From Escherichia phage ECML-1: 64,000 bases of DNA. Below, one piece after another: positions 1 through 64,000 of the stretch; position 1 is the first letter of the stretch, and each line of letters starts with the position of its first letter. The notes beneath the pieces were generated by a model. That model searched no databases. It was not told the origin of the DNA and was given only the letters and a program-made list of their open reading frames with translations. The stretch is taken from the sequence record OL631478.1; one strand, written 5' to 3'. A program made the position numbers and the translations under genes.

Positions 1-1602
1 ATGGACTTAAATGCTGTTAAGCAGAAGCGAGTGGAAGATGTTAGGAAAGTCCTAGCTGGAGAGTTGGGGCTTTCTGATGAAGTAAAAGAAATTATTAAAT
101 CATTCGGTAAAGACCCCTCTAAATTCCTTCCAACTCAAATTCTGACTTTATTAAGATACACACCAGACCAAGTTCGCCTTATCTTTAAATTGATGACTGA
201 TAAGAATTATGTAGCCCCTCAGCCGGGTTCTCAAGAGGTCTTTTTAAACACTAATGCTGACTTGGTTCTTTATGGTGGTGCTGCTGGTGCTGGTAAAACT
301 GCTGCATTGTTAATGGACTCTTTAAGATTTATTGAAGACCCTAACTATAATGCTGTATATTTCCGTCGAAATACAACACAGCTACAAGGTGGTTTATGGC
401 CTGCTGCAAAGAAACTATTTGGTAAGTTTGGTGGGGTTCCTCACGAGCAGAAAATGACTATCACATTCCCTTCTGGGGCAACTATCAAGTTTACCTACCT
501 AGAACTTGAAAAGCACGCTGAAGGTCATCAGGGTATTGAATACTCAGCTATTTACTTTGACGAAGGTACACACTTCTCTGCTTCACAGATTTCATACCTA
601 CAAACCCGTCTACGTTCTGGTGCTGAAGGCGATTCATACATGAAGATTTCCATGAACCCAGACAGAGACCACTTTATTTACGATTGGGTAGAGCCATTCT
701 TAGATGAAGAAGGCTATCCAGACCCTGAAAAATGTGGTCGTATTCGTTGGTATGTAATGAACGATGGTGTGATGGTTTCTGATTGGGAGAGAGACAAGAT
801 TCTTGAAATGTTCCCTCTTGAGATTCCTCAAACATACACCTTCATCTCTGGTACGATTGATGATAACCCAATTCTTGACTTCTTAGAACCAAAGTATCGC
901 GGTAAGCTTGAAAACAACACTCCTGTAAACGTTGCAAGACTTCGTTTCGGTAACTGGAAGGCTCGTGCAGAAGGTTCAAACTACTGGCAAAGACAATGGT
1001 GTGAGATTGTTGATTCACTCCCAGAAGATGTATTTGATGTTAGAGCATGGGACTTAGCAGCAACTTTACCATCTGAGGTTAACCCTAATCCAGACTGGAC
1101 AGCAGGTGTTAAGATGGGTAAATCTAAAAAAGACGGTTGCTATTATATCATTGATGTAGTAAGATTTAGAGATAGACCCTCTGGAGTCGAAACACAAATT
1201 AATTTGACTGCTGAAAGTGACGGTAAGCGAACTGGTATTTTTATCCCCCAAGACCCAGGCGCTGCTGGTAAATCCTACGCAACATCCCTCATCAGGAAAC
1301 TTGCCGAGAAAGGCTATCGTGCAAGAGCTAAACCAACAAATAAAGATAAAGTTACCCGATTTGCGGGGTTTTCTGCTGCTTCTGAAGCTGGACTTGTAAA
1401 AGTCTTGAGAGGTAGTTGGAATGAAGCTTACTTCCAAGAGCTTGAAGGCTTTTGTGGTGACGGCAAAACTAAAGATGACCAAGTGGATGCTACCAGTGAT
1501 GCTTTCAACAGTCTGAACGAAGTTAAATTATTCAAGCCACCATCAATGGGTGCTCACACAGACTTAGTGAGAGGAAACCCATATGAGGGGCTTAGACGTT
1601 GA
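1..1602 (+). CDS. Terminase large subunit (possibly 5'-partial at window edge)
   Basis: Walker A P-loop LYGGAAGAGKTAAL; size and position immediately upstream of a portal-sized gene; window starts exactly at the ATG so the N-terminus may be cut. Confidence 0.8.
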   Translation: MDLNAVKQKRVEDVRKVLAGELGLSDEVKEIIKSFGKDPSKFLPTQILTLLRYTPDQVRLIFKLMTDKNYVAPQPGSQEVFLNTNADLVLYGGAAGAGKTAALLMDSLRFIEDPNYNAVYFRRNTTQLQGGLWPAAKKLFGKFGGVPHEQKMTITFPSGATIKFTYLELEKHAEGHQGIEYSAIYFDEGTHFSASQISYLQTRLRSGAEGDSYMKISMNPDRDHFIYDWVEPFLDEEGYPDPEKCGRIRWYVMNDGVMVSDWERDKILEMFPLEIPQTYTFISGTIDDNPILDFLEPKYRGKLENNTPVNVARLRFGNWKARAEGSNYWQRQWCEIVDSLPEDVFDVRAWDLAATLPSEVNPNPDWTAGVKMGKSKKDGCYYIIDVVRFRDRPSGVETQINLTAESDGKRTGIFIPQDPGAAGKSYATSLIRKLAEKGYRARAKPTNKDKVTRFAGFSAASEAGLVKVLRGSWNEAYFQELEGFCGDGKTKDDQVDATSDAFNSLNEVKLFKPPSMGAHTDLVRGNPYEGLRR

Positions 1603-1609
1603 TAGCTAG

Positions 1610-3085
1610 GTGAGAAGAATGGCAGATATTACAGAAACACAAGAAAGCTTACCACCATTTAGAATGGGTGAAGTAGGTTCTTTGGGTCTGAAGGTTAAGA
1701 ATGGAAGAATCTATGAAGAACCTCGTCAGGCACTAAGGTTCCCTGAAAGTATTAAAACTTTCCAATTAATGATGCGTGACCCTGCTGTAGCAGCATCTGT
1801 AAATATTATTAAGATGTTTGTCAGAAAAGTCAACTGGAGATTCGTACCTCCAAAGGGAAAAGAGCAAGACCCTAAAATGCTTGAAAGAGCAGACTTCTTT
1901 AATTCTTTAATGGATGACATGGAGCATGATTGGGCAGATTTTATTAATTCTGTAATGTCATTCTGCACTTATGGGTTCTGTGTTAATGAGAAAGTTTATA
2001 AGAAGCGACAGGGTAAAAAAGGAAAGTACCAGTCAAAATTTGATGATGGTCTAATTGGATGGGCTAAATTACCAATCAGAAACCAATCAACACTTGATAA
2101 GTGGTATTTTGACGAAGACTTTAGGAAAGTTACTGGTGTTAGACAGAATCTGAGAAATGTTTCACATATTGCTGGAGCAATTAATCTTGGAGAAAGACCT
2201 CTAACAAGAAAACTTCCACGAGCTAAATTCATGCTGTTTAAGTATGACGATGAATATGGAAATCCAGAAGGTCGTTCACCACTACTTAATGCTTATGTAC
2301 CGTGGAAATATAAAGTACAGATTGAAGAGTATGAGGCTGTTGGCGTTTCAAGAGACTTAGTAGGTATGCCAAAGATTGGTTTACCACCAGACTATCTAGA
2401 TGAAAATGCAGAACCTGAAAAGAAAGCTTTCGTACAATACTGCAAAACTGTTGTTAATGATATGATTGCTAATGACAGAGCAGGTTTAATCTGGCCTAGA
2501 TATATCGACCCAGATACTAAAGAGGATATCTTTGAGTTCTCATTAGTTTCTAGACAGGGTGCTAAAGCATATGATACAGGTTCTATCATTGACAGATATT
2601 CCAAGCAAATCATGATGGCATTTATGTCGGATGTTCTTGCTATGGGTCAGTCAAAATATGGTTCATTCTCTCTTGCAGATTCTAAGACAAGCCTGTTAGC
2701 AATGTCAGTAGATATTCTGCTGAAGCAAATTAAGAACGTAATTAACCGTGATTTAGTTGCACAGACTTATGCTCTTAATATGTGGGATGATGAAGAACAT
2801 GTACAAATCACATATGATGATATCGAAACTCCAGACCTTGAAGCAATTGGTTCTTATATTCAGAAGACTGTTGCAGTAGGTGCTTTGGAAGTTGACAAAG
2901 AGCTATCTAACAAACTTAGAGAGCATATTGGTCTCCCTCCTGCTGATGAGTCTCAGCCAGTATCTGAAAAGCTTTCTCCAAATAGCCAAAGCCGCTCAGG
3001 AGATGGTTATAAGACCGCTGGAGAAGGTACTGCAAAGACACCTTCAGCGAAAGACCCAAGCACAGCAAATAAGGCAAATAAATAA
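1610..3085 (+). CDS. Portal protein (likely true start ATG at 1619 after AGGTGAG RBS)
   Basis: 491 aa ORF directly after terminase, before protease/capsid genes; Ser/Lys-rich C-terminus; no motif-level proof. Confidence 0.6.
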   Translation: MRRMADITETQESLPPFRMGEVGSLGLKVKNGRIYEEPRQALRFPESIKTFQLMMRDPAVAASVNIIKMFVRKVNWRFVPPKGKEQDPKMLERADFFNSLMDDMEHDWADFINSVMSFCTYGFCVNEKVYKKRQGKKGKYQSKFDDGLIGWAKLPIRNQSTLDKWYFDEDFRKVTGVRQNLRNVSHIAGAINLGERPLTRKLPRAKFMLFKYDDEYGNPEGRSPLLNAYVPWKYKVQIEEYEAVGVSRDLVGMPKIGLPPDYLDENAEPEKKAFVQYCKTVVNDMIANDRAGLIWPRYIDPDTKEDIFEFSLVSRQGAKAYDTGSIIDRYSKQIMMAFMSDVLAMGQSKYGSFSLADSKTSLLAMSVDILLKQIKNVINRDLVAQTYALNMWDDEEHVQITYDDIETPDLEAIGSYIQKTVAVGALEVDKELSNKLREHIGLPPADESQPVSEKLSPNSQSRSGDGYKTAGEGTAKTPSAKDPSTANKANK

Positions 3086-3585
3086 TGGCTGAAGTTATCT
3101 CTATTTCAAATGCTACACGAGTGCATTCGTATAGGGGTGTCCTTATCATTACTGACAAGTTATCTGTAGAGGCTGGCTCAAGGGTCAGCCTTTCAGGTTA
3201 TGTTAGTGATGGTGGAGTCTCTGACGTTTTCACTATTTGCAGGTTACTTGATGCACCAATGAGTGGAAAACCGTTTATTTCAGGAAATTGTAGTGAAATT
3301 GTTAAAATTCCATTTGACAGCTCATGCCTTTTGGGTGTAAAGTTATATAACTGCGAGAATAAACGTATCAATGTTAATAGCATTGAAGCCGCTTTCATTA
3401 CCCTCGATACTGCATTTCAATCTCCAATGACAGTTAATAAAGAAACAAACAGACTTGAATACATTTTTTCACAAAATGATTACAAAGTACTTGTCAAAGG
3501 TAAAGTATATGATATGATTGTAAATGTGGTAGATGAATCTGGTAACCATTCAACAGTCCTTAAACAAAAAGTAAGGTTTAATTAA
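3085..3585 (+). CDS. Hypothetical head-module protein
   Basis: 166 aa ORF tightly packed between portal and protease genes. Confidence 0.4.
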   Translation: MAEVISISNATRVHSYRGVLIITDKLSVEAGSRVSLSGYVSDGGVSDVFTICRLLDAPMSGKPFISGNCSEIVKIPFDSSCLLGVKLYNCENKRINVNSIEAAFITLDTAFQSPMTVNKETNRLEYIFSQNDYKVLVKGKVYDMIVNVVDESGNHSTVLKQKVRFN

Positions 3586-3917
3586 TGGGAACATTAACTA
3601 TTGATGGTAAGAATAAAATCCTCGCCACGCTAACCCCAACGACTATTATTTTACACAATGTAGACCCAACGGCAGACCCTACAGCAAATAAGGTTACTCA
3701 GCCAGTGGCTATTTATTTTTCTGAACCGGATAATGGCTTAATTGCCTCAGAAGATACAGTTAATATTACTGTTCCAGCTTCTGCAACGGTCTCACACTAT
3801 AGCTTGTGGGATGCTAACGATAAATGCGTGGCAACTGGTGCTCTTAGCAAACCTCAATTCTTCGCTGAAGAAGGTATCTATGTTATCTCTTCAGTCTCTG
3901 TAGATTTAAACAAATAG
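3585..3917 (+). CDS. Hypothetical head-module protein
   Basis: 110 aa ORF, start overlaps previous stop (ATGA-type coupling). Confidence 0.4.
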   Translation: MGTLTIDGKNKILATLTPTTIILHNVDPTADPTANKVTQPVAIYFSEPDNGLIASEDTVNITVPASATVSHYSLWDANDKCVATGALSKPQFFAEEGIYVISSVSVDLNK

Positions 3918-3928
3918 GGTGAGTAAAA

Positions 3929-5275
3929 ATGAGTTCGAATATCTTCAGACTTGCTGATAGATTATTCAACCAACCTTTACTAGCCACTGAATCATTAGCT
4001 CACTCAGCAGCAACTTATGTGAATAACAGATTGCTGGGTGATGTCCAAGCAGCAGTAAACTTTGATAAACCCAAAGGTGAAGCAAGAAGTCTTTTAAAAG
4101 TGAAAGATGACATTGCTATTATCCCTATTATGGGTGGTTTAACCCATCGTATGACATTCATTGATGCAATGTGTACAGGTGGATTAAGCTCTTATGAAGG
4201 TTTGCGTAGAGGCTTTGACGAAGCTTTAGCAGATGAGTCAATTAAGACTATCGTTCTGCATATTGATTCCGGTGGTGGTGAAGCTTCAGGTTGCTTTGAA
4301 TTAGCACGTCACATTATGGCTTCAAGAGGCCAAAAGAAAATTATTGCTTATGTAGATGAGTTCGCTTGTTCCGCTGCATACGCTCTTGCATCTTCTGCTG
4401 AAGAAATTATTGCATCACCAGATGCAGATGTTGGTTCTATTGGTGTAATTATGGTTCATCAGGAATTAACTAAGGCATTTGAAAAGAATGGCGTAACAAT
4501 TAACGTCATCAAAGCTGGTGAGTTTAAAGGTATGGGTTCACCATTCCAAGCACTCTCAGAAGAAAGCAAAGAAAGACTTCAAAAGAGAATTAATGATACC
4601 TACGCAACCTTTACAGGTTTTGTAGCCGAATCTCGTAATCTCTCTGAAGAAGCTGTAAAGAATACTGAGGCGAATGTTTATTCTGCTCAGGAAGCTCTTG
4701 AACTTGGTTTAATTAACTCAATCATGTCTCAAGATGATTTCTTAAATTACTTACAAGGTTCTGAAGAGGCTCCTGTAAGTTTAAACGTTAACAATTCAGG
4801 TGAAGAAATGACTGAACAAGAAAAGCAAGAACTAGAAGCTTTGCGTCTTCAGGTTGCTCAAATGAAAGCTAAAGAACAGGAAGCTGCTTTGTCAGATTTG
4901 ACTAATAAGATTTCTGCTTCTGCTGAAGCTTTTGGGTTTGATGCAAAAGAAGCTGCAACGACTATTTTAGGTGCTGGTCTTGATAACCCTCTGAGCATTC
5001 TGTTTATGAATGCTATGGAAGGTGCTAACCAGAAACTTAATGAAACTATCGCGTCCCATGCTTCTGCAATGGAAGAAAAAGAATCAGAAATTACCAAGCT
5101 GAAAGAAACTGCTGGTGCTGTTCTTGAACATTCTAATGCTATGGAAGAAATGGGTAATGACGGCGAAGCTGATTTGGTTGAAGAAGAAAAAGAACCAGCT
5201 AAGAATGCTTCCGAAGACACCGCTGAACAACGCAAACTGGCTCTCCAGAATGCTCTAAAATCTCTTATCAAATAA
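3929..5275 (+). CDS. Prohead protease (S49/ClpP-like serine peptidase) fused to Ala/Glu-rich scaffold-like C-terminal domain
   Basis: HIDSGGGEASG and EFACSAAYALASS motifs typical of S49/SppA-type peptidases; C-terminal half is low-complexity, E/A/K-rich and coiled-coil-like. Confidence 0.7.
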   Translation: MSSNIFRLADRLFNQPLLATESLAHSAATYVNNRLLGDVQAAVNFDKPKGEARSLLKVKDDIAIIPIMGGLTHRMTFIDAMCTGGLSSYEGLRRGFDEALADESIKTIVLHIDSGGGEASGCFELARHIMASRGQKKIIAYVDEFACSAAYALASSAEEIIASPDADVGSIGVIMVHQELTKAFEKNGVTINVIKAGEFKGMGSPFQALSEESKERLQKRINDTYATFTGFVAESRNLSEEAVKNTEANVYSAQEALELGLINSIMSQDDFLNYLQGSEEAPVSLNVNNSGEEMTEQEKQELEALRLQVAQMKAKEQEAALSDLTNKISASAEAFGFDAKEAATTILGAGLDNPLSILFMNAMEGANQKLNETIASHASAMEEKESEITKLKETAGAVLEHSNAMEEMGNDGEADLVEEEKEPAKNASEDTAEQRKLALQNALKSLIK

Positions 5276-5286
5276 GGAACACAATA

Positions 5287-5664
5287 ATGGCATATCAAGG
5301 TTTTACTAAGTTAGGTAACAGAGAACCTCTGAATGATATCATTCTTTGGGAACAGATTACCCCAACAGGCCACTCTCGTAAAGAGTACACCCCACAGGCA
5401 TCTACAGAGTATCGTGTAGGTGAAGTTCTGAAAGCAGATGGTACTAAGGTACAAGCTGGAGAAGAAGCCCAAGCAGACTCTGTATGTATCGTTAATTTCT
5501 ACGCAGACCTGCAACTGTCTTATCATGGTCAGTTGAAAGTAGTAGGTATCCACCGTGATGCAGAACTGAAAGACCTGCTAACTCTTGAATCAAGCGTTGA
5601 TGCTACTGAAGTCAAGAAAGCTCTGGCTGCTAAAGGTATTGATTTCGTACCAACTGGCCTGTAA
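5287..5664 (+). CDS. Hypothetical head protein (possible decoration protein)
   Basis: 125 aa ORF between protease and major capsid gene; position only. Confidence 0.35.
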   Translation: MAYQGFTKLGNREPLNDIILWEQITPTGHSRKEYTPQASTEYRVGEVLKADGTKVQAGEEAQADSVCIVNFYADLQLSYHGQLKVVGIHRDAELKDLLTLESSVDATEVKKALAAKGIDFVPTGL

Positions 5665-5697
5665 TAACAATAATAAGACATTCTGGAGAATTTTACA

Positions 5698-6804
5698 ATG
5701 TTGACTAATTCTGAAAAAAGCAGATTTTTCCTTGCTGACCTGACTGGTGAAGTCCAGTCTATCCCAAATACTTATGGGTATATTTCCAACTTAGGTCTGT
5801 TCCGTTCAGCACCAATCACCCAAACTACTTTCCTTATGGACTTGACTGATTGGGATGTTAGCTTGCTTGATGCGGTAGACCGTGATAGCCGTAAAGCAGA
5901 GACTAGCGCACCTGAGCGTGTTCGTCAAATCAGCTTCCCAATGATGTACTTCAAAGAAGTTGAAAGCATTACTCCTGATGAGATTCAGGGTGTACGTCAG
6001 CCAGGCACTGCAAACGAACTGACTACTGAAGCTGTAGTACGTGCTAAGAAGCTGATGAAGATTCGTACCAAGTTCGATATTACTCGTGAGTTCTTGTTTA
6101 TGCAAGCTCTGAAGGGTAAAGTTGTTGATGCTCGTGGTACTCTGTATGCTGACCTGTACAAGCAGTTCGACGTTGAGAAGAAGACTGTTTACTTCGACCT
6201 TGACAACCCTAATGCTGACATTGACGCTTCTATTGAAGAACTGCGTATGCACATGGAAGACGAAGCTAAGACTGGCACTGTAATCAACGGTGAAGAAATT
6301 CACGTAGTTGTTGACCGTGTATTCTTCAGCAAACTGACCAAGCATCCTAAGATTCGTGACGCTTATCTTGCACAGCAGACTCCACTGGCTTGGCAACAGA
6401 TTACTGGTTCTCTGAGAACTGGTGGTACTGACGGAGTTCAGGCTCACATGAACACTTTCTACTACGGTGGTGTGAAGTTTGTCCAGTACAACGGCAAGTT
6501 CAAAGACAAGCGTGGTAAGGTTCACACTCTGGTGAGCATTGACAGCGTAGCAGACACCGTTGGTGTTGGTCATGCTTTCCCTAACGTATCTATGCTGGGT
6601 GAAGCTAACAACATCTTCGAAGTGGCATATGGCCCATGTCCTAAGATGGGTTATGCAAATACACTTGGTCAGGAACTGTACGTATTTGAATACGAAAAAG
6701 ACCGTGACGAAGGTATTGACTTCGAAGCCCACTCTTACATGCTGCCATACTGTACTCGTCCTCAGTTGCTGGTAGATGTTCGTGCTGACGCTAAAGGCGA
6801 ATAA
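5698..6804 (+). CDS. Major capsid protein
   Basis: 368 aa ORF after protease/scaffold; codon usage looks highly-expressed (CTG/CGT/GGT-rich); pattern resembles lambda-E-type capsid proteins from memory. Confidence 0.7.
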   Translation: MLTNSEKSRFFLADLTGEVQSIPNTYGYISNLGLFRSAPITQTTFLMDLTDWDVSLLDAVDRDSRKAETSAPERVRQISFPMMYFKEVESITPDEIQGVRQPGTANELTTEAVVRAKKLMKIRTKFDITREFLFMQALKGKVVDARGTLYADLYKQFDVEKKTVYFDLDNPNADIDASIEELRMHMEDEAKTGTVINGEEIHVVVDRVFFSKLTKHPKIRDAYLAQQTPLAWQQITGSLRTGGTDGVQAHMNTFYYGGVKFVQYNGKFKDKRGKVHTLVSIDSVADTVGVGHAFPNVSMLGEANNIFEVAYGPCPKMGYANTLGQELYVFEYEKDRDEGIDFEAHSYMLPYCTRPQLLVDVRADAKGE

Positions 6805-6825
6805 TATTCTTAAGGAGGGTTATGA

Positions 6826-7275
6826 ATGTGTTATACAGGCGACCCAGCCAATAACCCTCTTGATAGAGTAAGAATCCTCTGCACAGACACTAATAATGAT
6901 GAAATTCTTATTGAGCAGTCTGTGCTAGAGTGGTTCTACCTAGAATCTGGAAAGGATGAAAAGAAAGCAGCCATCAAAGCTCTTAAATATTTACTCTTTC
7001 AAGTAGCCAAGATGGGAGATGAGAAAGTTGGTGGTGTTTACTTACGTAACTCTTCCAGATTCAAATCTCTGAAAGCTGTTTATGACGACCTTGTTAAAAG
7101 CTCTGTTTCAGGACTACCCTATGCAGGTGGTATTAATCAGTGTGATATTGACATGCGTCGTCATAATCCTTGCTCTGTCAAGAAATACACAGAATATGGT
7201 GATGCTGCCAGATACGAAGGCAGAGATTACTGCAACCGTGTTAATGGCGTATTTATTATCGAGCGAGATGAATAA
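6826..7275 (+). CDS. Hypothetical head-tail joining protein
   Basis: 149 aa ORF in head-completion position. Confidence 0.4.
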   Translation: MCYTGDPANNPLDRVRILCTDTNNDEILIEQSVLEWFYLESGKDEKKAAIKALKYLLFQVAKMGDEKVGGVYLRNSSRFKSLKAVYDDLVKSSVSGLPYAGGINQCDIDMRRHNPCSVKKYTEYGDAARYEGRDYCNRVNGVFIIERDE

Positions 7276-7757
7276 TGGTTAAAAGGGTTATTCACCCCGC
7301 TAGAGCAAAATTAGTCGGGGCTATGAAGAACTTGCAAACGGCTAATGCTCAAGTTGGGTATTTTCAAGAACAAGGTCAACATAGCTCTGGTTTTTCTTAT
7401 CCTGCTTTAATGTATTTACAAGAAGTTATTGGGGTTCCTTCAGCTTCTGGTAAAGTATATCGTAGGTTGTTTGAAATCACTATGATGCTAAACAAACAGA
7501 CCTTGTTAGAGCAGACTAAGAAGAATCTATATAAGCAACTTAGCAGTCTCAACACAGACCCTTCAAATACCTTAGAAGCATTTGCAAAGAATGCTCAAAA
7601 GGTAATTAAAAGAGGTTTTGGTAATTCTGCTATCCTCCCTCCTAACGCACCTTCCACAGTCAAGAAAAAAGGCTTTAATGCACCTCTTGTTGAGACAGGT
7701 GACTTAAGGGATAACCTTGCTTATAAAATTTCTACTAAGAAGGGTATTAAGAAATGA
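7275..7757 (+). CDS. Hypothetical head-tail joining protein
   Basis: 160 aa ORF, coupled start. Confidence 0.4.
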   Translation: MVKRVIHPARAKLVGAMKNLQTANAQVGYFQEQGQHSSGFSYPALMYLQEVIGVPSASGKVYRRLFEITMMLNKQTLLEQTKKNLYKQLSSLNTDPSNTLEAFAKNAQKVIKRGFGNSAILPPNAPSTVKKKGFNAPLVETGDLRDNLAYKISTKKGIKK

Positions 7758-8155
7758 GACTCTTAAACAGACACAGCTTTGTAGTAAAGCGTAAAGTCTC
7801 TGAAGACGGTTATTATAATGATGATGGTGATTGGGTAGCTTCACAAGATGTTGTAGAGGTTAACTGTAAAGGTAATATCCAGCCATATATCAAAGGTTCT
7901 GTAAAGAATGGTACACAGATTGCTTTACCGGAAGGTATTAGGCTTACCGATACAAGAATCCTGTACACTACATATAAACTTAGAACTTCAGACGATGTAG
8001 AGTGGAATGAGTCTGACATTGTTATGATTGATGGTCATGAGTATGAAGTATTTATGACTATGGATTGGTCACAGCAATTAGCCCATACATCCCATTATGA
8101 ATATATCATTATTAGAAGGGATAAAATGAATGCAGTTAGAAACAGCAGAACTTGA
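7754..8155 (+). CDS. Hypothetical head-tail joining protein
   Basis: 133 aa ORF, overlapping stop/start. Confidence 0.4.
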   Translation: MRLLNRHSFVVKRKVSEDGYYNDDGDWVASQDVVEVNCKGNIQPYIKGSVKNGTQIALPEGIRLTDTRILYTTYKLRTSDDVEWNESDIVMIDGHEYEVFMTMDWSQQLAHTSHYEYIIIRRDKMNAVRNSRT

Positions 8156-8729
8156 AAAAGGTCTAGTTAGAACCTTAGTGGATGTTATTGGTCACAGACT
8201 AGCTCGTGATAAGAATAATAGACCAAATGTAATTAGAGCTTACCCTTCTGATAACTCAAATGACAAAGGTTTAAAACCTGACCAGCCATTTATTACCGTA
8301 TATTGTCAAGATGCTGCAACACCTTATGGTTGGGTTCTTGATAAGTTTGTTGAGGATGATGTAGTTTGCTACAGAATTGCTTTTCAGATTCCTGTATTAA
8401 TTACGGTGAATGGTAAAGGTGCTCACAGTATTATGCTTGAGCTTAAACAACGATTAGAGATGAGTTCAGTCAGAGATTTAATCCTTGAAGAAACAGGAGC
8501 AACAGTTTTAGATACTGGAGCAATCCCAAATGATTACACTTATCTCAATACAGATTTCGAAAATTCTGCGCCTCTTGTTGTAACTCTTGTAAAAAATTCA
8601 GTCCTGAAAGATGAACGTGGAAGTATTATTGAGCGTGTCATTGTTGATGGTGAGTTGGTTTATGAAGAAGGACAAGAGCCACCAGAATATACTATCCATC
8701 TAGATGTAGACTCCAAAGGGGTAAAATAA
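8130..8729 (+). CDS. Hypothetical tail completion protein
   Basis: 199 aa ORF immediately upstream of sheath-sized gene. Confidence 0.4.
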   Translation: MQLETAELEKGLVRTLVDVIGHRLARDKNNRPNVIRAYPSDNSNDKGLKPDQPFITVYCQDAATPYGWVLDKFVEDDVVCYRIAFQIPVLITVNGKGAHSIMLELKQRLEMSSVRDLILEETGATVLDTGAIPNDYTYLNTDFENSAPLVVTLVKNSVLKDERGSIIERVIVDGELVYEEGQEPPEYTIHLDVDSKGVK

Positions 8730-10082
8730 ATGTGGAATCCAATTGTTAATGTAGATATTACATTGAACACCGCAGGAACTACAAGAGAAGGTTTTGGTTT
8801 GCCACTATTCTTAGCTTCAACAGATAATTTTGAAGAAAGAGTACGTGGTTACACTTCCTTAACTGAAGTTGCTGAAGATTTCGATGAGAATACTGCTGCA
8901 TATAAGGCTGCTAAACAACTTTGGAGTCAGACTCCTAAAGTAACTCAGCTTTATATTGGTAGACGTGCTATGCAGTACACTGTATCAATTCCTAATGCCG
9001 TTGCTGAAAGTACAGACTACTCAATTACTGTAGCTGCTGGCGGTGGAATTTCTCAACCATATCAGTATACAGCGCAAGCTGAAGACACTGCTGAAAACGT
9101 GTTGCAACAGTTTAAAACACAGATTGAAGCTGACCCAACAATCAAAGATAAGGTTTCTGTGAATGTAACTGGTAGCAATGGCTCTGCCACAATGATTATT
9201 ACCAAAGCTGGTGATAATGACTTTGTGAAAGTAACAACTACAGCACAGACTGTGTATATTGCAAGTACAACTGCCGATACAGCATCAACTGCTCTGGCAG
9301 CTATCGAAGCTTACTCTACTGACTGGTATTTCATTGCAGCAGAAGACAGAACTCAACAGTTTGTCTTAGCAATGGCTTCTGAGATTCAGGCTCGCAAGAA
9401 AATCTTCTTTACAGCTAACTCCGATGTAACAGCCCTGCAAGGTACAGAATTAGCCAGTGCAAATGATGTTCCAGCACAGCTTGCTAAGAATATGTACACT
9501 CGTACAGTTTGCTTGTGGCATCACGCAGCAGCAGAAGACTATCCAGAGATGGCATACATTGCTTATGGTGCTCCATATGATGCAGGTTCAATTGCTTGGG
9601 GTAATGCTCAGCTAACTGGTGTAGCAGCTTCTCTACAACCATCTAATCAGAGACCTCTGACAAGTATTCAGAAGTCTGCTTTAGATGTACGTCACTGTAA
9701 CTTTATTGACCTTGATGGTGGTGTTCCAGTGGTTCGTAGAGGGATTACTTCTGGTGGGGAATGGATTGATATCGTCCGTGGCGTTGACTGGTTAGAATCA
9801 GACCTGAAAACTTCTCTGAGAGACTTGCTAATTAACCAGAAGGGTGGTAAGATTACTTATGATGATACTGGTATTACCCGTATTCGTCAAGTCATTGAAA
9901 CCTCTCTACAAAGAGCAGTCAACAGAAACTTCCTGTCATCTTACACAGTTAATGTTCCTAAAGCCTCTCAAGTTGCTTTAGCAGACAAGAAAGCACGTAT
10001 CCTGAAAGACGTTACCTTCGCAGGTATCTTAGCAGGTGCTATCTTGGATGTTGACTTGAAAGGTACAGTGGCTTACGAATAA
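8730..10082 (+). CDS. Tail sheath protein
   Basis: 450 aa ORF directly upstream of a ~150 aa tube-sized gene, chaperone pair and tape measure (classic myovirus order). Confidence 0.55.
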   Translation: MWNPIVNVDITLNTAGTTREGFGLPLFLASTDNFEERVRGYTSLTEVAEDFDENTAAYKAAKQLWSQTPKVTQLYIGRRAMQYTVSIPNAVAESTDYSITVAAGGGISQPYQYTAQAEDTAENVLQQFKTQIEADPTIKDKVSVNVTGSNGSATMIITKAGDNDFVKVTTTAQTVYIASTTADTASTALAAIEAYSTDWYFIAAEDRTQQFVLAMASEIQARKKIFFTANSDVTALQGTELASANDVPAQLAKNMYTRTVCLWHHAAAEDYPEMAYIAYGAPYDAGSIAWGNAQLTGVAASLQPSNQRPLTSIQKSALDVRHCNFIDLDGGVPVVRRGITSGGEWIDIVRGVDWLESDLKTSLRDLLINQKGGKITYDDTGITRIRQVIETSLQRAVNRNFLSSYTVNVPKASQVALADKKARILKDVTFAGILAGAILDVDLKGTVAYE

Positions 10083-10097
10083 TAGAGGTAAATTGGA

Positions 10098-10544
10098 ATG
10101 GCTATGTATCAGCAATATTCCCCTAAAGACGTTGTATGTAGCTGGAATGGTATTGCCATTGAAGGCTTTGCCCCAGACTCATTCTTGCGTCTACAGAGAA
10201 CATCACCACTTGTGACACCAGTTGTTGGTGCAGGTGGTCAGGTTGCTCTGACAAGAAATGCAGACAAGACAGGTACTATTGAGATTGAGCTAATGCAGAC
10301 TTCTCTCTCTAACCAGATGCTTTCTGCAATTCAAGCTAAACAAGACAATATGGAACTTGAAGAAGATATCTCTTCTAACTTCGTAATCTACGACCCATCA
10401 GGCTCTGTTCTGGCAACTGGTATTAATGCTTGGTTGCAGGAATTACCGCAGATTGAACTTGGTCGTGACCAGAACTCTAAAACTTGGATTTTTGGTTGTG
10501 AGAAGCTAGACTACACTTCTACAATTCCAGCGTCAAGTGTTTAA
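10098..10544 (+). CDS. Tail tube protein
   Basis: 148 aa ORF after sheath, followed by strong intrinsic terminator. Confidence 0.5.
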   Translation: MAMYQQYSPKDVVCSWNGIAIEGFAPDSFLRLQRTSPLVTPVVGAGGQVALTRNADKTGTIEIELMQTSLSNQMLSAIQAKQDNMELEEDISSNFVIYDPSGSVLATGINAWLQELPQIELGRDQNSKTWIFGCEKLDYTSTIPASSV

Positions 10545-10556
10545 TAAATCCTATAA

Positions 10557-10592
10557 GGGGGAGACTTTAAAAGGTCTTCCCCTTTTTTGTTT
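10557..10592 (+). terminator. Rho-independent terminator after tail tube gene
   Basis: GGGGAGAC / GTCTTCCCC stem (one bulge) followed by TTTTTTGTTTCTTTT. Confidence 0.65.
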
Positions 10593-10617
10593 CTTTTAAA
10601 AGTATTAAGGAATCACA

Positions 10618-11016
10618 ATGAAAACAGAATCTAGAGTAATTAATGGTAAGAAAGTAAATATCGTTCTGCTTGGGGCAAGAGATGGTATTAAGATGTCTAT
10701 GAAGTTGGGTAAAATTGTTGTTCCAACTTTTGCACAGATGCTGTCAAGTCTGACTGACAAGGGTAAGAAAGAAGCTCCAATGGTTCCATTTAAAGAACTT
10801 GTTGAAGCTTGTTTTGACAGAATTGAAGAAATTAACCTTGAAGAGATGGCTACCCTGTTATTTCAAGGGGCAACTGTTGATGACTTCCCACTTAATATTG
10901 ATACATACTTCCAAGCAAACTATGGTGAATTTATTGATTACTTAGCATTTGCGCTGGAGGCAAACTTCGGAAGTTTTTTCGAAGCAAGCATTTTCAAAAG
11001 CCTAACTTCTCAGTAA
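10618..11016 (+). CDS. Tail assembly chaperone (G-like)
   Basis: 132 aa ORF between tube and tape measure; contains T_TTT_TTC slippery heptamer near its 3' end. Confidence 0.5.
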   Translation: MKTESRVINGKKVNIVLLGARDGIKMSMKLGKIVVPTFAQMLSSLTDKGKKEAPMVPFKELVEACFDRIEEINLEEMATLLFQGATVDDFPLNIDTYFQANYGEFIDYLAFALEANFGSFFEASIFKSLTSQ

Positions 11017-11018
11017 AC

Positions 11019-11257
11019 ATGGGTAACACTCTACAGACACCACTAACTGATGCTGCTGTAGAGGCAACCTATGAAGAAGCAGACGAGATGAAATTTGTGC
11101 TTGCTATTTATGGTATGGAAGGGTGTAAAGAAACACTTGACCAACTCTTTGCTATGACATTCTCTGATTTATTATCATTGAGACAATTTCTTGAAATTCA
11201 GAGGTCGTATAAAGAGGAAATTGCTTACAACGAACTTAGAAGAGCAGGAAAAATGTA

Positions 11258-11258
<1 letters not shown>
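11019..11258 (+). CDS. Tail assembly chaperone extension (T-like, probably expressed as -1 frameshift fusion)
   Basis: 79 aa ORF in -1 frame relative to upstream chaperone; -1 frame is open from slippery site at 10974-10980 into this ORF. Confidence 0.45.
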
Positions 11259-19277
<8,019 letters not shown>

Positions 19278-19279
19278 TA

Positions 19280-20467
19280 ATGGCAGTAGGTGAAATTCAA
19301 ATTAGTGCCTTGCCTCAAGCAGCCTTACCAATTGACCTTAGTGATATCTTCCATCTTAAGCAGGGTATTGAGGATAAGAGATGTACTCTTGAGCAATTAC
19401 TTGCTCCACACTCAAGCCTAAGAAATAACCCTCATGGTGTGACTAAAACACAAATTGGTTTAGATAACGTTATTAATGCTCTTCAGTTAGTTGCTGCAAA
19501 TAACTTATCAGACGTTACTAATGTAGCTCAGGCAAGAGCAAATCTACAGATTATGTCTTCAGAAGAGGTTAATAATCTTGTTCAACAGCATATTCAGGAC
19601 AAGAGCAACCCACATAATACAACTAAGGCACAGGTAGGATTGAGTAATGTTCAGAACTGGACAACATCGAATCTTTATAACGAAGATGCAGACAAGTACG
19701 CTACAGCAAGAGCAGTAAATAACTTGTACAAGGCTGTTCAGGCTTCCTATCCAGTAGGTACTATCCATCTTTCCATGAACTCTGCAAACCCTTCTACATA
19801 TTTAATTTGTGGAGGAACTTGGGAGTTAGTTTCAAAAGGTAGAGCATTGGTTGGTTATGACTCTGATACAAGACCAGCAGGCTCTGTATTTGGTGCTTCA
19901 ACTGTCACTTTGTCAGTTAATAACATGCCACAACACTCACACTCTGTGTCTCTTAGTGGTGGTGGTCACACTCATAATGCAACTGTGTCAATTTCAGCTT
20001 TTGATTATGGAAATAAGACTACCAACTCTTTTGACTATGGAACAAAGACCACTAACACGACTGGTAACCACAACCATGTTGGCAGTGGGTCAACAAGTGC
20101 TGCTGGTGCTCACAACCACAGATTGACCTATGAATCAGGTGGTGGTTTATCTGAAAGACCTGCAATGGTTTGGTCTTCAAGAAATGACCAATCATGGTAC
20201 TCAGCAGATGCTGTCTGTGAAGTCGCTGGTGCTCACAGCCACTCTTTCAGTGTTACCACTAACACGACTGGTAACCACAACCATACGGTTGGTATTGGTG
20301 CTCACAGCCACACAGTTGGTATTGGTTCACATACACACAATGGTACTGTAACAGTTTCTTCTTCTGAACATACGCATAGCGGGAACACTAATAGCGTTGG
20401 TGGTGGACAAGCTTTCAACATTGAGCAGCCATCCTTTGTACTGTATGTATGGCAGAGAACAGCTTAA
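19280..20467 (+). CDS. Tail fiber protein with His-rich (HxH) C-terminal module
   Basis: Repeated GNHNH / AHSHTVGIG motifs; C-terminal ...QPSFVLYVWQRTA shared with downstream fiber. Confidence 0.7.
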   Translation: MAVGEIQISALPQAALPIDLSDIFHLKQGIEDKRCTLEQLLAPHSSLRNNPHGVTKTQIGLDNVINALQLVAANNLSDVTNVAQARANLQIMSSEEVNNLVQQHIQDKSNPHNTTKAQVGLSNVQNWTTSNLYNEDADKYATARAVNNLYKAVQASYPVGTIHLSMNSANPSTYLICGGTWELVSKGRALVGYDSDTRPAGSVFGASTVTLSVNNMPQHSHSVSLSGGGHTHNATVSISAFDYGNKTTNSFDYGTKTTNTTGNHNHVGSGSTSAAGAHNHRLTYESGGGLSERPAMVWSSRNDQSWYSADAVCEVAGAHSHSFSVTTNTTGNHNHTVGIGAHSHTVGIGSHTHNGTVTVSSSEHTHSGNTNSVGGGQAFNIEQPSFVLYVWQRTA

Positions 20468-20477
20468 TTTCTTTACA

Positions 20478-20497
20478 GGGGCTTTATAGCCCCTTTT
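20478..20497 (+). terminator. Rho-independent terminator between the two tail fiber genes
   Basis: GGGGCT-TTAT-AGCCCC hairpin followed by TTTT. Confidence 0.55.
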
Positions 20498-20513
20498 AAG
20501 AGGAAAATTTATA

Positions 20514-22898
20514 ATGGCAGATTACAAGTTGAGTGAATTAAACTCAATCGATACAATCCGTTCAGACGACCTTCTTCATGTCAGGGTTAAAAAGAGACCT
20601 GAAATGCTGGGTGATGAAGACCGTCGAATGACCTATCAAGACTTCTTAGCATCTTTTAAACTTGAAAGATTTGTTCAGATTGCTGGTAGCACTATGGCGG
20701 GTGACTTAGGGATTGTTAAGTTACTTTATGGTGGTAAGGTAGTCTTTGACCCAACAGGCTCTTCTGAGATTACTATTGGGGATGTTTTAAAGTCTTTTAA
20801 AATCAATGCAAATGGCCTTAAACTAACTATTGCAGACGCTTCAAGGTCGGCAACTGTTTATCATACTCTGAATAAACCAAGCCCTAATGAACTTGGGATG
20901 AGAACTAATGAAGAGAATGATGCAAGATATGCAAGGCTTGCTGTGAATAATACCTTTAGAGGTACTCAAGCTATCCTCTCTGACAATGAAGCACTCATTA
21001 TTAAAAATATCACTCAAGGAGCACCACTCTATCTTCGTGGTCAAGATGCAGATGGCACTAACAGATGGTATCTAGGTAATGATAATAGGGGCACACATAA
21101 CCTTGTATTGAAGAATGTAAAAACTGACGTTTCAATTGCTATTTTAGAAAATTTGGTGACAGTCAATAGAACTCTTCAAATTGCTGGTCAAGTTCAGCCT
21201 TCAAGTTTTGCTAACTTAGATGCTAGATACTTTACTCAGACAGCAGCTAATCAGAGATTTGCGCAGTTAGCTGGCAATAATACATTTAGTGGTTCTAATA
21301 TTTTCACTAATTTTGTTATTAAGAAGAATGCTAATGCTATTACTATTCAAAATGTAGATACAACTACGGCTTTGTATATCCAAGCAAGGAAATCAGATGG
21401 AACTAATAAGTGGTACATTGGTAATGATGGTGATGAAAACATTGTAAACATCTATAACTATTTAGCAAAAACACAAATCTCATTAGGTAACACCATTACC
21501 ATGAGCAGAACAGTCCAAATTGGTGGTCAAGTTCAACCTTCTGATTGGTCTAACATTGATTCTCGATACATTCCAGCAGCTACTTTGAGTAATCTTGCTA
21601 AGATTAATGTGGCTAACACTTTTACAAATGTGCAGACTATTGTATCTAACAATGAAGGTCTAGTGTTGAGGAACTTAACACAGGGGCAGCCACAATATAT
21701 CCGTGGTGTTGATACTGCGAATGTATCTAGGTGGTGGGTAGGTGTAGGTGGCACAAATTCTACTGATGTAGCCTTAAACAACAGCTACTCTGGGACTCAA
21801 ATTACTCTTATGCCTTCAGCGATTAAGGCTAATAAGAATCTAACCATCACTGGTCAAGTTCAACCTTCTGATTGGTCTAACTTAGATGCTAGATATTTTG
21901 TTAAAACTCAGTTATTAAACCAATCTTTAATGACTGTCTCTGTAGATAACCTTGAAAACCCTTCAGGTTTTAATCTTGGATATTCAGGTTTTGTCAGAAA
22001 CAATGCGGTTACTAGTGGACTGAAAGAATTGGCAATTCATGTTGCGCACTCTAATAAGACTGCTGCACATGCAAGAGGAATCTCTTTTGTGTATGGCTCA
22101 AATGGACTGGCAACATTTACCTATGCCTATGACAAAAATGGTGACTATGCTGGAGAAGCACAGATTTATACAACTGATTTTAAACCAACCCCTTCAGATA
22201 TTGGTGCATACACTAAAGCTGAAACTGACCAGAAGATTGCACAGGCAGTAAGTGACTCTACAGACCTTAATAAAATCTATCCAGTAGGTATTGTAACGTG
22301 GTTTAACAGTAATGTTGACCCTAATACAGCACTTCCTGGGTTAACTTGGACGTACCTGAACAATGGTGTTGGTAGAACTATCAGAATTGCAGCAGCAAAC
22401 GGTTCAGATGTTGCTACAACTGGTGGTTCAGATTCTGTGACGTTAGCTGTTGGGAACTTACCATCACATACCCATAGTTTCTCTGCTACCACTTCATCTT
22501 TTGATTATGGTACGAAGGGAACTAACAGTACTGGTGGTCATTCTCACTCTGTAAGTGGTACAACAAGTGCTGCTGGCAACCACGCTCACCACTTAGGTCT
22601 GTTATTAGTTAACGGTGGTGATGCTTTGTACGGGTATACAACCGTTGGTAACAGCCTGCCTAGAACACTTGACTGGCTTGACAGAAGAGACAATAAATTC
22701 CCTAACACTAACACAACTGGTAACCATACACATACATGGTCTGGTACTACAAGCGGTGCTGGTGACCATTCCCACTCTGTAGGTATTGGTGCTCATAGCC
22801 ACACAGTTAGTGGTAATACTGGTAGTACAGGTTCTGGTTCAGCATTTAGTGTTACTAACCAGTTCTACAAATTAATGGCTTGGGTGAGAACTGCTTAA
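20514..22898 (+). CDS. Long tail fiber protein with internal tandem triplication and His-rich C-terminal module
   Basis: 794 aa; three ~108 aa repeats each ending GQVQPS(D/S)(W/F)(S/A)N(L/I)D(A/S)RY; C-terminus GHSHSVSG...AHSHTVSG...[11 protein letters not shown] parallels the upstream fiber. Confidence 0.75.
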
Positions 22899-22905
22899 TC
22901 CCTTG

Positions 22906-22934
22906 TTGACTGATTGTTAAGATGGTGTTAATAT
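22906..22934 (+). promoter_or_regulatory. Candidate sigma70-like promoter upstream of small membrane-protein genes
   Basis: TTGACT - 17 nt - TAATAT. Confidence 0.3.
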
Positions 22935-22977
22935 TCTTTATGGGTATTCTCACCATCTTGGCTGATGAGGTGATTAA

Positions 22978-23172
22978 ATGCCTACAATCCTAGCAATTCT
23001 TCTAAAAAATCTAGGTAGCTTCTTCTGGAAACTCATTTTATCCCTTCTAAGTGAATACATGATTGAGAAAGTGTTCTTTAGGCTTGCAAGATACCTTGCG
23101 AGTAAAACAGACACACCTATTGATGATGAGTTCGTAGATAACTTAGAAAAAGCTTTTAAGGGGGAGAAATAA
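22978..23172 (+). CDS. Small hydrophobic protein (possible holin-like)
   Basis: 64 aa, hydrophobic N-terminal half, GAGGTGA RBS 5 nt upstream of ATG. Confidence 0.4.
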   Translation: MPTILAILLKNLGSFFWKLILSLLSEYMIEKVFFRLARYLASKTDTPIDDEFVDNLEKAFKGEK

Positions 23173-23544
23173 ATGAAGTGGCTAGAGGAAGCTTTTAAAA
23201 ATAATATTGGTGCAATTGTAGTTGGTATTTTTAGTGTTATTGGGATGTATACCACCATGCAAGTCTCGGATGGTAAACAAGAAGTGTCTATCACAACAAA
23301 GTTACAGCAGTTAGATAATTATTCCAAAAGTAATTATTCAGCTATTCGTGATTTACAGTCTGATATGAGGCTGCTTCAGCTAGGGATGGAGAACCAGAAA
23401 GTTCAGTTAGAGAATGTTAAGGGTGAGAACGCAAAACTTACTAAAACCCTTGATAAATTCTCTGATAGTGTGAACAATCTGGCTCAATCAGTATCAGCCC
23501 TCCAAGCTATTACTGAAAAGAACACAAAGAGTACTGAAAAGTAA
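23173..23544 (+). CDS. Membrane-anchored coiled-coil protein (possible lysis/holin-associated)
   Basis: 123 aa; N-terminal TM segment IGAIVVGIFSVIGMY followed by heptad-rich periplasmic-like region. Confidence 0.4.
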   Translation: MKWLEEAFKNNIGAIVVGIFSVIGMYTTMQVSDGKQEVSITTKLQQLDNYSKSNYSAIRDLQSDMRLLQLGMENQKVQLENVKGENAKLTKTLDKFSDSVNNLAQSVSALQAITEKNTKSTEK

Positions 23545-23550
23545 AGTTTA

Positions 23551-23577
23551 AGGCTCCTTTTTACGGGAGCCTTTTTT
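23551..23577. terminator. Bidirectional intrinsic terminator between convergent late (+) and early (-) gene blocks
   Basis: AGGCTCC-TTTTTAC-GGGAGCCT hairpin followed by TTTTTT on + strand; sits between convergent stops at 23544 and 23581. Confidence 0.6.
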
Positions 23578-23580
23578 GTT

Positions 23581-24480
23581 TTATTTACCTACTGACAAAG
23601 GTGCTTCAATCTTTCCTGCATGTTTGTAGTTGTTGATGCCACCAATAAAGTCACTTGCAGTAAGATGTTTTAAGTCACTTAAGGTGTTAAGTTGTACACC
23701 AATCTCAAAAGTAGGTGCATGGAACTCTTCATTGTTCATCAGTTCATAAACCTGCTTCATATGGTTCTGGTAAATCTGAGTATCCCCAAAGACACCTATC
23801 AAGTATCGTGGAGTGTATCCAGTCATCTTACAAAGAACTTCCAGAATAAAACCATAAGACGCAATATTAAATGGAAGTCCTAAAAAGGTGTCTACAGAAC
23901 GTTGATACCATTGTAAATCAACTTCACCTTCGTTAGTGATATAAATCTGAAACAGAACATGACAAGGTGCTAAAGCCATCGAGTTGGCTGCAATATCTGC
24001 TGCATTCCAAGCATTAACAAGCATGTAACGGTCTGTGATATCACCTTTCATCTTCGTTACTAAGGTCTCTAACTGGTCTACAACACAACCATTATGACCT
24101 TCAAAGTTTCTCCACTGAACCCCGTAGATTCTCCCACCTGCATCTTCTAACCAGTCTTGCTCAGAAGAATAGTTAGAGCTTAACCAACGTTTAAAATCAT
24201 CTGACCAGATAGTCCAACGTTCTCCATCATTTTCACCCCAAGTGCGATAACGGAGTTCACCAAGTTTATTCTCACCATTCAGGAACCATAAAGCTTCCCC
24301 AATAACTTGCCGCGTAAACACCTGTTTAGAGGTTAAGAGTGGGAAACCAGTTCTCATATCAAAACGAAACTGTGGTGGAGCAAATGCAGAGATAACATCT
24401 CCAGTTCGTGTAGTACGCAGTTCACCAACGGATAAAACATGGTTCAGGATATTTTTGTAACTCAAATCAGCTTGTGACAT
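23581..24480 (-). CDS. thyA: Thymidylate synthase (ThyA family)
   Basis: MALAPCH active-site Cys motif, YQRSVDTFLGLPFNIASY (Asp and Asn specificity residues retained), N-terminal RTTRTGD; DHFR encoded immediately downstream. Confidence 0.85.
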   Translation of the reverse strand: MSQADLSYKNILNHVLSVGELRTTRTGDVISAFAPPQFRFDMRTGFPLLTSKQVFTRQVIGEALWFLNGENKLGELRYRTWGENDGERWTIWSDDFKRWLSSNYSSEQDWLEDAGGRIYGVQWRNFEGHNGCVVDQLETLVTKMKGDITDRYMLVNAWNAADIAANSMALAPCHVLFQIYITNEGEVDLQWYQRSVDTFLGLPFNIASYGFILEVLCKMTGYTPRYLIGVFGDTQIYQNHMKQVYELMNNEEFHAPTFEIGVQLNTLSDLKHLTASDFIGGINNYKHAGKIEAPLSVGK

Positions 24481-24481
24481 A

Positions 24482-25027
24482 TCAAAAGTGTCCTTTTACT
24501 TGTGGAACATAAATTTCAAAAGTTGCTTTACCATCCTCTGATGGTTTTGACTGTACCTTTGTAAATACACGGTTATCATACAGCTTCTCAAAGAAGTCTT
24601 CAAAAGGTAAATGTACAGTGACCTCTTCAGTAACTTTATGGAAAACAGTATGGAACACTACATCAGCATATGGTAAAGCATTGACAAGGACACCTGCACC
24701 ACCAATTACAAAGACATCTTCATCAATAGAGCTATCAAGATACTTCAAAAATGCTCCAAATGACTCTTTACTGGCTTTAGCATACATTACATCATCTTTG
24801 CCAAAGTCTATGCCTAAGTATGGTACAGAATTTGTTAAGATGAGGTTTGCACGTTCTGGTAAAGGCTTACTCCCCAGAGTCTTGAAAGTCTCATTACCCA
24901 TCACTACTAAGTTATTTTTAGTGAGTCTCTTAAACTCTTGCATGTCCTGTTTATGTCGAGGCCACGGCATACCAGTTGGAGTACCAAACTCACCATTTTC
25001 ACCACTTGCAAAGATTAATTTAATCAT
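24482..25027 (-). CDS. frd: Dihydrofolate reductase
   Basis: N-terminal MIKLIFASGENGEFG...MPW...LVVMGNETFKTLG...LPERANLILT pattern matching DHFR family. Confidence 0.8.
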   Translation of the reverse strand: MIKLIFASGENGEFGTPTGMPWPRHKQDMQEFKRLTKNNLVVMGNETFKTLGSKPLPERANLILTNSVPYLGIDFGKDDVMYAKASKESFGAFLKYLDSSIDEDVFVIGGAGVLVNALPYADVVFHTVFHKVTEEVTVHLPFEDFFEKLYDNRVFTKVQSKPSEDGKATFEIYVPQVKGHF

Positions 25028-25284
25028 TTTGTAAACCCTTTCTTAATGAACCAGTTGATGACACTCTTCACAACTTTACTACGATGGTAGATAAAATGTG
25101 GAGAGGGTTGGTATGAACCATAAGCCCAGAAAGCGATAATTTCATTACACCCTGTGCATCGGGTACTTTCTTCAGCAATATGACCGTTGACTATTTCACT
25201 TACCTCACCTTGTAAGTCTGTACACCCACAATGTGGACAACGGATAGGTGTTCCATCAGACTCATAGCAGTGTTCAATTTTCAT
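25024..25284 (-). CDS. Small zinc-ribbon protein
   Basis: 86 aa with CPHCGC...CTGC cysteine pairs. Confidence 0.45.
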   Translation of the reverse strand: MKIEHCYESDGTPIRCPHCGCTDLQGEVSEIVNGHIAEESTRCTGCNEIIAFWAYGSYQPSPHFIYHRSKVVKSVINWFIKKGFTK

Positions 25285-25800
25285 CTATTTAACCTCAAAA
25301 ACTGGTTCAAGAACCAATATAAAGTCTACACAGTCATCTTCTTCATCCAGAATACCATCAAAGTTCTTAGGAATGAAGTCGAAGAGGCTCATAACAAAAC
25401 AGTCAGAGGTAACCTTTATAGTTCCTCCCATGTTCTCTACAGTTAACACTGTGCGACTTTCTTTTACCTCCCTCAGAAGATTACCCACAAAGTCATCTAA
25501 GAAGTACTTCATCAATGACTTAAAACCTTTAGGATAATCTGTACCAGAGTATGTTTCAATCTGAGGTACAAGCTTAACATTTATACTGGTCTTTGTTAAG
25601 AATGCACTAGAGAACATACTATCAGGTAGCTTACAAACAGTCTTTCCAGTACCTTCATGTTCAATCTCAACAAAACCAGCTTCATCGCCACATGTAACTA
25701 TTTTAAAAGATGCTTCATTCTCATACTGTGAAGCCATAAACTTTTTAAGCATTTCTTTAAGGAAATCTGCATGAGCATCTTGTAAGTAGATATCAATCAT
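25285..25800 (-). CDS. Hypothetical protein
   Basis: 171 aa ORF in tightly packed minus-strand operon. Confidence 0.45.
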   Translation of the reverse strand: MIDIYLQDAHADFLKEMLKKFMASQYENEASFKIVTCGDEAGFVEIEHEGTGKTVCKLPDSMFSSAFLTKTSINVKLVPQIETYSGTDYPKGFKSLMKYFLDDFVGNLLREVKESRTVLTVENMGGTIKVTSDCFVMSLFDFIPKNFDGILDEEDDCVDFILVLEPVFEVK

Positions 25801-25813
25801 AGTTAATCACCTA

Positions 25814-26173
25814 TTATGGGAACAGACACTTAATGTCATCATTTTTGAAAACGAAACTTGTGTAGTTGTGACCGTCAACATCCAGCCAAACAGCCTGAAC
25901 ATCTACACCATCAAGATTCTGGTAAAGCTCTTTGATGAAGTGGTCTTTCACAACCTGACTGCTAGTTGTTTCCAGCTTAATGTTTGAGATTGCTGAGCCT
26001 ACAGCCATATAGCCCATGACACGTTTCTTCTCAGTGTGCTTAATCTTACCATCTTTGTAAGCCATAATGAGATTGGAGAGAATCTTCACACCATAATACT
26101 TTTCAAGGTGAGTTGGTACGCCATAAAAGCCTAATGCGAAGTTTTCAGAGTGGATAATGTTTTCACGTTTCAT
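25814..26173 (-). CDS. Hypothetical protein
   Basis: 119 aa ORF. Confidence 0.45.
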   Translation of the reverse strand: MKRENIIHSENFALGFYGVPTHLEKYYGVKILSNLIMAYKDGKIKHTEKKRVMGYMAVGSAISNIKLETTSSQVVKDHFIKELYQNLDGVDVQAVWLDVDGHNYTSFVFKNDDIKCLFP

Positions 26174-26174
26174 A

Positions 26175-26504
26175 TTAATCTGCCAACCTTAAATTGAAAT
26201 TAACACCAAATTTTTCACATACTTCCAACATATACTCAAGGGAGACGTTACCAGTGAGATGGATTATGTTGGATACACGAGCCTGAGAGATACCACAAAT
26301 TTTAGCAACTTGCTCTTGAGAAAGACCTCTGGATTTAATCTCTCTCTTAAAACGATGTGCAACGAAGTCTCTCATTTCGTCTACATCCATTGGACAAATA
26401 TAACTCTCCATTTCAGCCTCTCTGTCAGCCTCCCAATCATCTTGTGGAGCATAAGGGTCAAAAACCTCATTCATCTTTCTTCTTCCGTTTTCGTGAAGTG
26501 TCAA
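26175..26504 (-). CDS. Putative HTH DNA-binding protein (true start probably internal Met near 26474)
   Basis: C-terminal LSQEQVAKICGISQARVSNII helix-turn-helix-like segment. Confidence 0.45.
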   Translation of the reverse strand: MTLHENGRRKMNEVFDPYAPQDDWEADREAEMESYICPMDVDEMRDFVAHRFKREIKSRGLSQEQVAKICGISQARVSNIIHLTGNVSLEYMLEVCEKFGVNFNLRLAD

Positions 26505-26679
26505 TCAATGAATCTATGTTTGTAGCCCTAACCTTTTCACGTTCATCATTAAGATAATCATCAAGAGCCTTTTCAATCTGTGAATCATCTTGACAGATAA
26601 CTGTAAAGACTGTAAAGCCGTCTGTATCATCAATTACCTTACCATAACCGCTTCTGGGATGTAACTTTTTAAGAGCCAT
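26467..26679 (-). CDS. Hypothetical small protein
   Basis: 70 aa ORF, basic C-terminus. Confidence 0.35.
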   Translation of the reverse strand: MALKKLHPRSGYGKVIDDTDGFTVFTVICQDDSQIEKALDDYLNDEREKVRATNIDSLIDTSRKRKKKDE

Positions 26680-26680
26680 A

Positions 26681-27064
26681 TCAAATACCTGTGCAGCTTC
26701 TGTTTTCTAAGAAATACTCAACGCCATACATAGCTTTTTGCATCAAATCTTCTTTAAACTGGATACGGTGGTTGAGCATCGCCTGTACATCAATATCATC
26801 ATGGTGTTTCTCTTTAATGTTTGCAGATTGCAGGAAATACTCTGCAAGAACACGATATTGATAGTCAGTCACCTTATCAGTCATCTCTGTTAAAGACTCT
26901 TCAGAGATTGGTTTAAGTAGTTCACCTTTAGATAGAGCAACACCTTTTACAATCTGACAAGTATCCTCTGGGACACCTGATAAGTTCACATTTGGCAGTT
27001 CTGTTGCATTGACTGGTAAATTCATTGCCATAACCATTGCAGCAGCTAATAAAATCTTTTTCAT
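26681..27064 (-). CDS. Secreted/periplasmic hypothetical protein
   Basis: N-terminal signal peptide MKKILLAAAMVMAMNLPVNA; GAGG RBS; candidate promoter upstream. Confidence 0.5.
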   Translation of the reverse strand: MKKILLAAAMVMAMNLPVNATELPNVNLSGVPEDTCQIVKGVALSKGELLKPISEESLTEMTDKVTDYQYRVLAEYFLQSANIKEKHHDDIDVQAMLNHRIQFKEDLMQKAMYGVEYFLENRSCTGI

Positions 27065-27108
27065 AATGACCTCAAAGTTATATTAAATTTTGTATTACAT
27101 TGAGTATA

Positions 27109-27137
27109 AAAATAAGCTATAACACCTGACTTGTCAA
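27109..27137 (-). promoter_or_regulatory. Candidate sigma70-like promoter for gene 26681..27064
   Basis: On minus strand: TTGACA - 17 nt - TATTTT, ~55 nt upstream of start codon. Confidence 0.35.
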
Positions 27138-27161
27138 CAGATTTTATAGCTTATTTGGCAG

Positions 27162-27310
27162 ATTTTTTTATAAGGCTACTGCCATCCTTCCATACCTTAC
27201 CTAACCAAACCGAACCTCACACAACCAGACCGAGCCGCACCCCGCCTTATTAAAAGACCCTCTTAAAGACCTTTTAAAAAGGTAAGTCTCATTTTAATGT
27301 AGCTGAGACT
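27162..27310. repeat. Structured intergenic repeat unit A (X-block hairpin, C+A-rich tract, palindrome IR1)
   Basis: ATTTTTTTATAAGGCTACTGCCATCC block; ~66 nt tract ~77% C+A; palindrome CCTTATTAAAAG-accctcttaaagac-CTTTTAAAAAGG (27245-27282); hairpin AGTCTCA/TGAGACT (27285-27310). Confidence 0.75.
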
Positions 27311-27437
27311 AACTACCCGCACCGAACCTCACCTGACCTGACCGCGCCATACCTAACCGTGCCTTACCACACCTCACTTAAAAACCCTTTTAAAAGACTC
27401 TTAAGTGATGTAATCGAATTTTTATGTAGCTCCGATT
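27311..27437. repeat. Structured intergenic repeat unit B
   Basis: AACTACCC + C+A-rich tract with CCTCACC core; inverted repeat CACTTAA-N19-TTAAGTG (27375-27407); hairpin AATCG/CGATT around conserved ATTTTTATGTAGCT (27412-27437). Confidence 0.75.
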
Positions 27438-27564
27438 AACTACCCATACCTCACTTTACCTAACCTGACCTTACAAGACCGTACCTGACCCGACCCCACC
27501 TCGCAGTACCTTGTTAAAAGACCCTCTTAAAGACCTTTTAAAAAGGAGCCTCCGAAGAGGCTAC
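27438..27564. repeat. Structured intergenic repeat unit C (ends in minus-strand terminator)
   Basis: AACTACCC + C+A-rich tract; palindrome CCTTGTTAAAAG-accctcttaaagac-CTTTTAAAAAGG (27509-27546); terminal hairpin AGCCTC-CGAA-GAGGCT. Confidence 0.75.
27536..27564 (-). terminator. Rho-independent terminator (minus strand) downstream of gene 27574..28014
   Basis: Minus-strand reading: AGCCTC-TTCG-GAGGCT(CC) hairpin followed by TTTTT. Confidence 0.55.
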
Positions 27565-27573
27565 CTAGTCAAC

Positions 27574-28014
27574 TTAGAAAGGTTTTCTACGTTGCTTGTT
27601 AATGTTAGCTTTCATAGCAGCTAAATGGTTTTGCTGTTCAATCAGTCGTGAACGTTCTTGATGACTAAGTGCCATAGTGTTCACATTCTCAATCGCTTGA
27701 GTGGCTTGCTTTAAAGCACGACCAATCTTACCAGACATTTTACGTTTTGCAATAGTTGCTTGATGTTTAGGTTCAACCACACGATAACCAACACCCATTG
27801 AAGCAACCAGATAAATCTTCTCTTCTTTAAGAAGCTTCTCAATAAACTTCTCAAGTCGGTTTAGACGTGTAAGCGCATAAGCCTTCATTTCATCTTCGTA
27901 CTTAACAATGTCACCTTGATAAGTTGGCTTCACAATACCTAAGAAGGTGTCCATCTCAGAATGTGATACAGTGTCACCGTAACTAAACTTTGCTGCTAAT
28001 GCTTTTGTATTCAT
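27574..28014 (-). CDS. Hypothetical protein
   Basis: 146 aa ORF, bracketed by repeat units. Confidence 0.45.
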   Translation of the reverse strand: MNTKALAAKFSYGDTVSHSEMDTFLGIVKPTYQGDIVKYEDEMKAYALTRLNRLEKFIEKLLKEEKIYLVASMGVGYRVVEPKHQATIAKRKMSGKIGRALKQATQAIENVNTMALSHQERSRLIEQQNHLAAMKANINKQRRKPF

Positions 28015-28016
28015 AA

Positions 28017-28622
<606 letters not shown>

Positions 28623-28685
28623 TTAGTTGATTGTTAAGTTGTTTGTAAAGAACCCTCAACAGAAGACTCTTTAGAAACTTGGTAG

Positions 28686-28858
28686 ATTTTTAACGTGGCT
28701 ACTACCATCCACCCATACCTCACCTAACAACACCTAACAACACAAAACTACACCCCACACCACCGCACCACACCAAACATCACTTAAAAACCCTCTTAGA
28801 AGACCCTTAAGTGATGCTGGTGAGTACCCGTTGGTTTATGCTGCTCAGTATACTCACC
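28686..28858. repeat. Structured intergenic repeat unit D (fourth copy, non-tandem)
   Basis: GGTAG-atttttaacgtggCTACTACC X-block hairpin; 80 nt tract ~90% C+A with CCTCACC core; inverted repeat CACTTAA-N19-TTAAGTG (28781-28813); hairpin GGTGAGTA/TACTCACC (28819-28858). Confidence 0.75.
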
Positions 28859-28874
28859 AAATTTTCTATGTCAA
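28847..28874 (-). promoter_or_regulatory. Candidate sigma70-like promoter (minus strand) overlapping repeat-unit hairpin
   Basis: On minus strand: TTGACA - 16 nt - TATACT, located just downstream of ligase stop; -10 lies within the TACTCACC hairpin arm. Confidence 0.4.
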
Positions 28875-28881
28875 CAACTTT

Positions 28882-30018
28882 TTATTCGTAGTCTCGAATA
28901 ACTAACCCAACAGGGAACTGTAAAGAACCTTTACGAGTCATCTTCTGGAACTGAACCGTCAAAGGTTTCCCGATAAACTCTTCAGGATGTTCAGCAAGAT
29001 ACTGTTTCTTCTCATGAGTAGTCTTCCATGAGACATCTACAAAGACGTTAGGAAGAGTCTCTACAACGAACTTGCCATGACCACGTTTATCAGTCTTTAC
29101 ACCAGTCACTTTAAACTCTTCAGTGTGCATCTTCTTGTGCTTAATCAAGAAGTATGAACGGTGACAACACTCATAGAAGGAGTCTTCAGAGATTGAACGG
29201 TACATTGCGCCTTCAAACTTAGCTTCAACCCACTTATCATGAGCTTCATCAAACTCTTCCCAAGAGTTAACACGACGAGATTTAACAGGGACAACTTTAC
29301 AGCCATCTCTAAAGTCATTCAATGGTGAAGTCTCAATAATATCTCTACGCTCAGGCCACGTCTTAGTACTATCACAGATATCATACCAGTAGAACTTAAG
29401 TAAGTGTCTGTCAGGATTGTCTTCATTTTTAATCATGGAGACAATATCTTCTAAGTCCCACCCATGAGCATAAATCTCTCCATCAAATTCATCAACATCT
29501 TTGTGGAGCCTTAACATTGCCATAATGTCGGGTATTAGTTCAGTAGGGATTTTATAAACAGTATTCTCACGAGAGTATGCTGTGAATACACTACCAATGC
29601 TTAAGTGTCTTGAAATTCTACAACGGACACCATCAAGTTTTGGTTGAGCATCAGCAGGGAACTTCAAATACTTTGCATGGCTAACCTTTGCAGCATCATG
29701 AGCAAGCTGTACACCCACCTTCTCAGTATTCTGTGCAGACTCTTTTGTGTAAGCATAACCTTTACGGTCAACTTGCTTTTTATACTTAGCAGCAACTTCA
29801 AAGAGAGCTTGCTGTTCAGCGTTACGCTCATTCTTTTTACCGATGTTTTTAGGTTCTGCTGTATACTCTTCAAACATCATCTTGCCATTTTCTTTACCAT
29901 AGGTTGTAATAACTTTGTCACCTACAGCAACACATGACCAGACGTTGAAGGAACCGTCTTTATTTTGTTTGTACAGAATTGTCATTTTTATTCCTCTGAG
30001 TGATACCAAGTATTGCAA
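28882..30018 (-). CDS. ATP-dependent DNA ligase
   Basis: Adenylation motif I PKLDGVRC (KxDG), ~378 aa, adjacent to replication genes. Confidence 0.8.
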   Translation of the reverse strand: MQYLVSLRGIKMTILYKQNKDGSFNVWSCVAVGDKVITTYGKENGKMMFEEYTAEPKNIGKKNERNAEQQALFEVAAKYKKQVDRKGYAYTKESAQNTEKVGVQLAHDAAKVSHAKYLKFPADAQPKLDGVRCRISRHLSIGSVFTAYSRENTVYKIPTELIPDIMAMLRLHKDVDEFDGEIYAHGWDLEDIVSMIKNEDNPDRHLLKFYWYDICDSTKTWPERRDIIETSPLNDFRDGCKVVPVKSRRVNSWEEFDEAHDKWVEAKFEGAMYRSISEDSFYECCHRSYFLIKHKKMHTEEFKVTGVKTDKRGHGKFVVETLPNVFVDVSWKTTHEKKQYLAEHPEEFIGKPLTVQFQKMTRKGSLQFPVGLVIRDYE

Positions 30019-30179
30019 GCATTACATGCGTAAAGCTCTAAGTCATTTTTATCCGGTTTATGAAAGCAGTTTGCTCCGCAGTGGCAACGGAATGGCTTTC
30101 CATCAACTGTCAGGATGAATGATTGAATCTTCCCATCAGGAGTTCGTACAGCATTTTTATGCTTGTCTTCTTTGTTCAT
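29988..30179 (-). CDS. Small zinc-ribbon protein
   Basis: 63 aa with CHCGANC...CNACN cysteine/histidine pairs. Confidence 0.4.
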   Translation of the reverse strand: MNKEDKHKNAVRTPDGKIQSFILTVDGKPFRCHCGANCFHKPDKNDLELYACNACNTWYHSEE

Positions 30180-30478
30180 TTTCTCTTACCACCAATCTCT
30201 ACGTCGATAACTTGAACATCGCCAGCAACATCAAACTTATGAATGATGCTTTCAGCAGTGTAAGTCCAACCATCAATGCGAACCAACTCACCTTCTCGTG
30301 GGACGATTGGATTACGTTGAGCTATGGTTGCAGTGGAGTGAACAACGTCATAACGATAGATATAGTTTACTAGGACTTCCATCGTGAAAACCTCACTCAA
30401 TAACCGTAGTATGTGATTGACCATTTTTGCCGTAGCTATAAGATGTTGTTGTTTGAGAGTTTGGACATCTGACAACAA
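30176..30478 (-). CDS. Hypothetical protein (likely true start at internal ATG ~30382 with GAGG RBS)
   Basis: ORF in dense minus-strand operon; longest version overlaps upstream lipoprotein gene, shorter 68-aa version does not. Confidence 0.35.
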   Translation of the reverse strand: MLSDVQTLKQQHLIATAKMVNHILRLLSEVFTMEVLVNYIYRYDVVHSTATIAQRNPIVPREGELVRIDGWTYTAESIIHKFDVAGDVQVIDVEIGGKRK

Positions 30479-30653
30479 TAATATCCCTACTTATAGCATC
30501 ACCATGTAACTTGTATACTCTGCAATCTTGCATCTCTGGTGGGAGACTGTAAGAAGCATTTTTATCTTCATAAGAAGGGTTGCAGCCAGATAGAAAAATA
30601 ACACCAAGTGCAATTACTGCTTTCCACATAATACTCACCCTATTACTGTTCAC
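30393..30653 (-). CDS. Putative lipoprotein (likely start at 30629, MWKAVIALGVIFLSGC)
   Basis: Signal peptide with lipobox LSGC; GGTGAG RBS upstream of internal Met. Confidence 0.5.
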   Translation of the reverse strand: MNSNRVSIMWKAVIALGVIFLSGCNPSYEDKNASYSLPPEMQDCRVYKLHGDAISRDIIVVRCPNSQTTTSYSYGKNGQSHTTVIE

Positions 30654-30798
30654 GATGTTCTACTTCTCTGTATGTGCGTCGGTAGTTTATGATAAGAGGT
30701 GCTAATTCATTGCTTTTAACATTTGAACGTAACAGTTGCCAGTCAAAACCTTTAGCGACTCTTCCATATAAATTAAATAACTTTACTTTGCGTTTCAT
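30643..30798 (-). CDS. Small basic hypothetical protein (51 aa)
   Basis: ATG preceded by GGAGAT RBS at correct spacing; fills otherwise unexplained gap; not in ORF track because <60 aa. Confidence 0.3.
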   Translation of the reverse strand: MKRKVKLFNLYGRVAKGFDWQLLRSNVKSNELAPLIINYRRTYREVEHREQ

Positions 30799-30816
30799 TT
30801 TTGGTATCTCCAATAC

Positions 30817-31029
30817 TCAGATGTCAATATTAATACGCTCACCCTTAAGGACTCCTGTACGGTCTCTTGCAATCTTACCGTCAACAATAAGAATGTGTGC
30901 AGACCTTAAAGAATCATGATTAAAACCTTTTACGAACTTACTAGGCATCACTACAATAAGCATCTCCTGAATTAACTCTGGAGTGTAGCAATTGCCATGA
31001 AGTTGCTGAATAACGTCTGCAAGTGTCAT
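30817..31029 (-). CDS. Hypothetical protein
   Basis: 70 aa ORF with GGAGG RBS upstream. Confidence 0.4.
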   Translation of the reverse strand: MTLADVIQQLHGNCYTPELIQEMLIVVMPSKFVKGFNHDSLRSAHILIVDGKIARDRTGVLKGERINIDI

Positions 31030-31090
31030 ATAACCTCCTATACAAGATACAGTATAAGGTACTCTTCCATGAGCACCTTGTCAACACTAA

Positions 31091-33790
31091 TTAGTGAACC
31101 TCAAGCCAGCTTTTACCAACCTTACCAGTACCTGTAACAAGCGTTTCTTTCTTAAGACCTAAGTTCTTAGAAGCTTGTCCATAATACCAGTCAGTAACTG
31201 CTTTCACTTCTGCCGTCATACTTTCTGGACATTCCCAACTCGTCTCGTCGTGATATGCGCAGAGTAAACGAGCACCAATAGCTGGTTTACGCCCATTTAA
31301 CTTCATTAAGCCTTCGTCAATCATACGACGGCAAGCAAGGTTAATTGCCTCATTTTGAATCTGAGCCTCTGAACCCATGAGCAAATAATTCAACAGCTTA
31401 TGCGGAGATTTACACCACAACCAAGCTCCAGCAACCTTTACAAAACCCCCTTTAGAGATTGCAGCAGTCTTACCAAACACCTCTTCAAGTGCCTTTTTAG
31501 TTGCTTTGTAGTCAGCTTCCAAGTCATCTAACAGCTTCTTAATTTTAGGCAAACGTATAAAGTAAGTCTGTTTAGTCAGCGCACCTTCCTTAGTAGTCGC
31601 AGCTTTAATCGTCTTAGCAAACTTCTCATCACCTGCACCGAACAGCAGTGCATAGATACCATTCTTAGCTTTCTTACGACCTTTGCTAATCTCATGAAGA
31701 AGATTCTCATCCTGAGTAGCTCGACAAGTCAAGATGTCCTGCTCATCATTCAAGCTAAAGTAAATACTGTTCAGTGTATGTGCATCAGTTCCTGAATAGA
31801 CAACGTACAGGTCATTCTCAGAGTCATAGCGAAGGTACTTATCAATCTCTGGGTTGAGGTACTCATCAAAGTGTTTGCAGTAATAGCGTCCATCTTCTTG
31901 ACGAATGAACTCAATTTCTTCTTTACCTTGCGTTACCGCTTTGGTGAAGTCTTTATCACCCATAAAGTTACAAAGTAGAACTAGCTGGGCTGAGTTCATA
32001 TCTACAGAGACAACGTTAGTACCTTCCTCACAAATCCACACTGCCCTCATTGGTTCCCCATAGACAGCAGCACCAGACGGTACGTTTACAATACCATATT
32101 GTGTCATACGTCCAGTTGAAGTACCAAACACCATTGCACCAGCACTAAGGCGACCATCAGGACGAATCTGGTTCAACCAACCTTTTTCATCATCCTTTGA
32201 GTTCTCAATAGTTCTGCGTCGGTGCATCAAAGTATAGTACTTAGCAATCTTCTGTCCAAGCTCACCTTCAATCGTATCATAAGATGATTCAGTAAGTTTT
32301 GGTGAAGTACGGATTAAGCAAGGCTCAAGCAAATCTGTGTACTTCTTCACAGACCAGTTATGCTCAATGTACTGTACACCTTCATGTTCAACATAGCTCA
32401 AACCACACCGCTCAACCATTTCCTGCCACTTAGGATGTTTTGTAATCATCTTTTTATTGTCTTTGAAACGACAAACTTTGACAGGGCGACCGTCTGAGTC
32501 TTTCTTGTAGTTCCAGTCATCTGGAATCCAACCAACTGATTTCAAGTAGTCTTTAACAACTGCTACCTGAGTCATACGAGAAACTTCAAAATCAATTGGT
32601 GTATATGGTGCATCAATCAAACCTGTGTAGCGACTTGACTCAAGCTCAAAGTGGTTAACAACGTGACTGTTATAGTACTTCACAGTTTTGACTGTTTTCA
32701 CTGGCTTCCAGTCTTTGCATTTCTTACCAATCTTTGCATTCAACTCATTGCAAATTGCACGAGCATCCTTCATTGCTACAAAGCCTTCCTTGTACTCTTC
32801 ACCAGTTACAGAGTTGGTTGGTGTATAGCAATTCCTCTTTTCAATGTTAAAAATCTTTGTAGTTGGCTTACCAAATGGTTTGATTTCGTATGTCTGCATC
32901 TCACCGTTACGCACCTGTTGACGGTACTTCGTCTTAGGATACTTGGTGATTCTCTTCAACCCATCTGCATGACCAAATGTTTCAACATACTCATTCCAAG
33001 CCTTTGCAAACTCTTCACCAGTTACTTTACCTTTGGTCTTAATAGTTGGAGGTAGATGTGGTTCAACCTCTGAAGCAAGCTCATTAGTCAACTTGTCAAG
33101 TTCCTTTACATGGAACTCCATAAGCTCTTTATCAGCTTTCCAACCATTGATAGCTTGCTGGCTCATCCAGAAAGATGTTTCTTTAGCTCGCATGTAGGTT
33201 TCATAAGTATCTATGCCACACTTCTTAAGCTTGAGATACTCATTATCAAGTGCCCGTTTAGTTTTGGCGTTAATACGGATATCTTCTACAACACGAGTGA
33301 AGATTTCTGCATTCCACACACCCCAATGTTCAATCTCTGGTTTACGAACACCAACACGAGCACCCCATGCAGCCAAACCATGAGCACCTTTATAACCCTT
33401 TGGAGTTGGTCTATCCATCCACTGAACACGAGACTGGATAAGAGAATCCTGAAAGAAATTACTCCACGGTTTACACTTTGGGTTATCAAAGTTCCATAAA
33501 TCAGGTGCAATGTGATTGAAAACCCACCAGTCATAACCGAGACCGTTATGGATGCAAAGACGTTTTGCCTTTAACGCAAACTCAATACCTTCACGTAAGC
33601 CACCCTTGATGTACTTGGTGTACTTGTGACCGAGAATAGGTTCATCTGTAAAGACCCATACAGGTGGCTCTTCATCGTCAGATTTATAGTCTGCGAAAGC
33701 CATTACGTGCACTTTAGTGAACTCAAGGAGTAAACCATCAGTTTCTGTATCACCAACTAAATGTAAGTTTTTAAAATCTACGTTTTCCAT
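31091..33790 (-). CDS. DNA polymerase, family A, with 3'-5' exonuclease domain (start at MENVDF, GAGGGAG RBS)
   Basis: Exo I motif LVGDTETDGL; motif B-like RATQDENL...KxxxNGIYALLFG; motif C LLCAYHDETSWE. Confidence 0.85.
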   Translation of the reverse strand: MENVDFKNLHLVGDTETDGLLLEFTKVHVMAFADYKSDDEEPPVWVFTDEPILGHKYTKYIKGGLREGIEFALKAKRLCIHNGLGYDWWVFNHIAPDLWNFDNPKCKPWSNFFQDSLIQSRVQWMDRPTPKGYKGAHGLAAWGARVGVRKPEIEHWGVWNAEIFTRVVEDIRINAKTKRALDNEYLKLKKCGIDTYETYMRAKETSFWMSQQAINGWKADKELMEFHVKELDKLTNELASEVEPHLPPTIKTKGKVTGEEFAKAWNEYVETFGHADGLKRITKYPKTKYRQQVRNGEMQTYEIKPFGKPTTKIFNIEKRNCYTPTNSVTGEEYKEGFVAMKDARAICNELNAKIGKKCKDWKPVKTVKTVKYYNSHVVNHFELESSRYTGLIDAPYTPIDFEVSRMTQVAVVKDYLKSVGWIPDDWNYKKDSDGRPVKVCRFKDNKKMITKHPKWQEMVERCGLSYVEHEGVQYIEHNWSVKKYTDLLEPCLIRTSPKLTESSYDTIEGELGQKIAKYYTLMHRRRTIENSKDDEKGWLNQIRPDGRLSAGAMVFGTSTGRMTQYGIVNVPSGAAVYGEPMRAVWICEEGTNVVSVDMNSAQLVLLCNFMGDKDFTKAVTQGKEEIEFIRQEDGRYYCKHFDEYLNPEIDKYLRYDSENDLYVVYSGTDAHTLNSIYFSLNDEQDILTCRATQDENLLHEISKGRKKAKNGIYALLFGAGDEKFAKTIKAATTKEGALTKQTYFIRLPKIKKLLDDLEADYKATKKALEEVFGKTAAISKGGFVKVAGAWLWCKSPHKLLNYLLMGSEAQIQNEAINLACRRMIDEGLMKLNGRKPAIGARLLCAYHDETSWECPESMTAEVKAVTDWYYGQASKNLGLKKETLVTGTGKVGKSWLEVH

Positions 33791-33962
33791 TTTTACTCCC
33801 TCTAAAATCATTAACCTCATACATTACTGCAAAAAATTATAAAAAGCAAGTTGACAATGCACTTGACAAGGTGTTAATCTTTGCGAAGTGGGTTTTTACT
33901 TAAAAGGTTACTTAACAGTTTAACTATACAGATACTTTAAAACTCTTAAAAGATTATTTAAT

Positions 33963-33977
33963 AGCTTTTAAAAAGCT
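33963..33977. promoter_or_regulatory. Palindromic candidate operator in divergent control region
   Basis: AGCTTTT-A-AAAAGCT perfect 7-bp inverted repeat. Confidence 0.35.
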
Positions 33978-33985
33978 TTAAAGTA

Positions 33986-34004
33986 TAACGTATAGAATAC
34001 GTTA
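33986..34004. promoter_or_regulatory. Palindromic candidate operator in divergent control region
   Basis: TAACGTAT-AGA-ATACGTTA perfect 8-bp inverted repeat. Confidence 0.4.
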
Positions 34005-34047
34005 AGATAAAAGATTAAAACTTAATAGTTACTTAAAAGAGGCTTAC

Positions 34048-34470
34048 ATGCAGAAAATGTTTGTTCACCCAGACATAGCTGACTTTGTTAGAGCTTTGCA
34101 GAAGTTGGAAGAACTTGACATTGCTGCTCAACGGGAATATGCTCACCATCACAGGAGAATGGTTGATATACAACATGAAATAGAGTTGTCTGAAAACTAT
34201 GAAGATGACTTAAAATGCTCTGTATTTGAGCATATGAAAGATGTTGCTACAGCTAGACGTAAAGCCAAAGACACAGTTGCTTTACTAGATTCTCTTAAAA
34301 AGAGGTTGCAAAGTGGTACAGACCTGTGTAATCTAGCATCACTGATTAACGATGTCGAAACTTCTTGGGATAGACACTACTATCCACGTTCTGAAAAGAC
34401 ACTTGACTTTTCTTCATCAGAAAACTTAAAATGTTCTAGAAAGAAACTTAACCAACTGAGAGAGAAATAA
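34048..34470 (+). CDS. Hypothetical early protein
   Basis: 140 aa ORF with AAGAGG RBS; first gene of rightward block. Confidence 0.45.
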   Translation: MQKMFVHPDIADFVRALQKLEELDIAAQREYAHHHRRMVDIQHEIELSENYEDDLKCSVFEHMKDVATARRKAKDTVALLDSLKKRLQSGTDLCNLASLINDVETSWDRHYYPRSEKTLDFSSSENLKCSRKKLNQLREK

Positions 34471-34471
34471 T

Positions 34472-35272
34472 ATGAATATCGATGTAGAAAAGATGCTTGA
34501 AGAGAAAGGTGTTGATGAAGCATTCTTAATCAATGCCGTAGAAAGCATGGCTATGATTCTTCGTGGTAACAACTACACAGAACAGTTTATGCCTGCAAGC
34601 TATAACTTGCCTGAAGACAAGTCTGATAACGGTGCTTTTGCAGAACAGGTCAACATGATGTTAACAGACACTACACTTGCTCTGGCATCTATTGCGGTTG
34701 GTGTTGATGCACTTGCTGAGTTCATTTTTTATGAAATGCAAAAGAATGACTATATCAGGATGTCAGACGAAGATAAGGAACTGTTGCTGACTAAGGACAC
34801 TGATTCCATTATTGATACGCTTATCTCATCAACGAGTGCTGTTATGGCTGTTCTTGAGAAGCGTATGGAAGAGAAACTTTCACGATATGAAAAACTTGAT
34901 TGGGGCGTAGAAGAATTAAACCCACGAATCAAAGAGATTATCCAGCAAACTAAAGAGTCTTTGGAAGAAGCTGTTGAAAATGACTCTGTAGCTGACATTG
35001 AACCACTTCAGGTGAAAGTTGCACTGATGATTCCAGCTATCTCTACGATGATGAATATCGTTGCACTAATCCAACTGTCACAGATGATGGGTGTGAGTAT
35101 TGAGTTCATTGAGGAAATGACTGGTGGCGTTAGTATGCAAGCAATCAATGATGTTTTGGTGAATATTGGTGCTTCAATCATTGAAGAGAAGCTACGCATT
35201 AACTTCGGTGATGATTTTGTGAAGCAAATCTCAGCTATGGCTGAAAAAGAGTCTGCTGACCAACTGCACTAA
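34472..35272 (+). CDS. Hypothetical acidic early protein
   Basis: 266 aa, strongly Asp/Glu-rich; coupled start. Confidence 0.45.
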   Translation: MNIDVEKMLEEKGVDEAFLINAVESMAMILRGNNYTEQFMPASYNLPEDKSDNGAFAEQVNMMLTDTTLALASIAVGVDALAEFIFYEMQKNDYIRMSDEDKELLLTKDTDSIIDTLISSTSAVMAVLEKRMEEKLSRYEKLDWGVEELNPRIKEIIQQTKESLEEAVENDSVADIEPLQVKVALMIPAISTMMNIVALIQLSQMMGVSIEFIEEMTGGVSMQAINDVLVNIGASIIEEKLRINFGDDFVKQISAMAEKESADQLH

Positions 35273-35290
35273 GTCTTTATAAATCTTACA

Positions 35291-35314
35291 AGCCTCCTTA
35301 GTTGGGGGCTTTTT
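35291..35314 (+). terminator. Rho-independent terminator
   Basis: AGCCTCC-TTAGTT-GGGGGCT hairpin (one G-U pair) followed by TTTTT. Confidence 0.5.
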
Positions 35315-35333
35315 AGTAATTAAGGGAGATAAA

Positions 35334-36077
35334 ATGAGTAATATTATCGCATTTACTGGAAAGGCACGTTCTGGAAAAGACACCTCATGTTCTATTGTGA
35401 AGAACATCTTAGAGGATGAGTATGGCTACAATGTTGCTGTAATGGCCTTTGCAGACAACCTTAAACTGTCTGCATCAAAGATATTTGACCTGACTTGGAA
35501 TGACCTGTATGGTGAAACTAAAGAGACTCCACAGGTATTTGACTTATCATATCCTGAACTGATGTTTAAAGTTACGGAAGCTATGGAGTTCACCTTCAGA
35601 GATGAACGTTACCATATGGACTTCAAGCTTATGTCAGAGTTAACCGGACGATTAATCATGGAGCTTAAGAAGGTTGCTAAACCTACCCTATTAACACGTC
35701 TGGGATTTAGTAAAAAGTATAAATTCTCATCAAGACAAATTCAACAGATTTGGGGTACTGAAGTTGTCCGTAAAGTAATGGGCGACAAGTTCTGGTCTAA
35801 AGACCTTGAAAAAAGAATGGTTAGATTCCATGAAATGTGCTCACTTAGAAATCAATATGGTTTTGTCTTAATCAGTGATTTAAGATTTGACTCTGAAGCT
35901 GAATGGCTGAGTAGATTTGCACACCAAACTATTGAAGTAAAAAGAGACAATGTGGACAAAGTTTCATCACATGTTTCAGAAAATGGGATTTCTACAAAAT
36001 ATGAGCGTGACATTATTCATAATAATGGTACTCTTGCAGACCTTGAGAACAAGCTAAGAGCCATCATTAAAGTTTAA
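35334..36077 (+). CDS. Deoxynucleoside monophosphate kinase (T4 gp1-like)
   Basis: N-terminal P-loop AFTGKARSGKDT and C-terminal ...NNGTLADLENKL pattern resembling T4 dNMP kinase (from memory). Confidence 0.65.
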   Translation: MSNIIAFTGKARSGKDTSCSIVKNILEDEYGYNVAVMAFADNLKLSASKIFDLTWNDLYGETKETPQVFDLSYPELMFKVTEAMEFTFRDERYHMDFKLMSELTGRLIMELKKVAKPTLLTRLGFSKKYKFSSRQIQQIWGTEVVRKVMGDKFWSKDLEKRMVRFHEMCSLRNQYGFVLISDLRFDSEAEWLSRFAHQTIEVKRDNVDKVSSHVSENGISTKYERDIIHNNGTLADLENKLRAIIKV

Positions 36078-36085
36078 AAGAGAGA

Positions 36086-36286
36086 ATGAAGATGAGAGTA
36101 AAAGACAATTTTAAAGTTATTGACCACCGTTTAGTGGAACTCTCATCTCTTTCCAATGAGGTAATGATTGAACGTCTTAAGAGAGTTGAATCACGAAGGA
36201 AAGAGATTGCAGATGAAATTCATGAACTGGACAAGATTGAAAATGGATTGAAGGCAGAACTACAACGAAGAGGTGCTAATGTCTAA
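36086..36286 (+). CDS. Hypothetical small coiled-coil protein
   Basis: 66 aa ORF. Confidence 0.35.
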   Translation: MKMRVKDNFKVIDHRLVELSSLSNEVMIERLKRVESRRKEIADEIHELDKIENGLKAELQRRGANV

Positions 36287-38264
36287 AGGTCGTAAATTGA
36301 AAGAGGCTGGTCAGTTTATTGGTCATTGTGCATGTCCACGTTGTGGTTCATCAGATGCTGGTTCAATCTATCATCATGACGATGATTCTTATTCGATGAC
36401 TTGCTTTAGTTGTAACAAAGGTTTCCCAGAGTGGGATTTTGATAAAGGACAAATCGTGAGCACTTATTCTACTGGTTCAGACAATAAAAACCGTACTTTC
36501 CGTGGAATGGATTTAGACGATGTAAAAGAAAACCTTGAAGCAATGGACTTGAAAGACAGGAAGATTCCTGCAAAAGTTCTTGAGCGTTTGGGTATTAAGG
36601 TTGACATTGACAGTGATGGTGAAATTGACGCGCATTTCTACCCAACTTACAAACGCAATGAAGATGGCAAGCTAGAGCATGTTGGCTACCGTGTTCGTCA
36701 CCGTTACCCAGAAGACCATCCAAAAGAACACCTACGTGGTAAGCTAAAAGACTTTTCAGGTGGTGTTGGAGACATTAAAGGTGAACTGGCAATGTTCGGT
36801 TCATGGATTGCTCCAGAAGGTGGCAACCGTCTATTCATCTGGGAAGGTGAGATGGAATGCGCTACAGCAATCTACATGACTTCTCTGGCGATTAAAGATA
36901 AGTCTCGTCGTAAGAATTACTGTCACGTATCTGTTCCATCAGGTGCAAACATTAAGTCTATCAAAGACAACTATCAGTACATCACATCGTTTGATGAGAT
37001 TTACTTGTGCTTTGATAACGATGAAGCAGGTGCTAAAGCTACCAAAGAGGCTGCTGGTATCCTACCTATTGAGAAGGTTCGTTTATTCCAGTATCCAGAA
37101 GGTGTAAAAGACCTTAACGAATGGTGGACAAAGTTCTATAAAGAGAAAGATACAGTTCTGGAAGGATTTAAGCAGCGTATCTACAACGCACCTCGTTACT
37201 GCCCTGCTGGTATCAAGAACTTTGCAGATGGTTTTGAGGCAATGAGGAATCGTGGTCAGATTCCATTGATTCCTTTCCCAGAGTCTTTCGGAGATTTGAA
37301 CAGGCTGACTTATGGTGGTTATGGTTTAGGTGAGATTACAACTATTGCAGCACCATCTTCAGTAGGTAAGTCAGCTTACACTCGTGAGATGATTTATTCA
37401 GCTTGGAAAGAAACTGATTATAATATCGGTGTAATTCCTGTAGAAGATACCTATGAAGAGTTGATGGAGATGCTCTGTGCAATTCACCTGAGCAAACAGA
37501 TTTCTGAGATTCCTTATGATGAACGGGATTGGGATGAATTAAAAGGAGCACACGCAGAACTATCTAAAGGTCGTCGTATCCATATCGTTGACCATCAAGG
37601 GGCAATTGACCAAGATAACCTGCTAGAGTTTGTTGACTATCTTGTTAACAGTTTAGATTGCAAGATTATCATTCTTGACCCTATCACGTTAGCCCTGTCA
37701 CGTTCAGATACGGATGAAGAGGAAGTTTTGTCTGAGCTATTGCGTCGTTGCAAACGCTACCAGTATGCGCAGGTAAACGTATGTCACGTTCGTAAGAGTG
37801 CAGGTGGTCAGAAAGCTAACTCTGAAGGTGGGGATATCTCTGAAGAGGATATCAAGGGTTCTGGTGCGTATTTCCAGATTTCCATGAATAATATTTTGTT
37901 AATGCGTAACAAGGTTGACCCAGACCCTGTTAAGAAAAACTTGACAAAAATCAAGTTAACTAAATGTCGTCGTCACGGTAAGTCAACGGGTATTGCTGGT
38001 CATACTTGGTACAATCCAGATACAGGGCGTCTCATTAAAGCATCTGGTTGTGGAGTTGACATTGATGGTGCAGCAGAAAATATCCGTCAACAGTTTGGTA
38101 TTGGTGAGGCTGAAGACCATTACGATGACTCTTTGCCACATTATGAGGATGAAGTGTTTGACCGTGAGACTGGTGAAGTCTATACTGATGAGCAGCGTCA
38201 AAGCTCAACGATTCCACCTGTATTAAGTGAGGATGCAGATGACTGCCCGTTCGAAACTGAGTGA
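36273..38264 (+). CDS. DNA primase-helicase (T7 gp4-like; likely start ATG ~36280)
   Basis: Zinc ribbon CPRCGSSD...CFSCNKG; TOPRIM-like FIWEGEMECATA / DNDEAG; helicase Walker A APSSVGKSAYT. Confidence 0.85.
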   Translation: MLMSKGRKLKEAGQFIGHCACPRCGSSDAGSIYHHDDDSYSMTCFSCNKGFPEWDFDKGQIVSTYSTGSDNKNRTFRGMDLDDVKENLEAMDLKDRKIPAKVLERLGIKVDIDSDGEIDAHFYPTYKRNEDGKLEHVGYRVRHRYPEDHPKEHLRGKLKDFSGGVGDIKGELAMFGSWIAPEGGNRLFIWEGEMECATAIYMTSLAIKDKSRRKNYCHVSVPSGANIKSIKDNYQYITSFDEIYLCFDNDEAGAKATKEAAGILPIEKVRLFQYPEGVKDLNEWWTKFYKEKDTVLEGFKQRIYNAPRYCPAGIKNFADGFEAMRNRGQIPLIPFPESFGDLNRLTYGGYGLGEITTIAAPSSVGKSAYTREMIYSAWKETDYNIGVIPVEDTYEELMEMLCAIHLSKQISEIPYDERDWDELKGAHAELSKGRRIHIVDHQGAIDQDNLLEFVDYLVNSLDCKIIILDPITLALSRSDTDEEEVLSELLRRCKRYQYAQVNVCHVRKSAGGQKANSEGGDISEEDIKGSGAYFQISMNNILLMRNKVDPDPVKKNLTKIKLTKCRRHGKSTGIAGHTWYNPDTGRLIKASGCGVDIDGAAENIRQQFGIGEAEDHYDDSLPHYEDEVFDRETGEVYTDEQRQSSTIPPVLSEDADDCPFETE

Positions 38265-38520
38265 TAGCTATAAAAGAGAGGGGTTCATACCCTTCTTTGA
38301 AGAAAAAAGTTTAAATAAATTTCAGGAAGAGTGTTTGACAAAGGTTGATAGGTTCTATAGAATGCTCTACATGAAATGTGATGGTGGTGTCGAAGTAGAG
38401 AAAAAGTCCTATCACAATACTGTCACAGTCATCATCACTATACCTGAACATAATATTGGTTGGCTGTTTGTAATAAAAGAAAATGTGTTTGAATATCAAG
38501 TATATCGGAGAATATCATGA
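38227..38520 (+). CDS. Hypothetical protein
   Basis: 97 aa ORF overlapping primase-helicase 3' end. Confidence 0.35.
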   Translation: MRMQMTARSKLSDSYKREGFIPFFEEKSLNKFQEECLTKVDRFYRMLYMKCDGGVEVEKKSYHNTVTVIITIPEHNIGWLFVIKENVFEYQVYRRIS

Positions 38521-38666
38521 AACACTCTAAAGCATTTGAAAAAGTTTTTGGGGATTCCTTAAAAGTCACTGCTGGAAAACCAGCAAAATACTATGAAGAG
38601 AAGCGTGTAAGAACTGGAAAAACTGCACGTAAAGCAGCTTCTAAAGATAAGCACAACTTCCAGTAA
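38517..38666 (+). CDS. Small basic hypothetical protein (49 aa)
   Basis: ATGA start/stop overlap with upstream ORF; Lys-rich; below ORF-track size cutoff. Confidence 0.3.
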   Translation: MKHSKAFEKVFGDSLKVTAGKPAKYYEEKRVRTGKTARKAASKDKHNFQ

Positions 38667-38673
38667 TTAATGT

Positions 38674-38702
38674 TTGACAATAGAGTATCAACAAATTAGA
38701 AT
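38674..38702 (+). promoter_or_regulatory. Candidate sigma70-like promoter upstream of SSB-like gene
   Basis: TTGACA - 17 nt - TAGAAT, ~37 nt upstream of start codon. Confidence 0.45.
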
Positions 38703-38738
38703 TGGTACTCTTCATAAATTGAGATAGAGGTTTAAATA

Positions 38739-39596
38739 ATGTCTAAAGTTGTTAAAATGAAAGCTCCGGTAGAGAAGTACAACGGTACTGAACGTCAAAC
38801 TCTGCGTTACCTTCTGAAAGATGTCTGGTTTTATTACCTGAACACTTCACCACGTCCGGGAAAAGGCAAGTCCATTGATAAGAAATTCCCAGGCAAAGAC
38901 TGTAACTACAGCGTTTCAATTCTGGCAGAAGATGGTAACAAGCTGTTTAAAGAGTTTACTAAGTCTAAGAAAAACCCAGAAGGTTGGGATAAAGTTACCA
39001 CTGAAGCAGTTGATGCAGATGACTTCGAAGAGAAGTTTGGTTGCAAACCACCATTTGAAGCAGACACTTACTACATCTTGAAAGTAAGTCGTGCAGCAGC
39101 TTATAAAGATGGTGCTGTATGGACAGCTAAACAGTCATTCCCTGTAATGCTGATTGAAGAAGTAAATGGTAAGCGTGTAGCTGTTAAGCAGCCGATGAAG
39201 AAAATCAAAGCTCAAGCATCTGACAAACATGAAGATGATAAGAACTATGATGTAATTCATCCAGATATTGCAGTTGGTAACGGTTCTTTTGGTAGTGTGA
39301 TTCTTTCTACTCACTTCTACACTTTTGAGAACAATGTCTTGACAAAGCCTATTCAGGAACAGTTTATCATTGATACTCTTGTACCTTACACTGGTGGTAA
39401 CGGTGCTAACGGTGAACCTGAACTGGATGAAGATGAACTGGCTATGCTTGGTCTTGATGGTGTCGAAGATAACGGTGAAATCACTGAAGAAGACGCAACA
39501 GACCATAAATCTTCGAATGATTCTGATGATGGTGACGATGAAGACTTGCCAGACCCAGATGACGAAGAAGATGAAGACTTCGATACAGAAGACTAA
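38739..39596 (+). CDS. Putative single-stranded DNA-binding protein
   Basis: 285 aa with highly acidic C-terminal tail DDGDDEDLPDPDDEEDEDFDTED; between primase-helicase and exonuclease; own promoter and terminator. Confidence 0.5.
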   Translation: MSKVVKMKAPVEKYNGTERQTLRYLLKDVWFYYLNTSPRPGKGKSIDKKFPGKDCNYSVSILAEDGNKLFKEFTKSKKNPEGWDKVTTEAVDADDFEEKFGCKPPFEADTYYILKVSRAAAYKDGAVWTAKQSFPVMLIEEVNGKRVAVKQPMKKIKAQASDKHEDDKNYDVIHPDIAVGNGSFGSVILSTHFYTFENNVLTKPIQEQFIIDTLVPYTGGNGANGEPELDEDELAMLGLDGVEDNGEITEEDATDHKSSNDSDDGDDEDLPDPDDEEDEDFDTED

Positions 39597-39613
39597 TCTC
39601 TAAAAGTTACTTT

Positions 39614-39642
39614 AAAGCCCTGTACTTAGTATGGGGCTTTTT
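39614..39642 (+). terminator. Rho-independent terminator after SSB-like gene
   Basis: AAAGCCC / GGGCTTT stem followed by TTTTC. Confidence 0.5.
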
Positions 39643-39658
39643 CATATGGAGAGCCATA

Positions 39659-40705
39659 ATGGAGAAGTACACATTAACAAAGCTTCCCGATTCAGTTACA
39701 CATATCTTTATTGACTCTGACAGCATTGCCTATAAAGGTGCTTGTGTAGTTGAGAAAGCAAAGTATAAATACGTTAATAAACTCACAGCAGAAGAATCTG
39801 AACCATTTGATAATGCGAAAGATGCTGCAAGATGGTTAGCAGACCAGAGAATCCTTGTGGAAGAGCTTGGCCTGACATTTGATGAAGATGAATGGGAAAG
39901 ACAGACTTGGAAAGAAGCTAAGAGTGAAAAAGAAGCTATCATGGCTACTCAACAGGTGCTTCAGGAATGGCTTAAGGTTGTTGGGAAAGAAAGAACTTGG
40001 GTAGGCTATTTAACAGAGAAAGGTGTGCATAAACATAAAGACATTAAAGGTCTTGAGCACCAATATCAAGGTAACCGTAAAGATGCTGTCACACCAACAC
40101 ACTTAGTCGCTTGTCGTGAATATCTTTTATCCAGACCAGAGTTCAAACTGATTCTTGATGGATTTGAAGCTGACTCTATCGTTATTGCTAAAGCTGAAAA
40201 GATGGGAAAAAAAGCTGCCTTAATGAGTATTGATAAAGACCTTCGCCAAGCTGAAGGTACTTACTGCATTGATATGACCTATGAAAAATCACCTTTAATT
40301 TTCATTGCTGATAACAACGTTGGTGAAATTTGGGATTGTCCAATAAAATCGACACCAAAAGCTAAGAAGACAGTTGGTGTAGGTTTTAAGTTTCTTTGTT
40401 ATCAAGCTGTTGCTGGTGATAATGCGGATAATTATTTTGGTTTAAAGGGTGTTGGTAAGGCTGCTGTGATGAAGGCTCTTGAAGGGAAAACAACTTACAA
40501 AGAGTGTCTTGATGCAATTTACGAGTTATATGCTAAGAAAGACTCCTATACTTATGTATCATGGGATGGTCAGACAATCACCAGAACACCTTTAGAATTA
40601 ATGCAGCAACACTTTTTCTTAGCTTATCAGGAAAGAAACAAGAAAGACGATTTTACTTTTGATAAGTATGGGTGGACACCAAATGTTAACTCAACAAACT
40701 CTTAA
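39659..40705 (+). CDS. 5'-3' exonuclease / flap endonuclease (FEN family)
   Basis: N-terminal acidic cluster IFIDSDSIAYKGA and H3TH-like AGDNADNYFGLKGVGKAAVMK. Confidence 0.7.
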   Translation: MEKYTLTKLPDSVTHIFIDSDSIAYKGACVVEKAKYKYVNKLTAEESEPFDNAKDAARWLADQRILVEELGLTFDEDEWERQTWKEAKSEKEAIMATQQVLQEWLKVVGKERTWVGYLTEKGVHKHKDIKGLEHQYQGNRKDAVTPTHLVACREYLLSRPEFKLILDGFEADSIVIAKAEKMGKKAALMSIDKDLRQAEGTYCIDMTYEKSPLIFIADNNVGEIWDCPIKSTPKAKKTVGVGFKFLCYQAVAGDNADNYFGLKGVGKAAVMKALEGKTTYKECLDAIYELYAKKDSYTYVSWDGQTITRTPLELMQQHFFLAYQERNKKDDFTFDKYGWTPNVNSTNS

Positions 40706-41174
40706 AGAATACCTGCACTATGACCCCGAAACAGGGGTCTTTACTTGGATTAAGAAGTCTGCTAAGCACACAAAAATTGGTTCTGTTGCAGGTACAAACT
40801 TAAGGGGATACATCAGAATCTATTTGTTTGGTAAGGGTTATTATGCACATACACTGGCTGTTCTGTATATGGACGGTTACCTTCCTGAGTGTGTTGACCA
40901 TAAAAACCATGTAACCCTAGATAATCGCTGGATAAATCTTAGGGCATGTACGTTATCAGAGAACCAATGTAATAGGTTACTCAATAAGAATAATAAATCA
41001 GGTGTTAAAGGTGTGTACTACAAAAAACAGTATGGTAAGTGGGCTACACAGATAACTTTTAAGAAGAGAGTTTACTTCTTCGGCAACTATGACACGATTG
41101 CTGAAGCAGCAGAGGTTGTAAATAGGGAACGCCAACGTTTACACAGAGAGTTTGCTAATAAAGGTGATGAATGA
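40659..41174 (+). CDS. HNH homing endonuclease with AP2-like DNA-binding domain
   Basis: YAHTLAV...CVDHKNHVTLDNRWINL (HNH) and NKSGVKGVYYKK...WATQI (AP2-like); paralog of 53570..54061. Confidence 0.65.
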   Translation: MISMGGHQMLTQQTLKEYLHYDPETGVFTWIKKSAKHTKIGSVAGTNLRGYIRIYLFGKGYYAHTLAVLYMDGYLPECVDHKNHVTLDNRWINLRACTLSENQCNRLLNKNNKSGVKGVYYKKQYGKWATQITFKKRVYFFGNYDTIAEAAEVVNRERQRLHREFANKGDE

Positions 41175-41671
41175 GAAAAATAAAAGGTTTTGGCAATTGC
41201 CCTGAATATGGTCACTGGATTTCACTATGTGGTGAAGTTGACCCAGCAAAGCACTTTGGTTTTGTCTACCTAGTGTACTGTAAAAAGACTGGACAGTACT
41301 ATTTGGGTAAGAAACAGCTTAATAGTGTGACCAAAAGAAAAGTTGCTGGGAAGACTCGGAAGAAGGTAGTCACTAAGGAGAGTGATTGGATGACTTACGA
41401 AACCTCTTCTGAGTATATTAAAAAAGATATTGAGAGCTTTGGAAAAGAATTTTTTGACTTTTACATTATTCAGACCTACTACACAAAAGGTGGCCTAGTC
41501 TATGGTGAAGCAAACCTTCAACATAAATTCGATGTAATGACAAAAAGGATTGACTCGAAGCTCAGACTCTTCTACAATGCCAATATTGCAGCAATTAAGT
41601 TTATTACTAAAGAAACTTATGAAGATGCTGAAAAAAGAATCCATAAGGTAATGAAAGCAAATTGTGCTTGA
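41171..41671 (+). CDS. Putative GIY-YIG-like endonuclease
   Basis: FVYLVYCKKTGQYYLGKK resembles GIY-(N10)-YIG motif; weak. Confidence 0.35.
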   Translation: MRKIKGFGNCPEYGHWISLCGEVDPAKHFGFVYLVYCKKTGQYYLGKKQLNSVTKRKVAGKTRKKVVTKESDWMTYETSSEYIKKDIESFGKEFFDFYIIQTYYTKGGLVYGEANLQHKFDVMTKRIDSKLRLFYNANIAAIKFITKETYEDAEKRIHKVMKANCA

Positions 41672-41677
41672 TAACTA

Positions 41678-41941
41678 TTGAGAGAGAATAAAATGTTTAA
41701 CAAAAGCAAAGCTGTGAGTCATGTAGCAAAAGTTGACAGCAAGATTGAAGAACTTGAGCGCATCCTTGCAAATGCTAGAGAGTCAATAATCAAAGAAGTT
41801 GAAGCTGTTGAATCTCAAATGCAGCACCTAATGCTTAAACGTCAAGAGCTACGTGAGCATCTAGAATATATTGAAACACGAGAGCTAAAAGTTAACAGAT
41901 ATTTTAAGGAGTCCGAATGTTTAACTCAAGAGAATCAGTAA
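41678..41941 (+). CDS. Hypothetical coiled-coil protein
   Basis: 87 aa ORF. Confidence 0.35.
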   Translation: MRENKMFNKSKAVSHVAKVDSKIEELERILANARESIIKEVEAVESQMQHLMLKRQELREHLEYIETRELKVNRYFKESECLTQENQ

Positions 41942-42672
41942 AAAACTGGAACCTTCGTTGTGGAAACACTCAAAAGCAACCTTACAGTAATGAGTATTGG
42001 GAATCTTTAAAATCTCAATCTCTGTGTATGCTTGAAGAAGCAAAAGAGCTTGTAAAAGCAATTGAAGAGAAAGACCCCATTGAGACACTGGATGCTCAGG
42101 CAGATTTACAATATGTTCTTGACGGTTTGATTTACCTGTCACAACATGACCATAACGGTGCTATGGAAGCTGTTTGCCATAATAATGACCTGAAGTACAC
42201 AGATGACTATGAAGAAGCTTTAAAACGTCTTGCAGACATTGAAAAGCGTACTGGTCAAGAGTGTATTATTCGAATGTCAGTGGTTGATGGTAAAGAGTGG
42301 TATGCGATTGTCCGTGCAGCCGATGGGAAGATTATGAAGCAATCAAATCTCCCTAAAGTACAGCTTGGTGAATACATTGTAGAGCTTGAAAGCCAAGAAC
42401 TTTTTGTGGTAGTATCTGAGACATGCGTTATCTGCAAAGGTATTGTAGGTAGCTTAAAGGATTTGGGTGTAGATGGTTTTGTAGAAGTTAATCCAATTAC
42501 CTCTAAAGCAGATAAAGACTTCTGTAAAGAGAATGGACTATGGATTGCAGATATTGTCTACTATGATGGTGAGCAGTTCCATGTAACCTCATACCCGAAA
42601 CTGAATTATGATGCTAATAACCTGAAGTGCTGGTTAAAAGGGGTTGGTTATAATGGATTCACAGAACATTAA
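41917..42672 (+). CDS. Hypothetical protein with MazG-like NTP-pyrophosphohydrolase N-terminal segment
   Basis: EEAKELVKAIEEKDPIETLDAQADLQYVLDGL resembles MazG EExxE...D motif; weak. Confidence 0.4.
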   Translation: MFNSRESVKNWNLRCGNTQKQPYSNEYWESLKSQSLCMLEEAKELVKAIEEKDPIETLDAQADLQYVLDGLIYLSQHDHNGAMEAVCHNNDLKYTDDYEEALKRLADIEKRTGQECIIRMSVVDGKEWYAIVRAADGKIMKQSNLPKVQLGEYIVELESQELFVVVSETCVICKGIVGSLKDLGVDGFVEVNPITSKADKDFCKENGLWIADIVYYDGEQFHVTSYPKLNYDANNLKCWLKGVGYNGFTEH

Positions 42673-42976
42673 TAAAGAAGGTGTGGCTCAGAAGAGCCAC
42701 TTCTCAAACTACAATATCTCTATGACGGTGTTTATGAATGACCCGTTACTTGAGAAGTATGGTGAGACTCCAGATACACTTCTGGATAATGAACAAGTTT
42801 TAAAAGCAGTCCTGTACAAATACGGGATTGATATTGAGAAAGAGTATTCTTTTGAAATCTGTCAACACAGGAATACTTTTGGTAAAGTTGTAATGGCTCC
42901 ACTCTTCATGGGTGTAGAAAGAACTGACTATGGTTGGTTATATCTAAAAAGAAACTTGGAGAAATACCGTGTCTAA
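42644..42976 (+). CDS. Hypothetical protein
   Basis: 110 aa ORF. Confidence 0.35.
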   Translation: MVIMDSQNINKEGVAQKSHFSNYNISMTVFMNDPLLEKYGETPDTLLDNEQVLKAVLYKYGIDIEKEYSFEICQHRNTFGKVVMAPLFMGVERTDYGWLYLKRNLEKYRV

Positions 42977-43304
42977 AGCAAAAAAGCTATCTTATGATGA
43001 CATTATCTCAGGTGCTAAATTAGGTGTTGATAGTATCGGACAAGATGTTAAGCACGGAGACACAGTTATGTACTGTGACGACAGAAGAGGCAGAAGTGCA
43101 ATCTTGTTTGGAAGAATTGTTTGCAAGATGCGAGGCAATTACGTTGTTGCAGACATGGATGTGAATGTCACACAAAAACTTGAAACAATTATGGATGCTA
43201 GTACACCGTCATGGTTCCTAAATTGTATGCACGCCTCTTCAGTCACAAAAGTAAGTGATAAGTTTTACGATATGTGGCAGAATGAGCAAATTTTCAAGAT
43301 TTAA
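42969..43304 (+). CDS. Hypothetical protein
   Basis: 111 aa ORF followed by terminator. Confidence 0.4.
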   Translation: MSKAKKLSYDDIISGAKLGVDSIGQDVKHGDTVMYCDDRRGRSAILFGRIVCKMRGNYVVADMDVNVTQKLETIMDASTPSWFLNCMHASSVTKVSDKFYDMWQNEQIFKI

Positions 43305-43310
43305 ACTAGG

Positions 43311-43332
43311 GAGCCTCTTCGGAGGCTCTTTT
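43311..43332 (+). terminator. Rho-independent terminator
   Basis: GAGCCTC-TTCG-GAGGCTC hairpin followed by TTTT. Confidence 0.6.
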
Positions 43333-43350
43333 CATCTGTAGGATTCAAAA

Positions 43351-45585
43351 ATGATTAAGACAATTAAAAAATCAAACGGTACAGTAGTAAGCTTTGACCC
43401 AGAAAGACTGAATAAGTGGGCATCATGGGCAGATAAGCGCGGAATCATCTGGTCAGAAGTCACTATGGAAGCCATGAAACGTGTCTATGAAGGTTGCACT
43501 ACAAAAGAGATGCACCAAGCCATGATTGATGTTTGTGTTGATAAACAAACTCAAGAGTACTCAGATATGGCTGGACGACTGCTTTTGGGTATTATCTACA
43601 AAGAAGCCTTTGGAGGCTTTACTAAGGTTCCTACGCTGATTACCTTCGTTAAAAATATGGAGAGAGCAGGACTTTGGGAGAAGATGGATTATTCACAGGA
43701 AGAGCTTGAATACCTGCAAGGTTACATCGTGCACTCAAAAGATATCTCTTACGGTTATGCAGTCTTGAAACAGTTCAGAGACAAGTATGGTATCCGTGAT
43801 ATTAAAACGGGAAGACTGTTTGAGTCACCACAATTTATGTTTATGGGTATGGCTATGAAAGCCTTTGAGAAGCAACCAAAGCACCGTAGACTGCAAGATG
43901 TTATCAAGCTGTACACTTACCTATCTGACCTGAAGATTAACGCTCCTACTCCTTACCTGAATGGTTTAAGAGCCACTAAATCAGGTTATGCGTCATGCTG
44001 TTTGATTAAGGCGAATGATACCGCTGAATCTCTCGGTATTGCTGCAAAGGTTGCTTATGATATGACTACAAAGCAAGCTGGTATCGGGATGCTGATGGAG
44101 ACTCGCACTATTGGTGATGGTATCCGTCAAAATACTATTGAACACATGGGTAAGCTACCTTATTACAAGCTTGTACGTTCATCTGTAGAGGCAAACAAAC
44201 AGAAGAGTCGTGGTGGTTCAGCTAACAACTTCTATACTGCTCTAGACCCGCAGATTGAAGATTTACTGCGTTTGAAGCACCCTACAACGGTTCCTTCGAA
44301 ACGTATTAACGAGATGGACTACTCATTTGGTACAAATGATTATTTCTGGCAGTGTGTTCAATATGATACGGATTGGTTGCTATTCTCTTACAAAGATGCA
44401 CCAAAACTCTATGACATGTTCTACACAGCATCTGCTGATGAGTTTGCTATGGCAGTTGGTCACGCAGTACATTCAGGAGTTAAGCACAGACGAGTAAAGG
44501 CTCGTGAAATTGCCAAGCTGTTTATTCAACAGCGTTATGCTACAGGTCGTGTGTATCCATTCTTCACTAACAATGCGAACACACATACACCATTTAAAGA
44601 ACCATTGAAGATGTCAAATCTTTGTATGGAAATTGTGTTGCCAGTGTATGGTTTTGAGAAAGAGACAGACCTTTACAGAGACGATGCTGTGAAAGAGGAT
44701 GGTGAGGTGGCTCTTTGCTTCCTAGCTAGTTTGGTTGCAGGGAGAATTTCAGAAGATGAATACGCTGACGTTGCTTATTATGCTCTTGCAATGGTTGACT
44801 CCGTTATTGACCTTATGGATTATCCGTATCCGTCGATGCGTAACCATGTTCAGAAGCGTCGTTCTGTTGGGATTGGCCTTACAAATGTGGCTCATTACCT
44901 TGCGAAGAACTACGTGAACTACTCTTCACGAGCAGGTAAAACGAAACTTCATGAACTTGCAGAGATGCACTCTTACTATCTGCATGAAGCCTCGCTGAGA
45001 CTTGCTAAAGAGCGTGGCGTTCCAGAATACATGAAGTTCACTAAGTATCCTGAAGGCTGGGTTCCTCCAAAGACAGCTAACAAGAAGATTGATGAAAAGC
45101 ATGATGCGAAACTACGATATGATTGGGATGACTTAGCACAACGTATCAAAGAGAATGGTGGAATCCGAAACTCTGTATTAGAAGCTTACATGCCTAATGA
45201 GAGTTCTTCACTAGCAACTAATACGACAAATGGCTTGTATCCAATTCGTGACTTTATTTTAACTAAAAAGTCTGCAACTGGTAACGTGCTGTTTATTGTT
45301 CCAGATTATGAAGAGTTGAAGTATGTCTATGAAATTGCTTGGGATATCGACACCTTTGATATGATTGACTGTTATGCAATTGTTCAAAAGTTCACTGGTC
45401 AAGCTATCTCTTCAGACTTCTATGTTGACTACGCAAAAGCTAAGAAGGTATCATTGGCTCAAGCTTTGAAGTACATGATTTATGCCAACTCGGTAGGTAT
45501 GAAAACCATGTACTACCTTAACAGCCGCATTGGTGTAGGTAAATCTGCACTGCAAGATGCTTATTGCGAGGGTTGTGGTGTTTAG
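43351..45585 (+). CDS. nrdA: Ribonucleoside-diphosphate reductase alpha subunit (class I)
   Basis: 744 aa; N-terminal ATP-cone-like region; C-terminal cysteine pair CEGCGV; followed by NrdB- and NrdH-like genes. Confidence 0.8.
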   Translation: MIKTIKKSNGTVVSFDPERLNKWASWADKRGIIWSEVTMEAMKRVYEGCTTKEMHQAMIDVCVDKQTQEYSDMAGRLLLGIIYKEAFGGFTKVPTLITFVKNMERAGLWEKMDYSQEELEYLQGYIVHSKDISYGYAVLKQFRDKYGIRDIKTGRLFESPQFMFMGMAMKAFEKQPKHRRLQDVIKLYTYLSDLKINAPTPYLNGLRATKSGYASCCLIKANDTAESLGIAAKVAYDMTTKQAGIGMLMETRTIGDGIRQNTIEHMGKLPYYKLVRSSVEANKQKSRGGSANNFYTALDPQIEDLLRLKHPTTVPSKRINEMDYSFGTNDYFWQCVQYDTDWLLFSYKDAPKLYDMFYTASADEFAMAVGHAVHSGVKHRRVKAREIAKLFIQQRYATGRVYPFFTNNANTHTPFKEPLKMSNLCMEIVLPVYGFEKETDLYRDDAVKEDGEVALCFLASLVAGRISEDEYADVAYYALAMVDSVIDLMDYPYPSMRNHVQKRRSVGIGLTNVAHYLAKNYVNYSSRAGKTKLHELAEMHSYYLHEASLRLAKERGVPEYMKFTKYPEGWVPPKTANKKIDEKHDAKLRYDWDDLAQRIKENGGIRNSVLEAYMPNESSSLATNTTNGLYPIRDFILTKKSATGNVLFIVPDYEELKYVYEIAWDIDTFDMIDCYAIVQKFTGQAISSDFYVDYAKAKKVSLAQALKYMIYANSVGMKTMYYLNSRIGVGKSALQDAYCEGCGV

Positions 45586-45640
45586 TTTTAACAACTATGA
45601 GGGTCGTAAAAGACCCTCTAAAAATAACTTTGGAGAGACC

Positions 45641-45898
45641 ATGAAAGATTTAATAGAAAAACATGAGCGACCAATATACTTGCTCTACAAACCCCGCAAA
45701 GCATTGTACTATGTGAGCAGCACAGGTATCATGATAAAGCAGAATAATGACTTATGGGTCACTGGAGCCTCTTACATCTCTACAGTAGATGGTAAAATCT
45801 ACGCAAGACCTTATGAGATGTTTAACAAAGAAAATTGGGAAGTTTTAGACAGAAAACAAGCCTTAGAAATGATAAAGAAAGGAGAAATCACGCTATGA
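45641..45898 (+). CDS. Hypothetical small protein between nrdA and nrdB
   Basis: 85 aa from ATG with GGAGAG RBS; longer upstream extension in ORF track would overlap nrdA. Confidence 0.35.
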   Translation: MKDLIEKHERPIYLLYKPRKALYYVSSTGIMIKQNNDLWVTGASYISTVDGKIYARPYEMFNKENWEVLDRKQALEMIKKGEITL

Positions 45899-46968
45899 TT
45901 AACCAGCACCCAATCTTTTTAGGTGGCGAGAGAAAAACTTTTGACTCACTTAACAAGCACTACCCAAAAATCTTTGAACTTTATAAACAACAAAAAGCAC
46001 AAGATTGGTCAGAAGATGAGTTCCCTTTTGAACAATCACGTCTTGATTTTGAGAGTGTCCCAGCATCAATGTCAGGTGTAATGCTTGAGATTCTTAAGTG
46101 GCAATGGGAAGCGGATACTCAAGTTGCTAAGAGCTTGGCATTTGCCTTTGCACCATTTATCTCTGATGACATCTATGCAACTGCAATTATGAAGCAGTCT
46201 GAGATTGAAAACCTACATGCTCTTACTTACTCAGAGATTGTAAGGCAATGTATTAAAAACCCTGAAACAATCTTAGATGAGATTAACCAGAATGTTGCTG
46301 TGCAAGACCGATTAAAAACTGTGAATCGTGTTCTTGAAGAATTACTGGATGAAGGCATAAACTATCGTCTCAGTTATGTGCGTGACTCACTTCTGGACAA
46401 AGACCCATTACACTTCCATAAAGTGATTCTAAAAGGTCTATTTGCAGTGACTGCACTTGAAGGCATTTCCTTCATGGCATCCTTTGCATGTACCTTTGCA
46501 CTTGATGCTCAGGATAAATTTCAGGGTATTGCTCAAGCTGTCCAGAAAATTATGCTTGATGAAATCCTTCACACCAAGATTGATATTGAAGTTTTAAAAG
46601 AAACTTTAAGAGATGATGAGTGGCAGAAAGCTTTTCAACAAATTCTTCCAGAGATTAAAGTAATCTTAGATGAAGTAGTTGAAAGTGAAGAGAAATGGTC
46701 GTATTATATCTTCTCCGAAGGACGTGCTGTAGTTGGCTTAAATACAAAACTTCTTCATGAGTGGGTTTACTATAATGCTGCCCCACTGTATGATATGTTT
46801 GGCATTCCCAGAGATTTTGTAGCTCCTAAAGAACCACCTTTGAAGTATATGATTAAGAAGATGGAAATTGATAAAGAGCAGAATGCTAATCAGGAGCAAC
46901 AGAACGGTGCGTACCTGTTGAATACTGTTGTAGATGATTTGAATAGTGGATTTTTAGAGGTTCCTTAA
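45895..46968 (+). CDS. nrdB: Ribonucleoside-diphosphate reductase beta subunit (class I)
   Basis: Position between NrdA and glutaredoxin-like gene; ~357 aa from ATG after AAAGGAGAAA RBS; motif-level evidence limited. Confidence 0.7.
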   Translation: MINQHPIFLGGERKTFDSLNKHYPKIFELYKQQKAQDWSEDEFPFEQSRLDFESVPASMSGVMLEILKWQWEADTQVAKSLAFAFAPFISDDIYATAIMKQSEIENLHALTYSEIVRQCIKNPETILDEINQNVAVQDRLKTVNRVLEELLDEGINYRLSYVRDSLLDKDPLHFHKVILKGLFAVTALEGISFMASFACTFALDAQDKFQGIAQAVQKIMLDEILHTKIDIEVLKETLRDDEWQKAFQQILPEIKVILDEVVESEEKWSYYIFSEGRAVVGLNTKLLHEWVYYNAAPLYDMFGIPRDFVAPKEPPLKYMIKKMEIDKEQNANQEQQNGAYLLNTVVDDLNSGFLEVP

Positions 46969-47210
46969 TGACTTATGTGATTTACTCCAAAACTGGATGC
47001 CCTCAGTGTGAGACTGCAAAGAATTTTGCAAAAGCTCGTGGTATTGACCATGTTGTGAGAATGTTAGGGCAGGACTATGAACTGTCAGACCTGATGGATA
47101 TTGCACAGATGCCAGTTCGTCAGATGCCATTCATCATGAAAACTGATGGACAAAACCTAAAACCTGTTGGGACGCTACAGAATTTTATGGCAGAGGTGAA
47201 TAATGCTTAA
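46968..47210 (+). CDS. nrdH: Glutaredoxin-like protein (NrdH-type)
   Basis: 80 aa with CPQC redox motif near N-terminus. Confidence 0.6.
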   Translation: MTYVIYSKTGCPQCETAKNFAKARGIDHVVRMLGQDYELSDLMDIAQMPVRQMPFIMKTDGQNLKPVGTLQNFMAEVNNA

Positions 47211-47409
47211 ACGCATTTGGGAAGGTTTGGTTGTCGATGCACCAGCTATTGTGATTGGTATGCTGATTGTTAACCTATTTACTGATTTTGAACAAGGTTC
47301 ATTGTTTGGGGCCATGTTACTATGGGTTATCTTTGAAATATTAGAGATACAGTTAGGTATCACTGAAAAACTGAGAAAACTCTTTGCGAAGTTTTCTAAA
47401 AAGATTTAA
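47203..47409 (+). CDS. Small hydrophobic membrane protein
   Basis: 68 aa, two hydrophobic segments. Confidence 0.35.
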   Translation: MLKRIWEGLVVDAPAIVIGMLIVNLFTDFEQGSLFGAMLLWVIFEILEIQLGITEKLRKLFAKFSKKI

Positions 47410-47417
47410 AATGAAAG

Positions 47418-47438
47418 GGTCTCTTCGGAGACCTTTTT
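47418..47438 (+). terminator. Rho-independent terminator
   Basis: GGTCTC-TTCG-GAGACC hairpin followed by TTTTT. Confidence 0.6.
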
Positions 47439-47457
47439 AGCATGTAAAGGGGCAATA

Positions 47458-49602
47458 ATGAACAAAGTACAGATTATTAAAAAGAATGGCTCACTTGAAG
47501 AACCTGATATCAAAAAAGTTTTAGCAGCAGTCACAAAGTCAGCTAACAGAGTTGGTTATAAAGAGCTTCCACCAGATGTTACTCAAGCTCTTGAGTCAGC
47601 ATTTATGAGGATTCTGGTAAAGTCCACTAAGCAGAATAATTTGCTAATTTCTGTAAATGATATTCACAGTATTGTTGAAGGTGCTTTGGCAGAGGTCAAT
47701 CACGAGATTTATGAGTCTTACTCAACATACAGAAATTACCGTAAAGAGGTTGCTCAAAATTGGGACGAACTCTACCAGAAGACTAAAGATACACTCTTCT
47801 TAGGTGACCGTGAAAATGCTAACTTTGACAGCAGTTTAATTTCTACGAAAGGTTCAATTATCCGTGGTTACCTGACTAAAGAAATATTTAAACAGTATCA
47901 TCTAACACCAGAGGAACTTGAAGCCATTGAGAAAGGCTTTATCTATATCCACGATTTGAGAGACCTGATTTTTGGTGGTATTAACTGTTGCCTGTTTGAC
48001 ATTGGTAAAGTACTAAAAGGTGGCTTTGAAATGTCCGGCATTGAGTACTGTGAACCTAAATCTGTACTGTCAGCGTTGCAGGTTATTGGTGACGTAGTAC
48101 TTTCAGCAACTGCACAGCAATTTGGTGGTTTTACTTTAGCAGAGATTGATAAGGTACTTGTACCGTATGCTAAGAAGTCTCTACGCTATCATGCTGAGAA
48201 AGCATCATCTTATGGTATTCCTAAAGAGCATTACCACAATTATGTAATGGAGCAGCTACAGATTGAACTAACTCAAGGTTTCCAGTCACTTGAAATGAAA
48301 CTAAATACCGTACCTTGTAGCCGTGGGGATTTTGCATTTACAACTTTGACATTCGGGTTACTTGACTCAGATATGTCTAATGAAGATAACCGACTGCAAT
48401 ATATGATTGCAAGTACTCTCCTAGATGTTCGTATGAATGGACAAGGTAAGAGCAAGAAACCTGTTGTATTCCCTAAACTGGTTTATATTTATGACCAGAA
48501 GAGACATAATGAGAATATCTGTCAAGGCCACCTGTACAGTAAAGCTATAGAGTGTTGCTCTAAAGCGATGTATCCAGATTTCTTAAGTGTATCTGGTCAT
48601 GGTGCTGTAGCAGAAGCTTTTGAGCGTTCTGGCAAGGTAATCTCGCCGATGGGTTGTAGAGCCTTCTTATCTCCATATCTTAACGAGGATGGGGAAGAGT
48701 TTTACGTTGGTCGTGCTAACATTGGTGCTGTATCTTTGAACTTGCCAATGATTTACCAGTACTCTAAAGAGAATGGTTTAGATTTCTGGAAAGAGCTTGA
48801 TAAGTACCTAGAGATGATTCGCAACTTCCACAAGAAACGCTACGAAATGATTGCTAATATGCCAGCAAGTTCTAACCCTCTTGCGTTCACACAAGGTGGT
48901 CTGTACAAAGGAACTAAGAAACCTACTGACAAGGTTGGTTGGGATATTGTGAAGTCCTTCACAGCTTCTTTTGGTGTTACTGCGCTTGATGAGTTGTCTG
49001 TTCTTGCTGAAGGTAAACGACTTCATGAAGTTGGAAGCTATAGTTTTGCATATGATGTTCTGGCATACATTAACATGAAAACCGAAGAGTTTAAAAATGA
49101 AGATGGCTTCTTATATGCCGTCTATGGTACTCCAGCAGAATCACTTTGTGGAACTCAGTTAAAACAGTTCAGAGATATGTTTGGCGTCATTAAAGGTGTC
49201 TCTGACAAGGAATACTTTACAAACAGTTTCCATATGAATGTTGCAGCAGACATCTCACCATTTGAGAAGCAGGACTTAGAAGAGCCATTCTTCCATATCT
49301 GTAGAGGCGGCAGAATCCAGTATGTAAGGGTAGCTAACCCAGAAAACTTGCCAGCACTTAAAAGTTGTATTACCAGAGGGATGTTGAAGGGTTTTTATCA
49401 GGGACTTAACTTTGACTTAGCAATCTGTGAACATTGTGGTAACAGACCAAAGGCTGATGTTGAAGAATGTGAGGTTTGCCATTCACACGACATCTCTGTG
49501 ATTAACAGGGTGTGCGGATATCTTGGGTGGACTAAGATTAAAGGTGAATCTCGAATGAATGATGCAAAAATCGCTGAGATTCGTGACAGAATTTCTATGT
49601 AA
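47458..49602 (+). CDS. nrdD: Anaerobic ribonucleoside-triphosphate reductase (class III)
   Basis: C-terminal glycyl-radical motif RVCGYLG and Cys cluster CEHCGN...CEVC; N-terminal ATP-cone-like. Confidence 0.85.
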   Translation: MNKVQIIKKNGSLEEPDIKKVLAAVTKSANRVGYKELPPDVTQALESAFMRILVKSTKQNNLLISVNDIHSIVEGALAEVNHEIYESYSTYRNYRKEVAQNWDELYQKTKDTLFLGDRENANFDSSLISTKGSIIRGYLTKEIFKQYHLTPEELEAIEKGFIYIHDLRDLIFGGINCCLFDIGKVLKGGFEMSGIEYCEPKSVLSALQVIGDVVLSATAQQFGGFTLAEIDKVLVPYAKKSLRYHAEKASSYGIPKEHYHNYVMEQLQIELTQGFQSLEMKLNTVPCSRGDFAFTTLTFGLLDSDMSNEDNRLQYMIASTLLDVRMNGQGKSKKPVVFPKLVYIYDQKRHNENICQGHLYSKAIECCSKAMYPDFLSVSGHGAVAEAFERSGKVISPMGCRAFLSPYLNEDGEEFYVGRANIGAVSLNLPMIYQYSKENGLDFWKELDKYLEMIRNFHKKRYEMIANMPASSNPLAFTQGGLYKGTKKPTDKVGWDIVKSFTASFGVTALDELSVLAEGKRLHEVGSYSFAYDVLAYINMKTEEFKNEDGFLYAVYGTPAESLCGTQLKQFRDMFGVIKGVSDKEYFTNSFHMNVAADISPFEKQDLEEPFFHICRGGRIQYVRVANPENLPALKSCITRGMLKGFYQGLNFDLAICEHCGNRPKADVEECEVCHSHDISVINRVCGYLGWTKIKGESRMNDAKIAEIRDRISM

Positions 49603-49610
49603 AACTTGAC

Positions 49611-49651
49611 AAGGTGATGTGGGTCTTGATAGGCTTGCATCACCTTTTTTA
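49611..49651 (+). terminator. Candidate terminator after nrdD (long-loop hairpin)
   Basis: AAGGTGATG / CATCACCTT stem with 18-nt loop followed by TTTTTT; overlaps a TTGACAAGGTG motif. Confidence 0.45.
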
Positions 49652-49756
49652 TTGGATGTTAGATATGGCAGAGAACATCATTGGCCTATTCATAGGTTCT
49701 GTCTTACTAGGGTTCTTTTTAGGACTCTCTTATTGTGAATTGAGAGATAAGTTAAA

Positions 49757-49957
49757 ATGTTTAAGATATCAAAAACGATGATATACATACTCCACATTCT
49801 AATCTTCTTCTTTGGGGTTAGTGTTATGTTATGGGGTTTTTCAGACCCACAATGGAGTTTATCATATCATGGTCAGATGGATTTATGGTCATGCTTCAAA
49901 CCATTTTTAGGGTTAGCTATAGCATTCAGTGCATTACCAACTAAGGTGAAATTATGA
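49757..49957 (+). CDS. Small membrane protein
   Basis: 66 aa, hydrophobic. Confidence 0.35.
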   Translation: MFKISKTMIYILHILIFFFGVSVMLWGFSDPQWSLSYHGQMDLWSCFKPFLGLAIAFSALPTKVKL

Positions 49958-50349
49958 TTAAGTTAAACCAAAAACAGTTAGAGTGGATTAAAGATTACGC
50001 CTCAGAGTGTGGCTCTTGCGAAAAGAATCACGTAAAATACTCAACATTCCATACGGCCTTCACATTGTATATCAGCGACAACGTTCTAAGCGATTCCGTA
50101 GAAGATGGTGTAGCATTGCCTAATGAATTGCTTGATAAATTAGCTGTAGTCACTGGAACGTGGAGTGAAGAAGATGGTCACGAGCTATCTGACGATGTTG
50201 TCTTCTACAGTCTTGAAAATATTATGAATCCAGAGTACATTATGCTAATGACTTGTGCACAAGACTGTGTGCCACTACAAAACTTCATTAAAGAGCACTG
50301 TGAAGAATTTATTACTAAACAGGTTCCTTGTCAGGTGGTGTTTGAATGA
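49954..50349 (+). CDS. Hypothetical protein
   Basis: 131 aa ORF. Confidence 0.4.
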   Translation: MIKLNQKQLEWIKDYASECGSCEKNHVKYSTFHTAFTLYISDNVLSDSVEDGVALPNELLDKLAVVTGTWSEEDGHELSDDVVFYSLENIMNPEYIMLMTCAQDCVPLQNFIKEHCEEFITKQVPCQVVFE

Positions 50350-50645
50350 GTAAAACAATTCGAAGAAAAGGTTTAAAGAACGTTCATGGACTCTATGAGT
50401 GGAGAAATGAGGTACGTAACAGAGAAAATGCTTCAGATGTCTACTTCCATTCTGATATGATGTCCAGAAAAGGTGGCTCTTACGACTTCACAAGCCAGCC
50501 TTGTAGAGAGATTAAGAAGGCCACTAAACGTCTTACAAGAACACAAATAAGGCAGCTTTCTAAGACATCCTTCTTAGATGAAGATTTTGATATTGATAGC
50601 AAGTCTCCAAAGAAAGCCGCTAAGAACACTTATATGTATTGGTGA
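50346..50645 (+). CDS. Hypothetical protein
   Basis: 99 aa ORF, coupled start. Confidence 0.4.
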   Translation: MSKTIRRKGLKNVHGLYEWRNEVRNRENASDVYFHSDMMSRKGGSYDFTSQPCREIKKATKRLTRTQIRQLSKTSFLDEDFDIDSKSPKKAAKNTYMYW

Positions 50646-50654
50646 GGTAACTAG

Positions 50655-51140
50655 ATGAATTACATGGAGATTCGACCATTTGACACAGCTAATGGTGAAG
50701 GGGTTCGTGTAAGCCTCTTCGTAGCTGGTTGTAAGCATCACTGTGAAGGTTGCTTTAATAAGGAATCTTGGAAGTTTAATGCTGGTAAAGAGTTCACTTA
50801 TGCAAACCTCTATGGCATCATTAAATTAATGGATGATAATGCCGTCAGTGGGTTGTCAATACTTGGTGGAGAACCTCTGGATGATAGAAATATTCAAGAG
50901 GTTACCAACATATGCAAACGTATTAAAACCGTTTACCCAGAAAAATCTATCTGGCTATGGACAGGTTTTCAGTTACACGAAAAAATTCACCTAGATGTGA
51001 TGAAATATGTTGACGTGGTGATTGATGGTAAGTATGATTCATCTAAACCAACAGTTAAACCATATCGTGGTTCTGATAACCAAAACCTCTGGAGAAAAGA
51101 GTACGGATGGCAAGGTGATTGTCAGTGGAGAGCAGAGTGA
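50655..51140 (+). CDS. nrdG: Anaerobic RNR activating protein (radical SAM)
   Basis: CKHHCEGC (CxxxCxxC) radical-SAM cluster motif near N-terminus; 161 aa. Confidence 0.8.
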   Translation: MNYMEIRPFDTANGEGVRVSLFVAGCKHHCEGCFNKESWKFNAGKEFTYANLYGIIKLMDDNAVSGLSILGGEPLDDRNIQEVTNICKRIKTVYPEKSIWLWTGFQLHEKIHLDVMKYVDVVIDGKYDSSKPTVKPYRGSDNQNLWRKEYGWQGDCQWRAE

Positions 51141-51236
51141 TTATTCTGGCAAATGGACTAAGGTATAACTCCAATTGGTATCACTGAAGAAGAACTTCAT
51201 AAGTTCTGTATTAAACTTTAATGAGAGAGACTAAAA

Positions 51237-51503
51237 ATGGGAATTTTAGGTAATATGAAAGCTGGATTCTTGAAGGCACTGGAAAAAGCAGCAGCAATTG
51301 TTTCTATGACTGGAAAGCAGGTCGGTGTAGATGCTTCAGCGGTTGCACAGGTTCTTGCAAGCCAAATTGAACAGCAGCCTTACATCTACGTAGGACGTGG
51401 TAAAGGTGGTAAGAAACAAGCCCACCGCCAATCTGGTGCAGCAGCTATTAAACGAGCAGCTAAGAAAGCTCGTAACCGTAAACGTAACAAGAAGGTTAAA
51501 TAA
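51237..51503 (+). CDS. Hypothetical protein with basic C-terminus
   Basis: 88 aa ORF, Lys/Arg-rich tail. Confidence 0.4.
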   Translation: MGILGNMKAGFLKALEKAAAIVSMTGKQVGVDASAVAQVLASQIEQQPYIYVGRGKGGKKQAHRQSGAAAIKRAAKKARNRKRNKKVK

Positions 51504-51505
51504 CC

Positions 51506-51826
51506 ATGAGCAAAGTTTATAACACTCGTAAATTACAGATTTTCGTACTGTGCCAGTTTATGGCTAAAGAATACAACTTCTACTATTGTGGTACAGGTTT
51601 TATTAGCGATGATGATGGCTCATACCTCCCATTCAAAGAAGCTGTAAAACTCTTTAATGAAGAGAAAAGCTCTAAGAAAGATATTGAAAAGGTTAAGCTA
51701 ACCTACAGCAAGAAAGATAAGAAGATTATCTGCCTAGATAACTTTGTGAAAGTTACTGGAGAAGCAAAAGAGTTTATGGATGAGAGTGATATTTCATTCA
51801 CAAGCATCTTGAAAGTAGCTCAGTAA
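51506..51826 (+). CDS. Hypothetical protein
   Basis: 106 aa ORF. Confidence 0.4.
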   Translation: MSKVYNTRKLQIFVLCQFMAKEYNFYYCGTGFISDDDGSYLPFKEAVKLFNEEKSSKKDIEKVKLTYSKKDKKIICLDNFVKVTGEAKEFMDESDISFTSILKVAQ

Positions 51827-51839
51827 ACAGATACTATAA

Positions 51840-51867
51840 GGGGACTGTAAAGGTTCCCTTTTTATTT
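51840..51867 (+). terminator. Rho-independent terminator
   Basis: GGGGAC-TGTAAAG-GTTCCC hairpin (one G-U pair) followed by TTTTTATTTT. Confidence 0.55.
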
Positions 51868-51877
51868 TGGAGGTAAA

Positions 51878-52393
51878 ATGTATCTGTCAAACCTGAAACG
51901 TTCGGTTGCAATGTCAGTTCTAAGACTCAGCTTTGATGAGCGTCAAGAGTTTATAGACTCCCACAAATATGACCCTTCAAATTCTAATCACATGGTTCTT
52001 TGGAATCGTGATAACTTCCGTGAAAGAGCACTTGTCCGTTATTACCCACACTACACAATAGATAACCTGTATGAATGGTGTGTTGTGAAGAACACCATTG
52101 CAACACTGAACAATCTTTGCAGGTATACGGGTAAGCAAACATTTACATTAGGTCATCACAAACCTGTTACAAAAGGTGGTGAACATCACTGTGCAAACTG
52201 GTTTATCCAAACTAAAACTGATAACCAGAAGCAAGGAGATAGCCTCCTAAGTATCCCTAAGATGACCTATGAAGAGCAAGAGAAATATATCAAAAATAAT
52301 ATGCCAGATGTGCTTGACAACAACTATACAGATTTGGCAATATCTCTCCTGTTGAAGTTCGAGACAGTTTATAGGGCAACTTATAATGGCTAA
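51878..52393 (+). CDS. HNH endonuclease
   Basis: LGHHKPVTKGGEHHCANWFIQTKTDNQ matches HNH nuclease core. Confidence 0.55.
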   Translation: MYLSNLKRSVAMSVLRLSFDERQEFIDSHKYDPSNSNHMVLWNRDNFRERALVRYYPHYTIDNLYEWCVVKNTIATLNNLCRYTGKQTFTLGHHKPVTKGGEHHCANWFIQTKTDNQKQGDSLLSIPKMTYEEQEKYIKNNMPDVLDNNYTDLAISLLLKFETVYRATYNG

Positions 52394-52664
52394 AGAAAAG
52401 TGGGAGATTTTACCATTAGTCAGTGAAGGTGGTAATGGTTGTGAGATGTACATGATACGTGGTCATGTTCCAGAACCAATTGCACTTGAGATGGTAAACA
52501 ACTTTACAGATGGTTCTTACAAAGACTTAGGAGAGCCAACTATAAAGCATCAATGGGTAAAGCCTGTACCAGACAGCACAGGTAACTGTAGTGTACTTTA
52601 CCACGTTGTAGACCCTGTAAAATGCAAATCTGCAATGGCAGTAACAAACGTAACCTTTGATTGA
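52386..52664 (+). CDS. Hypothetical protein
   Basis: 92 aa ORF. Confidence 0.4.
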   Translation: MAKEKWEILPLVSEGGNGCEMYMIRGHVPEPIALEMVNNFTDGSYKDLGEPTIKHQWVKPVPDSTGNCSVLYHVVDPVKCKSAMAVTNVTFD

Positions 52665-52679
52665 GATAGAGAGAAAACT

Positions 52680-53561
52680 ATGAAAACTGTTATTGAAGCC
52701 GTCATCACCGCACAAGAGAAATTCTTCCACACAGAAAAATTTAATATCATCCAATTCCCATCTGGAGAAATTGGTGGAAACTTCTCTGAAGATTTTGTTA
52801 AGTTTGCTGAGCGTAATGCTGGTAAGATTGATAATGTTATATTTACTGTACAGGGGTATGACAAAGATACACTGTTTGCATTAGCTTTGGCTAAGGATGC
52901 CGTTGACAGTCTTGTTCCCCAGAAATCAGCGATGAAAACCGTTGTTTTCGGGTTCTTACCAAATGCTCGATATGACCGCCACATGTTCAAAGGTGATGCA
53001 GCAGCACTGAAAGTCTTTGCCAACCTTGTTAATGCAATGGGTTTTGATGCAGTATGTGCTCTTGACCCTCACAGTAATGTTGCAGAAAACTTATTTAAGT
53101 GTTTTCAGAGCATGAAGCAAAAAGATGTGGCAGTACACTTTGCAAGTGACCCACGCATTGATTTCTTAGTAGCCCCAGATGCAGGTGCAGCTAAGAAGAC
53201 TGAAGATGCCGCTAAAGAGGTAGATAAACCATATATCACAATGTCTAAGGTGCGCAATCTTAAGACTGGAGAAATCACTGGTATGCGAATCCTTGATGAT
53301 GTTGATTTGACAGATAAAACTGTCATGATTCTTGATGATATTTGTGATGGTGGTCGAACCTTCGTAGAAGCAGCGAAACATCTTCGTGAAGCAGGTGCAA
53401 AACGTGTGGAACTCTATGTAACACATGGTATCTTCTCTAAAGGTGTTGAAAACCTTCTTGACAATGGTATTGACCATATTTACACTACAAACTCTTTAGG
53501 CGAAGCTAAAGACCGTGGCTTAACACACTATGGTCAAGTTACTGTAGCAACCATTGATTAG
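52680..53561 (+). CDS. prs: Ribose-phosphate pyrophosphokinase (PRPP synthetase)-like protein; possibly ADP-ribose pyrophosphokinase of a NAD+ reconstitution pathway
   Basis: PRPP/phosphoribosyl-binding loop MILDDICDGGRTF; 293 aa; adjacent to NAMPT-like gene. Confidence 0.7.
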   Translation: MKTVIEAVITAQEKFFHTEKFNIIQFPSGEIGGNFSEDFVKFAERNAGKIDNVIFTVQGYDKDTLFALALAKDAVDSLVPQKSAMKTVVFGFLPNARYDRHMFKGDAAALKVFANLVNAMGFDAVCALDPHSNVAENLFKCFQSMKQKDVAVHFASDPRIDFLVAPDAGAAKKTEDAAKEVDKPYITMSKVRNLKTGEITGMRILDDVDLTDKTVMILDDICDGGRTFVEAAKHLREAGAKRVELYVTHGIFSKGVENLLDNGIDHIYTTNSLGEAKDRGLTHYGQVTVATID

Positions 53562-53569
53562 GTAACAGT

Positions 53570-54061
53570 ATGAATAAGGGTTATTTTGAAAAATACCTAA
53601 TATATGAACCAGATACAGGTTTATTAATTTGGAGAGTAACCCTTTGCAGTACCGCTATTGCTGGTAATGTGGCTGGCACAAGGTCTAAGAAGGGTTATAT
53701 CCAAGTCCAGATAAATAAGAATAGGTACTATGCACATAATATTGCATGGATTATGTCTGGAGGTGAGATACCAAGTGGATATGAGATAGACCACATAGAC
53801 CTTGATAAAGCTAATAATAAGTTGGAGAACTTAAGACTTAGCACAAAGTCACAAAATCAGAGGAATAGAGGTATATACAAGAATAATAAAACTGGTGTGA
53901 AGGGTGTAAGTTTTTGTAAACAAACAGGTCTTTACAAAGCAAGAGTCACGCTTTACCATAAAGAATACTTTTGTGGAAGATTTAAAACGGTAGAAGAAGC
54001 AAAAGAAGCTGTAATTAAAAAGCGAATAGAACTTCATGGTGAGTTTGCAAGACATAACTAA
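53570..54061 (+). CDS. HNH homing endonuclease with AP2-like domain (second paralog)
   Basis: YAHNIAW...EIDHIDLDKANNKLENL and NKTGVKGVSF...LHGEFA; parallels 40659..41174. Confidence 0.65.
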   Translation: MNKGYFEKYLIYEPDTGLLIWRVTLCSTAIAGNVAGTRSKKGYIQVQINKNRYYAHNIAWIMSGGEIPSGYEIDHIDLDKANNKLENLRLSTKSQNQRNRGIYKNNKTGVKGVSFCKQTGLYKARVTLYHKEYFCGRFKTVEEAKEAVIKKRIELHGEFARHN

Positions 54062-54075
54062 GAGAGAGATAAAAT

Positions 54076-55857
54076 ATGAGTAAGTCACTTTACGCAGTAC
54101 CAGCAGGTCTTAATGCAGATGCTTACAAGGCATCACATATATATCAGTATCCAGATGCTACGCAATATCTTATGTTGAACCTGACACCACGTAGTGACAA
54201 ATGGTTTAACAGTCCATTAGCAATTGATGGTGTAGTCGCTTTTGGTATTCAACGTTTTGTTAAAGATTACTTGATAGACCACTGGAATGCCACCTTCTTT
54301 GAACGTGACAAAAAAGAAGCAATTGACGAAATCTTAGAAGTCATGAACGGTGTTCTGGGCAAAGATGCTATTGGTCGAGAGCATTGGGAAGCACTTCACG
54401 ACTTAGGTTATCTGCCAGTCGAAGTATACGCTGTAGAAGAAGGCACAGTTGTTCCTATGCGTGTCCCAATGATTGTCTTCCAGAACACTGTTTCAGGTTT
54501 CCATTGGGTAGCAGGTTATCTGGAAGATGCTTTCTCTGCTGAGATTTGGAAGGCTTGCACTATTGCAACTATTGCATTGCATTACAAACGCATCTGTAAG
54601 AAGTGGGCTGACCTTACTTGTGACAACGACTTGCATCTGCCCTATCAGTGTCATGACTTTGCTATGCGTGGTATGTCAGGCTTTACTGATGACGCATTTA
54701 ATGCTGTAGGTCACTTAACCAGCTTTAAAGGGACTGATAGCTTCCCTGCTGTATACACGGCTAAACGAATCTATGGACAGTCCTACCCAATCTCTGATAT
54801 TGGTAGTTCTGTACCAGCCACTGAGCACTCTGTAATGTGTGCAAACATTGCTTGGGAAGGTGGTAATGAGTTGATTGAAGAAGAAAGACGCTTTAAAGGT
54901 GAGTTACAAACCTTCCGTCGTTTCTTAACAGAAACTTACCCAACAGGTATTGCAAGCATTGTTTCAGATACTTATAACTTCTGGAGAACTGTGTCAGAAA
55001 TCTTACCAGCACTTCGTAAAGAAATTATGGAACGTGATGGCAAACTGGTAATTCGCCCTGACTCTGGAGACCCTGTACATATTGTCACAGGTTATAAAGC
55101 AATCCACTTAGAATGTGCTAAGAAGGCTTATTACGAGCACCTAAGCAAGCTGGAAGCCAGTGACACAATGTTGAATGCTGTTCTGAACATGAAGCTTGAG
55201 AACATCAACTATGGTATTGCTGGATGGCTACTGTCAGAAGGCTACGAGATGGTTGTTGACAGAGAAGACTTTGAAGTTGCTGATACAGTGATGTTGAAAA
55301 ATGCTTATATGGTTGGTTCTGCAAACGTTGTAACACGTCCTGTAGCTGAGATTGATGGAGCTATTAAGACACTGTACAACATCTTTGGGGGAACTATTAA
55401 CTCTAAAGGCTTTAAAGTACTGGATGAGCATATTGGACTTATTTATGGCGACTCTATCACGTTGGAACGTGCAAATGAAATACTGAAGCGTTTGTATGAA
55501 ATGGGTTTTGCAAGCTCTAACGTAGTGTTTGGTGTAGGTTCTTACACTTACCAGTACATGACTCGTGACACCTTTGCATTTGCTGTCAAAGCAACCCTTG
55601 CAAGCATTGGTGGTAAAGAGATTATGCTTGCAAAAGACCCTAAAACAGATAGTGGTGTTAAGAAGTCTGCTTTTGGTGGTGTAGCACCTATGTGGGATGG
55701 TGAAAATCTGAAAGCTGTAGATGGCTATGGGTTCCAGAGCTTTGCAGATGCACTTGAACATCCAGCTTGTGCTTTACGTCTAGTCTTTAGCGACTCTGAG
55801 CAGTTCGGCTACACAACTCTTGGTGATATTCGAAATAATATTGACAAGCAGCTTTAA
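54076..55857 (+). CDS. nadV: Nicotinamide phosphoribosyltransferase (NAMPT/NadV)-like protein
   Basis: VIRPDSGDP and IYGDSITLERA motifs typical of NAMPT/NAPRTase family; 593 aa (longer than typical ~480 aa). Confidence 0.75.
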   Translation: MSKSLYAVPAGLNADAYKASHIYQYPDATQYLMLNLTPRSDKWFNSPLAIDGVVAFGIQRFVKDYLIDHWNATFFERDKKEAIDEILEVMNGVLGKDAIGREHWEALHDLGYLPVEVYAVEEGTVVPMRVPMIVFQNTVSGFHWVAGYLEDAFSAEIWKACTIATIALHYKRICKKWADLTCDNDLHLPYQCHDFAMRGMSGFTDDAFNAVGHLTSFKGTDSFPAVYTAKRIYGQSYPISDIGSSVPATEHSVMCANIAWEGGNELIEEERRFKGELQTFRRFLTETYPTGIASIVSDTYNFWRTVSEILPALRKEIMERDGKLVIRPDSGDPVHIVTGYKAIHLECAKKAYYEHLSKLEASDTMLNAVLNMKLENINYGIAGWLLSEGYEMVVDREDFEVADTVMLKNAYMVGSANVVTRPVAEIDGAIKTLYNIFGGTINSKGFKVLDEHIGLIYGDSITLERANEILKRLYEMGFASSNVVFGVGSYTYQYMTRDTFAFAVKATLASIGGKEIMLAKDPKTDSGVKKSAFGGVAPMWDGENLKAVDGYGFQSFADALEHPACALRLVFSDSEQFGYTTLGDIRNNIDKQL

Positions 55858-55871
55858 AAGTATATGATAAG

Positions 55872-55893
55872 AGGCTCCTACGGGAGCCTTTTT
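55872..55893 (+). terminator. Rho-independent terminator
   Basis: AGGCTCC-TACG-GGAGCCT hairpin followed by TTTTT. Confidence 0.6.
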
Positions 55894-55910
55894 AATTTCT
55901 GGAGAAGATT

Positions 55911-56246
55911 ATGAAAATCAAAGAGATGAACATCAACATCGTCTTAGAGGAACGTTGGGAGAACATCAAGAAACCTGAAAATGGTCATAAGTTCCTTAAC
56001 AAAATTTTAGTAGCAGCTAAAGAAGAACTGACTGGTAAGATTGCAGCAGCAATCACAATAAAGGTCTGTGTAAAAGGTCTTCCAGACAATCACCAATTTG
56101 CACTTGACGAGTTTAAAGAAAGCTTCTACAATCCAAATAAACAGATGCTTGAAAGTAACTTTGCAGTATCTACAAGTATCGTCCATGACAGAAGCTTTAT
56201 CCTTTACAAGAATATGAGAGGTGAGTCATGCAAGCATATTGGATAG
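55911..56246 (+). CDS. Hypothetical protein
   Basis: 111 aa ORF. Confidence 0.4.
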   Translation: MKIKEMNINIVLEERWENIKKPENGHKFLNKILVAAKEELTGKIAAAITIKVCVKGLPDNHQFALDEFKESFYNPNKQMLESNFAVSTSIVHDRSFILYKNMRGESCKHIG

Positions 56247-56404
56247 AAATTTTACTGTCACTTGGTGGCGTAGCAGTGTTTGTTTACCTTCTTTGTAAGT
56301 ACTATGCAGAGCACAAAAAATGTGACTACTGTAATGGGGAAGGTTATACAAGAGCAGGTTGTTGCCCTATGTGTGGTGGTTCTGGTAAAATGTTTAACAA
56401 GTAA
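56228..56404 (+). CDS. Small membrane-anchored zinc-ribbon protein (58 aa)
   Basis: N-terminal hydrophobic helix then CDYC...CPMC; below ORF-track cutoff. Confidence 0.3.
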   Translation: MQAYWIEILLSLGGVAVFVYLLCKYYAEHKKCDYCNGEGYTRAGCCPMCGGSGKMFNK

Positions 56405-56432
56405 TTTAACAGTAAACTAAGAGGAAAGTATT

Positions 56433-58799
56433 ATGCGCATGGTAAACGACCACGCAGAAGTGATTAAGAGTTCAACTTCTTTAGAGACGTCTCAAGCACA
56501 GATTACAATGACACCTGAGATGTTCAGCCTTTTGAGTTCTGGTGTATATACCTTTAAAGAAAGGGCAGTGATTCGTGAACTGTCATGTAACGCAGTAGAT
56601 GCTCAGAAAGAAGCTGGAAAAGAGAACATCCCATTCCATGTGCATTTACCTACTCGTTTTGAGCCTTACTTCGAAGTTCGTGATTTTGGAACTGGATTGA
56701 CTCATGATAAAGTTATGAGTTTGTACCTAAACTATGGAGCTTCTACGAAGAATGACTCTAATGACTACATTGGTGCAATGGGTATCGGCTCAAAGTCACC
56801 ATTTGCAATTGCTCAGTCATTCACAGTATCTAGCTATGTTGATGGTGTTGTTAATAAGTACTCTGTTTATCTTGAGAATGGTATCCCTCAAGTAACTAAG
56901 CTGACAACTAACCCAACAAAAGAACCTAATGGTTTAGCTGTACGTGTGGCGGTTGCTGACCACCGTATCTCAAAGTTCTTTGAAGAAGCTGGGAATGTGT
57001 ACTCATACTTCACTGTAAAACCAGAAAGTAATATTGAGTACGACGATGTATTAGCAGATATGAACGTCATTGCCCGTGAAGAAGGTGTTTATGATGCCAT
57101 GATTCATAAGCACAGCTGGCGTTCTAGTGATAACAGGACAGAGTTTAATGTGGTGATGGGTAACATTGCCTACCCTGTTAACATGGAAGCATTACTTGGT
57201 GATGATTTCTTCAAAGTATTGCCAGAATTTTTCCGTAGGAGCGTAGACCTTGTAAACATCTACATGCCTATTGGTTCAGTCGCTATTGCAGCTTCTCGTG
57301 AAGCATTGCAGATGAATGACACGACAAAAAATGTTATCATTGAGGCTACTAAAAAGATAACTGAAGCAATTACAAAGGATGTTATCAAGAAAGTTAACAG
57401 TCAACCTACACTCATGGATGCTGCACAGGCTTATGCTGAGTTACGTTTGAACTCACGAGAGATGTTTAATGCTGTGTGTCCAAAGTTAGAGTGGGGAGGC
57501 GTTAAGCTTGATTCTCTGGAAGAAGAATTACTAAACATTCGTCGTGGAATTATCTACGCAGAAGACGGCTCAGTCATTTATGAACGTGACGGTAAAGGTA
57601 ATATTAAGGTTGATAGGAACGGAAACAACATCCCTAAAGTAGATTATCTTTATGACCCAGTTGCTTATGTCAAGTTCAACTCTTTAGAGAGTAAGATTCG
57701 TGCAACAGCACTTTCCTACACTCAAGAGGCAAGTATGTTCAATATCTTTGGCGCAATGCGTAAAAGCCAAATTGAACAGTTTTTGTTTGTTATAAATGAC
57801 CGTCGCAATAAAAATGGTACTGAGAAGACTGTAGGACGCAACCAAATCTTGCGTGGTGCATGTCGAGACTATGCCAGTGAGTCAAGTCTGTTTCACAGAT
57901 ACAATGGTATTGTCTTTGTATTCTCGACTGAAAAAGAGTTAGATGACTTAATCAATCTGCACAAACTTGATAAAAGCTTGTTAAAGATTGTGAAAATGTC
58001 TGATAAGGAACACCATTACCAGCGTAAAGAAGCTGTAAGAGGTGTTGTAAAACTCTGGAAAGCTGTTCCAGCAGAAGGTGTAGCTTCCTATAAAGAGGTT
58101 TCAGAGGACTTTGATACAATTGAAGAGCCTCAGCTTTACATTAAGGCAGTTGGTGATACAGTTGATGGTAGATGTTTTTGCTCATCTCCAGAAGATGTAG
58201 CTAAGTCAGTTGCTAATGTTACAGGTAAGACAGTCTATGTTTTCCGAAAAGCAAATTGGAAAAAGATACCAGAAGATTGGATTGAAGTAGATGAGAAACT
58301 CTTGAACGACAGCTTAACTGATGTTCACTGGATTAACCATAACAGATATATGACGCGTATCTATATGAATGGTGTCCTTGACCTTACAAGCAGTTGGATT
58401 ATTGCCAGAAACTTTACGTTTAATAACAGGAAGATTTCTCGCGGGTATTGTTATTCAAGGGATACTATTAAGACAATCTTCTTAGAAGGGAATGAAGATG
58501 CTGTTGAGGCAATGTTTGGTAAGATTCAGTATGTGGCTGCACCGTTTGCATACACTTACACTATCAGTGTTCTTCAGGATTTGAAGTCATGCCTTGATAA
58601 TGACACAAAACTGTACAAAAAGATTAAGAAAGCAGGTGACCGCATGGTTATCAAGCTGACAAACTATCTTTCAAAAAGAAAACAAGAAAACTTCTTGCTT
58701 TCACACTTAGATTGGAATAAAGTATCACCTATCGAAGTGAGTAAGTTTTTAGGCTTTGATGTGAAGTGTGTTCCAGAAGGGACTACAATTTACGATTAA
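56433..58799 (+). CDS. rIIA: rIIA-like protein
   Basis: N-terminal region FSLLSSGVYTFKERAVIRELSCNAVDA resembles T4 rIIA N-terminus (from memory); 788 aa; followed by rIIB-like gene. Confidence 0.65.
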   Translation: MRMVNDHAEVIKSSTSLETSQAQITMTPEMFSLLSSGVYTFKERAVIRELSCNAVDAQKEAGKENIPFHVHLPTRFEPYFEVRDFGTGLTHDKVMSLYLNYGASTKNDSNDYIGAMGIGSKSPFAIAQSFTVSSYVDGVVNKYSVYLENGIPQVTKLTTNPTKEPNGLAVRVAVADHRISKFFEEAGNVYSYFTVKPESNIEYDDVLADMNVIAREEGVYDAMIHKHSWRSSDNRTEFNVVMGNIAYPVNMEALLGDDFFKVLPEFFRRSVDLVNIYMPIGSVAIAASREALQMNDTTKNVIIEATKKITEAITKDVIKKVNSQPTLMDAAQAYAELRLNSREMFNAVCPKLEWGGVKLDSLEEELLNIRRGIIYAEDGSVIYERDGKGNIKVDRNGNNIPKVDYLYDPVAYVKFNSLESKIRATALSYTQEASMFNIFGAMRKSQIEQFLFVINDRRNKNGTEKTVGRNQILRGACRDYASESSLFHRYNGIVFVFSTEKELDDLINLHKLDKSLLKIVKMSDKEHHYQRKEAVRGVVKLWKAVPAEGVASYKEVSEDFDTIEEPQLYIKAVGDTVDGRCFCSSPEDVAKSVANVTGKTVYVFRKANWKKIPEDWIEVDEKLLNDSLTDVHWINHNRYMTRIYMNGVLDLTSSWIIARNFTFNNRKISRGYCYSRDTIKTIFLEGNEDAVEAMFGKIQYVAAPFAYTYTISVLQDLKSCLDNDTKLYKKIKKAGDRMVIKLTNYLSKRKQENFLLSHLDWNKVSPIEVSKFLGFDVKCVPEGTTIYD

Positions 58800-58804
58800 A
58801 GTGT

Positions 58805-58834
58805 TTGACAAGGGGCTTCAAAGCCCCTTAGAAT
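58805..58834 (+). promoter_or_regulatory. Candidate sigma70-like promoter with hairpin-forming spacer upstream of rIIB-like gene
   Basis: TTGACA - 18 nt - TAGAAT; spacer contains GGGGC-TTCAAA-GCCCC stem-loop. Confidence 0.45.
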
Positions 58835-58878
58835 AGCCTCACAAATTGATTGATTAACTAACAAGAGAGAGTAATAAG

Positions 58879-59988
58879 ATGACTACTAAAACTAAAGCAC
58901 AGATTGACGCAGAAATTTACAAACTGGTTAAAGAAGGTAAGCTGACCAAAACAGCTATTGCACAGAAATTTAACACTTCAACCCGTTCAGTTGGTCGTGC
59001 TGTAGAGCGTCATGAAGCAACCTTAAAAGGGAAGAAGAAGGTGACTTCTACACCAGCTACGAAGACTTTGAAGCAAGTTGCTAAGACTTTTAAAAAGAAA
59101 GCTGGCAAACCAGTTGAAAAGGTCGTTAAAGACGCTGTACAGAAAGCTCCAGTAAATAAACTGCACGAAGCTATGCAGAAAGATGACAAGATTGAGTACA
59201 TGATTACTGGTGATTCTGTAATTATGACTTATGGTTCAGAATCTGAAATTGTTGAGTCTACTCATCCGAACTATCAAGAGATTGTAGTTCATGTTGTGAA
59301 AGGTGAGTTCAAGAAAGCATTTGAACTGATGAACATTCGTAAGTCTATCGAAAACTTCACTCAGGGTGCTATCACAATCAAAGGCGACAAGCTATTCTAC
59401 GGTGCTGTTGAGATGCGTTCTACTCTGGTTGACCGTATTCTTCACATGATGAAAACTGGCGATAAAGGTTTTGAACGACTTGTAATGTTCTTCGAAAAAC
59501 TGATGGAAAACCCATCTAAAGATTCTGTAGAACAACTTTGGGGATTTGTATCTCACCTTGATGTTGAAATTGATGAAGAAGGCTACATCATTGGTTGGAA
59601 GAAAGTCTCTACTCGTGAAGGCAAGCTGGTTGACTCTCACACCTACAAAGTGCCTAATGATTTGGGTAACATTGTAGAAATGCCACGTTGGATGGTTGAT
59701 AATAACCGTAACGTAACTTGCTCTCAAGGTCTTCATGTTGGTGCTTGGGATTATGTTCGTTGCTTCTCAGGTGATACAATCCTGAAGGTTCGCGTACATC
59801 CACGAGATGTTGTATCTGTTCCAACTGATTACAACGATATGAAGATGCGTTCCTCTCGTTATGAAGTTGCAGCAATCGTTGATAATCAACGTAAAGTGCT
59901 GGAAGCATGGGACGGTAAGACTGAAGCTTTGCATGTCATCGTTGGCACTGCTGGTGAACTCATCTCTCAACGTAAACGTGAAATCTAA
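58879..59988 (+). CDS. rIIB: rIIB-like protein
   Basis: 369 aa gene immediately downstream of rIIA-like gene; N-terminal HTH-like segment; assignment by synteny. Confidence 0.5.
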   Translation: MTTKTKAQIDAEIYKLVKEGKLTKTAIAQKFNTSTRSVGRAVERHEATLKGKKKVTSTPATKTLKQVAKTFKKKAGKPVEKVVKDAVQKAPVNKLHEAMQKDDKIEYMITGDSVIMTYGSESEIVESTHPNYQEIVVHVVKGEFKKAFELMNIRKSIENFTQGAITIKGDKLFYGAVEMRSTLVDRILHMMKTGDKGFERLVMFFEKLMENPSKDSVEQLWGFVSHLDVEIDEEGYIIGWKKVSTREGKLVDSHTYKVPNDLGNIVEMPRWMVDNNRNVTCSQGLHVGAWDYVRCFSGDTILKVRVHPRDVVSVPTDYNDMKMRSSRYEVAAIVDNQRKVLEAWDGKTEALHVIVGTAGELISQRKREI

Positions 59989-60004
59989 TAAGTAATTTCT
60001 TAAA

Positions 60005-60028
60005 AGGCTGCTTCGGCGGCCTTTTTTA
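60005..60028 (+). terminator. Rho-independent terminator
   Basis: AGGCTGC-TTCG-GCGGCCT hairpin followed by TTTTTT; consensus TATAAT -10 box 24 nt downstream at 60052-60057. Confidence 0.6.
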
Positions 60029-60088
60029 TTTGTATTTTGTGCAGAGTGCTGTATAATTGTTGTCACGATAAACTAAACAGGAGAACCA

Positions 60089-60637
60089 ATGAAGAAATTG
60101 ATTCTAGGTTTGTGCTTAATGTTTACAGCACACTTATCTTATGCAGTTGACTGCCCAGAGCTATCAATTAGCCAAAAAGTGAACATGTTAAAAGCTTACC
60201 AGTATGGTGAGAATAACATGGGGAAAGGTTGGGGTATCACTCTAGCAGCTATAGCCTTACAAGAGTCAGAGTTAGGTCTGAAGGTAGAAAATAAAAAGAC
60301 CCATGACTATGGTATCTTCCAGAATCACTTGAAGACTGTTGTAAAGCGTAACAAAATTAGTCCTAATGTTGCTAAAAAGAAACTCTTAAAAGATTTTGAC
60401 TATGCCGCAAAAGAAACACATAAAGAGCTTGAGTTTTGGACGAAGGTACATGGTCACCCAAAGTCAAAGAAGACTTTACAAAAAGTTTTAGCATCATATA
60501 ATGCTGGGTATTCGTACAGAATCCCTAAAGCTAAGAAATACTCTCAAGATGTCTATAACAATATGAAAGTTATCGCTCAATGTGAATTTGCAACAAACAT
60601 TTCTAAGGTAAATCATGAAAAAATTAAGAAAGTCTGA
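60089..60637 (+). CDS. Secreted lytic transglycosylase (SLT-domain)-like protein
   Basis: Signal peptide MKKLILGLCLMFTAHLSYA; AIALQESELG...YGIFQ resembles SLT catalytic ES...GxxQ motif. Confidence 0.5.
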   Translation: MKKLILGLCLMFTAHLSYAVDCPELSISQKVNMLKAYQYGENNMGKGWGITLAAIALQESELGLKVENKKTHDYGIFQNHLKTVVKRNKISPNVAKKKLLKDFDYAAKETHKELEFWTKVHGHPKSKKTLQKVLASYNAGYSYRIPKAKKYSQDVYNNMKVIAQCEFATNISKVNHEKIKKV

Positions 60638-61310
60638 TGAAGTCCTGTGCCACGCTTATGACTTGCATCCTCATGAGTTAGGTCTTGATTCCTGTGTATG
60701 GACTCCAGAACAGTGCAGAGATTTTGAAGACACTGCAAGAGAGGTTGTATGTTCACTTGAAGAGTTCCACACATCAGAACCCATTGTGAACGTTGTGGAC
60801 AAAGAGACTGGACAAACTATAGGTGTAAGGCGTGATAGTTTAGTGATAGTCAATAAAGACCTTGTAGAAAAAGGTAACCTCATCTTAGCAGATATTGATG
60901 GTGTTCTTACAAATTTTAATCACGAAGATTGCTCAACGGAATTGACTGATGGGTCATTCTCACAGTACACTAATCTTCTTGATTCTGTAAGAGCAAAACC
61001 AACATATGTTTTCAACATTATTGATGCAATTGCAAATCATGCAGCAGTTGGACTCTTGACAGCAAGAGGTGAATCTCAGAGAATACCTACTGAGATGTTT
61101 TTAAGGCACAATATAGAGCATGATTACTTGCTTTTTATGCGTGGTTTTGGAACTAACTCTATAAGTGCAGAAAGTTTGAAAGTGAGGATGATTCAGTCTT
61201 GCATTCTTCCTTACTTTAATATAGTATGCTTTATAGAAGATACAGAGAAGAATGTTCAGAAGGTAAACAGAATCCTTCCACACATTAAAACTATGTTAGT
61301 TAAACATTGA
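60615..61310 (+). CDS. Hypothetical protein
   Basis: 231 aa ORF. Confidence 0.45.
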   Translation: MKKLRKSDEVLCHAYDLHPHELGLDSCVWTPEQCRDFEDTAREVVCSLEEFHTSEPIVNVVDKETGQTIGVRRDSLVIVNKDLVEKGNLILADIDGVLTNFNHEDCSTELTDGSFSQYTNLLDSVRAKPTYVFNIIDAIANHAAVGLLTARGESQRIPTEMFLRHNIEHDYLLFMRGFGTNSISAESLKVRMIQSCILPYFNIVCFIEDTEKNVQKVNRILPHIKTMLVKH

Positions 61311-61786
61311 GAGAAGAACTTATGAACAATATCATTACGGTAGCACTGGACGATACGGCAAACAAATCTGAAGTAGTTCGTAAAATGATTCAAGGTAACT
61401 TTGAAGGTAAAATTTTCCGTGCTGTTAATGTAAAAGCTGATGGTAGCATTCGCGAATATCGTGCATTGTTGAACGTTAAGAAGCACGTAAAAGGTGTTGG
61501 TTCAACGACTGCACACAAAGAAAACCTGATGACTATCTATGATATGGGTAAGGCTTCAGAGTTAGGTGCTGAAGGTATCGTTAAAGAAGGTGCTCCGTAT
61601 CGCTCTTTCAATCTGGAAACTACTCTTATGCTTTCCTTTACAAGTGGTTCCAAAACAATCACTTATCTCTTTACTGATGCTGCAACGGTATCTGCTATTA
61701 AGGATAGCACTGTCAAAGCTGGCGTAGTTGCTGCTGCAAAAGCTTCTTCGATGGCTGCGAATATCCTTGCTAAAGTCCTCGGTTAA
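61307..61786 (+). CDS. Hypothetical protein (likely start ATG 61322)
   Basis: ORF followed by strong terminator. Confidence 0.45.
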   Translation: MREELMNNIITVALDDTANKSEVVRKMIQGNFEGKIFRAVNVKADGSIREYRALLNVKKHVKGVGSTTAHKENLMTIYDMGKASELGAEGIVKEGAPYRSFNLETTLMLSFTSGSKTITYLFTDAATVSAIKDSTVKAGVVAAAKASSMAANILAKVLG

Positions 61787-61797
61787 GGTTAAGATAC

Positions 61798-61819
61798 AGG
61801 CTCCTTCGGGAGCCTTTTT
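61798..61819 (+). terminator. Rho-independent terminator
   Basis: AGGCTCC-TTCG-GGAGCCT hairpin followed by TTTTT. Confidence 0.65.
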
Positions 61820-61838
61820 CATTTTAGGAGATTGTTAA

Positions 61839-62186
61839 ATGACATTTAAAGAGTTCTGTCAAGCTACTTTCATAATTGTTTTCTTAGTTGGGGCAGGTGT
61901 CTGGGGAGGATACTCTTACAGAGACTACCAAGTTGCTGAAACTGAGCTAAATAATGAGAAGCTGATAAGTGTTGCTAAAGATGCTTATCAGGAAGGTTTA
62001 GCCACACTCAGCACCAATTACAAAAATGATTTGAAAGACGTGCTTGCTAAGAATAAGCATACAAAAGAGGTACTAACGTATGAAAAGACTAAGCCAGAGT
62101 TTTATAATGTTTGTGTTACTGATAATTATGTCAGGGTGTTCAACGAACAAAGTGAACAGTACATTCAAAAACTCCCAAGTAAGTGA
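61839..62186 (+). CDS. Membrane-anchored protein, candidate i-spanin
   Basis: N-terminal TM FIIVFLVGAGVWGGY then coiled-coil-like region; 3' end overlaps a lipoprotein ORF in another frame. Confidence 0.4.
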   Translation: MTFKEFCQATFIIVFLVGAGVWGGYSYRDYQVAETELNNEKLISVAKDAYQEGLATLSTNYKNDLKDVLAKNKHTKEVLTYEKTKPEFYNVCVTDNYVRVFNEQSEQYIQKLPSK

Positions 62187-62349
62187 GAGTGACAAGTACA
62201 CTCAAGAAGAATCAAGATTCACTGTCAAAGGTAATACTGGTAGTGATGTGGCAGCAGCCCTTGAGTTTTATCGTGATGGTTTTTACCAGTGCACAATCAA
62301 AGCTAATAACCTTATTGATATGATTTTATTAGGAAACAAACAGCAATGA
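62080..62349 (+). CDS. Lipoprotein, candidate o-spanin
   Basis: AAAGAGGT RBS 8 nt upstream of ATG; signal peptide with lipobox IIMSGC; starts inside upstream gene in +1 frame. Confidence 0.45.
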   Translation: MKRLSQSFIMFVLLIIMSGCSTNKVNSTFKNSQVSESDKYTQEESRFTVKGNTGSDVAAALEFYRDGFYQCTIKANNLIDMILLGNKQQ

Positions 62350-62615
62350 CAGAGAATGAAGACACTTTCTATGTAGAAGGGTACTTACTGCTACCACGAC
62401 CAAAAGAAACTTATATGCGGGTTGATTTCTCACCAACCATTATGGATAACGTGATGTGTCATATCTTTATGCAAGGTGTCACAGCACAGCTTAAGCATGT
62501 TGGTAAAGAGTGCAAAATAAAGGTTGACACTCATCCAGAAATCAAAGAGAATCACTACACATGGTTCTTACCAGACTCTAAAGAAATCTTAGCAGTTCTC
62601 AAAACGAGGAAGTAA
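62346..62615 (+). CDS. Hypothetical protein
   Basis: 89 aa ORF, ATGA-coupled. Confidence 0.4.
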   Translation: MTENEDTFYVEGYLLLPRPKETYMRVDFSPTIMDNVMCHIFMQGVTAQLKHVGKECKIKVDTHPEIKENHYTWFLPDSKEILAVLKTRK

Positions 62616-62617
62616 CT

Positions 62618-62941
62618 ATGCAGATTAATGGAAGAGACTTTGTAGCCGTTTACTACGAGAAAGATAAAGAAGTTGGCGTAGCACAAGTATCTTATGGCAA
62701 TGGTAAGTGGTTGTATGGGACAATCGCAGTAGTTGGAACAAGAAGTGATACAAAAACTTTTAAAGATTGTGTTGACCTTCTTGAAGAATCCATCCAGAAT
62801 CATTGGTGTCTGATATGGATGACTGACAACGAAGTGATAGAACGTTTCAAAAAGATTGATATCAACATTGACAGTATTGAGCATGTTGATTTATATGAGC
62901 TAACTGAGAAGGTAAACTATGAAAGCTCTAGAGGTAATTGA
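62618..62941 (+). CDS. Hypothetical protein
   Basis: 107 aa ORF. Confidence 0.4.
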   Translation: MQINGRDFVAVYYEKDKEVGVAQVSYGNGKWLYGTIAVVGTRSDTKTFKDCVDLLEESIQNHWCLIWMTDNEVIERFKKIDINIDSIEHVDLYELTEKVNYESSRGN

Positions 62942-63146
62942 TAAAGACACTGGAGAAGTTACATCAGCATGTGTTTTCGTTAGTGACGACACAGTGATAC
63001 CGTTTTACAATCTCGATAACTTTAGTTTCACAGGGATAACTCCAGAAGAATACTTTGAAGACCTCACCTTTGCCAGAATTTCTATAGATACATTTTATAA
63101 ATGCTTCTATGATGAAGGCAAAGAATTACGAGAAACTGAACTATAA
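62919..63146 (+). CDS. Hypothetical protein
   Basis: 75 aa ORF. Confidence 0.35.
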   Translation: MKALEVIDKDTGEVTSACVFVSDDTVIPFYNLDNFSFTGITPEEYFEDLTFARISIDTFYKCFYDEGKELRETEL

Positions 63147-63158
63147 GGTGTATATTAT

Positions 63159-63359
63159 ATGGCTGACTTCTGCAAAGACTGTTCTATCGAAATGTTCGGA
63201 CGTGATACAGGTGACTTAAAAGGTCTTATCACTGAAGATGACTTTAAAGCTGGCTATGCAATGCCAGTAATCTGTGAAGGTTGCGGGTGTATCTGGGTAG
63301 ACCACGAAGGACAACGTGTAAAACCTTCAGAAGATAAAGAATCTTGGGAGAGATGTTAA
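63159..63359 (+). CDS. Small zinc-ribbon protein
   Basis: 66 aa with CKDC...CEGCGC. Confidence 0.4.
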   Translation: MADFCKDCSIEMFGRDTGDLKGLITEDDFKAGYAMPVICEGCGCIWVDHEGQRVKPSEDKESWERC

Positions 63360-64000
63360 ATGGGTATTGTAAAAGTTGTAAAAGGTAACTTACTGGCTGC
63401 CTTCAAAAACACAGATATTGAGTTAATTGCTCATGGTTGCAACTGTCGTAACCTCATGGGTGCTGGAATCGCTCAAAAAATTGCTAAGATTTTCCCAAAA
63501 GCTGAAGAAGCTGACCGGAAATTCCATAAAAAGTTTGGCTACAGTGCTCATGATATCGGATACCAGATGGTTGGTGAGGTGTCACATGCTCGAACGGAGT
63601 ATGGTTACATTTTTAACCTATATACACAGTTGGATGTTGGGAAGTGTGCATCATACCGATACTTAGTGGAGTCACTAGAAAAACTCCGTAAATTTTGCTG
63701 GCTGCACAACATTCGTAAGATTGGTTTACCCATGATTGGGGCAGGTATAGGCGGTTTAGATGCACAAGCTGTGAAAAGCCTCATTAATAGTGTTATGTAT
63801 AACGTTGATGTGTACCTCTACGTCTATGATGAAGCAATGGCAAGTGTAGTTACCCCTAAGTATGCTACCTCAGCACCACAATTCTATGATGGTGTCGTGC
63901 TAAGTGACGGGAAGACTAATCAAGTTACCCTCTATCAGCTTGTTGATGGCAAGGTTGAGGTTAGTTACCCTCTGGTTAGTGAGATGGGTATGTGTAACAG
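63360..64000 (+). CDS. Macro-domain protein (ADP-ribose binding/processing), 3'-partial
   Basis: ELIAHGCNCRNLMGAGIAQKIAKIF and LPMIGAGIGGL match macro-domain glycine-rich motifs; open frame from ATG at 63360 to window end. Confidence 0.65.
   Translation, partial: MGIVKVVKGNLLAAFKNTDIELIAHGCNCRNLMGAGIAQKIAKIFPKAEEADRKFHKKFGYSAHDIGYQMVGEVSHARTEYGYIFNLYTQLDVGKCASYRYLVESLEKLRKFCWLHNIRKIGLPMIGAGIGGLDAQAVKSLINSVMYNVDVYLYVYDEAMASVVTPKYATSAPQFYDGVVLSDGKTNQVTLYQLVDGKVEVSYPLVSEMGMCN

What the first reader, a model, noticed from the sequence alone, without database searches (positions are those of the whole stretch)
10969..11021. Candidate programmed -1 ribosomal frameshift in the tail assembly chaperone pair
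Near the 3' end of chaperone gene 10618..11016 lies an in-register slippery heptamer T_TTT_TTC (10974-10980). The -1 frame is open from that point (cga agc aag cat ttt caa aag cct aac ttc tca gta aac atg...) straight into ORF 11019..11258, so a -1 slip would produce a G-T type fusion chaperone, the conserved arrangement upstream of tape-measure genes.
Basis: partly seen in the sequence, partly recalled or inferred. Interest (0 to 1): 0.45.

Follow-up and report, generated by a model that had tools for sequence, protein, structure and literature searches.

The report
Tail chaperone frameshift site, already known
This is the standard programmed -1 ribosomal frameshift that lets a Felix O1-like phage make a short and a long version of its tail assembly chaperone; the sequence evidence is strong, but the same site is already annotated and described in close relatives, so it is ordinary.

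Summary
The window is a Felixounavirus, 99% identical to Escherichia phage radambza. ORF 10618..11016 is a tail assembly chaperone (Pfam PF21822). It lies between the tail tube gene and the tape measure gene. T_TTT_TTC (10974-10980) is the only in-register slippery heptamer in the 79-nt stretch where the -1 frame is open, and a -1 slip there gives a 213-aa fusion ending at 11258.

One heptamer in such an overlap is not rare (P about 0.08). The comparative evidence is what decides it:
- All 79 motif-bearing relatives from IMG/VR have T_TTT_TTY at the nucleotide level, and 11 GenBank loci representing about eight lineages have TTTTTTC.
- The -1 frame always stays open for 76-123 codons.
- Start codons in the T frame are often missing for 35-71 codons.
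- Third-position diversity falls from 0.32 to 0.05 after the heptamer.

There is no 3' stimulatory structure here. A GGAGG 13 nt upstream is a plausible Shine-Dalgarno-like stimulator.

The same frameshift is already annotated in GenBank (phages Meda, Moogle, Mijalis, Michonne) and was described for Andersonviridae in 2025. I found no experimental proof.

Verdict: real, interpretation supported, already known, low interest.

The parts
10618..11016 (+). G-type tail assembly chaperone ORF (short form, 132 aa), product of standard decoding
   Evidence: PF21822 Phage_TAC_15, E 1.7e-19, 71 bits against a cut-off of 22. phrog_1613 tail assembly chaperone, E 2.9e-48. Lies between the tube and tape measure genes.
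10956..10960 (+). Internal Shine-Dalgarno-like GGAGG, 13 nt 5' of the heptamer; candidate 5' stimulator (inferred)
   Evidence: Read directly from the sequence. GGAGG or GAGG sits at this spacing in 51 of 57 unique contexts. It needs the minor Glu codon GAG (96 GAG against 280 GAA in the window). GGAGG is rare in the window, 26 against 56 expected. The reported stimulatory spacing for -1 shifts is 9-14 nt (PMC5009743).
10974..10980 (+). Slippery heptamer T_TTT_TTC in X_XXY_YYZ register (P-site UUU, A-site UUC, both Phe)
   Evidence: Conserved as TTTTTTC or TTTTTTT in 79 of 79 IMG/VR loci and in all 11 GenBank loci examined. U_UU.U_UU.Y is among the efficient E. coli heptamers (PMC4066793).
10938..11016 (+). 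Overlap zone where both the G frame and the -1 (T) frame are open (dual coding)
   Evidence: Last -1 frame stop is TGA at 10935. Nucleotide diversity is lowest at 10978-11007 (0.032, against 0.09-0.30 elsewhere). Third-position diversity is 0.05 here against 0.32 in the G-only part.
10980..11258 (+). -1 frame extension (T segment, 92 codons plus stop). With 10618-10980 it gives the 213-aa long chaperone. It contains the usually annotated 79-aa ORF 11019..11258.
   Evidence: phrog_4963 tail assembly chaperone, E 2.8e-55. The homologous fusions are deposited as frameshift products. There is no Shine-Dalgarno sequence before ATG 11019. That ATG is ATA in L018, and the equivalent start is absent in other genera.
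11258..13486 (+). Tape measure protein gene; its ATG overlaps the stop of the T frame (TAATG)
   Evidence: phrog_4036, E 0, and PF20155 TMP_3. Sequence read.
10098..10544 (+). Tail tube gene immediately upstream (context)
   Evidence: PF11681 KPP10_Orf10 and phrog_280. The homologue Sf14 gp40 is listed as the tail tube in the Sf14 structural study (PMC11821841).
8730..10082 (+). Tail sheath gene (context)
   Evidence: phrog_205 tail sheath, E 3e-123.

Best explanation
This is a programmed -1 ribosomal frameshift in the tail assembly chaperone gene of a Felix O1-like myophage.

Most ribosomes translate 10618..11016 and release the 132-aa short chaperone. A minority slip when UUU (10975-77) is in the P site and UUC (10978-80) is in the A site. 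Both tRNA-Phe move back one base and re-pair with UUU/UUU (10974-79). Decoding then continues at CGA (10980) in the -1 frame to TAA 11256-58. The product is a 213-aa protein with the chaperone's first 121 residues and a new 92-residue C-terminal T domain.

By analogy with lambda G/GT, the shared N-terminal part would coat the tape measure protein and the T domain would recruit the tube protein. That sets a fixed low ratio of long to short form for tail assembly.

Shown here: the site, its register, the frame architecture, and their conservation and dual-coding signature. Inferred: that the slip is ribosomal, its efficiency, the stimulatory role of GGAGG 10956-10960 (13 nt upstream), and the roles of the two proteins.
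For: - Register and open -1 frame are confirmed.
- It is the only one of 66 in-register heptamers in the window followed by a long -1 ORF: 92 codons against at most 28.
- The upstream ORF is PF21822 / phrog_1613 and the downstream one is phrog_4963. Gene order is sheath, tube, G, T, tape measure.
- TTTTTTC sits in the same register, with the -1 frame open up to the tape measure gene, in Felixouna-, Susp-, Moogle- and Kolesnikvirus, in phage Arno162, and in the Vequintavirinae phages CR3, phiTE and Av-05, which are 26-30% identical.
- In 79 of 79 IMG/VR loci the preceding Ser/Cys codon ends in T and the first Phe codon is TTT, even in GC-rich genomes. The -1 frame then runs 76-123 codons. Window codon usage would predict about 0.3 per independent lineage.
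- The first possible start codon in the T frame lies 35-71 codons in for many lineages, and ATG 11019 is ATA in L018.
- Third-position diversity drops from 0.317 to 0.05 between the heptamer and the G stop.
- My predicted fusions equal the deposited frameshift products AXY86324.1 and YP_009145710.1 (joined CDS).
- U_UU.U_UU.Y is in the most efficient heptamer class in E. coli (PMC4066793).
- The SD-like sequence is at 13 nt, within the reported 9-14 nt range (PMC5009743).
- The T-frame product was detected by mass spectrometry in particles of Mooglevirus Sf14 (PMC11821841).
Against: - I found no experimental demonstration for any Felix O1-like phage: no junction peptide and no reporter assay.
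- There is no 3' stimulatory structure within 60-80 nt (z +0.8 to +1.1), so efficiency may be low.
- Phe-Phe is invariant in the protein, so part of the heptamer's conservation comes from the amino acids.
- In this genus an ATG lies 2 nt after the G stop, so some free T protein made by termination-reinitiation is possible.
- The Sf14 mass spectrometry lists the T ORF product but not the G ORF product. That is odd if the detected species were the fusion.
- Sequence alone cannot separate ribosomal from transcriptional slippage.
Confidence: 0.88

Rival explanations
1. Transcriptional slippage. RNA polymerase adds one extra U in the T6 run in a fraction of transcripts, and standard translation of those mRNAs yields the same 213-aa fusion.
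For: - An extra base in the run produces exactly the fusion frame. GenBank record CL1 has T7 at this place and a single fused 213-aa ORF, which shows that polymerases, or sequencing, do slip here.
- A few relatives carry T7-T8 runs.
- The scan flags a weak terminator-like hairpin at 10954-10970 just before the T run.
Against: - Bacterial transcriptional slippage is described for runs of about 9 A or T (PMC5009743). Here the run is T6 in 72 of 79 loci.
- The upstream hairpin is not conserved; alifold finds no consensus structure over 44 unique contexts.
- Distant relatives carry classic 3' hairpins 5-7 nt after the heptamer, which are stimulators of ribosomal frameshifting.
Confidence: 0.05
2. 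There is no recoding. The 79-aa ORF 11019..11258 is an independent gene, translated from its own ATG by termination-reinitiation after the G stop (TAA-AC-ATG), and the heptamer is only the spelling of a conserved Phe-Phe.
For: - ATG 11019 lies 2 nt after the G stop.
- Most GenBank records annotate two separate genes.
- Sf14 particle mass spectrometry lists the T ORF product but not the G ORF product (PMC11821841).
Against: - No Shine-Dalgarno sequence precedes ATG 11019.
- The ATG is not conserved. It is ATA in L018 and shifted 4-5 codons in Susp- and Mooglevirus. The first start codon is 55 codons in for Kolesnikvirus and 35-71 codons in for others.
- The -1 frame is nevertheless always open back to the heptamer.
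- The -1 peptide RSKHFQKP upstream of the ATG is conserved between Felixounavirus and Kolesnikvirus.
- Synonymous variation is suppressed upstream of the ATG.
- Codon choice at the heptamer is invariant beyond what the amino acids require.
Confidence: 0.04
3. Both routes operate. The fusion is made by -1 frameshifting, and in Felixounavirus some free 79-aa T protein is also made from ATG 11019.
For: - The ATG is present 2 nt after the stop in nearly all Felixounavirus loci.
- Sf14 mass spectrometry lists T but not G.
Against: - The start codon is dispensable in L018 and absent in other genera.
- No ribosome binding site is present.
- The hairpin 11029-11063, whose outer pairs reach 11021-24, may hinder initiation there.
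Confidence: 0.25

Closest known systems
Annotated tape measure chaperone frameshift of Felix O1-like phages: Salmonella phage Meda (Meda_064/065) and Citrobacter phages Moogle, Mijalis, Michonne and Mordin
   Same: Same genes, same heptamer TTTTTTC, same -1 join. My predicted Meda and Mijalis/Moogle fusions match the deposited proteins exactly. The Moogle and Mijalis genome announcements mention the frameshift (PMC4319497, PMC5543628).
   Different: Nothing of substance. The window's fusion differs from Meda's by 2 residues, so that exact sequence is not in the protein collection. Most other Felixounavirus records still annotate two separate genes.
Conserved GTTTTT frameshift site of the TAC-N/TAC-NC locus in Vandenendeviridae (Pakpunavirus Adele) and Andersonviridae (Viruses 2025, PMC12846349)
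   Same: That paper reports an invariant GTTTTT near the 3' end of TAC-N, and a -1 frame that stays open across 56 unique alleles from 159 Vandenendeviridae genomes. It also finds the same conserved GTTTTT motif near the 3' end of TAC-N in 231 Andersonviridae phages, the family that contains Felixounavirus. This is the conclusion reached independently here.
   Different: That study is also purely comparative. As far as the passages I read show, it does not mention the upstream GGAGG or the lineage-specific 3' hairpins.
Phage lambda G/GT (Levin 1993; Xu, Hendrix and Duda 2004, 2013, 2014; summarised in PMC5009743)
   Same: Two overlapping ORFs just upstream of the tape measure gene. A low-level -1 shift near the end of the first ORF gives a long form whose extra domain binds the tube protein. 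No strong 3' structure is required.
   Different: Lambda is a siphovirus and uses G_GGA_AAG (from my own knowledge). The proteins belong to different Pfam families. Here the heptamer is U_UUU_UUC with an SD-like sequence upstream. Function and ratio are untested here.
Phage P2 E/E+E'
   Same: A contractile-tail phage with gene order sheath, tube, chaperone pair, tape measure, and a U-rich heptamer (T_TTT_TTG).
   Different: The last base is G rather than C. I did not test protein similarity to P2 gpE.
E. coli dnaX -1 frameshift
   Same: An internal Shine-Dalgarno-like sequence 9-14 nt 5' of a homopolymeric heptamer acts as a stimulator (PMC5009743). Here GGAGG lies 13 nt upstream.
   Different: dnaX uses A_AAA_AAG plus a strong 3' hairpin, shifts at about 50%, and gives a shorter product. 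Here there is no 3' hairpin, the product is longer, and efficiency is presumably low.

Membership tests
Tail assembly chaperone G/GT-type programmed frameshift (Xu, Hendrix and Duda 2004) | Two adjacent ORFs between the major tail (tube) gene and the tape measure gene | tested here: met
   Tube 10098..10544, G 10618..11016, T 11019..11258, tape measure 11258..13486.
Tail assembly chaperone G/GT-type programmed frameshift (Xu, Hendrix and Duda 2004) | The second ORF is open in the -1 (or +1) frame back into the 3' end of the first ORF | tested here: met
   The -1 frame is open from 10938, a 79-nt overlap. The +1 frame is closed after 6 codons.
Tail assembly chaperone G/GT-type programmed frameshift (Xu, Hendrix and Duda 2004) | Canonical slippery sequence in the correct register inside the overlap | tested here: met
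   T_TTT_TTC at 10974-10980, starting at codon position 3. It is the only such heptamer in the overlap.
Tail assembly chaperone G/GT-type programmed frameshift (Xu, Hendrix and Duda 2004) | Slip site and frame arrangement conserved among diverged relatives | tested here: met
   All 11 GenBank loci examined (about eight lineages) and 79 of 79 IMG/VR loci, 57 unique contexts, down to 23-30% identity. Synonymous-site suppression is seen in the overlap.
Tail assembly chaperone G/GT-type programmed frameshift (Xu, Hendrix and Duda 2004) | The upstream ORF belongs to a tail assembly chaperone protein family | tested here: met
   PF21822 Phage_TAC_15 at 71 bits (cut-off 22). phrog_1613 at E 2.9e-48.
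Tail assembly chaperone G/GT-type programmed frameshift (Xu, Hendrix and Duda 2004) | The second ORF lacks its own conserved translation start | tested here: met
   No Shine-Dalgarno sequence before ATG 11019. The ATG is ATA in L018. The first T-frame start codon is 35-71 codons in for other lineages.
Tail assembly chaperone G/GT-type programmed frameshift (Xu, Hendrix and Duda 2004) | A fusion protein is actually made at a low fixed ratio, and both forms are required for tail assembly | not testable with these tools
   Indirect literature only. The T-frame product was detected in Sf14 particles (PMC11821841). Neither ORF product is in the Felix O1 virion list (PMC3185647). No junction peptide has been reported.
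-1 PRF with a 3' stimulatory hairpin or pseudoknot | Stable structure starting 5-9 nt 3' of the heptamer | tested here: not met
   Folds of 10981-11060 and 10981-11030 give z +0.80 and +0.94, and the 60-nt fold gives z +1.1. Rfam finds nothing. Such hairpins are present in GC-rich distant relatives.
dnaX/IS-type -1 PRF with a 5' Shine-Dalgarno-like stimulator | SD-like sequence 9-14 nt 5' of the shift site | tested here: met
   GGAGG at 10956-10960 with a 13-nt spacer. Present in 51 of 57 contexts, using the minor codon GAG. A functional effect is not testable here.
Programmed transcriptional slippage | Long homopolymeric A/T run (about 9) or a shorter run with a conserved nascent-RNA hairpin | tested here: not met
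   The run is T6. The upstream hairpin is not conserved. Criterion taken from PMC5009743.

The most novel reading that the evidence does not exclude
Around an invariant U6Y slip site, different lineages of this chaperone family use different stimulators. The enterobacterial Felix O1-like phages may rely only on an internal Shine-Dalgarno-like GGAGG 13 nt upstream, while GC-rich relatives use a 3' hairpin. In addition, the T-domain polypeptide may stay associated with the particle, as suggested by Sf14 mass spectrometry listing the T ORF product but not the G ORF product. That would differ from lambda GT.
Probability: 0.3. Interest if true: 0.3.

Novelty: already known. Interest (0 to 1): 0.14.

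Why it matters
The main value is for annotation. Most of the roughly 300 Felixounavirus-like records list two separate small genes, some of them named "head closure protein" or "hypothetical protein". The biology is one gene with a short product and a long, frameshifted product. Correct annotation matters for phage engineering and for reading virion or infected-cell proteomics. The family also offers a clean natural series for studying how stimulators of -1 frameshifting are exchanged: the slip site is invariant while the flanking signals vary. It does not change what is understood about tail assembly or recoding.

Tried and rejected
Folds of 10981-11060, 10981-11030 and 10974-11100 do not differ from shuffles (z +0.8, +0.9, -1.2). 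The only notable hairpin, 11029-11063, starts 48 nt after the heptamer, too far for a classical stimulator.
- **Rfam scan of 10500-11400.** It returned only three sub-threshold chance matches, none at the site.
- **Terminator-like hairpin at 10954-10970 before the T run, as a possible driver of transcriptional slippage.** It is not conserved in 44 unique contexts.
- **+1 frameshift alternative.** The +1 frame closes after 6 codons.
- **Other slip sites in G.** The only other heptamer, TTTAAAG at 10789, is out of register and lies upstream of -1 frame stops.
- **Phage-encoded tRNA-Phe in the window.** No tRNA genes are present.
- **Structure prediction of the fusion.** The tool turned it away because the fusion is not a plain translation of the window.
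- **PDB sequence search with a 7-sequence profile.** The only hit was non-significant (5ir0_A, E 0.37).
- **Literature search for experimental proof in Felix O1-like phages.** None was found. The rV5 and Felix O1 genome papers do not mention a frameshift.
- **Sf14 supplementary files.** They hold no peptide-level data for gp41 or gp42.

Full report
**What the window is.** A 1.6-kb stretch around the finding is 99.2% identical to Escherichia phage radambza. It matches 296 phage records, almost all of them Felix O1-like myophages. These belong to the genus Felixounavirus, subfamily Ounavirinae, family Andersonviridae.

The local gene order is:
- tail sheath, 8730..10082 (phrog_205);
- tail tube, 10098..10544 (PF11681/phrog_280);
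- ORF 10618..11016;
- ORF 11019..11258;
- tape measure protein, 11258..13486 (phrog_4036, PF20155).

ORF 10618..11016 is a tail assembly chaperone. It matches PF21822 Phage_TAC_15 at 71 bits against a cut-off of 22, and phrog_1613 at E 2.9e-48. ORF 11019..11258 matches phrog_4963, also annotated as a tail assembly chaperone.

**Check of the observation.**
- The chaperone ORF ends ...GGA AGT TTT TTC GAA GCA ... CAG TAA. TTTTTTC (10974-10980) therefore starts on the third base of a codon, which is the X_XXY_YYZ register.
- The -1 frame has its last stop at 10935-37. It is open from 10938 through ATG 11019 to TAA 11256-58.
- That stop shares its last A with the tape measure ATG (TAATG).
- A -1 slip at the heptamer gives a 213-aa protein, ...EANFGSFF|RSKHFQKPNFSVNMGNTLQ...
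- The +1 frame closes after 6 codons.

**Is it more than chance?** Taken alone, only weakly. In-register heptamers occur 66 times in 19,763 codons of the window's genes, so a 26-codon overlap has about an 8% chance of holding one.

Several things set this one apart.
- It is the only one of the 66 followed by a long -1 ORF: 92 codons against at most 28.
- TTTTTTC is depleted in the window (11 sites against 26.7 expected).
- The seven other Phe-Phe dipeptides in the structural genes avoid the T_TTT_TTY spelling.

**Comparative evidence.** A tblastn search with the predicted fusion found 326 phage records. I examined 11 loci representing about eight lineages: Felixounavirus, Suspvirus, an unclassified relative, Mooglevirus, two Kolesnikvirus species, Pectobacterium phage Arno162, and the Vequintavirinae phages CR3, phiTE and Av-05 (26-30% identity). 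All 11 loci had TTTTTTC in the same register. In all of them the -1 frame was open from just upstream of the heptamer to the tape measure gene.

A scan of IMG/VR gave 80 more loci, 79 of which carry the peptide motif. That scan was ascertained on the peptide motif E-x-N-[FY]-[GS]-[SC]-F-F, so the presence of Phe-Phe is by construction. The codon spelling is not.
- In 79 of 79 loci (57 unique contexts) the Ser/Cys codon ends in T and the first Phe codon is TTT. That gives TTTTTTC 72 times and TTTTTTT 7 times, even in GC-rich genomes.
- The -1 frame then runs 76-123 codons.
- The window's own codon usage is 52% T-ending Ser codons and 61% TTT. That predicts about 0.3 per independent lineage.

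**Independent translation of T is unlikely.**
- The first possible start codon in the T frame is 55 codons in for Kolesnikvirus and 35-71 codons in for other lineages.
- It is shifted by 4-5 codons in Susp- and Mooglevirus.
- One Felixounavirus contig (L018) has ATA where the window has ATG 11019.
- No Shine-Dalgarno sequence precedes ATG 11019.

**Dual-coding signature.** I aligned 36 unique Ounavirinae G-T sequences. Third-codon-position diversity is 0.317 (93% of sites variable) in the G-only part. It falls to 0.05 (29% variable) between the heptamer and the G stop, and returns to 0.239 in the T-only part. The 30-nt window with the lowest diversity is 10978-11007. The -1 peptide RSKHFQKP is conserved from Felixounavirus to Kolesnikvirus, whose fusions are about 43% identical overall.

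**Stimulators.**
- Folds of 10981-11060 and 10981-11030 do not beat shuffles (z +0.80 and +0.94).
- Rfam finds nothing.
- The scan flags a weak hairpin just upstream (10954-10970), but it is not conserved.

What is present is GGAGG at 10956-10960, 13 nt before the heptamer.
- GGAGG or GAGG sits at this place in 51 of 57 unique contexts.
- It requires GAG, which is only 26% of Glu codons in this phage.
- GGAGG is rare in the window (26 against 56 expected).
- The stimulatory spacing reported for -1 shifts is 9-14 nt (PMC5009743).

This remains an inference, because the motif also encodes the conserved Leu-Glu-Ala. By contrast, GC-rich distant relatives carry strong hairpins 5-7 nt after the heptamer. 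One example is a conserved 9-bp stem, CCGCGAGCG/CGCUCGCGG, with z between -2 and -5.

The heptamer itself is favourable. In E. coli, U_UU.Y is the second most shift-prone A-site motif. U_UU.U_UU.C and U_UU.U_UU.U shift at more than 0.1% without any stimulator and fall in the most efficient class, H_HH.U_UU.Y (PMC4066793).

**Mechanism.** The best reading is a low-efficiency ribosomal -1 shift with tRNA-Phe in both the P and A sites. It produces a short form and a long form of the chaperone, as in lambda G/GT (PMC5009743). That the short form coats the tape measure protein and the T domain recruits the tube protein is taken from lambda and was not tested here.

**Rivals.**
- Transcriptional slippage would give the same protein. 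It is disfavoured by the short T6 run and by the ribosomal-type hairpins in relatives.
- Independent initiation of T is contradicted by the comparative data above.
- A minor free T product in this genus cannot be excluded.

**What is already known.** The frameshift is annotated as a joined CDS in Salmonella phage Meda, a Felixounavirus, and in Citrobacter phage Mijalis. The fusions I predicted from their DNA at this heptamer are exactly AXY86324.1 and ARB06563.1/YP_009145710.1, and Michonne has one too.

The Moogle (2015) and Mijalis (2017) announcements mention the frameshift. [quoted passage not shown]

I found no experimental demonstration.
- Felix O1 virion proteomics lists the sheath, tube and tape measure products but neither chaperone ORF.
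- Mass spectrometry of Sf14 particles lists the T-ORF product gp42 but not the G-ORF product gp41. This shows the T frame is translated but does not settle how.

**Verdict.** It is already known at the level of annotation and comparative analysis, so interest is low. The small additions made here are the upstream GGAGG, the absence of a 3' structure in this genus against its presence in distant relatives, and natural variants (the ATA start in L018 and the T7 allele in CL1) that bear on the model.

Noticed in passing
window 11029-11063: A stable hairpin, CUCUACAG...CUGUAGAG (-16.6 kcal/mol, z -2.8), lies 48 nt after the heptamer and 12 nt after the G stop. A hairpin occurs at the homologous place but with different base pairs in Suspvirus (z -3.1) and Mooglevirus (z -1.9), and none in Kolesnikvirus. 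It is too far away to be a classical frameshift stimulator. Its outer pairs (11021-24) reach into the UG of ATG 11019. Its role is unknown.
   Followed up: partly
L004 957-964 (Escherichia phage CL1, OK040806.1): The record has T7 instead of T6 at the slip site. G and T are therefore fused in the DNA and annotated as one 213-aa chaperone. This is either a homopolymer sequencing error or a natural GT-only allele. If real, the phage would lack the short form.
   Followed up: partly
L018 about 1900 (IMGVR_UViG_3300045988_004167): A Felixounavirus contig has ATA where the window has ATG 11019. The next in-frame start codon is 36 codons after the slip site. This is a natural loss of the presumed start of the T ORF.
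   Followed up: yes
L071-L091, L057, L062, L090 (IMG/VR relatives), 5-7 nt after the heptamer: GC-rich distant relatives carry strong hairpins right after TTTTTTC, for example a conserved 9-bp stem CCGCGAGCG/CGCUCGCGG (z -2 to -5). The Felix O1-like phages have none. The stimulators appear to be lineage-specific.
   Followed up: partly
window 10555-10592: A strong intrinsic terminator (13-bp stem followed by a T run) lies between the tail tube gene and the chaperone gene. It is annotated as a terminator in Meda and Mijalis. The chaperone and tape measure genes therefore lie downstream of a terminator that must be partly read through, or they have their own promoter.
   Followed up: no
whole window: Both TTTTTTC (11 against 26.7 expected) and GGAGG (26 against 56 expected) are markedly under-represented. 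This is consistent with avoidance of slippery runs and of internal Shine-Dalgarno-like sequences.
   Followed up: no
L014 1011-1238 (Shigella phage Sf14, FDI99_gp115): Published particle mass spectrometry lists the T-ORF product (gp42) as detected and the G-ORF product (gp41) as not detected (PMC11821841). This is unexpected if only the fusion carries T, and unlike lambda, where neither chaperone is in virions. Felix O1 virion proteomics lists neither (PMC3185647).
   Followed up: partly
GenBank records under: Annotation of this gene pair is inconsistent across records. Names include two hypothetical proteins, two chaperones, 'Hc1 head closure protein' and 'Tc1 tail completion protein'. In some Kolesnikvirus records the T segment is not annotated at all.
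   Followed up: no

Follow-up and report, generated by a model that had tools for sequence, protein, structure and literature searches.

Two adjacent tail-fibre genes of Escherichia phage ECML-1 (sequence record OL631478.1) end in similar His-rich modules, and the longer one carries three consecutive repeats. The question raised by this locus is whether these resemblances go back to common folds, and whether they have served as substrates for recombination-driven host-range switching, as a sequence-only reading of the DNA had proposed. Analysis of the window, i.e. the whole 64,000-nucleotide stretch, and of related phages indicated that the locus is very probably a Felix O1-like pair of short and long tail fibres (STF and LTF) with gp37-type tips, an old shaft triplication of fixed number, and cassettes swapped at conserved junctions.

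The identity of both genes as tail fibres, previously proposed from the letters alone, was borne out by PHROG and Pfam matches, by relatedness to Felixounavirus genomes and by the synteny and protein lengths of phage Bas63. The fibre region was 97.5% identical to that of Felixounavirus LF82P9 across all 3619 nt, and 263 phage records, mostly Felixounavirus, matched it. STF matched phrog_2097 (E 4e-136) and Pfam Gp10_C (E 8.7e-19), and LTF matched phrog_4277 over its full length (E 0) and Pfam gp37_trimer in three stretches (E 1.9e-59). The ORF order of 489, 285, 100, 395 and 794 aa corresponds to wedge 2, wedge 1, LTF platform, STF and LTF, with Baseplate_J and PHROG baseplate matches among the ORFs of the cluster. 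The basic two-fibre architecture has already been described for Felixounavirus: Felix O1 gp76 and gp77 are similar to T4 gp37 (PMC3185647), and VpaE1 gp74 and gp75 provide further literature support for such a pair (PMC4690856). Each fibre is presumably a homotrimer held on the baseplate by its conserved N-terminus. As context of the pair, the 100-aa platform counterpart is the attachment point of the long fibre. The features delimited were as follows.

18975..19277, plus strand: 100-aa protein, counterpart of the Bas63 LTF platform (gp25), phrog_4141 full-length, between the 285-aa wedge 1 and STF
19280..20467, plus strand: STF gene, 395 aa, Bas63 gp26 / Felix O1 gp76 type (phrog_2097, Pfam Gp10_C, PDB 2XGF)
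19739..19930, plus strand: STF collar, N-terminal part, aa 154-217
19931..20119, plus strand: STF needle, ascending strand, HxH at H219, H230, H264 and H278, duplicated FDYGxKTTN unit
20120..20230, plus strand: STF head, aa 281-317, hypervariable, presumed receptor-contact loop, aligned with the T4 gp37 head
20231..20383, plus strand: STF needle, descending strand, HxH at H319, H333, H342, H351 and H364
20384..20464, plus strand: STF C-terminal collar strand, end WQRTA, aligned with the ...IVRLA end of T4 gp37
20514..22898, plus strand: LTF gene, 794 aa, Bas63 gp27 / Felix O1 gp77 type (phrog_4277, Pfam gp37_trimer, PDB 2XGF)
20514..20918, plus strand: LTF conserved N-terminus (baseplate-binding region, aa 1-51) and first shaft domain R0 (aa 52-135)
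20919..21218, plus strand: repeat R1, aa 136-235, 100 aa
21219..21557, plus strand: repeat R2, aa 236-348, 113 aa, ending with an exact 30-mer (21525-21554)
21558..21884, plus strand: repeat R3, aa 349-457, 109 aa, ending with the same 30-mer (21852-21881)
21885..22268, plus strand: distal shaft domain R4, aa 458-585, hypervariable, weak Pfam gp37_C match at 544-583
22269..22463, plus strand: LTF collar, N-terminal part, aa 586-650 (Pfam Gp10_C)
22464..22817, plus strand: LTF needle and head, aa 651-768 (HxH pattern, PDB 2XGF alignment)
22488..22807, plus strand: segment in common with gp37 of T4-like phages (nucleotide comparison)
22818..22895, plus strand: LTF C-terminal collar strand, end WVRTA

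Comparison of the fibres across related phages, as the sequence-only reading had suggested, placed module identities in discrete, independently assorting classes. R1 was 96-100%, 77-80% or 30-48% identical to its counterparts and the STF head either 95-100% or 8-22%; in the module-by-module identity table, R1, R2, R3, R4 and the tip head assorted independently. Other LTF parts ranged from 82-100% (aa 1-51) and 71-100% (aa 52-135) to 24-100% (R4), the N-terminal collar part being 94-100% conserved within close relatives. When breakpoints were read off identity profiles, divergence from LF82P9 was confined to 22340-22700 and that from LF110P4 to 20900-21709. Cassettes were also observed out of their usual place. 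R1 of one relative (L011) was equivalent to R3 of another (L021) at 94% nucleotide identity over 290 nt, a second cassette cluster occupied slot 1 in 35 cases and slot 3 in 5, and in relative L023 the needle and head of STF and LTF were alike at 91% nucleotide identity. Between slots, junction sequences coincide exactly and in register over stretches of up to 50 nt.

These directly observed mosaic patterns support the reading that LTF is built of swappable cassettes. Each shaft domain and each head would represent a cassette with conserved junctions on either side: GQVQPS...N-L-D-A-R-Y for the shaft domains and, for the tip, the His boxes SFDYGTK and GIGAHSHTV. By homologous recombination at such sites, a cassette could be exchanged with one from another phage, move from repeat slot 1 to slot 3 or back, pass from one fibre to the other, or cross between Felixounavirus and the T4-like phages. 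Since the repeat number never varies, the process is one of cassette replacement rather than of expansion and contraction. The proposal that these modules and repeats are recombination substrates was thus upheld by the comparative data, but not as regards copy-number change (three repeats in 145 of 145 LTFs) or a recent STF-LTF tip exchange in ECML-1 itself. The latter can be set aside because the two tips of this phage are only about 73% identical, and only over short His-box stretches.

Discrete alleles might also reflect ancient divergence, with vertical descent under strong diversifying selection and no recombination. Hypervariable receptor-binding regions are able to diverge fast, and in the Bas63 paper the variable shaft is presented as no more than a difference in sequence among species (PMC12609058). 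Nevertheless, adjacent modules of a single fibre conflict in their nearest relatives: R1 is 47% and R2 96% identical in L001, R2 is 98% but R3 43% in L008, and R1 is 98% but R2 51% in L023. Furthermore, one and the same cassette recurs in different slots, on the STF and LTF of a single phage, and in a second phage family. The backbone genes are only a few percent apart. Descent without recombination is therefore highly unlikely.

The shaft repeats themselves are genuine. R1, R2 and R3 showed pairwise identities of 49, 39 and 34%, and their local alignment scores lay 15 to 34 SD above those of shuffled sequences. The tandem triplication of about 108 aa announced from the sequence alone thus stands as three repeats (z 15-34), but its supposed near-identity at the DNA level does not, only the junction motif, followed by L/I-D-A/S-R-Y, being strongly conserved. 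The similar segments noticed near 21529 and 21853 correspond to an exact 30-mer, GGTCAAGTTCAACCTTCTGATTGGTCTAAC, located at 21525 and 21852, and a diverged third copy of this region lies within 21165-21233. Tandem Repeats Finder did not report the LTF period of about 330 nt, these repeats being too diverged, and detected 27-30-nt units of the STF needle only (30-nt repeats at 19998-20056 in the ascending strand, 27-nt repeats at 20269-20339 in the descending strand). R1-R3 belong to Pfam PF20744 gp37_trimer (three stretches, 198 bits where the cutoff is 21.7) and, judging from profile comparison, appear closest to the pyramid domain of T7 gp17 (4A0T/4A0U, E 3e-6). An AlphaFold2 model of LTF residues 121-479 resembled the solved C-terminal structure of T7 gp17, the match being modest because only a monomer was modelled. 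Profile searches detected no relation of R0 or R4 to R1-R3; R0 and R4 both contain a KP(S/T)P motif region at the C-terminal end and show a weak mutual similarity (z 6.1).

All 145 LTFs of relatives contained exactly three repeats, at the same positions; the triplication is of ancient origin, with a constant copy number. A recent and unstable array, growing or shrinking and thereby altering fibre length and host range, could be imagined from the exact 30-mer at the ends of R2 and R3, as unequal crossing-over between repeated junctions is possible in principle. This is extremely unlikely given that the repeats are only 34-49% identical and that their number is invariant; LTF length differences fall in the tip and R4 instead, and the Bas63 authors likewise saw no variation in repeat number (PMC12609058).

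An apparent transfer between phage families concerns the LTF head. Segment 22488..22807 was 92-95% identical at the nucleotide level, over 306-320 nt, to gp37 of the T4-like phages sutha, AV122 and SHBML-50-1, and 22512-22744 reached 98.3% with SHBML-50-1. The head was 98.5% identical to SHBML-50-1 gp37, the best match in the whole phage collection; its amino acids were identical in AV122 and differed by two substitutions in sutha. It was present in five T4-like phages (SHBML-50-1, AV122, sutha, BYEP01 and N2) and about 29 Felixounavirus records. The ECML-1 and LF110P4 heads grouped with the T4-like sequences, the remaining Felixounavirus heads forming a second group. No close T4-like counterpart (>80% nucleotide identity) of the STF tip was found, matches being limited to His-box stretches. 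In the literature on His-box recombination and on fibre exchange between Felixounavirus and Tequatrovirus, no paper was found describing the near-identical head. Phages of these two genera are often co-isolated from the same sewage and the same E. coli or Shigella hosts, so a mixed-phage assembly or contamination could have produced such near-identity. This explanation is hardly credible, as the head recurs in the five T4-like phages named above, which were deposited separately, and in the Felixounavirus records. Each time it lies in frame, flanked by the collar usual for the lineage (PF07484 Collar in T4-like phages, Gp10_C in ECML-1), and it shows graded identities from 81 to 98.5%, not 100%.

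It is worth noting that a gp38-type chaperone gene adjoins gp37 in the T4-like phages bearing the same head, a feature of T4-likes and not of the fold. No such gene was detected in the 64-kb window by tblastn with SHBML-50-1 gp38 (best E 0.3), about 22 kb of the genome lying outside it, and the ORFs downstream of LTF match PHROGs without known function.

As for the tips, the C-terminal modules of STF and LTF aligned over about 260 residues with 34% identity and E 2e-27 (blastp), which exceeds what His/Gly/Ser/Thr composition would give since this value was obtained under composition-based statistics. The similar His-rich module seen on both fibres from sequence alone was thereby substantiated, and the peptides quoted for it were all recovered in the translations (GNHNHVGSG, AHSHTVGIG and the end WQRTA in STF, the end WVRTA in LTF). 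Both tips matched PDB 2XGF, the T4 gp37 tip (STF aa 146-367, E 5.5e-26; LTF aa 647-774, E 2.4e-21), and their HxH motifs aligned with those of T4 (3 + 4), numbering nine in STF (4 ascending + 5 descending) and six in LTF (3 + 3). In LTF these are H652, H676 and H690 (as HAHH) ascending and H738, H752 and H761 descending, on either side of the head (aa 693-736); the STF count varies from 5 to 10 among relatives. In both tips, the collar is split by the needle and the chain returns to the collar at its C-terminus. The LTF match to Pfam Gp10_C at 586-693 scored 24.3 bits, under the 27-bit cutoff. A purely compositional resemblance without a common fold, conceivable for tips rich in H, G, S and T with short tandem units, is already refuted and of negligible probability, given the E value above, the match of both tips, motifs in register, to one solved structure (E 1e-21 to 1e-26), and the alignment of collar parts that are not His-rich.

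The metal-coordinating fold proposed for these tips is consistent with this homology. The T4 gp37 tip (PDB 2XGF, Bartual et al. 2010) is a homotrimer with seven iron ions, one per HxH motif, each of them bound octahedrally by six His. By analogy, the collar domain of each ECML-1 fibre would be interrupted by a long hairpin forming a six-stranded needle in the trimer, the HxH motifs of the three chains would face its axis, and each would coordinate one metal ion, which predicts nine metal sites in STF and six in LTF. The small head at the hairpin turn would contact the receptor, probably LPS as for Felixounavirus. AlphaFold2 monomer models were of moderate confidence (mean pLDDT 62 and 67, below 50 in the head), and the monomeric model of the tip did not match 2XGF.

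Felix O1-type phages serve in Salmonella typing and are candidates for biocontrol and therapy, their host range being set by STF and LTF. The cassette map, with its junctions, discrete alleles, slots 1 and 3 holding the same cassette and a T4-like head, offers practical splice points for host-range engineering, and it predicts that ECML-1 and SHBML-50-1 or AV122 use the same receptor via their long fibres. A bolder and rather doubtful proposal is that the hypervariable R1-R4 domains are not mere spacers but a combinatorial set of modules for secondary binding to surface glycans, shuffled via the junctions between phages and slots, with a head portable between Felixounavirus and T4-like fibres and possibly chaperone-free. 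Were R1-R4 to bind glycans, host range would depend on several cassettes of the fibre in addition to the tip head.

Among known systems, the closest is Bas63 (Escherichia phage JohannRWettstein), whose STF (gp26) and LTF (gp27) were resolved by cryo-EM in 2025 (PMC12609058). It shares with ECML-1 the genus, the gene order and the neighbour lengths (489, 285 and 100 aa). Both phages have two fibres whose gp37-like tips, built of collar, needle and head, bear HxH motifs; the LTF has six HxH, an extra His beside the head and repeated beta-helix shaft domains, and tip and shaft domains vary across the genus. On the other hand, seven HxH are reported there for STF, against nine in ECML-1, and five beta-helix repeat domains for the LTF shaft, of which three are recognisable as repeats in the ECML-1 sequence. 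Slot swapping, head sharing between STF and LTF and near-identical T4-like heads are not reported in the available sections of that paper.

With gp37 of SHBML-50-1, AV122 and sutha, the likeness lies in needle and head (92-98% DNA identity to 22488-22807), whereas the DNA is unrelated outside this segment of about 320 nt and their gp37, of about 1025-1067 aa, has a gp38-type assembly protein encoded after it. One copy of the pyramid domain is present in T7 gp17 (PDB 4A0T), against three tandem copies in LTF. The T4 gp37 tip has in common with both ECML-1 fibres the collar, a six-stranded needle with HxH on its ascending as well as its descending strands, a head where the hairpin turns, and nearly exact SFDYGTK and GIGAH(S/T)HTV boxes. 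It differs in its collar (PF07484, against Gp10_C type, PF21939), in its seven HxH (against nine and six) and in its head loops, and each ECML-1 fibre is a single polypeptide, unlike the gp34-35-36-37 assembly of T4.

Adhesin swapping mediated by His boxes and similar motifs was reportedly described in T-even distal fibres by Tetart et al. in 1998. There too, short conserved motifs flank variable adhesin segments, and the segment exchanged here ends in such motifs; the exchange in ECML-1 and its relatives differs in that it would cross phage families and involve shaft cassettes as well.

The two co-directional genes found in the ORF listing can be assigned, from sequence and gene order, to the short (STF) and long (LTF) tail fibres of a Felix O1-like phage. 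They are listed here with their neighbours and with the LTF shaft repeats, whose boundaries were set with the D(A/S)RY and GQVQPS motifs as anchors.

19280-20467: STF gene, 395 aa
20514-22898: LTF gene, 794 aa, same direction
LTF residues 136-235: first shaft repeat (R1)
LTF residues 236-348: second repeat (R2)
LTF residues 349-457: third repeat (R3)
22978-23172 and 23173-23544: small ORFs of 64 and 123 aa, directly after LTF
23581-25027, minus strand: genes for thymidylate synthase (Pfam E 5e-73) and for dihydrofolate reductase (E 4.4e-22), directly downstream of the fibre genes and convergent with them

The 3.6-kb fibre region was 97.5% identical to that of Felixounavirus LF82P9, at nearly equal genome coordinates, and matched 263 phage records, chiefly Felixounavirus. 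Upstream of STF, ORFs of 489, 285 and 100 aa matched Baseplate_J and baseplate PHROGs. They have the lengths of wedge 2, wedge 1 and the LTF platform of Felixounavirus Bas63, whose next two genes, according to its cryo-EM study (PMC12609058), encode the short (gp26, 430 Å) and long (gp27, 630 Å) fibres. This correspondence argues for the assignment and, with the identity to LF82P9, upholds the earlier claim of two tail-fibre genes. The downstream nucleotide-metabolism genes agree with those reported for Felix O1.

The sequence-only reading had described similar His-rich C-terminal modules, and all its quoted peptides were present in the translations. The last ~260 residues of both fibres shared 34% identity (E 2e-27, composition-based statistics). 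The fibre-tip fold that it proposed is supported by homology: PDB 2XGF, the receptor-binding tip of T4 gp37, was matched by the C-termini of STF (E 5.5e-26) and LTF (E 2.4e-21) with HxH motifs in register. The SFDYGTK and GIGAH(S/T)HTV boxes of gp37 recur nearly unchanged in both fibres. Similarity to T4 gp37 had been pointed out for both Felix O1 fibres in 2010 (PMC3185647) and for VpaE1 in 2015 (PMC4690856). A Gp10_C-type collar, also matched by T4 gp10 chains, precedes the needle (above the Pfam cutoff in STF, just under it in LTF), and the final ~25 residues correspond in the alignment to the collar strand that ends gp37.

HxH motifs in the needle (ascending strand, descending strand, total)
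STF: 4, 5, 9
LTF: 3, 3, 6
T4 gp37: 3, 4, 7

In T4 gp37 each motif holds one iron ion (count as given in PMC12609058). STF homologues (n=75) had 5 to 10 HxH motifs, most commonly 9, and relatives had 0-4 FDYG units, so that needle length seems to vary by gain or loss of whole 9-10-residue rungs. In the STF needle such rungs show as in-frame tandem units of 30 nt (FDYGxKTTNx, two copies, 19998-20056) and 27 nt (G-x-H-x-H-T-V-G-I, 2 to 2.6 copies, 20269-20339). The STF shaft carries the motif NPHxxTKxQ(I/V)GL(D/S)NV twice, at aa 50 and 110 (19403-19516, 19583-19696).

The three consecutive LTF repeats reported earlier were retrieved, with pairwise identities of 49, 39 and 34%; their local alignment scores exceeded those of shuffled sequences by 15 to 34 SD. 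Of the near-identical DNA segments placed at ~21529 and ~21853, an exact 30-mer stood (21525 and 21852, with a diverged third copy within 21165-21233), but the repeats themselves have diverged. Judged by sequence they are old rather than near-identical, because strong DNA-level conservation was confined to the junction motif and the ~330-nt period was absent from Tandem Repeats Finder output. All three units were assigned by Pfam to PF20744 gp37_trimer (198 bits, three stretches), and a profile built from ten diverse units matched the T7 gp17 pyramid domain (4A0T, 4A0U, 7BOZ; E 3e-6). In a monomer model of residues 121-479, each repeat formed a five-strand body (pLDDT 70-89) between low-confidence junctions. 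On either side of the repeats, domains R0 (52-135) and R4 (458-585) had no relation to R1-R3 detectable by sequence or profile comparison; the five beta-helix domains described in the Bas63 paper therefore appear, at sequence level, to be three repeats plus two others. Variable repeat number was ruled out as a reading of the triplication: exactly three copies, at the same positions, occurred in 145/145 LTFs (25 loci and 120 database proteins), in agreement with the finding of the Bas63 authors. The triplication is thus a fixed structural feature.

A module-by-module identity table of 24 related LTFs and 27 STFs showed conserved N-termini, collars and inter-repeat junctions. R1, R2, R3, R4 and the heads (presumed receptor-contact loops at the hairpin turn) occurred as alleles in distinct identity classes (about 95-100%, about 25-55% and, in some cases, about 65-80%), and these assorted independently.

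Identity to the window of R1, R2 and R3 in three related genomes
L001: 47%, 96%, 95%
L008: 79%, 98%, 43%
L023: 98%, 51%, 45%

Compared with LF82P9, the closest relative, identity was 99-100% everywhere but 22340-22700; compared with LF110P4, divergence was limited to 20900-21709, the distal breakpoint (last mismatch 21677) lying about 120-150 nt beyond the 30-mer at 21525-21554. Cassettes also changed slot: R1 of one relative (L011) matched R3 of another (L021; 94% nt identity over 290 nt), and a second cluster occupied slot 1 in 35 cases and slot 3 in five. An R2 cassette was never seen in another slot among the LTFs compared. Of the junctions, J1 and J3 resembled each other most, sharing exact stretches as long as 50 nt in register. 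In L023, needle and head of STF and LTF were 91% identical (nt), with identical head sequence. Discrete alleles, independent assortment and slot changes support the recombination proposed earlier; the observation is confirmed and its interpretation supported. Two relatives had LTF split into two ORFs (L018, 4813-7156, 453 + 311 aa; L020, 4818-7188, 541 + 259 aa), which could reflect frameshifts or sequencing errors; the Salmonella phage Si3 LTF is flagged as probably incomplete in PMC12609058.

The LTF head was found in 35 records: about 29 are Felixounavirus, and six belong to T4-like phages, five in number. In the T4-like phages sutha, AV122 and SHBML-50-1, gp37 contains a stretch 92-95% identical to segment 22488-22807; outside this segment the LTF and gp37 genes were unrelated at DNA level. 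The best match of the 135-nt head in the whole phage collection was SHBML-50-1 (98.5%), above every Felixounavirus; over the longer stretch 22512-22744 there were 4 mismatches in 233 nt. The head (22568-22702) has 47% G+C versus 39% in the window and in the whole LTF gene; T4-like genomes having this head are likewise not G+C-rich, so that base composition favours neither family as its source. The T4-like carriers have a collar of another Pfam type, and SHBML-50-1 gp37 (L030 793-3870) has a single PF20744 gp37_trimer domain (aa 685-759, just ahead of the collar), the type present in three copies in the Felixounavirus LTF. The T4-like carriers also encode a gp38-type chaperone directly downstream of gp37, whereas none was detectable anywhere in the 64-kb window, about 22 kb of the genome lying outside it. 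For the 64- and 123-aa ORFs after LTF, the sole matches were to PHROGs without an assigned function (phrog_402, phrog_4038). On visual inspection, each has a hydrophobic stretch at the N-terminus, and the 123-aa product a coiled-coil-like tail.

The demonstrated features are gp37-tip homology, a tip made up of collar, needle and head in that order, arrays of HxH motifs, a shaft domain fixed at three copies, conservation of the junctions, and mosaicism of the cassettes; they can be combined into a proposed mechanism. Each fibre would be a trimer held by its N-terminus, HxH motifs would bind axial metal ions stiffening the needle, and head loops would touch LPS-type receptors. Cassettes may be swapped, and host range thereby altered, through homologous recombination at the His boxes and the conserved junctions. 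An experimental-evolution study (PMC6669636) reported that substitutions had been selected at residues 497 and 534 of LTF, both within R4, a hint that shaft domains may matter for host interaction too.

These data are of use chiefly in practice: they map splice points and predict a shared receptor, which can be put to the test. The biology itself was known beforehand, and interest in it is modest. A fibre pair with gp37-like tips and repeats is already described for Felixounavirus. In the accessible literature on the fibres of this genus, no description was found of R1-R3 slot swapping, of one head on both fibres of a phage, or of a near-identical head in T4-like phages. These three observations exemplify tail-fibre gene mosaicism, a well-known phenomenon, rather than a new kind of system.

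What the first reader, a model, noticed from the sequence alone, without database searches (positions are those of the whole stretch)
27162..27564. Tandem array of three ~128-bp structured, extremely C+A-rich non-coding repeat units
A ~400-bp non-coding stretch in an otherwise tightly packed operon holds three head-to-tail units with a shared architecture. (1) A conserved X-block (ATTTTTATGTAGCT...AACTACCC) enclosed by inverted repeats whose sequence differs in every copy but stays complementary (AGTCTCA/TGAGACT, AATCG/CGATT, and GGTAG/CTACC in the fourth copy at 28.69 kb), a covariation pattern that argues for a selected secondary structure. (2) A 60-80 nt tract that is ~77-90% C+A and almost G-free on the + strand (G/T-rich with many GG doublets on the gene-coding minus strand), containing a recurrent CCTCACC core. 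(3) A palindrome built around ACCCTCTTAAAGAC: CCTTnTTAAAAG...CTTTTAAAAAGG in units A and C, CACTTAA-N19-TTAAGTG in unit B. It is not a CRISPR array, a tRNA or a coding sequence. Candidate roles, all inference: a structured ncRNA or leader; PeSL-like promoter/stem-loop cassettes mediating modular gene shuffling; a replication origin or protein-binding iterons; or a G-rich-strand structure such as a two-tetrad G-quadruplex.
Basis: seen in the sequence. Interest (0 to 1): 0.8.

Follow-up and report, generated by a model that had tools for sequence, protein, structure and literature searches.

The report
Phage VIPR guide-RNA (vrRNA) array
The repeats are four guide RNAs of a phage-encoded, CRISPR-like "VIPR" system that flank its two protein genes and are aimed at a parasitic satellite element of E. 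coli; this is striking biology, but it was described in 2026 for a phage system whose protein is 98% identical.

Summary
There are three head-to-tail units of 126-135 nt (27157-27546) and a fourth at 28681-28816. All four are sense to the minus-strand genes.

Read on that strand, each unit has three parts:
- a 38-39-nt hairpin;
- a 34-nt H-type pseudoknot.

This matches the type II VIPR locus of Escherichia phage SUSP1 described in two 2026 bioRxiv preprints. There, one Vipr protomer binds each GGY, and the NN dinucleotides read double-stranded DNA with a one-nucleotide skip to repress transcription.

I reproduced that rule. Three of the window's four guides match an E. coli satellite element at 19/20, 19/20 and 21/24 NN positions, and no shuffle of the NN order did as well (0 of 300).

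Verdict: already known. Small undescribed residues remain: the 5' hairpin, and decayed orphan units in phages of the Felix O1 type that lack vipr.

The parts
28847..28874 (-). Promoter P_A (TTGACA-16-TATACT) that drives vrRNA1 and vipr
   Evidence: Sigma-70 consensus scan, 11 of 12 positions. The same promoter precedes the first unit in KhF3 and in the phages that lack vipr. That it functions as a promoter is inferred.
28681..28816 (-). vrRNA1 (unit D, upstream of vipr): hairpin 28816-28778, pentamer tract 28777-28715, pseudoknot tail 28714-28681. Its GGY motif is decayed; only 7 of 13 triplets are GGT.
   Evidence: nhmmer E 1e-31; fold; pentamer parse; no target found, with 180 of 300 shuffles doing as well.
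28017..28604 (-). vipr gene. The product is 195 aa, starting at the ATG at 28604. The ORF list starts it at an upstream GTG at 28619.
27574..28014 (-). vap1 (vipr-accessory protein), 146 aa
27547..27562 (-). Intrinsic-terminator-like hairpin AGCCTCTTCGGAGGCT after vap. Its T-run is the 5' arm of the next unit's hairpin.
   Evidence: Terminator scan.
27412..27546 (-). vrRNA2 (unit C): hairpin 27546-27509, tract 27508-27446 (13 pentamers), pseudoknot tail 27445-27412
   Evidence: The guide matches 21 of 24 NN positions in the satellite large serine recombinase gene (L256 12610-12648), with the skip base at the codon wobble position; 0 of 300 shuffles do as well.
27285..27410 (-). vrRNA3 (unit B): hairpin 27410-27372, tract 27371-27319 (11-12 pentamers), pseudoknot tail 27318-27285
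   Evidence: The guide matches 19 of 20 NN positions in the satellite recombinase gene (L254 12860-12892, L250 12861-12893), in wobble phase; 0 of 300 shuffles do as well.
27157..27282 (-). vrRNA4 (unit A): hairpin 27282-27245, tract 27244-27192 (11 pentamers), pseudoknot tail 27191-27157
   Evidence: The guide matches 19 of 20 NN positions over the start of a 96-aa satellite gene (L258 10573-10605, L259 10617-10649, L261 10070-10102); 0 of 300 shuffles do as well.
27109..27137 (-). Promoter P_B (TTGACA-17-TATTTT) of the next gene (127 aa); it marks the downstream edge of the locus
   Evidence: Consensus scan, 10 of 12 positions; conserved in all relatives read.

Best explanation
The region is the guide-RNA part of a type II VIPR (Viral Interference Programmable Repeat) locus of a Felixounavirus.

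**Layout on the minus strand.** Promoter P_A, then vrRNA1, vipr, vap1, a terminator-like hairpin, vrRNA2, vrRNA3 and vrRNA4, then promoter P_B.

**Mechanism shown experimentally for the SUSP1 system, whose Vipr is 98% identical (two preprints).**
- The units give RNAs of about 100 nt made of the pentamer tract plus the 3' pseudoknot.
- One Vipr protomer, a minimal RAMP/Cas7-like protein, binds each pentamer. It flips out and sequesters GGY, and the subunits form a helical filament capped by the pseudoknot.
- The free NN dinucleotides pair with double-stranded DNA in which every third base is skipped.
- The complex sits on the target and represses transcription.

**Shown here.**
- The anatomy of the units, and the identity and fold of the protein.
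- Guides 2-4 of this window fit a roughly 11-kb satellite element present in 474 of 5426 complete E. coli genomes. That element carries tape-measure and baseplate genes related to the phage's own.
- The fitted sites are two in its large serine recombinase gene and one over the start of a small gene.

**Inferred.**
- The array serves to silence a satellite that parasitises the phage.
- The downstream array is transcribed by read-through from P_A.
- The 38-39-nt hairpin in front of each tract is the spacer that is removed, or that bounds the filament at the 5' end.

For: **RNA.**
- Each tract has 11-14 NNGGY repeats, with GGY conserved and NN hypervariable across 90 distinct units.
- The 3' pseudoknot covaries in both stems.

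**Architecture.** One unit lies upstream and three downstream of vipr-vap, exactly as reported for SUSP1.

**Literature.**
- System definition, sRNA-seq, co-purification, the 1-nt skip rule, GFP repression and the satellite targets: 10.64898/2026.04.26.720920.
- Filament with one protomer per repeat, and the pseudoknot cap: 10.64898/2026.04.26.720927.

**Independent replication of the rule.** With nine satellite loci, 43 of 84 guides from related phages gave 103 hits at 80% NN match or better. All were inside satellites and none was in an equal amount of flanking chromosome. Skips of 0, 2 and 3 nt gave 0, 1 and 3 hits.

**This window's guides.** A, B and C match 19/20, 19/20 and 21/24 NN positions, and no shuffle of the NN order did as well (0 of 300). 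The skip base falls on the codon wobble position for the two targets inside a gene (coordinates). No self-target was found in the window under the 1-nt rule.
Against: - No expression data exist for this particular phage.
- A terminator-like hairpin stands between vap and the downstream array, and no promoter was found inside the units. How vrRNA2-4 are transcribed is therefore assumed by analogy with SUSP1.
- vrRNA1 has a decayed GGY motif and no detectable target. The preprint reports that perturbing GGY abolishes silencing, so this guide may be inactive.
- The fold of Vap1 could not be confirmed as DNA-binding.
- Only 13 of the 474 genomes that carry the satellite were examined, and no guide matches perfectly.
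Confidence: 0.95

Rival explanations
1. The element is a regulatory leader or attenuator. A ring-shaped or cooperative RNA-binding protein (like TRAP, or T4 gene 32 protein) would bind the GGU triplets and control the downstream genes in cis. It would not be a trans-acting guide.
For: Before I found the literature this was my working idea. There are 11-14 triplets with 2-nt spacers, as in the TRAP site. A pseudoknot sits next to an unstructured tract, as in the gene 32 leader. The unit lies in the 5' UTR of vipr.
Against: - NN is hypervariable, yet it matches foreign DNA under one specific gapped rule. A cis-regulatory site has no reason to do that.
- The binding protein is identified as a RAMP with a solved RNA-DNA complex.
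- Three units lie downstream of the genes.
Confidence: 0.02
2. The element acts at the DNA level as a replication origin. A strong promoter plus a G-rich non-template strand would form an R-loop, and the GGT array on the displaced strand would serve as primase sites or iterons.
For: P_A lies directly upstream. The G-rich RNA over a C-rich template favours R-loops (established for the ColE1, T4 and mitochondrial origins; my own knowledge). The locus lies among replication genes.
Against: - The G.U pairs and the covarying pseudoknot argue for a folded RNA.
- Copy number varies from 1 to 6 per genome, and the tract sequence is free to vary.
- The two genes bracketed by the units are absent from phages of the Felix O1 type, which are viable.
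- This idea does not explain the matches to the satellite.
Confidence: 0.01
3. The plus-strand C-rich, G-poor tract is a Rho-utilisation (rut) site that terminates antisense transcription.
For: A C-rich, G-poor, unstructured stretch of 60-70 nt is the classical rut signature.
Against: - No plus-strand promoter was found upstream.
- The conserved A that precedes the C, and the 5-nt register, do not fit Rho's YC recognition.
- The hairpin forms fully only on the minus strand.
Confidence: 0.01
4. The units are PeSL-like mobile cassettes, or neutral repeats, whose only role is to promote recombination and shuffling of gene modules. A two-tetrad G-quadruplex is a related structural idea.
For: - The vipr-vap pair is present or absent among relatives exactly between units. 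The phages that lack it carry a hybrid unit that looks like the recombination product.
- Copy number varies.
- GGNNN repeats could form two-tetrad quadruplexes.
Against: - The units contain no promoter, which is the defining part of PeSL.
- Recombination between repeats is a side effect of any direct repeat.
- Neither idea explains the conserved pyrimidine after GG, nor the target matches.
Confidence: 0.01

Closest known systems
Type II VIPR system of Escherichia phage SUSP1 (bioRxiv 10.64898/2026.04.26.720920 and 10.64898/2026.04.26.720927; PDB 36pp)
   Same: - The Vipr protein is 98% identical.
- A vap gene follows vipr. The window's is 99% identical to that of SUSP2, the SUSP-type relative available to me.
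- One vrRNA lies upstream and three downstream.
- The tracts hold 11-14 GGY/NN repeats and end in a 3' pseudoknot tail.
- The guides fit the same E. coli satellite family under the 1-nt skip rule.
   Different: - The host genome is a Felixounavirus rather than a Suspvirus.
- The NN guide sequences are this phage's own.
- vrRNA1 here has a decayed GGY motif.
- The 38-39-nt hairpin before each tract is not mentioned in either preprint.
Class 1 CRISPR-Cas effector (crRNA with a Cas7/Csm3/Cmr4 backbone)
   Same: A RAMP protein with an RRM core, G-loop and thumb oligomerises along a guide RNA and flips bases out periodically (preprints).
   Different: - There is no repeat-spacer array, no cas1/cas2 and no adaptation.
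- The guide is read non-contiguously: 2 of every 5 RNA bases against 2 of every 3 DNA bases.
- There is one protomer per 5 nt, and no PAM.
- The system is phage-encoded.
TRAP bound to the trp leader of Bacillus (11 (G/U)AG triplets with 2-3-nt spacers)
   Same: An oligomeric protein reads a triplet every 5 nt while the spacers stay free.
   Different: TRAP is a closed 11-mer ring that acts in cis on attenuation, and its spacers carry no information. Here the 'spacers' are the guide.
PeSL cassettes of T4-type phages (early promoter plus stem-loop)
   Same: Repeated intergenic elements that flank variable gene modules and can mediate their gain or loss.
   Different: No promoter is found in these units, and they encode a functional RNA.

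Membership tests
VIPR system (type II, SUSP1 clade) | A Vipr protein of about 20 kDa with a RAMP fold (RRM core, G-loop, thumb) | tested here: met
VIPR system (type II, SUSP1 clade) | The residues that hold GGY and the skipped base (H17, K33, E71, M72, R138, C173, D177, W178, R179) | tested here: met
   All are present at these positions in the window's protein and identical to SUSP1 in the alignment.
VIPR system (type II, SUSP1 clade) | vrRNA with 9-16 tandem YNNGG repeats, GGY conserved and NN hypervariable | tested here: met
   There are 11-14 repeats per unit in the window. Over 1188 pentamers from 90 distinct units: G 80%, G 99%, T 91% plus C 9%, and NN free.
VIPR system (type II, SUSP1 clade) | A conserved 3' tail that folds into a pseudoknot | tested here: met
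   I found it independently. Stem 1 has 4 bp, 100% paired, with 3 pairs covarying. Stem 2 has 5-7 bp, with 6 pairs covarying. No shuffle reached the observed score (0 of 500).
VIPR system (type II, SUSP1 clade) | A minimal locus: vipr plus vap, flanked by vrRNAs (SUSP1 has one upstream and three downstream) | tested here: met
   In the whole KhF3 genome, units occur only at these two intergenic sites.
VIPR system (type II, SUSP1 clade) | Guides match natural DNA targets under the 1-nt skip rule (at least 80% of NN positions) | tested here: met
   Guides A, B and C match 19/20, 19/20 and 21/24 positions in E. coli satellites, and no shuffle did as well (0 of 300). Other skip lengths fail. Guide D is not met.
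VIPR system (type II, SUSP1 clade) | vrRNAs are expressed as RNAs of about 100 nt and co-purify with Vipr; the complex represses transcription | not testable with these tools
   Shown for SUSP1 only.
VIPR system (type II, SUSP1 clade) | Vap of type II is a predicted DNA-binding protein (winged-helix or HTH-like) | tested here: inconclusive
CRISPR array | Identical short direct repeats alternating with unique spacers, next to cas genes | tested here: not met
   The conserved parts are a 38-nt hairpin and a 34-nt pseudoknot around a pentamer tract. No cas1 or cas2 is present, and no family was found in PADLOC, Pfam or NCBIfam.
PeSL cassette (T4-type phages) | An early sigma-70 promoter inside each repeat, followed by a stem-loop | tested here: not met
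   The promoter scan finds sites only at 28874-28847 and 27137-27109, both outside the units.
Known RNA families (Rfam 15) and tRNA | A covariance-model or ARAGORN match | tested here: not met
   No hit at the gathering threshold, and nothing meaningful at E up to 10. No tRNA.

The most novel reading that the evidence does not exclude
Two features not described in the VIPR preprints could be new biology.

(i) The conserved 38-39-nt hairpin, rich in G.U pairs, in front of every tract. It may be the element that defines the 5' end of each vrRNA. It could do so as a host RNase processing site, or as a stop for the Vipr filament, which grows 3'-to-5' from the pseudoknot.

(ii) vrRNA units may act as recombination substrates that delete or insert the vipr-vap pair. 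This would leave decayed orphan vrRNAs in phages of the Felix O1 type. It could also let satellites that have no vipr of their own carry vrRNAs that borrow the helper phage's Vipr.
Probability: 0.4. Interest if true: 0.4.

Novelty: already known. Interest (0 to 1): 0.3.

Why it matters
VIPR is a newly described way of recognising DNA with RNA. It uses a gapped code and a RAMP ancestor of CRISPR, so locating natural loci and their targets is useful.

This window gives a complete, natural four-guide locus in a Felixounavirus. Three of its guides are assignable to specific sites in a widespread E. coli satellite. The comparison set (0-3 units per site, presence or absence of vipr-vap, 90 distinct guides) documents rapid guide turnover in a phage genus used for typing and biocontrol.

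It adds no new principle beyond the 2026 preprints.

Tried and rejected
**Ideas held before the literature hit, then dropped.**
- A nut-like antiterminator: GGTCTTTTAACAA resembles boxA, and a GT-rich box C could follow.
- A site for a TRAP-like ring protein.
- An array of SD-like sequences acting as a ribosome sponge.
- An R-loop origin with primase sites.
- A rut site on the plus strand.
- An array of ops-like or pause sites.

None of these explains free NN bases that match foreign DNA.

**Searches that gave nothing useful.**
- Rfam at the gathering and E-value thresholds, and ARAGORN.
- The first IMG/VR pattern (TAARAGGGTYTTTTAA) was too unspecific and mostly returned chance hits.
- One literature search with min_terms=2 was wasted.
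- The Felix O1 genome paper and the Bas63 essentiality preprint do not mention the element.
- SUSP1 could not be fetched under the accession I guessed from memory (NC_028808.1), so I used SUSP2 and the PDB sequence instead.

**Results that stayed negative or inconclusive.**
- No target for vrRNA1 in 13 satellite loci, nor in the window itself.
- An early partial match of guide A (14/14 then 1/8, L254 4781-4813) was superseded by the 19/20 site.
- The Vap1 fold search was inconclusive.
- Pfam, PHROGs, NCBIfam and PADLOC give no function for either protein.

Full report
**What the window is.** The window comes from a Felixounavirus, a myovirus like Felix O1. The 4 kb around the finding is 92-96% identical to many Escherichia, Salmonella and Shigella phages of that genus. 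Genes here run on the minus strand. The finding occupies the 510-bp gap between a 146-aa ORF (27574-28014) and a 127-aa ORF (26681-27064).

**Checking the observation.** The repeat is real.
- An HMM built from the four copies finds exactly four units in the window, all on the minus strand: 27546-27412, 27410-27285, 27282-27157 and 28816-28681.
- Their tracts are the strongest C-over-G outliers in 64 kb: 24-35 per 70 nt against a mean of -1.8 and sd of 6.
- No tRNA gene and no Rfam family matched, even at E up to 10.

**Anatomy on the gene strand.** Each unit has three parts.
1. *A 38-39-nt hairpin.* It comes in two stem types, CCTTTTTAAAAG... and CATCACTTAA.... As minus-strand RNA it pairs over 16-18 bp, including 3-4 invariant G.U pairs. 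It is therefore incomplete on the plus strand.
2. *A tract that is a strict pentamer repeat.* An example is GAGGU GUGGU AAGGC ACGGU UAGGU ... The window has 11-14 pentamers per unit. Across 1188 pentamers of 90 distinct units from relatives, position 3 is G in 80%, position 4 is G in 99%, position 5 is T in 91% and C in 9%, and positions 1-2 are free.
A 4-bp stem 1 (GTAG/CTAC, GTGG/CCAC, AAGG/CCTT) interlocks with it, and an A-rich loop 3 follows. On 17 distinct tails, 91% of cells pair against 71% in shuffles, 9 of 11 pairs change on both sides, and slid registers collapse to 28-40%.

**Context.**
- In the whole genome of phage KhF3, units occur only at two intergenic sites. These are the two sites that flank the 200-aa and 146-aa ORFs in the window.
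- The upstream unit always follows a consensus sigma-70 promoter, 28874-28847 in the window.
- The downstream array follows a terminator-like hairpin (27562-27547) and ends at the promoter of the next gene (27137-27109).
- Copy number per site ranges from 0 to 3 among relatives.
- The element is also present in Mooglevirus and Suspvirus.

**The lead.** It returned degenerate NNGGT tracts in many unrelated viral contigs. These tracts are intergenic, co-oriented with the genes, and often several per contig. So the motif is widespread.

A literature search for pentanucleotide repeats in phage then returned bioRxiv 10.64898/2026.04.26.720920. That preprint describes VIPR systems:
- a phage-encoded Vipr protein, which is a minimal RAMP;
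- an accessory Vap protein;
- vrRNAs of 9-16 YNNGG repeats with conserved GGY and hypervariable NN, followed by a conserved tail that is a pseudoknot in the SUSP1 clade.

Its reference locus, Escherichia phage SUSP1 (Ounavirinae), has one vrRNA upstream and three downstream of the two genes. The RNAs are about 100 nt and co-purify with Vipr. The NN bases read dsDNA with one base skipped per repeat, binding represses transcription, and 18 of 20 natural targets lie on an E. coli satellite.

A companion preprint, 10.64898/2026.04.26.720927, gives cryo-EM structures. One protomer binds per repeat, GGY is flipped out and held by named residues, the pseudoknot caps the 3' end, and the filament extends 3'-to-5'.

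**Membership tests.**
- *Distribution.* The family has 519 homologues at E up to 1e-3 in diverse bacteria and metagenomes. No model exists for it in Pfam, NCBIfam or PADLOC.
- *Vap.* The second gene is 99% identical to SUSP2 gp039. Its fold could not be settled.

**Testing the code.**
- *Finding the satellite.* The window's gene after the tape-measure gene is 70-95% identical in DNA to a 'phage baseplate protein' gene in 474 of 5426 complete E. coli genomes. The element is about 11 kb. It lies between yciI and tonB, or in a DUF72 gene, or next to wrbA. It carries tape-measure, baseplate, HNH and large serine recombinase genes.
- *Guides from related phages.* With nine satellite loci, 43 of 84 distinct guides gave 103 hits at 80% NN match or better under the 1-nt skip. 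All were inside satellites and none was in an equal length of flanking chromosome. Skips of 0, 2 and 3 nt gave 0, 1 and 3 hits. With 13 loci, 44 of 69 guides of the Felix type had a hit.
- *The window's guides*:

| Guide | Unit | NN matches | Target site | Shuffles as good |
|---|---|---|---|---|
| vrRNA3 | B | 19/20 | Recombinase gene, L254 12860-12892 | 0 of 300 |
| vrRNA2 | C | 21/24 | Recombinase gene, L256 12610-12648 | 0 of 300 |
| vrRNA4 | A | 19/20 | Start of a 96-aa gene, L258 10573-10605 | 0 of 300 |
| vrRNA1 | D | 17/24 (no target) | none | 180 of 300 |

- For vrRNA2 and vrRNA3 the skipped base falls on the third codon position.
- The dinucleotide just before the tail (AT or GC) never pairs, so it belongs to the constant part.
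- No self-target exists in the window under this rule.

**What is left over.**
- vrRNA1 has only 7 of 13 GGY triplets and no detectable target, so it may be inactive.
- Four relatives lack vipr and vap: the Felix O1-type phage FO1a, BPS17L1, P219 and ASO1A. Each keeps one hybrid unit between the two promoters, made of the hairpin type of the upstream site and the tail type of the downstream site. This is what recombination between flanking units would leave. Its GGY motif is decayed and it has no target at 80% or better.
- The satellites have no vipr or vap homologue, yet one of them carries a tract plus tail (L253 3644-3736).
- Neither preprint mentions the 5' hairpin. The mature RNA is about 100 nt, which is the tract plus the tail. 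The hairpin is therefore probably removed, or it bounds the filament. This is inference.

**Verdict.** The element itself is a vrRNA array of a type II VIPR locus, already described in 2026 for a system with a 98%-identical protein. Interest is therefore low to moderate, despite the intrinsic importance of the system.

Noticed in passing
L129 3509-3632, L130 3508-3633, L131 3508-3633, L128 3508-3628 (all minus strand): The Felix O1-type phage FO1a, BPS17L1, P219 and ASO1A lack vipr and vap. Each keeps one hybrid vrRNA-like unit between promoters P_A and P_B. About half of its GGY triplets have decayed to TGT, TGC or AGT, and it has no target at 80% or better in 13 satellite loci. It looks like the scar of a deletion by recombination between flanking units. 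The VIPR preprints do not mention it.
   Followed up: partly
window 28681-28816 (-): The upstream vrRNA1 of this phage has only 7 of 13 GGY triplets and no detectable target. It is identical in phage nataliec, so it is either conserved as it stands or recently decayed.
   Followed up: partly
window 27245-27282, 27372-27410, 27509-27546, 28778-28816 (-): A 38-39-nt hairpin precedes every tract. It has two stem types and 16-18 bp, with 3-4 invariant G.U pairs, and in some relatives a 20-nt insertion in the apical loop (L079, L104). Neither VIPR preprint describes it. It is a candidate processing site or a 5' stop for the filament.
   Followed up: partly
L249 6000-17400 and L250-L261; window 13507-14064: An E. 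coli satellite of about 11 kb is present in 474 of 5426 complete genomes and sits at three or more integration sites. Its baseplate gene is up to 95% identical in DNA to the phage's gene. It carries no vipr or vap homologue, yet L253 3644-3736 (-) holds a vrRNA-like tract plus tail. There are 1.5-2.5-kb unannotated gaps near its left end.
   Followed up: partly
window 27110-27156 (-): A 13-bp inverted repeat, AAATAAGCTATAA / TTATAGCTTATTT, embraces the -35 hexamer of promoter P_B and is followed by a T-run. It could be an operator, or a weak terminator for transcripts coming from the array.
   Followed up: no
window 28817-28856 (-): An inverted repeat, GGTGAGTA ... TACTCACC, spans the -10 hexamer and the start region of promoter P_A. 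It could be an operator for the vipr operon.
   Followed up: no
L141, L147, L169, L171, L205, L210, L216, L222, L226, L245 (IMG/VR): A 15-nt-periodic GGTTAGGTTAGGTAA tract sits directly after iteron-like repeats (such as ATGGATACA and AATGTATAC) and lies within stop-free spans of about 700-900 nt. It may be another type of VIPR array or a replication origin.
   Followed up: no
L162, L163-L168, L248, L247, L244, L160 (IMG/VR): Unrelated viral contigs carry many degenerate NNGGT tracts, up to 36 pentamers long. Some are back-to-back with phase shifts (L244, L160), which fits the 'staggered arrays' of other VIPR types in the preprint.
   Followed up: no
bioRxiv 10.1101/2024.10.10.617714 (phage Bas63): Gp130 of the Felixounavirus Bas63 is reported there as structurally similar to Ro60 and sits next to the tRNA cluster. 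This hints at a second RNA-protein system in this phage genus.
   Followed up: no

What the first reader, a model, noticed from the sequence alone, without database searches (positions are those of the whole stretch)
33821..34047. Divergent AT-rich control region with two perfect palindromes between the DNA polymerase operon and the rightward replication operon
This 227-bp gap separates divergently transcribed blocks. It contains tandem TTGACA hexamers (33851, 33863), a 7-bp palindrome AGCTTTT-A-AAAAGCT (33963-33977) and an 8-bp palindrome TAACGTAT-AGA-ATACGTTA (33986-34004). The CTTTTAAAAAG core also sits inside the repeat-unit palindromes at 27.2-27.5 kb, hinting at one DNA-binding factor recognising both.
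Basis: seen in the sequence. Interest (0 to 1): 0.4.

Follow-up and report, generated by a model that had tools for sequence, protein, structure and literature searches.

The report
Phage divergent promoters plus structured leader

Summary
The window is a Felixounavirus (Felix O1-like) genome, and the finding is its ORF96 (DNA polymerase) / ORF97 intergenic region.

**Observation.** Every motif is at the stated coordinates. The polymerase really starts at 33790, so the gap is 257 bp.

**Chance.** Neither palindrome is unusual alone (P=0.25 and 0.08 in shuffles).

**Promoters.**
- The tandem TTGACA belongs to a 23-bp module, GTTGACAA-N-GCACTTGACAAGGT.
- It occurs exactly twice per Felix O1 genome, once in each divergent intergenic region. 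Both copies point rightward.
- Here it gives TTGACA-N18-TGnTAATCT, with a predicted start near 33887.
- A weaker leftward promoter abuts it: TTGCTT-17-TAATGT.
- This back-to-back layout recurs in most of the relatives scanned, including distant ones.

**Leader.**
- The 161-nt, 77% A+T leader is about as conserved as first codon positions (diversity 0.007, against 0.10 at polymerase third positions).
- Both palindromes lie in the right arm of a 96-bp interrupted dyad, 33911-34006 (fold z = -4.7).
- The dyad shows compensatory changes. Equivalent whole-leader hairpins occur in distant clades and in the paralogous ORF41 leader.

**Verdict.** Most likely an early promoter pair plus a cis-acting 5'-UTR RNA structure. 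Operator, replication-origin and antitermination readings are not excluded. The link to the 27-kb repeats through one binding factor is weak.

The parts
33788..33803 (-). True start of the DNA polymerase gene: ATG at 33790-33788, with its Shine-Dalgarno AGAGGGAG (complement of 33796-33803).
   Evidence: Suspvirus and Mooglevirus records start the CDS here. The upstream in-frame ATGs at 33811 and 33820 are absent in Mooglevirus.
33821..33849 (-). Candidate leftward promoter P_L for the polymerase operon: -35 TTGCTT (33849-33844), 17-bp spacer, -10 TAATGT (33826-33821). The predicted start is near 33814.
   Evidence: PWM score 6.6. AAGCAA is invariant, and the -10 keeps the TAnnGT form (TAATGT or TAGGGT) across three genera. 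A leftward promoter whose -35 abuts the rightward -35 recurs in L043, Arno162, L058, L060, L183 and L185.
33850..33872 (+). Twin -35 module GTTGACAATGCACTTGACAAGGT. The first TTGACA (33851-56) is the working -35. The second TTGACA (33863-68) lies inside the spacer.
   Evidence: One copy in the window and one in the Felix O1 ORF40/41 gap (L062 15015-37); 0.00 expected by chance. Both hexamers are invariant in Felixounavirus, Suspvirus, Mooglevirus and L057.
33872..33880 (+). Extended -10 of P_R: TG (33872-73), one base, then TAATCT (33875-80), 18 bp after the first TTGACA.
   Evidence: PWM score 11.8. The same feature is annotated as a promoter in KR014248. GGTGTTAAT is shared with another promoter-like site at 22906. 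A distal TTGACA/TAnnnT promoter was found in all 17 lineages scanned.
33886..33909 (+). Predicted start region (about 33887) and 5' leader: AAGTGGGTTTT, then the box ACTTAAAAGGTT (33898-33909).
   Evidence: No variable site among 29 distinct Felixounavirus sequences. ACTTAAAAGGTT is identical, and at the same distance, in the paralogous ORF41 leader.
33911..34006 (+). 96-bp interrupted dyad, read as a long leader hairpin. CTTAAC, CTATAC, CTTTAAA and TTAAAAG (left arm) pair with CTTTTAA, TTTAAAG, GTATAG and GTTAAG (right arm).
   Evidence: z = -4.7 (RNA, + strand), -5.4 (RNA, - strand), -4.3 (DNA), with 0 of 200 shuffles as stable. Covariation in the outer helix: CTTAAC/GTTAAG, CTTTAC/GTAAAG, CTTTAT/ATAAAG.
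33963..33977 (.). Palindrome 1, AGCTTTT-A-AAAAGCT. It lies at the start of the dyad's right arm, next to the apical loop.
   Evidence: Recurrent A-to-G change at 33972 (a U.G wobble on the + strand). The core is not conserved between genera.
33986..34004 (.). Palindrome 2, TAACGTAT-AGA-ATACGTTA, in the right arm of the dyad. It may be an alternative local hairpin.
   Evidence: pair 33987/34003 is A-U in 10 sequences and U-A in 10; pair 33989/34001 is C-G in 16 and U-A in 4. The same right-arm bases also covary with 33914 and 33916.
33993..33998 (+). TAGAAT in the loop of palindrome 2: a possible -10 of a weak proximal promoter.
   Evidence: PWM score only 5.8 here. A -10-like hexamer 55-60 nt before the ATG recurs in other clades, and Kolesnikvirus has a strong one closer to the gene, TTGACT-18-TATGAT with its -10 35 nt before the ATG.
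34037..34050 (+). Shine-Dalgarno AAGAGG (34037-42) and the ATG (34048-50) of gp97.
   Evidence: gp97 belongs to PHROG 4039, function unknown, and was found only in Ounavirinae-like phages.

Best explanation
The gap is the early control region of the phage. It has two layers.

**(1) Promoters: shown by sequence and comparison, not by experiment.**
- Two host sigma-70-type promoters stand back to back, their -35 hexamers 1 bp apart.
- P_L (TTGCTT-17-TAATGT) reads leftward into the polymerase gene through a leader of about 24 nt.
- P_R (TTGACA-18-TGnTAATCT, start near 33887) reads rightward.
- P_R belongs to a special class with a second TTGACA 12 bp downstream, inside the spacer.
- The phage uses this class only at its two divergence points (ORF97 and ORF41), so the two long rightward operons are probably switched together.

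**(2) Leader RNA: inferred.**
- The P_R transcript carries a 161-nt A/U-rich leader whose centre (33911-34006) folds into one long imperfect hairpin.
- Palindromes 1 and 2 are parts of its 3' arm. Palindrome 2 can also fold locally, giving an alternative pairing.
- The hairpin acts in cis on the RNA. It would set how much gp97 and the replication operon are expressed, through RNase III-type processing, mRNA stability or ribosome access.
- In the Pectobacterium-like clade the base of the equivalent hairpin pairs with the ribosome-binding site of gp97. In the ORF41 leader it pairs with an upstream AAGAGG copy, not the start-proximal one. In Felixounavirus the gp97 ribosome-binding site lies outside the hairpin.
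For: **Promoters.**
- P_R scores 11.8. It is annotated in one GenBank record.
- Its core is invariant across three genera and in L057.
- A distal TTGACA/TAnnnT promoter lies 146-205 nt before the gp97 ATG in all 17 lineages scanned, even where the sequence no longer aligns.
- A leftward -35 abutting it recurs in most of them.
- The twin -35 23-mer is present twice per Felix O1 genome, in the two divergent gaps. The twin hexamers persist in the ORF41 promoter of Suspvirus and Mooglevirus although the 6 nt between them differ.

**Constraint on the leader.**
- Diversity in the gap is 0.0072, against 0.103 (polymerase), 0.046 (gp97) and 0.177 (gp98) at third codon positions.

**Structure.**
- The dyad folds with z = -4.7, and 0 of 200 shuffles do as well.
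- 91% of cells are paired over 21 distinct sequences. Six pairs have changes on both sides; 3 of 500 shuffles reach that number.
- The outer helix changes CTTAAC/GTTAAG to CTTTAC/GTAAAG to CTTTAT/ATAAAG.
- Whole-leader hairpins recur in L057, L058, Arno162 and L182-L185 with unrelated sequence.
- In the Pectobacterium-like clade 7 of 30 pairs show compensatory changes. The helix over the ribosome-binding site needs G.U pairs on the + strand.
- The paralogous ORF41 leader folds the same way (z = -2.85). One pair goes C-G to U-A through a U.G intermediate on the + strand.
- No conserved minus-strand promoter lies to the right of the dyad.

**Published data.** ORF96 was transcribed within 5 minutes of infection. 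ORF96 and ORF97 were maximally expressed at 25 minutes (PMC3185647, section 2.5 and Table 3).
Against: - No transcription start, RNA structure or processing has been measured. None was found in the held paper library.
- P_L is weak by consensus (6.6).
- The covariation comes from about two inherited events. The same right-arm bases also covary with the left arm of palindrome 2, so pairing and repeated protein half-sites cannot be fully separated.
- In 12 of 13 lineages folded on both strands, and in the ORF41 leader, the minus strand folds more stably than the plus strand. A/C appositions outnumber G/T ones. That is the opposite of what a plus-strand RNA would predict.
- The helices are short (6-10 bp) and almost all A-U.
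- The ribosome-binding site is not convincingly sequestered in Felixounavirus itself.
- Kolesnikvirus leaders show no significant fold.
- No Rfam family matches.
Confidence: 0.5

Rival explanations
1. DNA-level operators. Palindromes 1 and 2 are binding sites for a dimeric phage or host protein, for example the HTH_3 protein encoded at 26178-26504. The protein would control a proximal promoter whose -10 is the TAGAAT in the loop of palindrome 2. Palindrome 1 would sit over the -35 region.
For: - A Cro/CI-type HTH protein is encoded in the leftward operon.
- TAGAAT is the -10 of other good promoters in this phage.
- A -10-like hexamer 55-60 nt before the ATG recurs across clades, and Kolesnikvirus has a strong proximal promoter, with its -10 35 nt before the ATG.
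- Symmetric changes in both half-sites would also fit co-evolution with a dimer.
- Three similar half-sites covary together.
Against: - The proximal promoter scores only 5.8 here.
- Palindrome 2 has no second copy in the window or in the 24.5-kb Felix O1 stretch that covers most of the rest of the genome.
- Palindrome 1's core drifts between genera while dyad symmetry is kept.
- Distant clades keep long hairpins with unrelated sequence.
- The third covarying site is 84 nt from its partner.
- The whole 161-nt leader is constrained, not only the two palindromes.
Confidence: 0.17
2. Transcription-activated replication origin. P_R transcripts would open the 77% A+T leader or prime DNA synthesis there. 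This resembles the T7 primary origin (tandem promoters followed by an A+T-rich stretch) and T4 oriF/oriG (a promoter followed by an unwinding element). The replisome here is T7-like, but the phage depends on host RNA polymerase.
For: - The region lies between the polymerase and primase/helicase genes.
- A promoter is followed by 161 nt of 77% A+T with strong dyad symmetry that also folds as DNA.
- The cumulative GC-skew minimum falls exactly here. Skew is larger in the flanking early regions than in the + strand late genes.
- The polymerase and helicase are T7-like, and no phage RNA polymerase is encoded (PMC3185647).
- The resemblance to T7 and T4 origins rests on my own knowledge of those systems.
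Against: - The GC-skew switch coincides with the switch in gene orientation, so it cannot be told apart from a transcription effect.
- No DnaA box, IHF site, GATC or iteron array in the usual sense.
- In sister clades the dyad ends exactly at the ribosome-binding site and uses + strand G.U pairs. An origin would not need either.
- The same promoter-plus-leader design precedes the ORF41 unit, which runs on into the tRNA and morphogenesis genes.
Confidence: 0.12
3. Processive antitermination site (nut- or put-like). The leader RNA, alone or with Nus factors or a phage protein, would modify RNA polymerase so that it reads through the many intrinsic terminators of the two long rightward operons.
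For: - The same promoter and start-of-leader module heads both long rightward units.
- The rightward operon holds at least 8-9 clear intrinsic terminators (PMC3185647 Table 2). That paper states that read-through is unexplained.
- CTCTTAAAA (33943) lies 13 nt before a 15-nt hairpin (palindrome 1), which loosely recalls boxA-boxB.
- Kolesnikvirus has CCTCTTAACAGA, close to the rrn boxA sequence (the boxA comparison rests on my own knowledge).
Against: - No + strand boxA match in this gap.
- The boxA-like bases 33942-43 are the most variable positions of the leader.
- Palindrome 1 has an A-U stem and no GNRA-like loop.
- No N-like protein was identified. gp97 has no informative sequence or fold match.
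- Internal promoter-like sites exist downstream, so read-through may not be needed.
Confidence: 0.07
4. Nothing beyond promoters. The palindromes and the dyad would be by-products of low-complexity A+T-rich sequence, or of template-switch 'palindrome correction' during replication, with no function of their own.
For: - The individual palindromes are expected by chance (P = 0.25 and 0.084).
- The region is built from a few related words such as CTTAAAAG and CTTTAAAG.
Against: - Diversity across the whole leader is 6-25 times lower than at neighbouring third codon positions.
- The dyad has z = -4.7 against dinucleotide-preserving shuffles.
- Hairpins are conserved across clades with different sequence.
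Confidence: 0.04

Closest known systems
Phage lambda pL-N leader (strong early promoter, long leader, RNase III-sensitive hairpin that controls N translation)
   Same: A host-type early promoter is followed by a leader of more than 150 nt. Its conserved long imperfect hairpin lies just upstream of the first gene. In sister clades the hairpin covers the ribosome-binding site. The comparison rests on my own knowledge of lambda.
   Different: - No boxA/boxB and no N homologue.
- The stems are almost pure A-U.
- RNase III cleavage is untested.
- The ribosome-binding site lies outside the hairpin in Felixounavirus.
T7 early region and primary origin (tandem promoters, then an RNase III site or an A+T-rich stretch)
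   Same: - Tandem promoter elements ahead of a structured or A+T-rich untranslated stretch.
- A T7-like polymerase and primase-helicase encoded on either side (PMC3185647).
   Different: - There is one -10 with two -35 hexamers, not two complete promoters.
- Host RNA polymerase is used, not a phage one.
- No evidence of initiation of replication.
Back-to-back divergent sigma-70 promoters of phage and plasmid control regions
   Same: The -35 elements lie on opposite strands 1 bp apart, and the predicted starts are about 73 bp apart. The layout is conserved across the subfamily.
   Different: No operator shared by the two promoters was identified. P_L is weak by consensus.
In-silico promoter annotation of O1-like phages (Felix O1 paper PMC3185647; GenBank KR014248 for AYO145A)
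   Same: KR014248 already marks TTGACA-N18-TAATCT here, and the matching ORF41 promoter, as 'promoter'.
   Different: - The Felix O1 paper reported no recognisable promoter in the ORF96/97 gap.
- No record or paper examined here mentions the twin -35 module as a shared class, the leader dyad or its conservation.
HK022 put RNA and other leader RNAs that make RNA polymerase terminator-resistant
   Same: A conserved structured RNA lies directly downstream of the main early promoters of long operons that contain many terminators.
   Different: No sequence or structural similarity was shown. There is no Rfam match. This is a functional analogy only.

Membership tests
Sigma-70-type promoter (P_R) | -35 hexamer close to TTGACA | tested here: met
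   TTGACA at 33851-56.
Sigma-70-type promoter (P_R) | -10 hexamer of the TAnnnT type, 16-18 bp downstream, optionally with an extended TGn | tested here: met
   TAATCT at 33875-80, 18-bp spacer, TG at 33872-73; PWM score 11.8.
Sigma-70-type promoter (P_R) | Kept at the same place in relatives | tested here: met
   Found in all 17 lineages scanned, 146-205 nt before the gp97 ATG.
Sigma-70-type promoter (P_R) | Mapped transcription start or in-vitro activity | not testable with these tools
   No start-site data in the held literature.
Back-to-back divergent promoter (P_L) | -35 and -10 on the opposite strand, upstream of the polymerase gene | tested here: inconclusive
   TTGCTT-17-TAATGT scores 6.6. 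The position recurs in six other lineages with scores of 10.0-10.3.
Palindromic operator of a dimeric HTH regulator | Two inverted half-sites with a short spacer | tested here: met
   Palindrome 1 has 7+1+7 bases and palindrome 2 has 8+3+8.
Palindromic operator of a dimeric HTH regulator | Overlaps a core promoter element | tested here: inconclusive
   TAGAAT lies in the loop of palindrome 2, but the promoter scores only 5.8.
Palindromic operator of a dimeric HTH regulator | Further copies of the site elsewhere in the genome | tested here: not met
   No other match with up to 3 mismatches in the window or in Felix O1 6.5-31 kb.
Palindromic operator of a dimeric HTH regulator | Binding by a cognate protein | not testable with these tools
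   A candidate HTH_3 protein exists at 26178-26504. Binding cannot be tested here.
Lambda-type nut site | boxA (CGCTCTTA, or GCTCTTTAACAA in rrn operons) on the transcribed strand | tested here: not met
   No + strand match within the allowed mismatches. The CTCTTAAAA at 33943 overlaps the most variable positions.
Lambda-type nut site | boxB hairpin (5-bp stem, purine-rich pentaloop) and an N-like protein | tested here: inconclusive
   Palindrome 1 is a 15-nt hairpin of the right size, but it is all A-U and has a UUAAA loop. No N-like protein was recognised.
Any curated RNA family (Rfam 15) | Covariance-model match | tested here: not met
   Only chance-level hits, with E of at least 0.64.
RNase III-processed leader hairpin | About two turns of mostly continuous double-stranded RNA in an early-operon leader | tested here: inconclusive
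   37 pairs in four helices. The longest continuous helix is 10 bp, broken by internal loops; free energy -23.3 kcal/mol.
RNase III-processed leader hairpin | Cleavage by RNase III | not testable with these tools
   Needs comparison of RNA ends in rnc and wild-type hosts.
Transcription-activated origin (T7 primary origin, T4 oriF/oriG type) | A promoter directly followed by an A+T-rich unwinding stretch | tested here: met
   P_R followed by 161 nt of 77% A+T.
Transcription-activated origin (T7 primary origin, T4 oriF/oriG type) | Strand-composition switch at the site | tested here: inconclusive
   The cumulative GC-skew minimum is at 33-34 kb, but gene orientation switches there too.
Transcription-activated origin (T7 primary origin, T4 oriF/oriG type) | Mapped start of DNA synthesis | not testable with these tools
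   No data.
Intrinsic terminator or attenuator | G+C-rich stem followed by a run of U | tested here: not met
   None in the gap.

The most novel reading that the evidence does not exclude
The module 'twin -35 promoter plus A/U-rich whole-leader dyad' occurs once at each of the two divergence points of the genome. The most novel reading is that it is more than a promoter with a leader. It could be a dedicated start device of Ounavirinae of one of two kinds:
- A transcription-activated replication origin for a T7-like replisome that relies on host RNA polymerase.
- A put-like RNA that makes host polymerase resistant to the many terminators of the two long rightward operons.

In either case the second, spacer-embedded TTGACA would be a regulatory site. 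An identical 23-mer also turns up in unrelated phage contigs.
Probability: 0.15. Interest if true: 0.65.

Novelty: new member of a known kind. Interest (0 to 1): 0.35.

Why it matters
Felix O1-type phages are widely used for Salmonella and E. coli typing, biocontrol and therapy. Even so, their genome paper states that no promoter could be recognised in this gap, and that neither temporal control nor terminator read-through is understood.

This analysis gives a concrete, testable map:
- Two back-to-back promoters.
- A promoter class shared by the two main rightward operons.
- An undescribed leader element that is conserved about as tightly as first codon positions.

If the leader hairpin controls expression of the replication operon, it becomes a handle for engineering or attenuating these phages. 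If it turns out to be an origin or an antitermination site, it would answer an open question about their life cycle.

Tried and rejected
- **Rfam scan of the gap.** Only chance-level hits.
- **Long-range pairing of the leader's 5' end with the gp97 ribosome-binding site.** It appears in the single-sequence fold but is not kept in Suspvirus or Mooglevirus. Rejected for this genus.
- **T4 MotA-box reading.** AGCTTTA at 33974-80, 12 bp, then TAGAAT looks like a T4 middle promoter. It is not kept outside three genera, and the Felix O1 paper reports no T4-like modifier of host polymerase promoter specificity. Dropped.
- **boxA, DnaA box, IHF site and GATC searches of the gap.** Nothing.
- **Minus-strand transcript through the dyad.** No conserved minus-strand promoter lies to the right of it. 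The site at 34358 is specific to this genus and sits inside gp97.
- **Density of CT(2-4)A(2-5)G words.** The gap has the highest local count (5), but simulations reach 6, and the genome-wide total is not enriched: 67 against 79 expected. Not used as evidence.
- **gp97 as a clue to mechanism.** No Pfam domain, no solved relative, no significant structural neighbour. The AlphaFold2 model (pLDDT 84) is a plain helical hairpin.
- **Identity of the other twin -35 groups in IMG/VR.** They sit in Clostridium-like, alphaproteobacterial-type and cyanophage-like contigs. This gave no functional lead.
- **Literature.** No start-site or RNA-seq data for O1-like phages in the held library.
Full report
**What the window is.** A 2-kb query around the finding matches 259 phage records, almost all Felixounavirus. 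The best match is LF82P2 at 99.4%. The finding is the gap between Felix O1 ORF96 (DNA polymerase, leftward) and ORF97 (a 140-residue protein of unknown function, rightward). ORF97 is followed by dNMP kinase, primase/helicase and exonuclease. The Felix O1 genome paper assumed divergent promoters in this gap but reported that no recognisable one could be found. It also stated that temporal control and read-through of the many terminators are unexplained (PMC3185647).

**Checking the observation.** All four motifs are at the stated coordinates. The 227-bp gap follows from the longest ORF.
- The conserved polymerase start is the ATG at 33790, behind AGAGGGAG. Suspvirus and Mooglevirus records start there and lack the upstream ATGs.
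- The gap is therefore 33791-34047, 257 bp.
- In 2000 dinucleotide shuffles of the gap, a palindrome with a 7-base arm appears in 25% and one with an 8-base arm in 8.4%. Both together appear in 1.65%, and two TTGACA in 0.05%.

So the palindromes alone are weak evidence and the TTGACA pair is not.

**The promoters.**
- TTGACA (33851-56), 18 bp, TGn-TAATCT (33872-80) scores 11.8 on a sigma-70 matrix. It is annotated as a promoter in KR014248.
- The block AAAAAGCAAGTTGACAA...CTTGACAAGGTG is invariant in Felixounavirus, Suspvirus, Mooglevirus and the more distant L057.
- On the other strand, TTGCTT (33849-44), 17 bp, TAATGT (33826-21) lies 1 bp from the rightward -35. It would start transcription about 24 nt before the polymerase ATG.
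- In 17 lineages, some with only 39-50% identity in gp97, a strong rightward promoter lies 146-205 nt before the gp97 ATG.
- In most of those lineages a leftward -35 abuts it, although the sequences no longer align.

I therefore read the invariant block as two back-to-back -35 elements.

**The tandem TTGACA.**
- The 23-mer GTTGACAA-N-GCACTTGACAAGGT occurs once in the window. It occurs once more in the stretch of Felix O1 that covers most of the genome the window lacks, in the other divergent gap (ORF40/41, the paper's P41). It points rightward there too. Chance expectation is 0.00.
- Nearly all Felixounavirus records listed have two places.
- In P41 the two hexamers and their 12-bp offset persist in Suspvirus and Mooglevirus while the six bases between them change.
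- P41 and this promoter are paralogous from about -60 to +50. The shared stretch includes the box ACTTAAAAGGTT at the same distance from the -10.
- A scan of IMG/VR found the same design in unrelated contig groups: Clostridium-like, alphaproteobacterial-type and cyanophage-like. In one group the 23-mer is identical. In each group a -10 lies 17 bp after the first hexamer.

What the second hexamer does remains unexplained.

**The leader.** From the predicted start near 33887 to the ATG there are 161 nt of 77% A+T. Other promoter-like sites in this phage have leaders of 35-45 nt.
- Among 29 distinct Felixounavirus sequences, nucleotide diversity in the gap is 0.0072, the same as polymerase first codon positions.
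- Third codon positions show 0.103 (polymerase), 0.046 (gp97) and 0.177 (gp98).
- Only 11 of the 257 positions vary.

**The palindromes are part of a larger dyad.**
- Alignment folding and a repeat search show that 33911-34006 is an interrupted dyad centred near 33959. CTTAAC, CTATAC, CTTTAAA and TTAAAAG on the left pair with CTTTTAA, TTTAAAG, GTATAG and GTTAAG on the right.
- The 102-nt stretch folds with z = -4.7 as plus-strand RNA, -5.4 as minus-strand RNA and -4.3 as DNA. None of 200 shuffles does as well.
- Both palindromes lie in the right arm, and neither forms a local hairpin in the minimum-energy fold.
- Over 21 distinct sequences, 91% of cells are paired and six pairs have changes on both sides; 3 of 500 shuffles reach that number.
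- The outer helix reads CTTAAC/GTTAAG in Felixounavirus, CTTTAC/GTAAAG in Suspvirus and one Mooglevirus group, and CTTTAT/ATAAAG in the other.
- The same two right-arm bases (34003 and 34001) also covary with the left arm of palindrome 2.
- This three-way pattern fits alternative pairings. It also fits three half-sites of one protein. It comes from only about two inherited events.

**Distant clades and the paralogue.**
- Leaders of L057, L058, Arno162 and L182-L185 have different sequence, yet each folds into one long nested hairpin (z from -1.7 to -4.7 on the plus strand).
- In the Pectobacterium-like clade 7 of 30 consensus pairs show compensatory changes. The basal helix pairs CUUC near the 5' end with the GAGG of the ribosome-binding site, using G.U pairs that exist only on the plus strand.
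- The ORF41 leader folds likewise (z = -2.85). It is nearly invariant across three genera. One pair goes C-G to U-A through a U.G intermediate on the plus strand.
- Kolesnikvirus is the exception. It shows no significant fold, but it has a strong second promoter close to the gene.

**What speaks against a plus-strand RNA.**
- In 12 of 13 lineages folded on both strands, and in the ORF41 leader, the minus strand folds more stably. A/C appositions outnumber G/T ones.
- I found no conserved minus-strand promoter to the right of the dyad, so I cannot explain this asymmetry.
- The helices are short and A-U-rich.
- In Felixounavirus the ribosome-binding site (34037-42) lies outside the dyad. The 5'-end-to-ribosome-binding-site pairing in the single-sequence fold is not conserved.

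**The claimed link to the 27-kb repeats.**
- CTTTTAAAAAG occurs four times against 0.20 expected. Two copies are in units of one repeat family and one is inside a gene.
- The family has four units, at 27193-27546 and 28716-28805. Each has a C/A-rich tract followed by TTAAAAGACCCTCTTAAAGACC.... Only two units carry the 11-mer.
- The repeats occur in 197 phage records, several per genome.
- Palindrome 1's core is not conserved between genera.
- A looser word, TTAAAAG-N-YCYCT, links the repeats to the ORF41 leader and to the Suspvirus version of this leader.

There may be shared sequence ancestry or a shared style, but I see no case for one binding factor.

**Other readings.**
- A replication origin of the T7 or T4 oriF kind fits four things: the location, the A+T-rich stretch after a promoter, the T7-like replisome and the GC-skew minimum at 33-34 kb. 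The skew switch coincides with the switch in gene orientation. There are also no DnaA, IHF or GATC sites.
- An antitermination site would explain read-through of the 8-9 clear terminators downstream. However, no plus-strand boxA is present, and the boxA-like bases are the most variable in the leader.
- gp97 gives no clue. It was found only in Ounavirinae-like phages, has no domain, and its confident model (pLDDT 84) is a helical hairpin with no significant structural neighbour.

**Verdict.**
It is wrong in treating the two palindromes as separate protein sites tied to the 27-kb repeats.
- Best reading: back-to-back early promoters, a twin -35 promoter class shared with ORF41, and a tightly conserved leader that most likely acts as a long RNA hairpin.
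- These are known kinds of element. This particular leader and promoter class are not described in the records and papers I could search.

Noticed in passing
window 27193-27546 and 28716-28805: Four copies of a 90-130-nt non-coding unit. Each has a C/A-rich, G-poor (ACC)n-like tract of about 55 nt, then TTAAAAGACCCTCTTAAAGACCTTTTAAAAAGG (or a CACTTAA...TTAAGTG dyad), then a hairpin. The units lie between leftward genes. They occur in 197 phage records, up to 5 places each, and are labelled DR_4 in wV8. Their function is unknown. On the + strand the tract looks like a Rho-loading site, and on the - strand it is GG-rich.
   Followed up: partly
L065, L096, L087, L064 and related IMG/VR loci: The twin -35 design GTTGACA-N6-TTGACA-N-GGT, with a -10 exactly 17 bp after the first hexamer, also occurs in unrelated contig groups: Clostridium-like, alphaproteobacterial-type and T4-like cyanophage-like. 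One group carries a 23-mer identical to the Felix O1 ORF41 promoter.
   Followed up: partly
L062 15045-15052 (Felix O1 NC_005282, about 21544-21551): TATAAATA, identical to the T4 late-promoter box, lies directly after the -10 of the ORF41 promoter, the promoter of the 41-79 unit that contains the morphogenesis and packaging genes. No gp55-like factor is reported for this phage.
   Followed up: no
window 34050-34150, 34115-34143 and 34403-34432: The first 100 nt of gp97 have diversity of only 0.004, third codon positions included. Promoter-like TTGACA-17-TATGCT (inside gp97) and TTGACT-18-TAAAAT (just before gp98) keep their positions across clades. The first may simply reflect conserved codons.
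   Followed up: partly
window 33908-34009 and the equivalent leaders in 12 other lineages: The minus strand of the leader dyad folds more stably than the plus strand in 12 of 13 lineages, although only the plus strand has a conserved upstream promoter. Unexplained.
   Followed up: partly
window 31091-33790; L001 6291-9812: The DNA polymerase is a single 2.7-kb ORF here. In phage LinBro it is split into two CDS by an inserted endonuclease VII gene.
   Followed up: no
window 33790, 33811 and 33820: Three different polymerase starts are in play. Felix O1 and AYO145A records use 33811, Suspvirus and Mooglevirus records use 33790, and the longest ORF begins at 33820. Comparison supports 33790.
   Followed up: yes
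window 34472-35272: gp98 is labelled 'minor tail protein' (PHROG 4251) but sits in the replication operon. It is hypervariable (third-position diversity 0.18, first and second positions 0.056), next to the almost invariant gp97.
   Followed up: no
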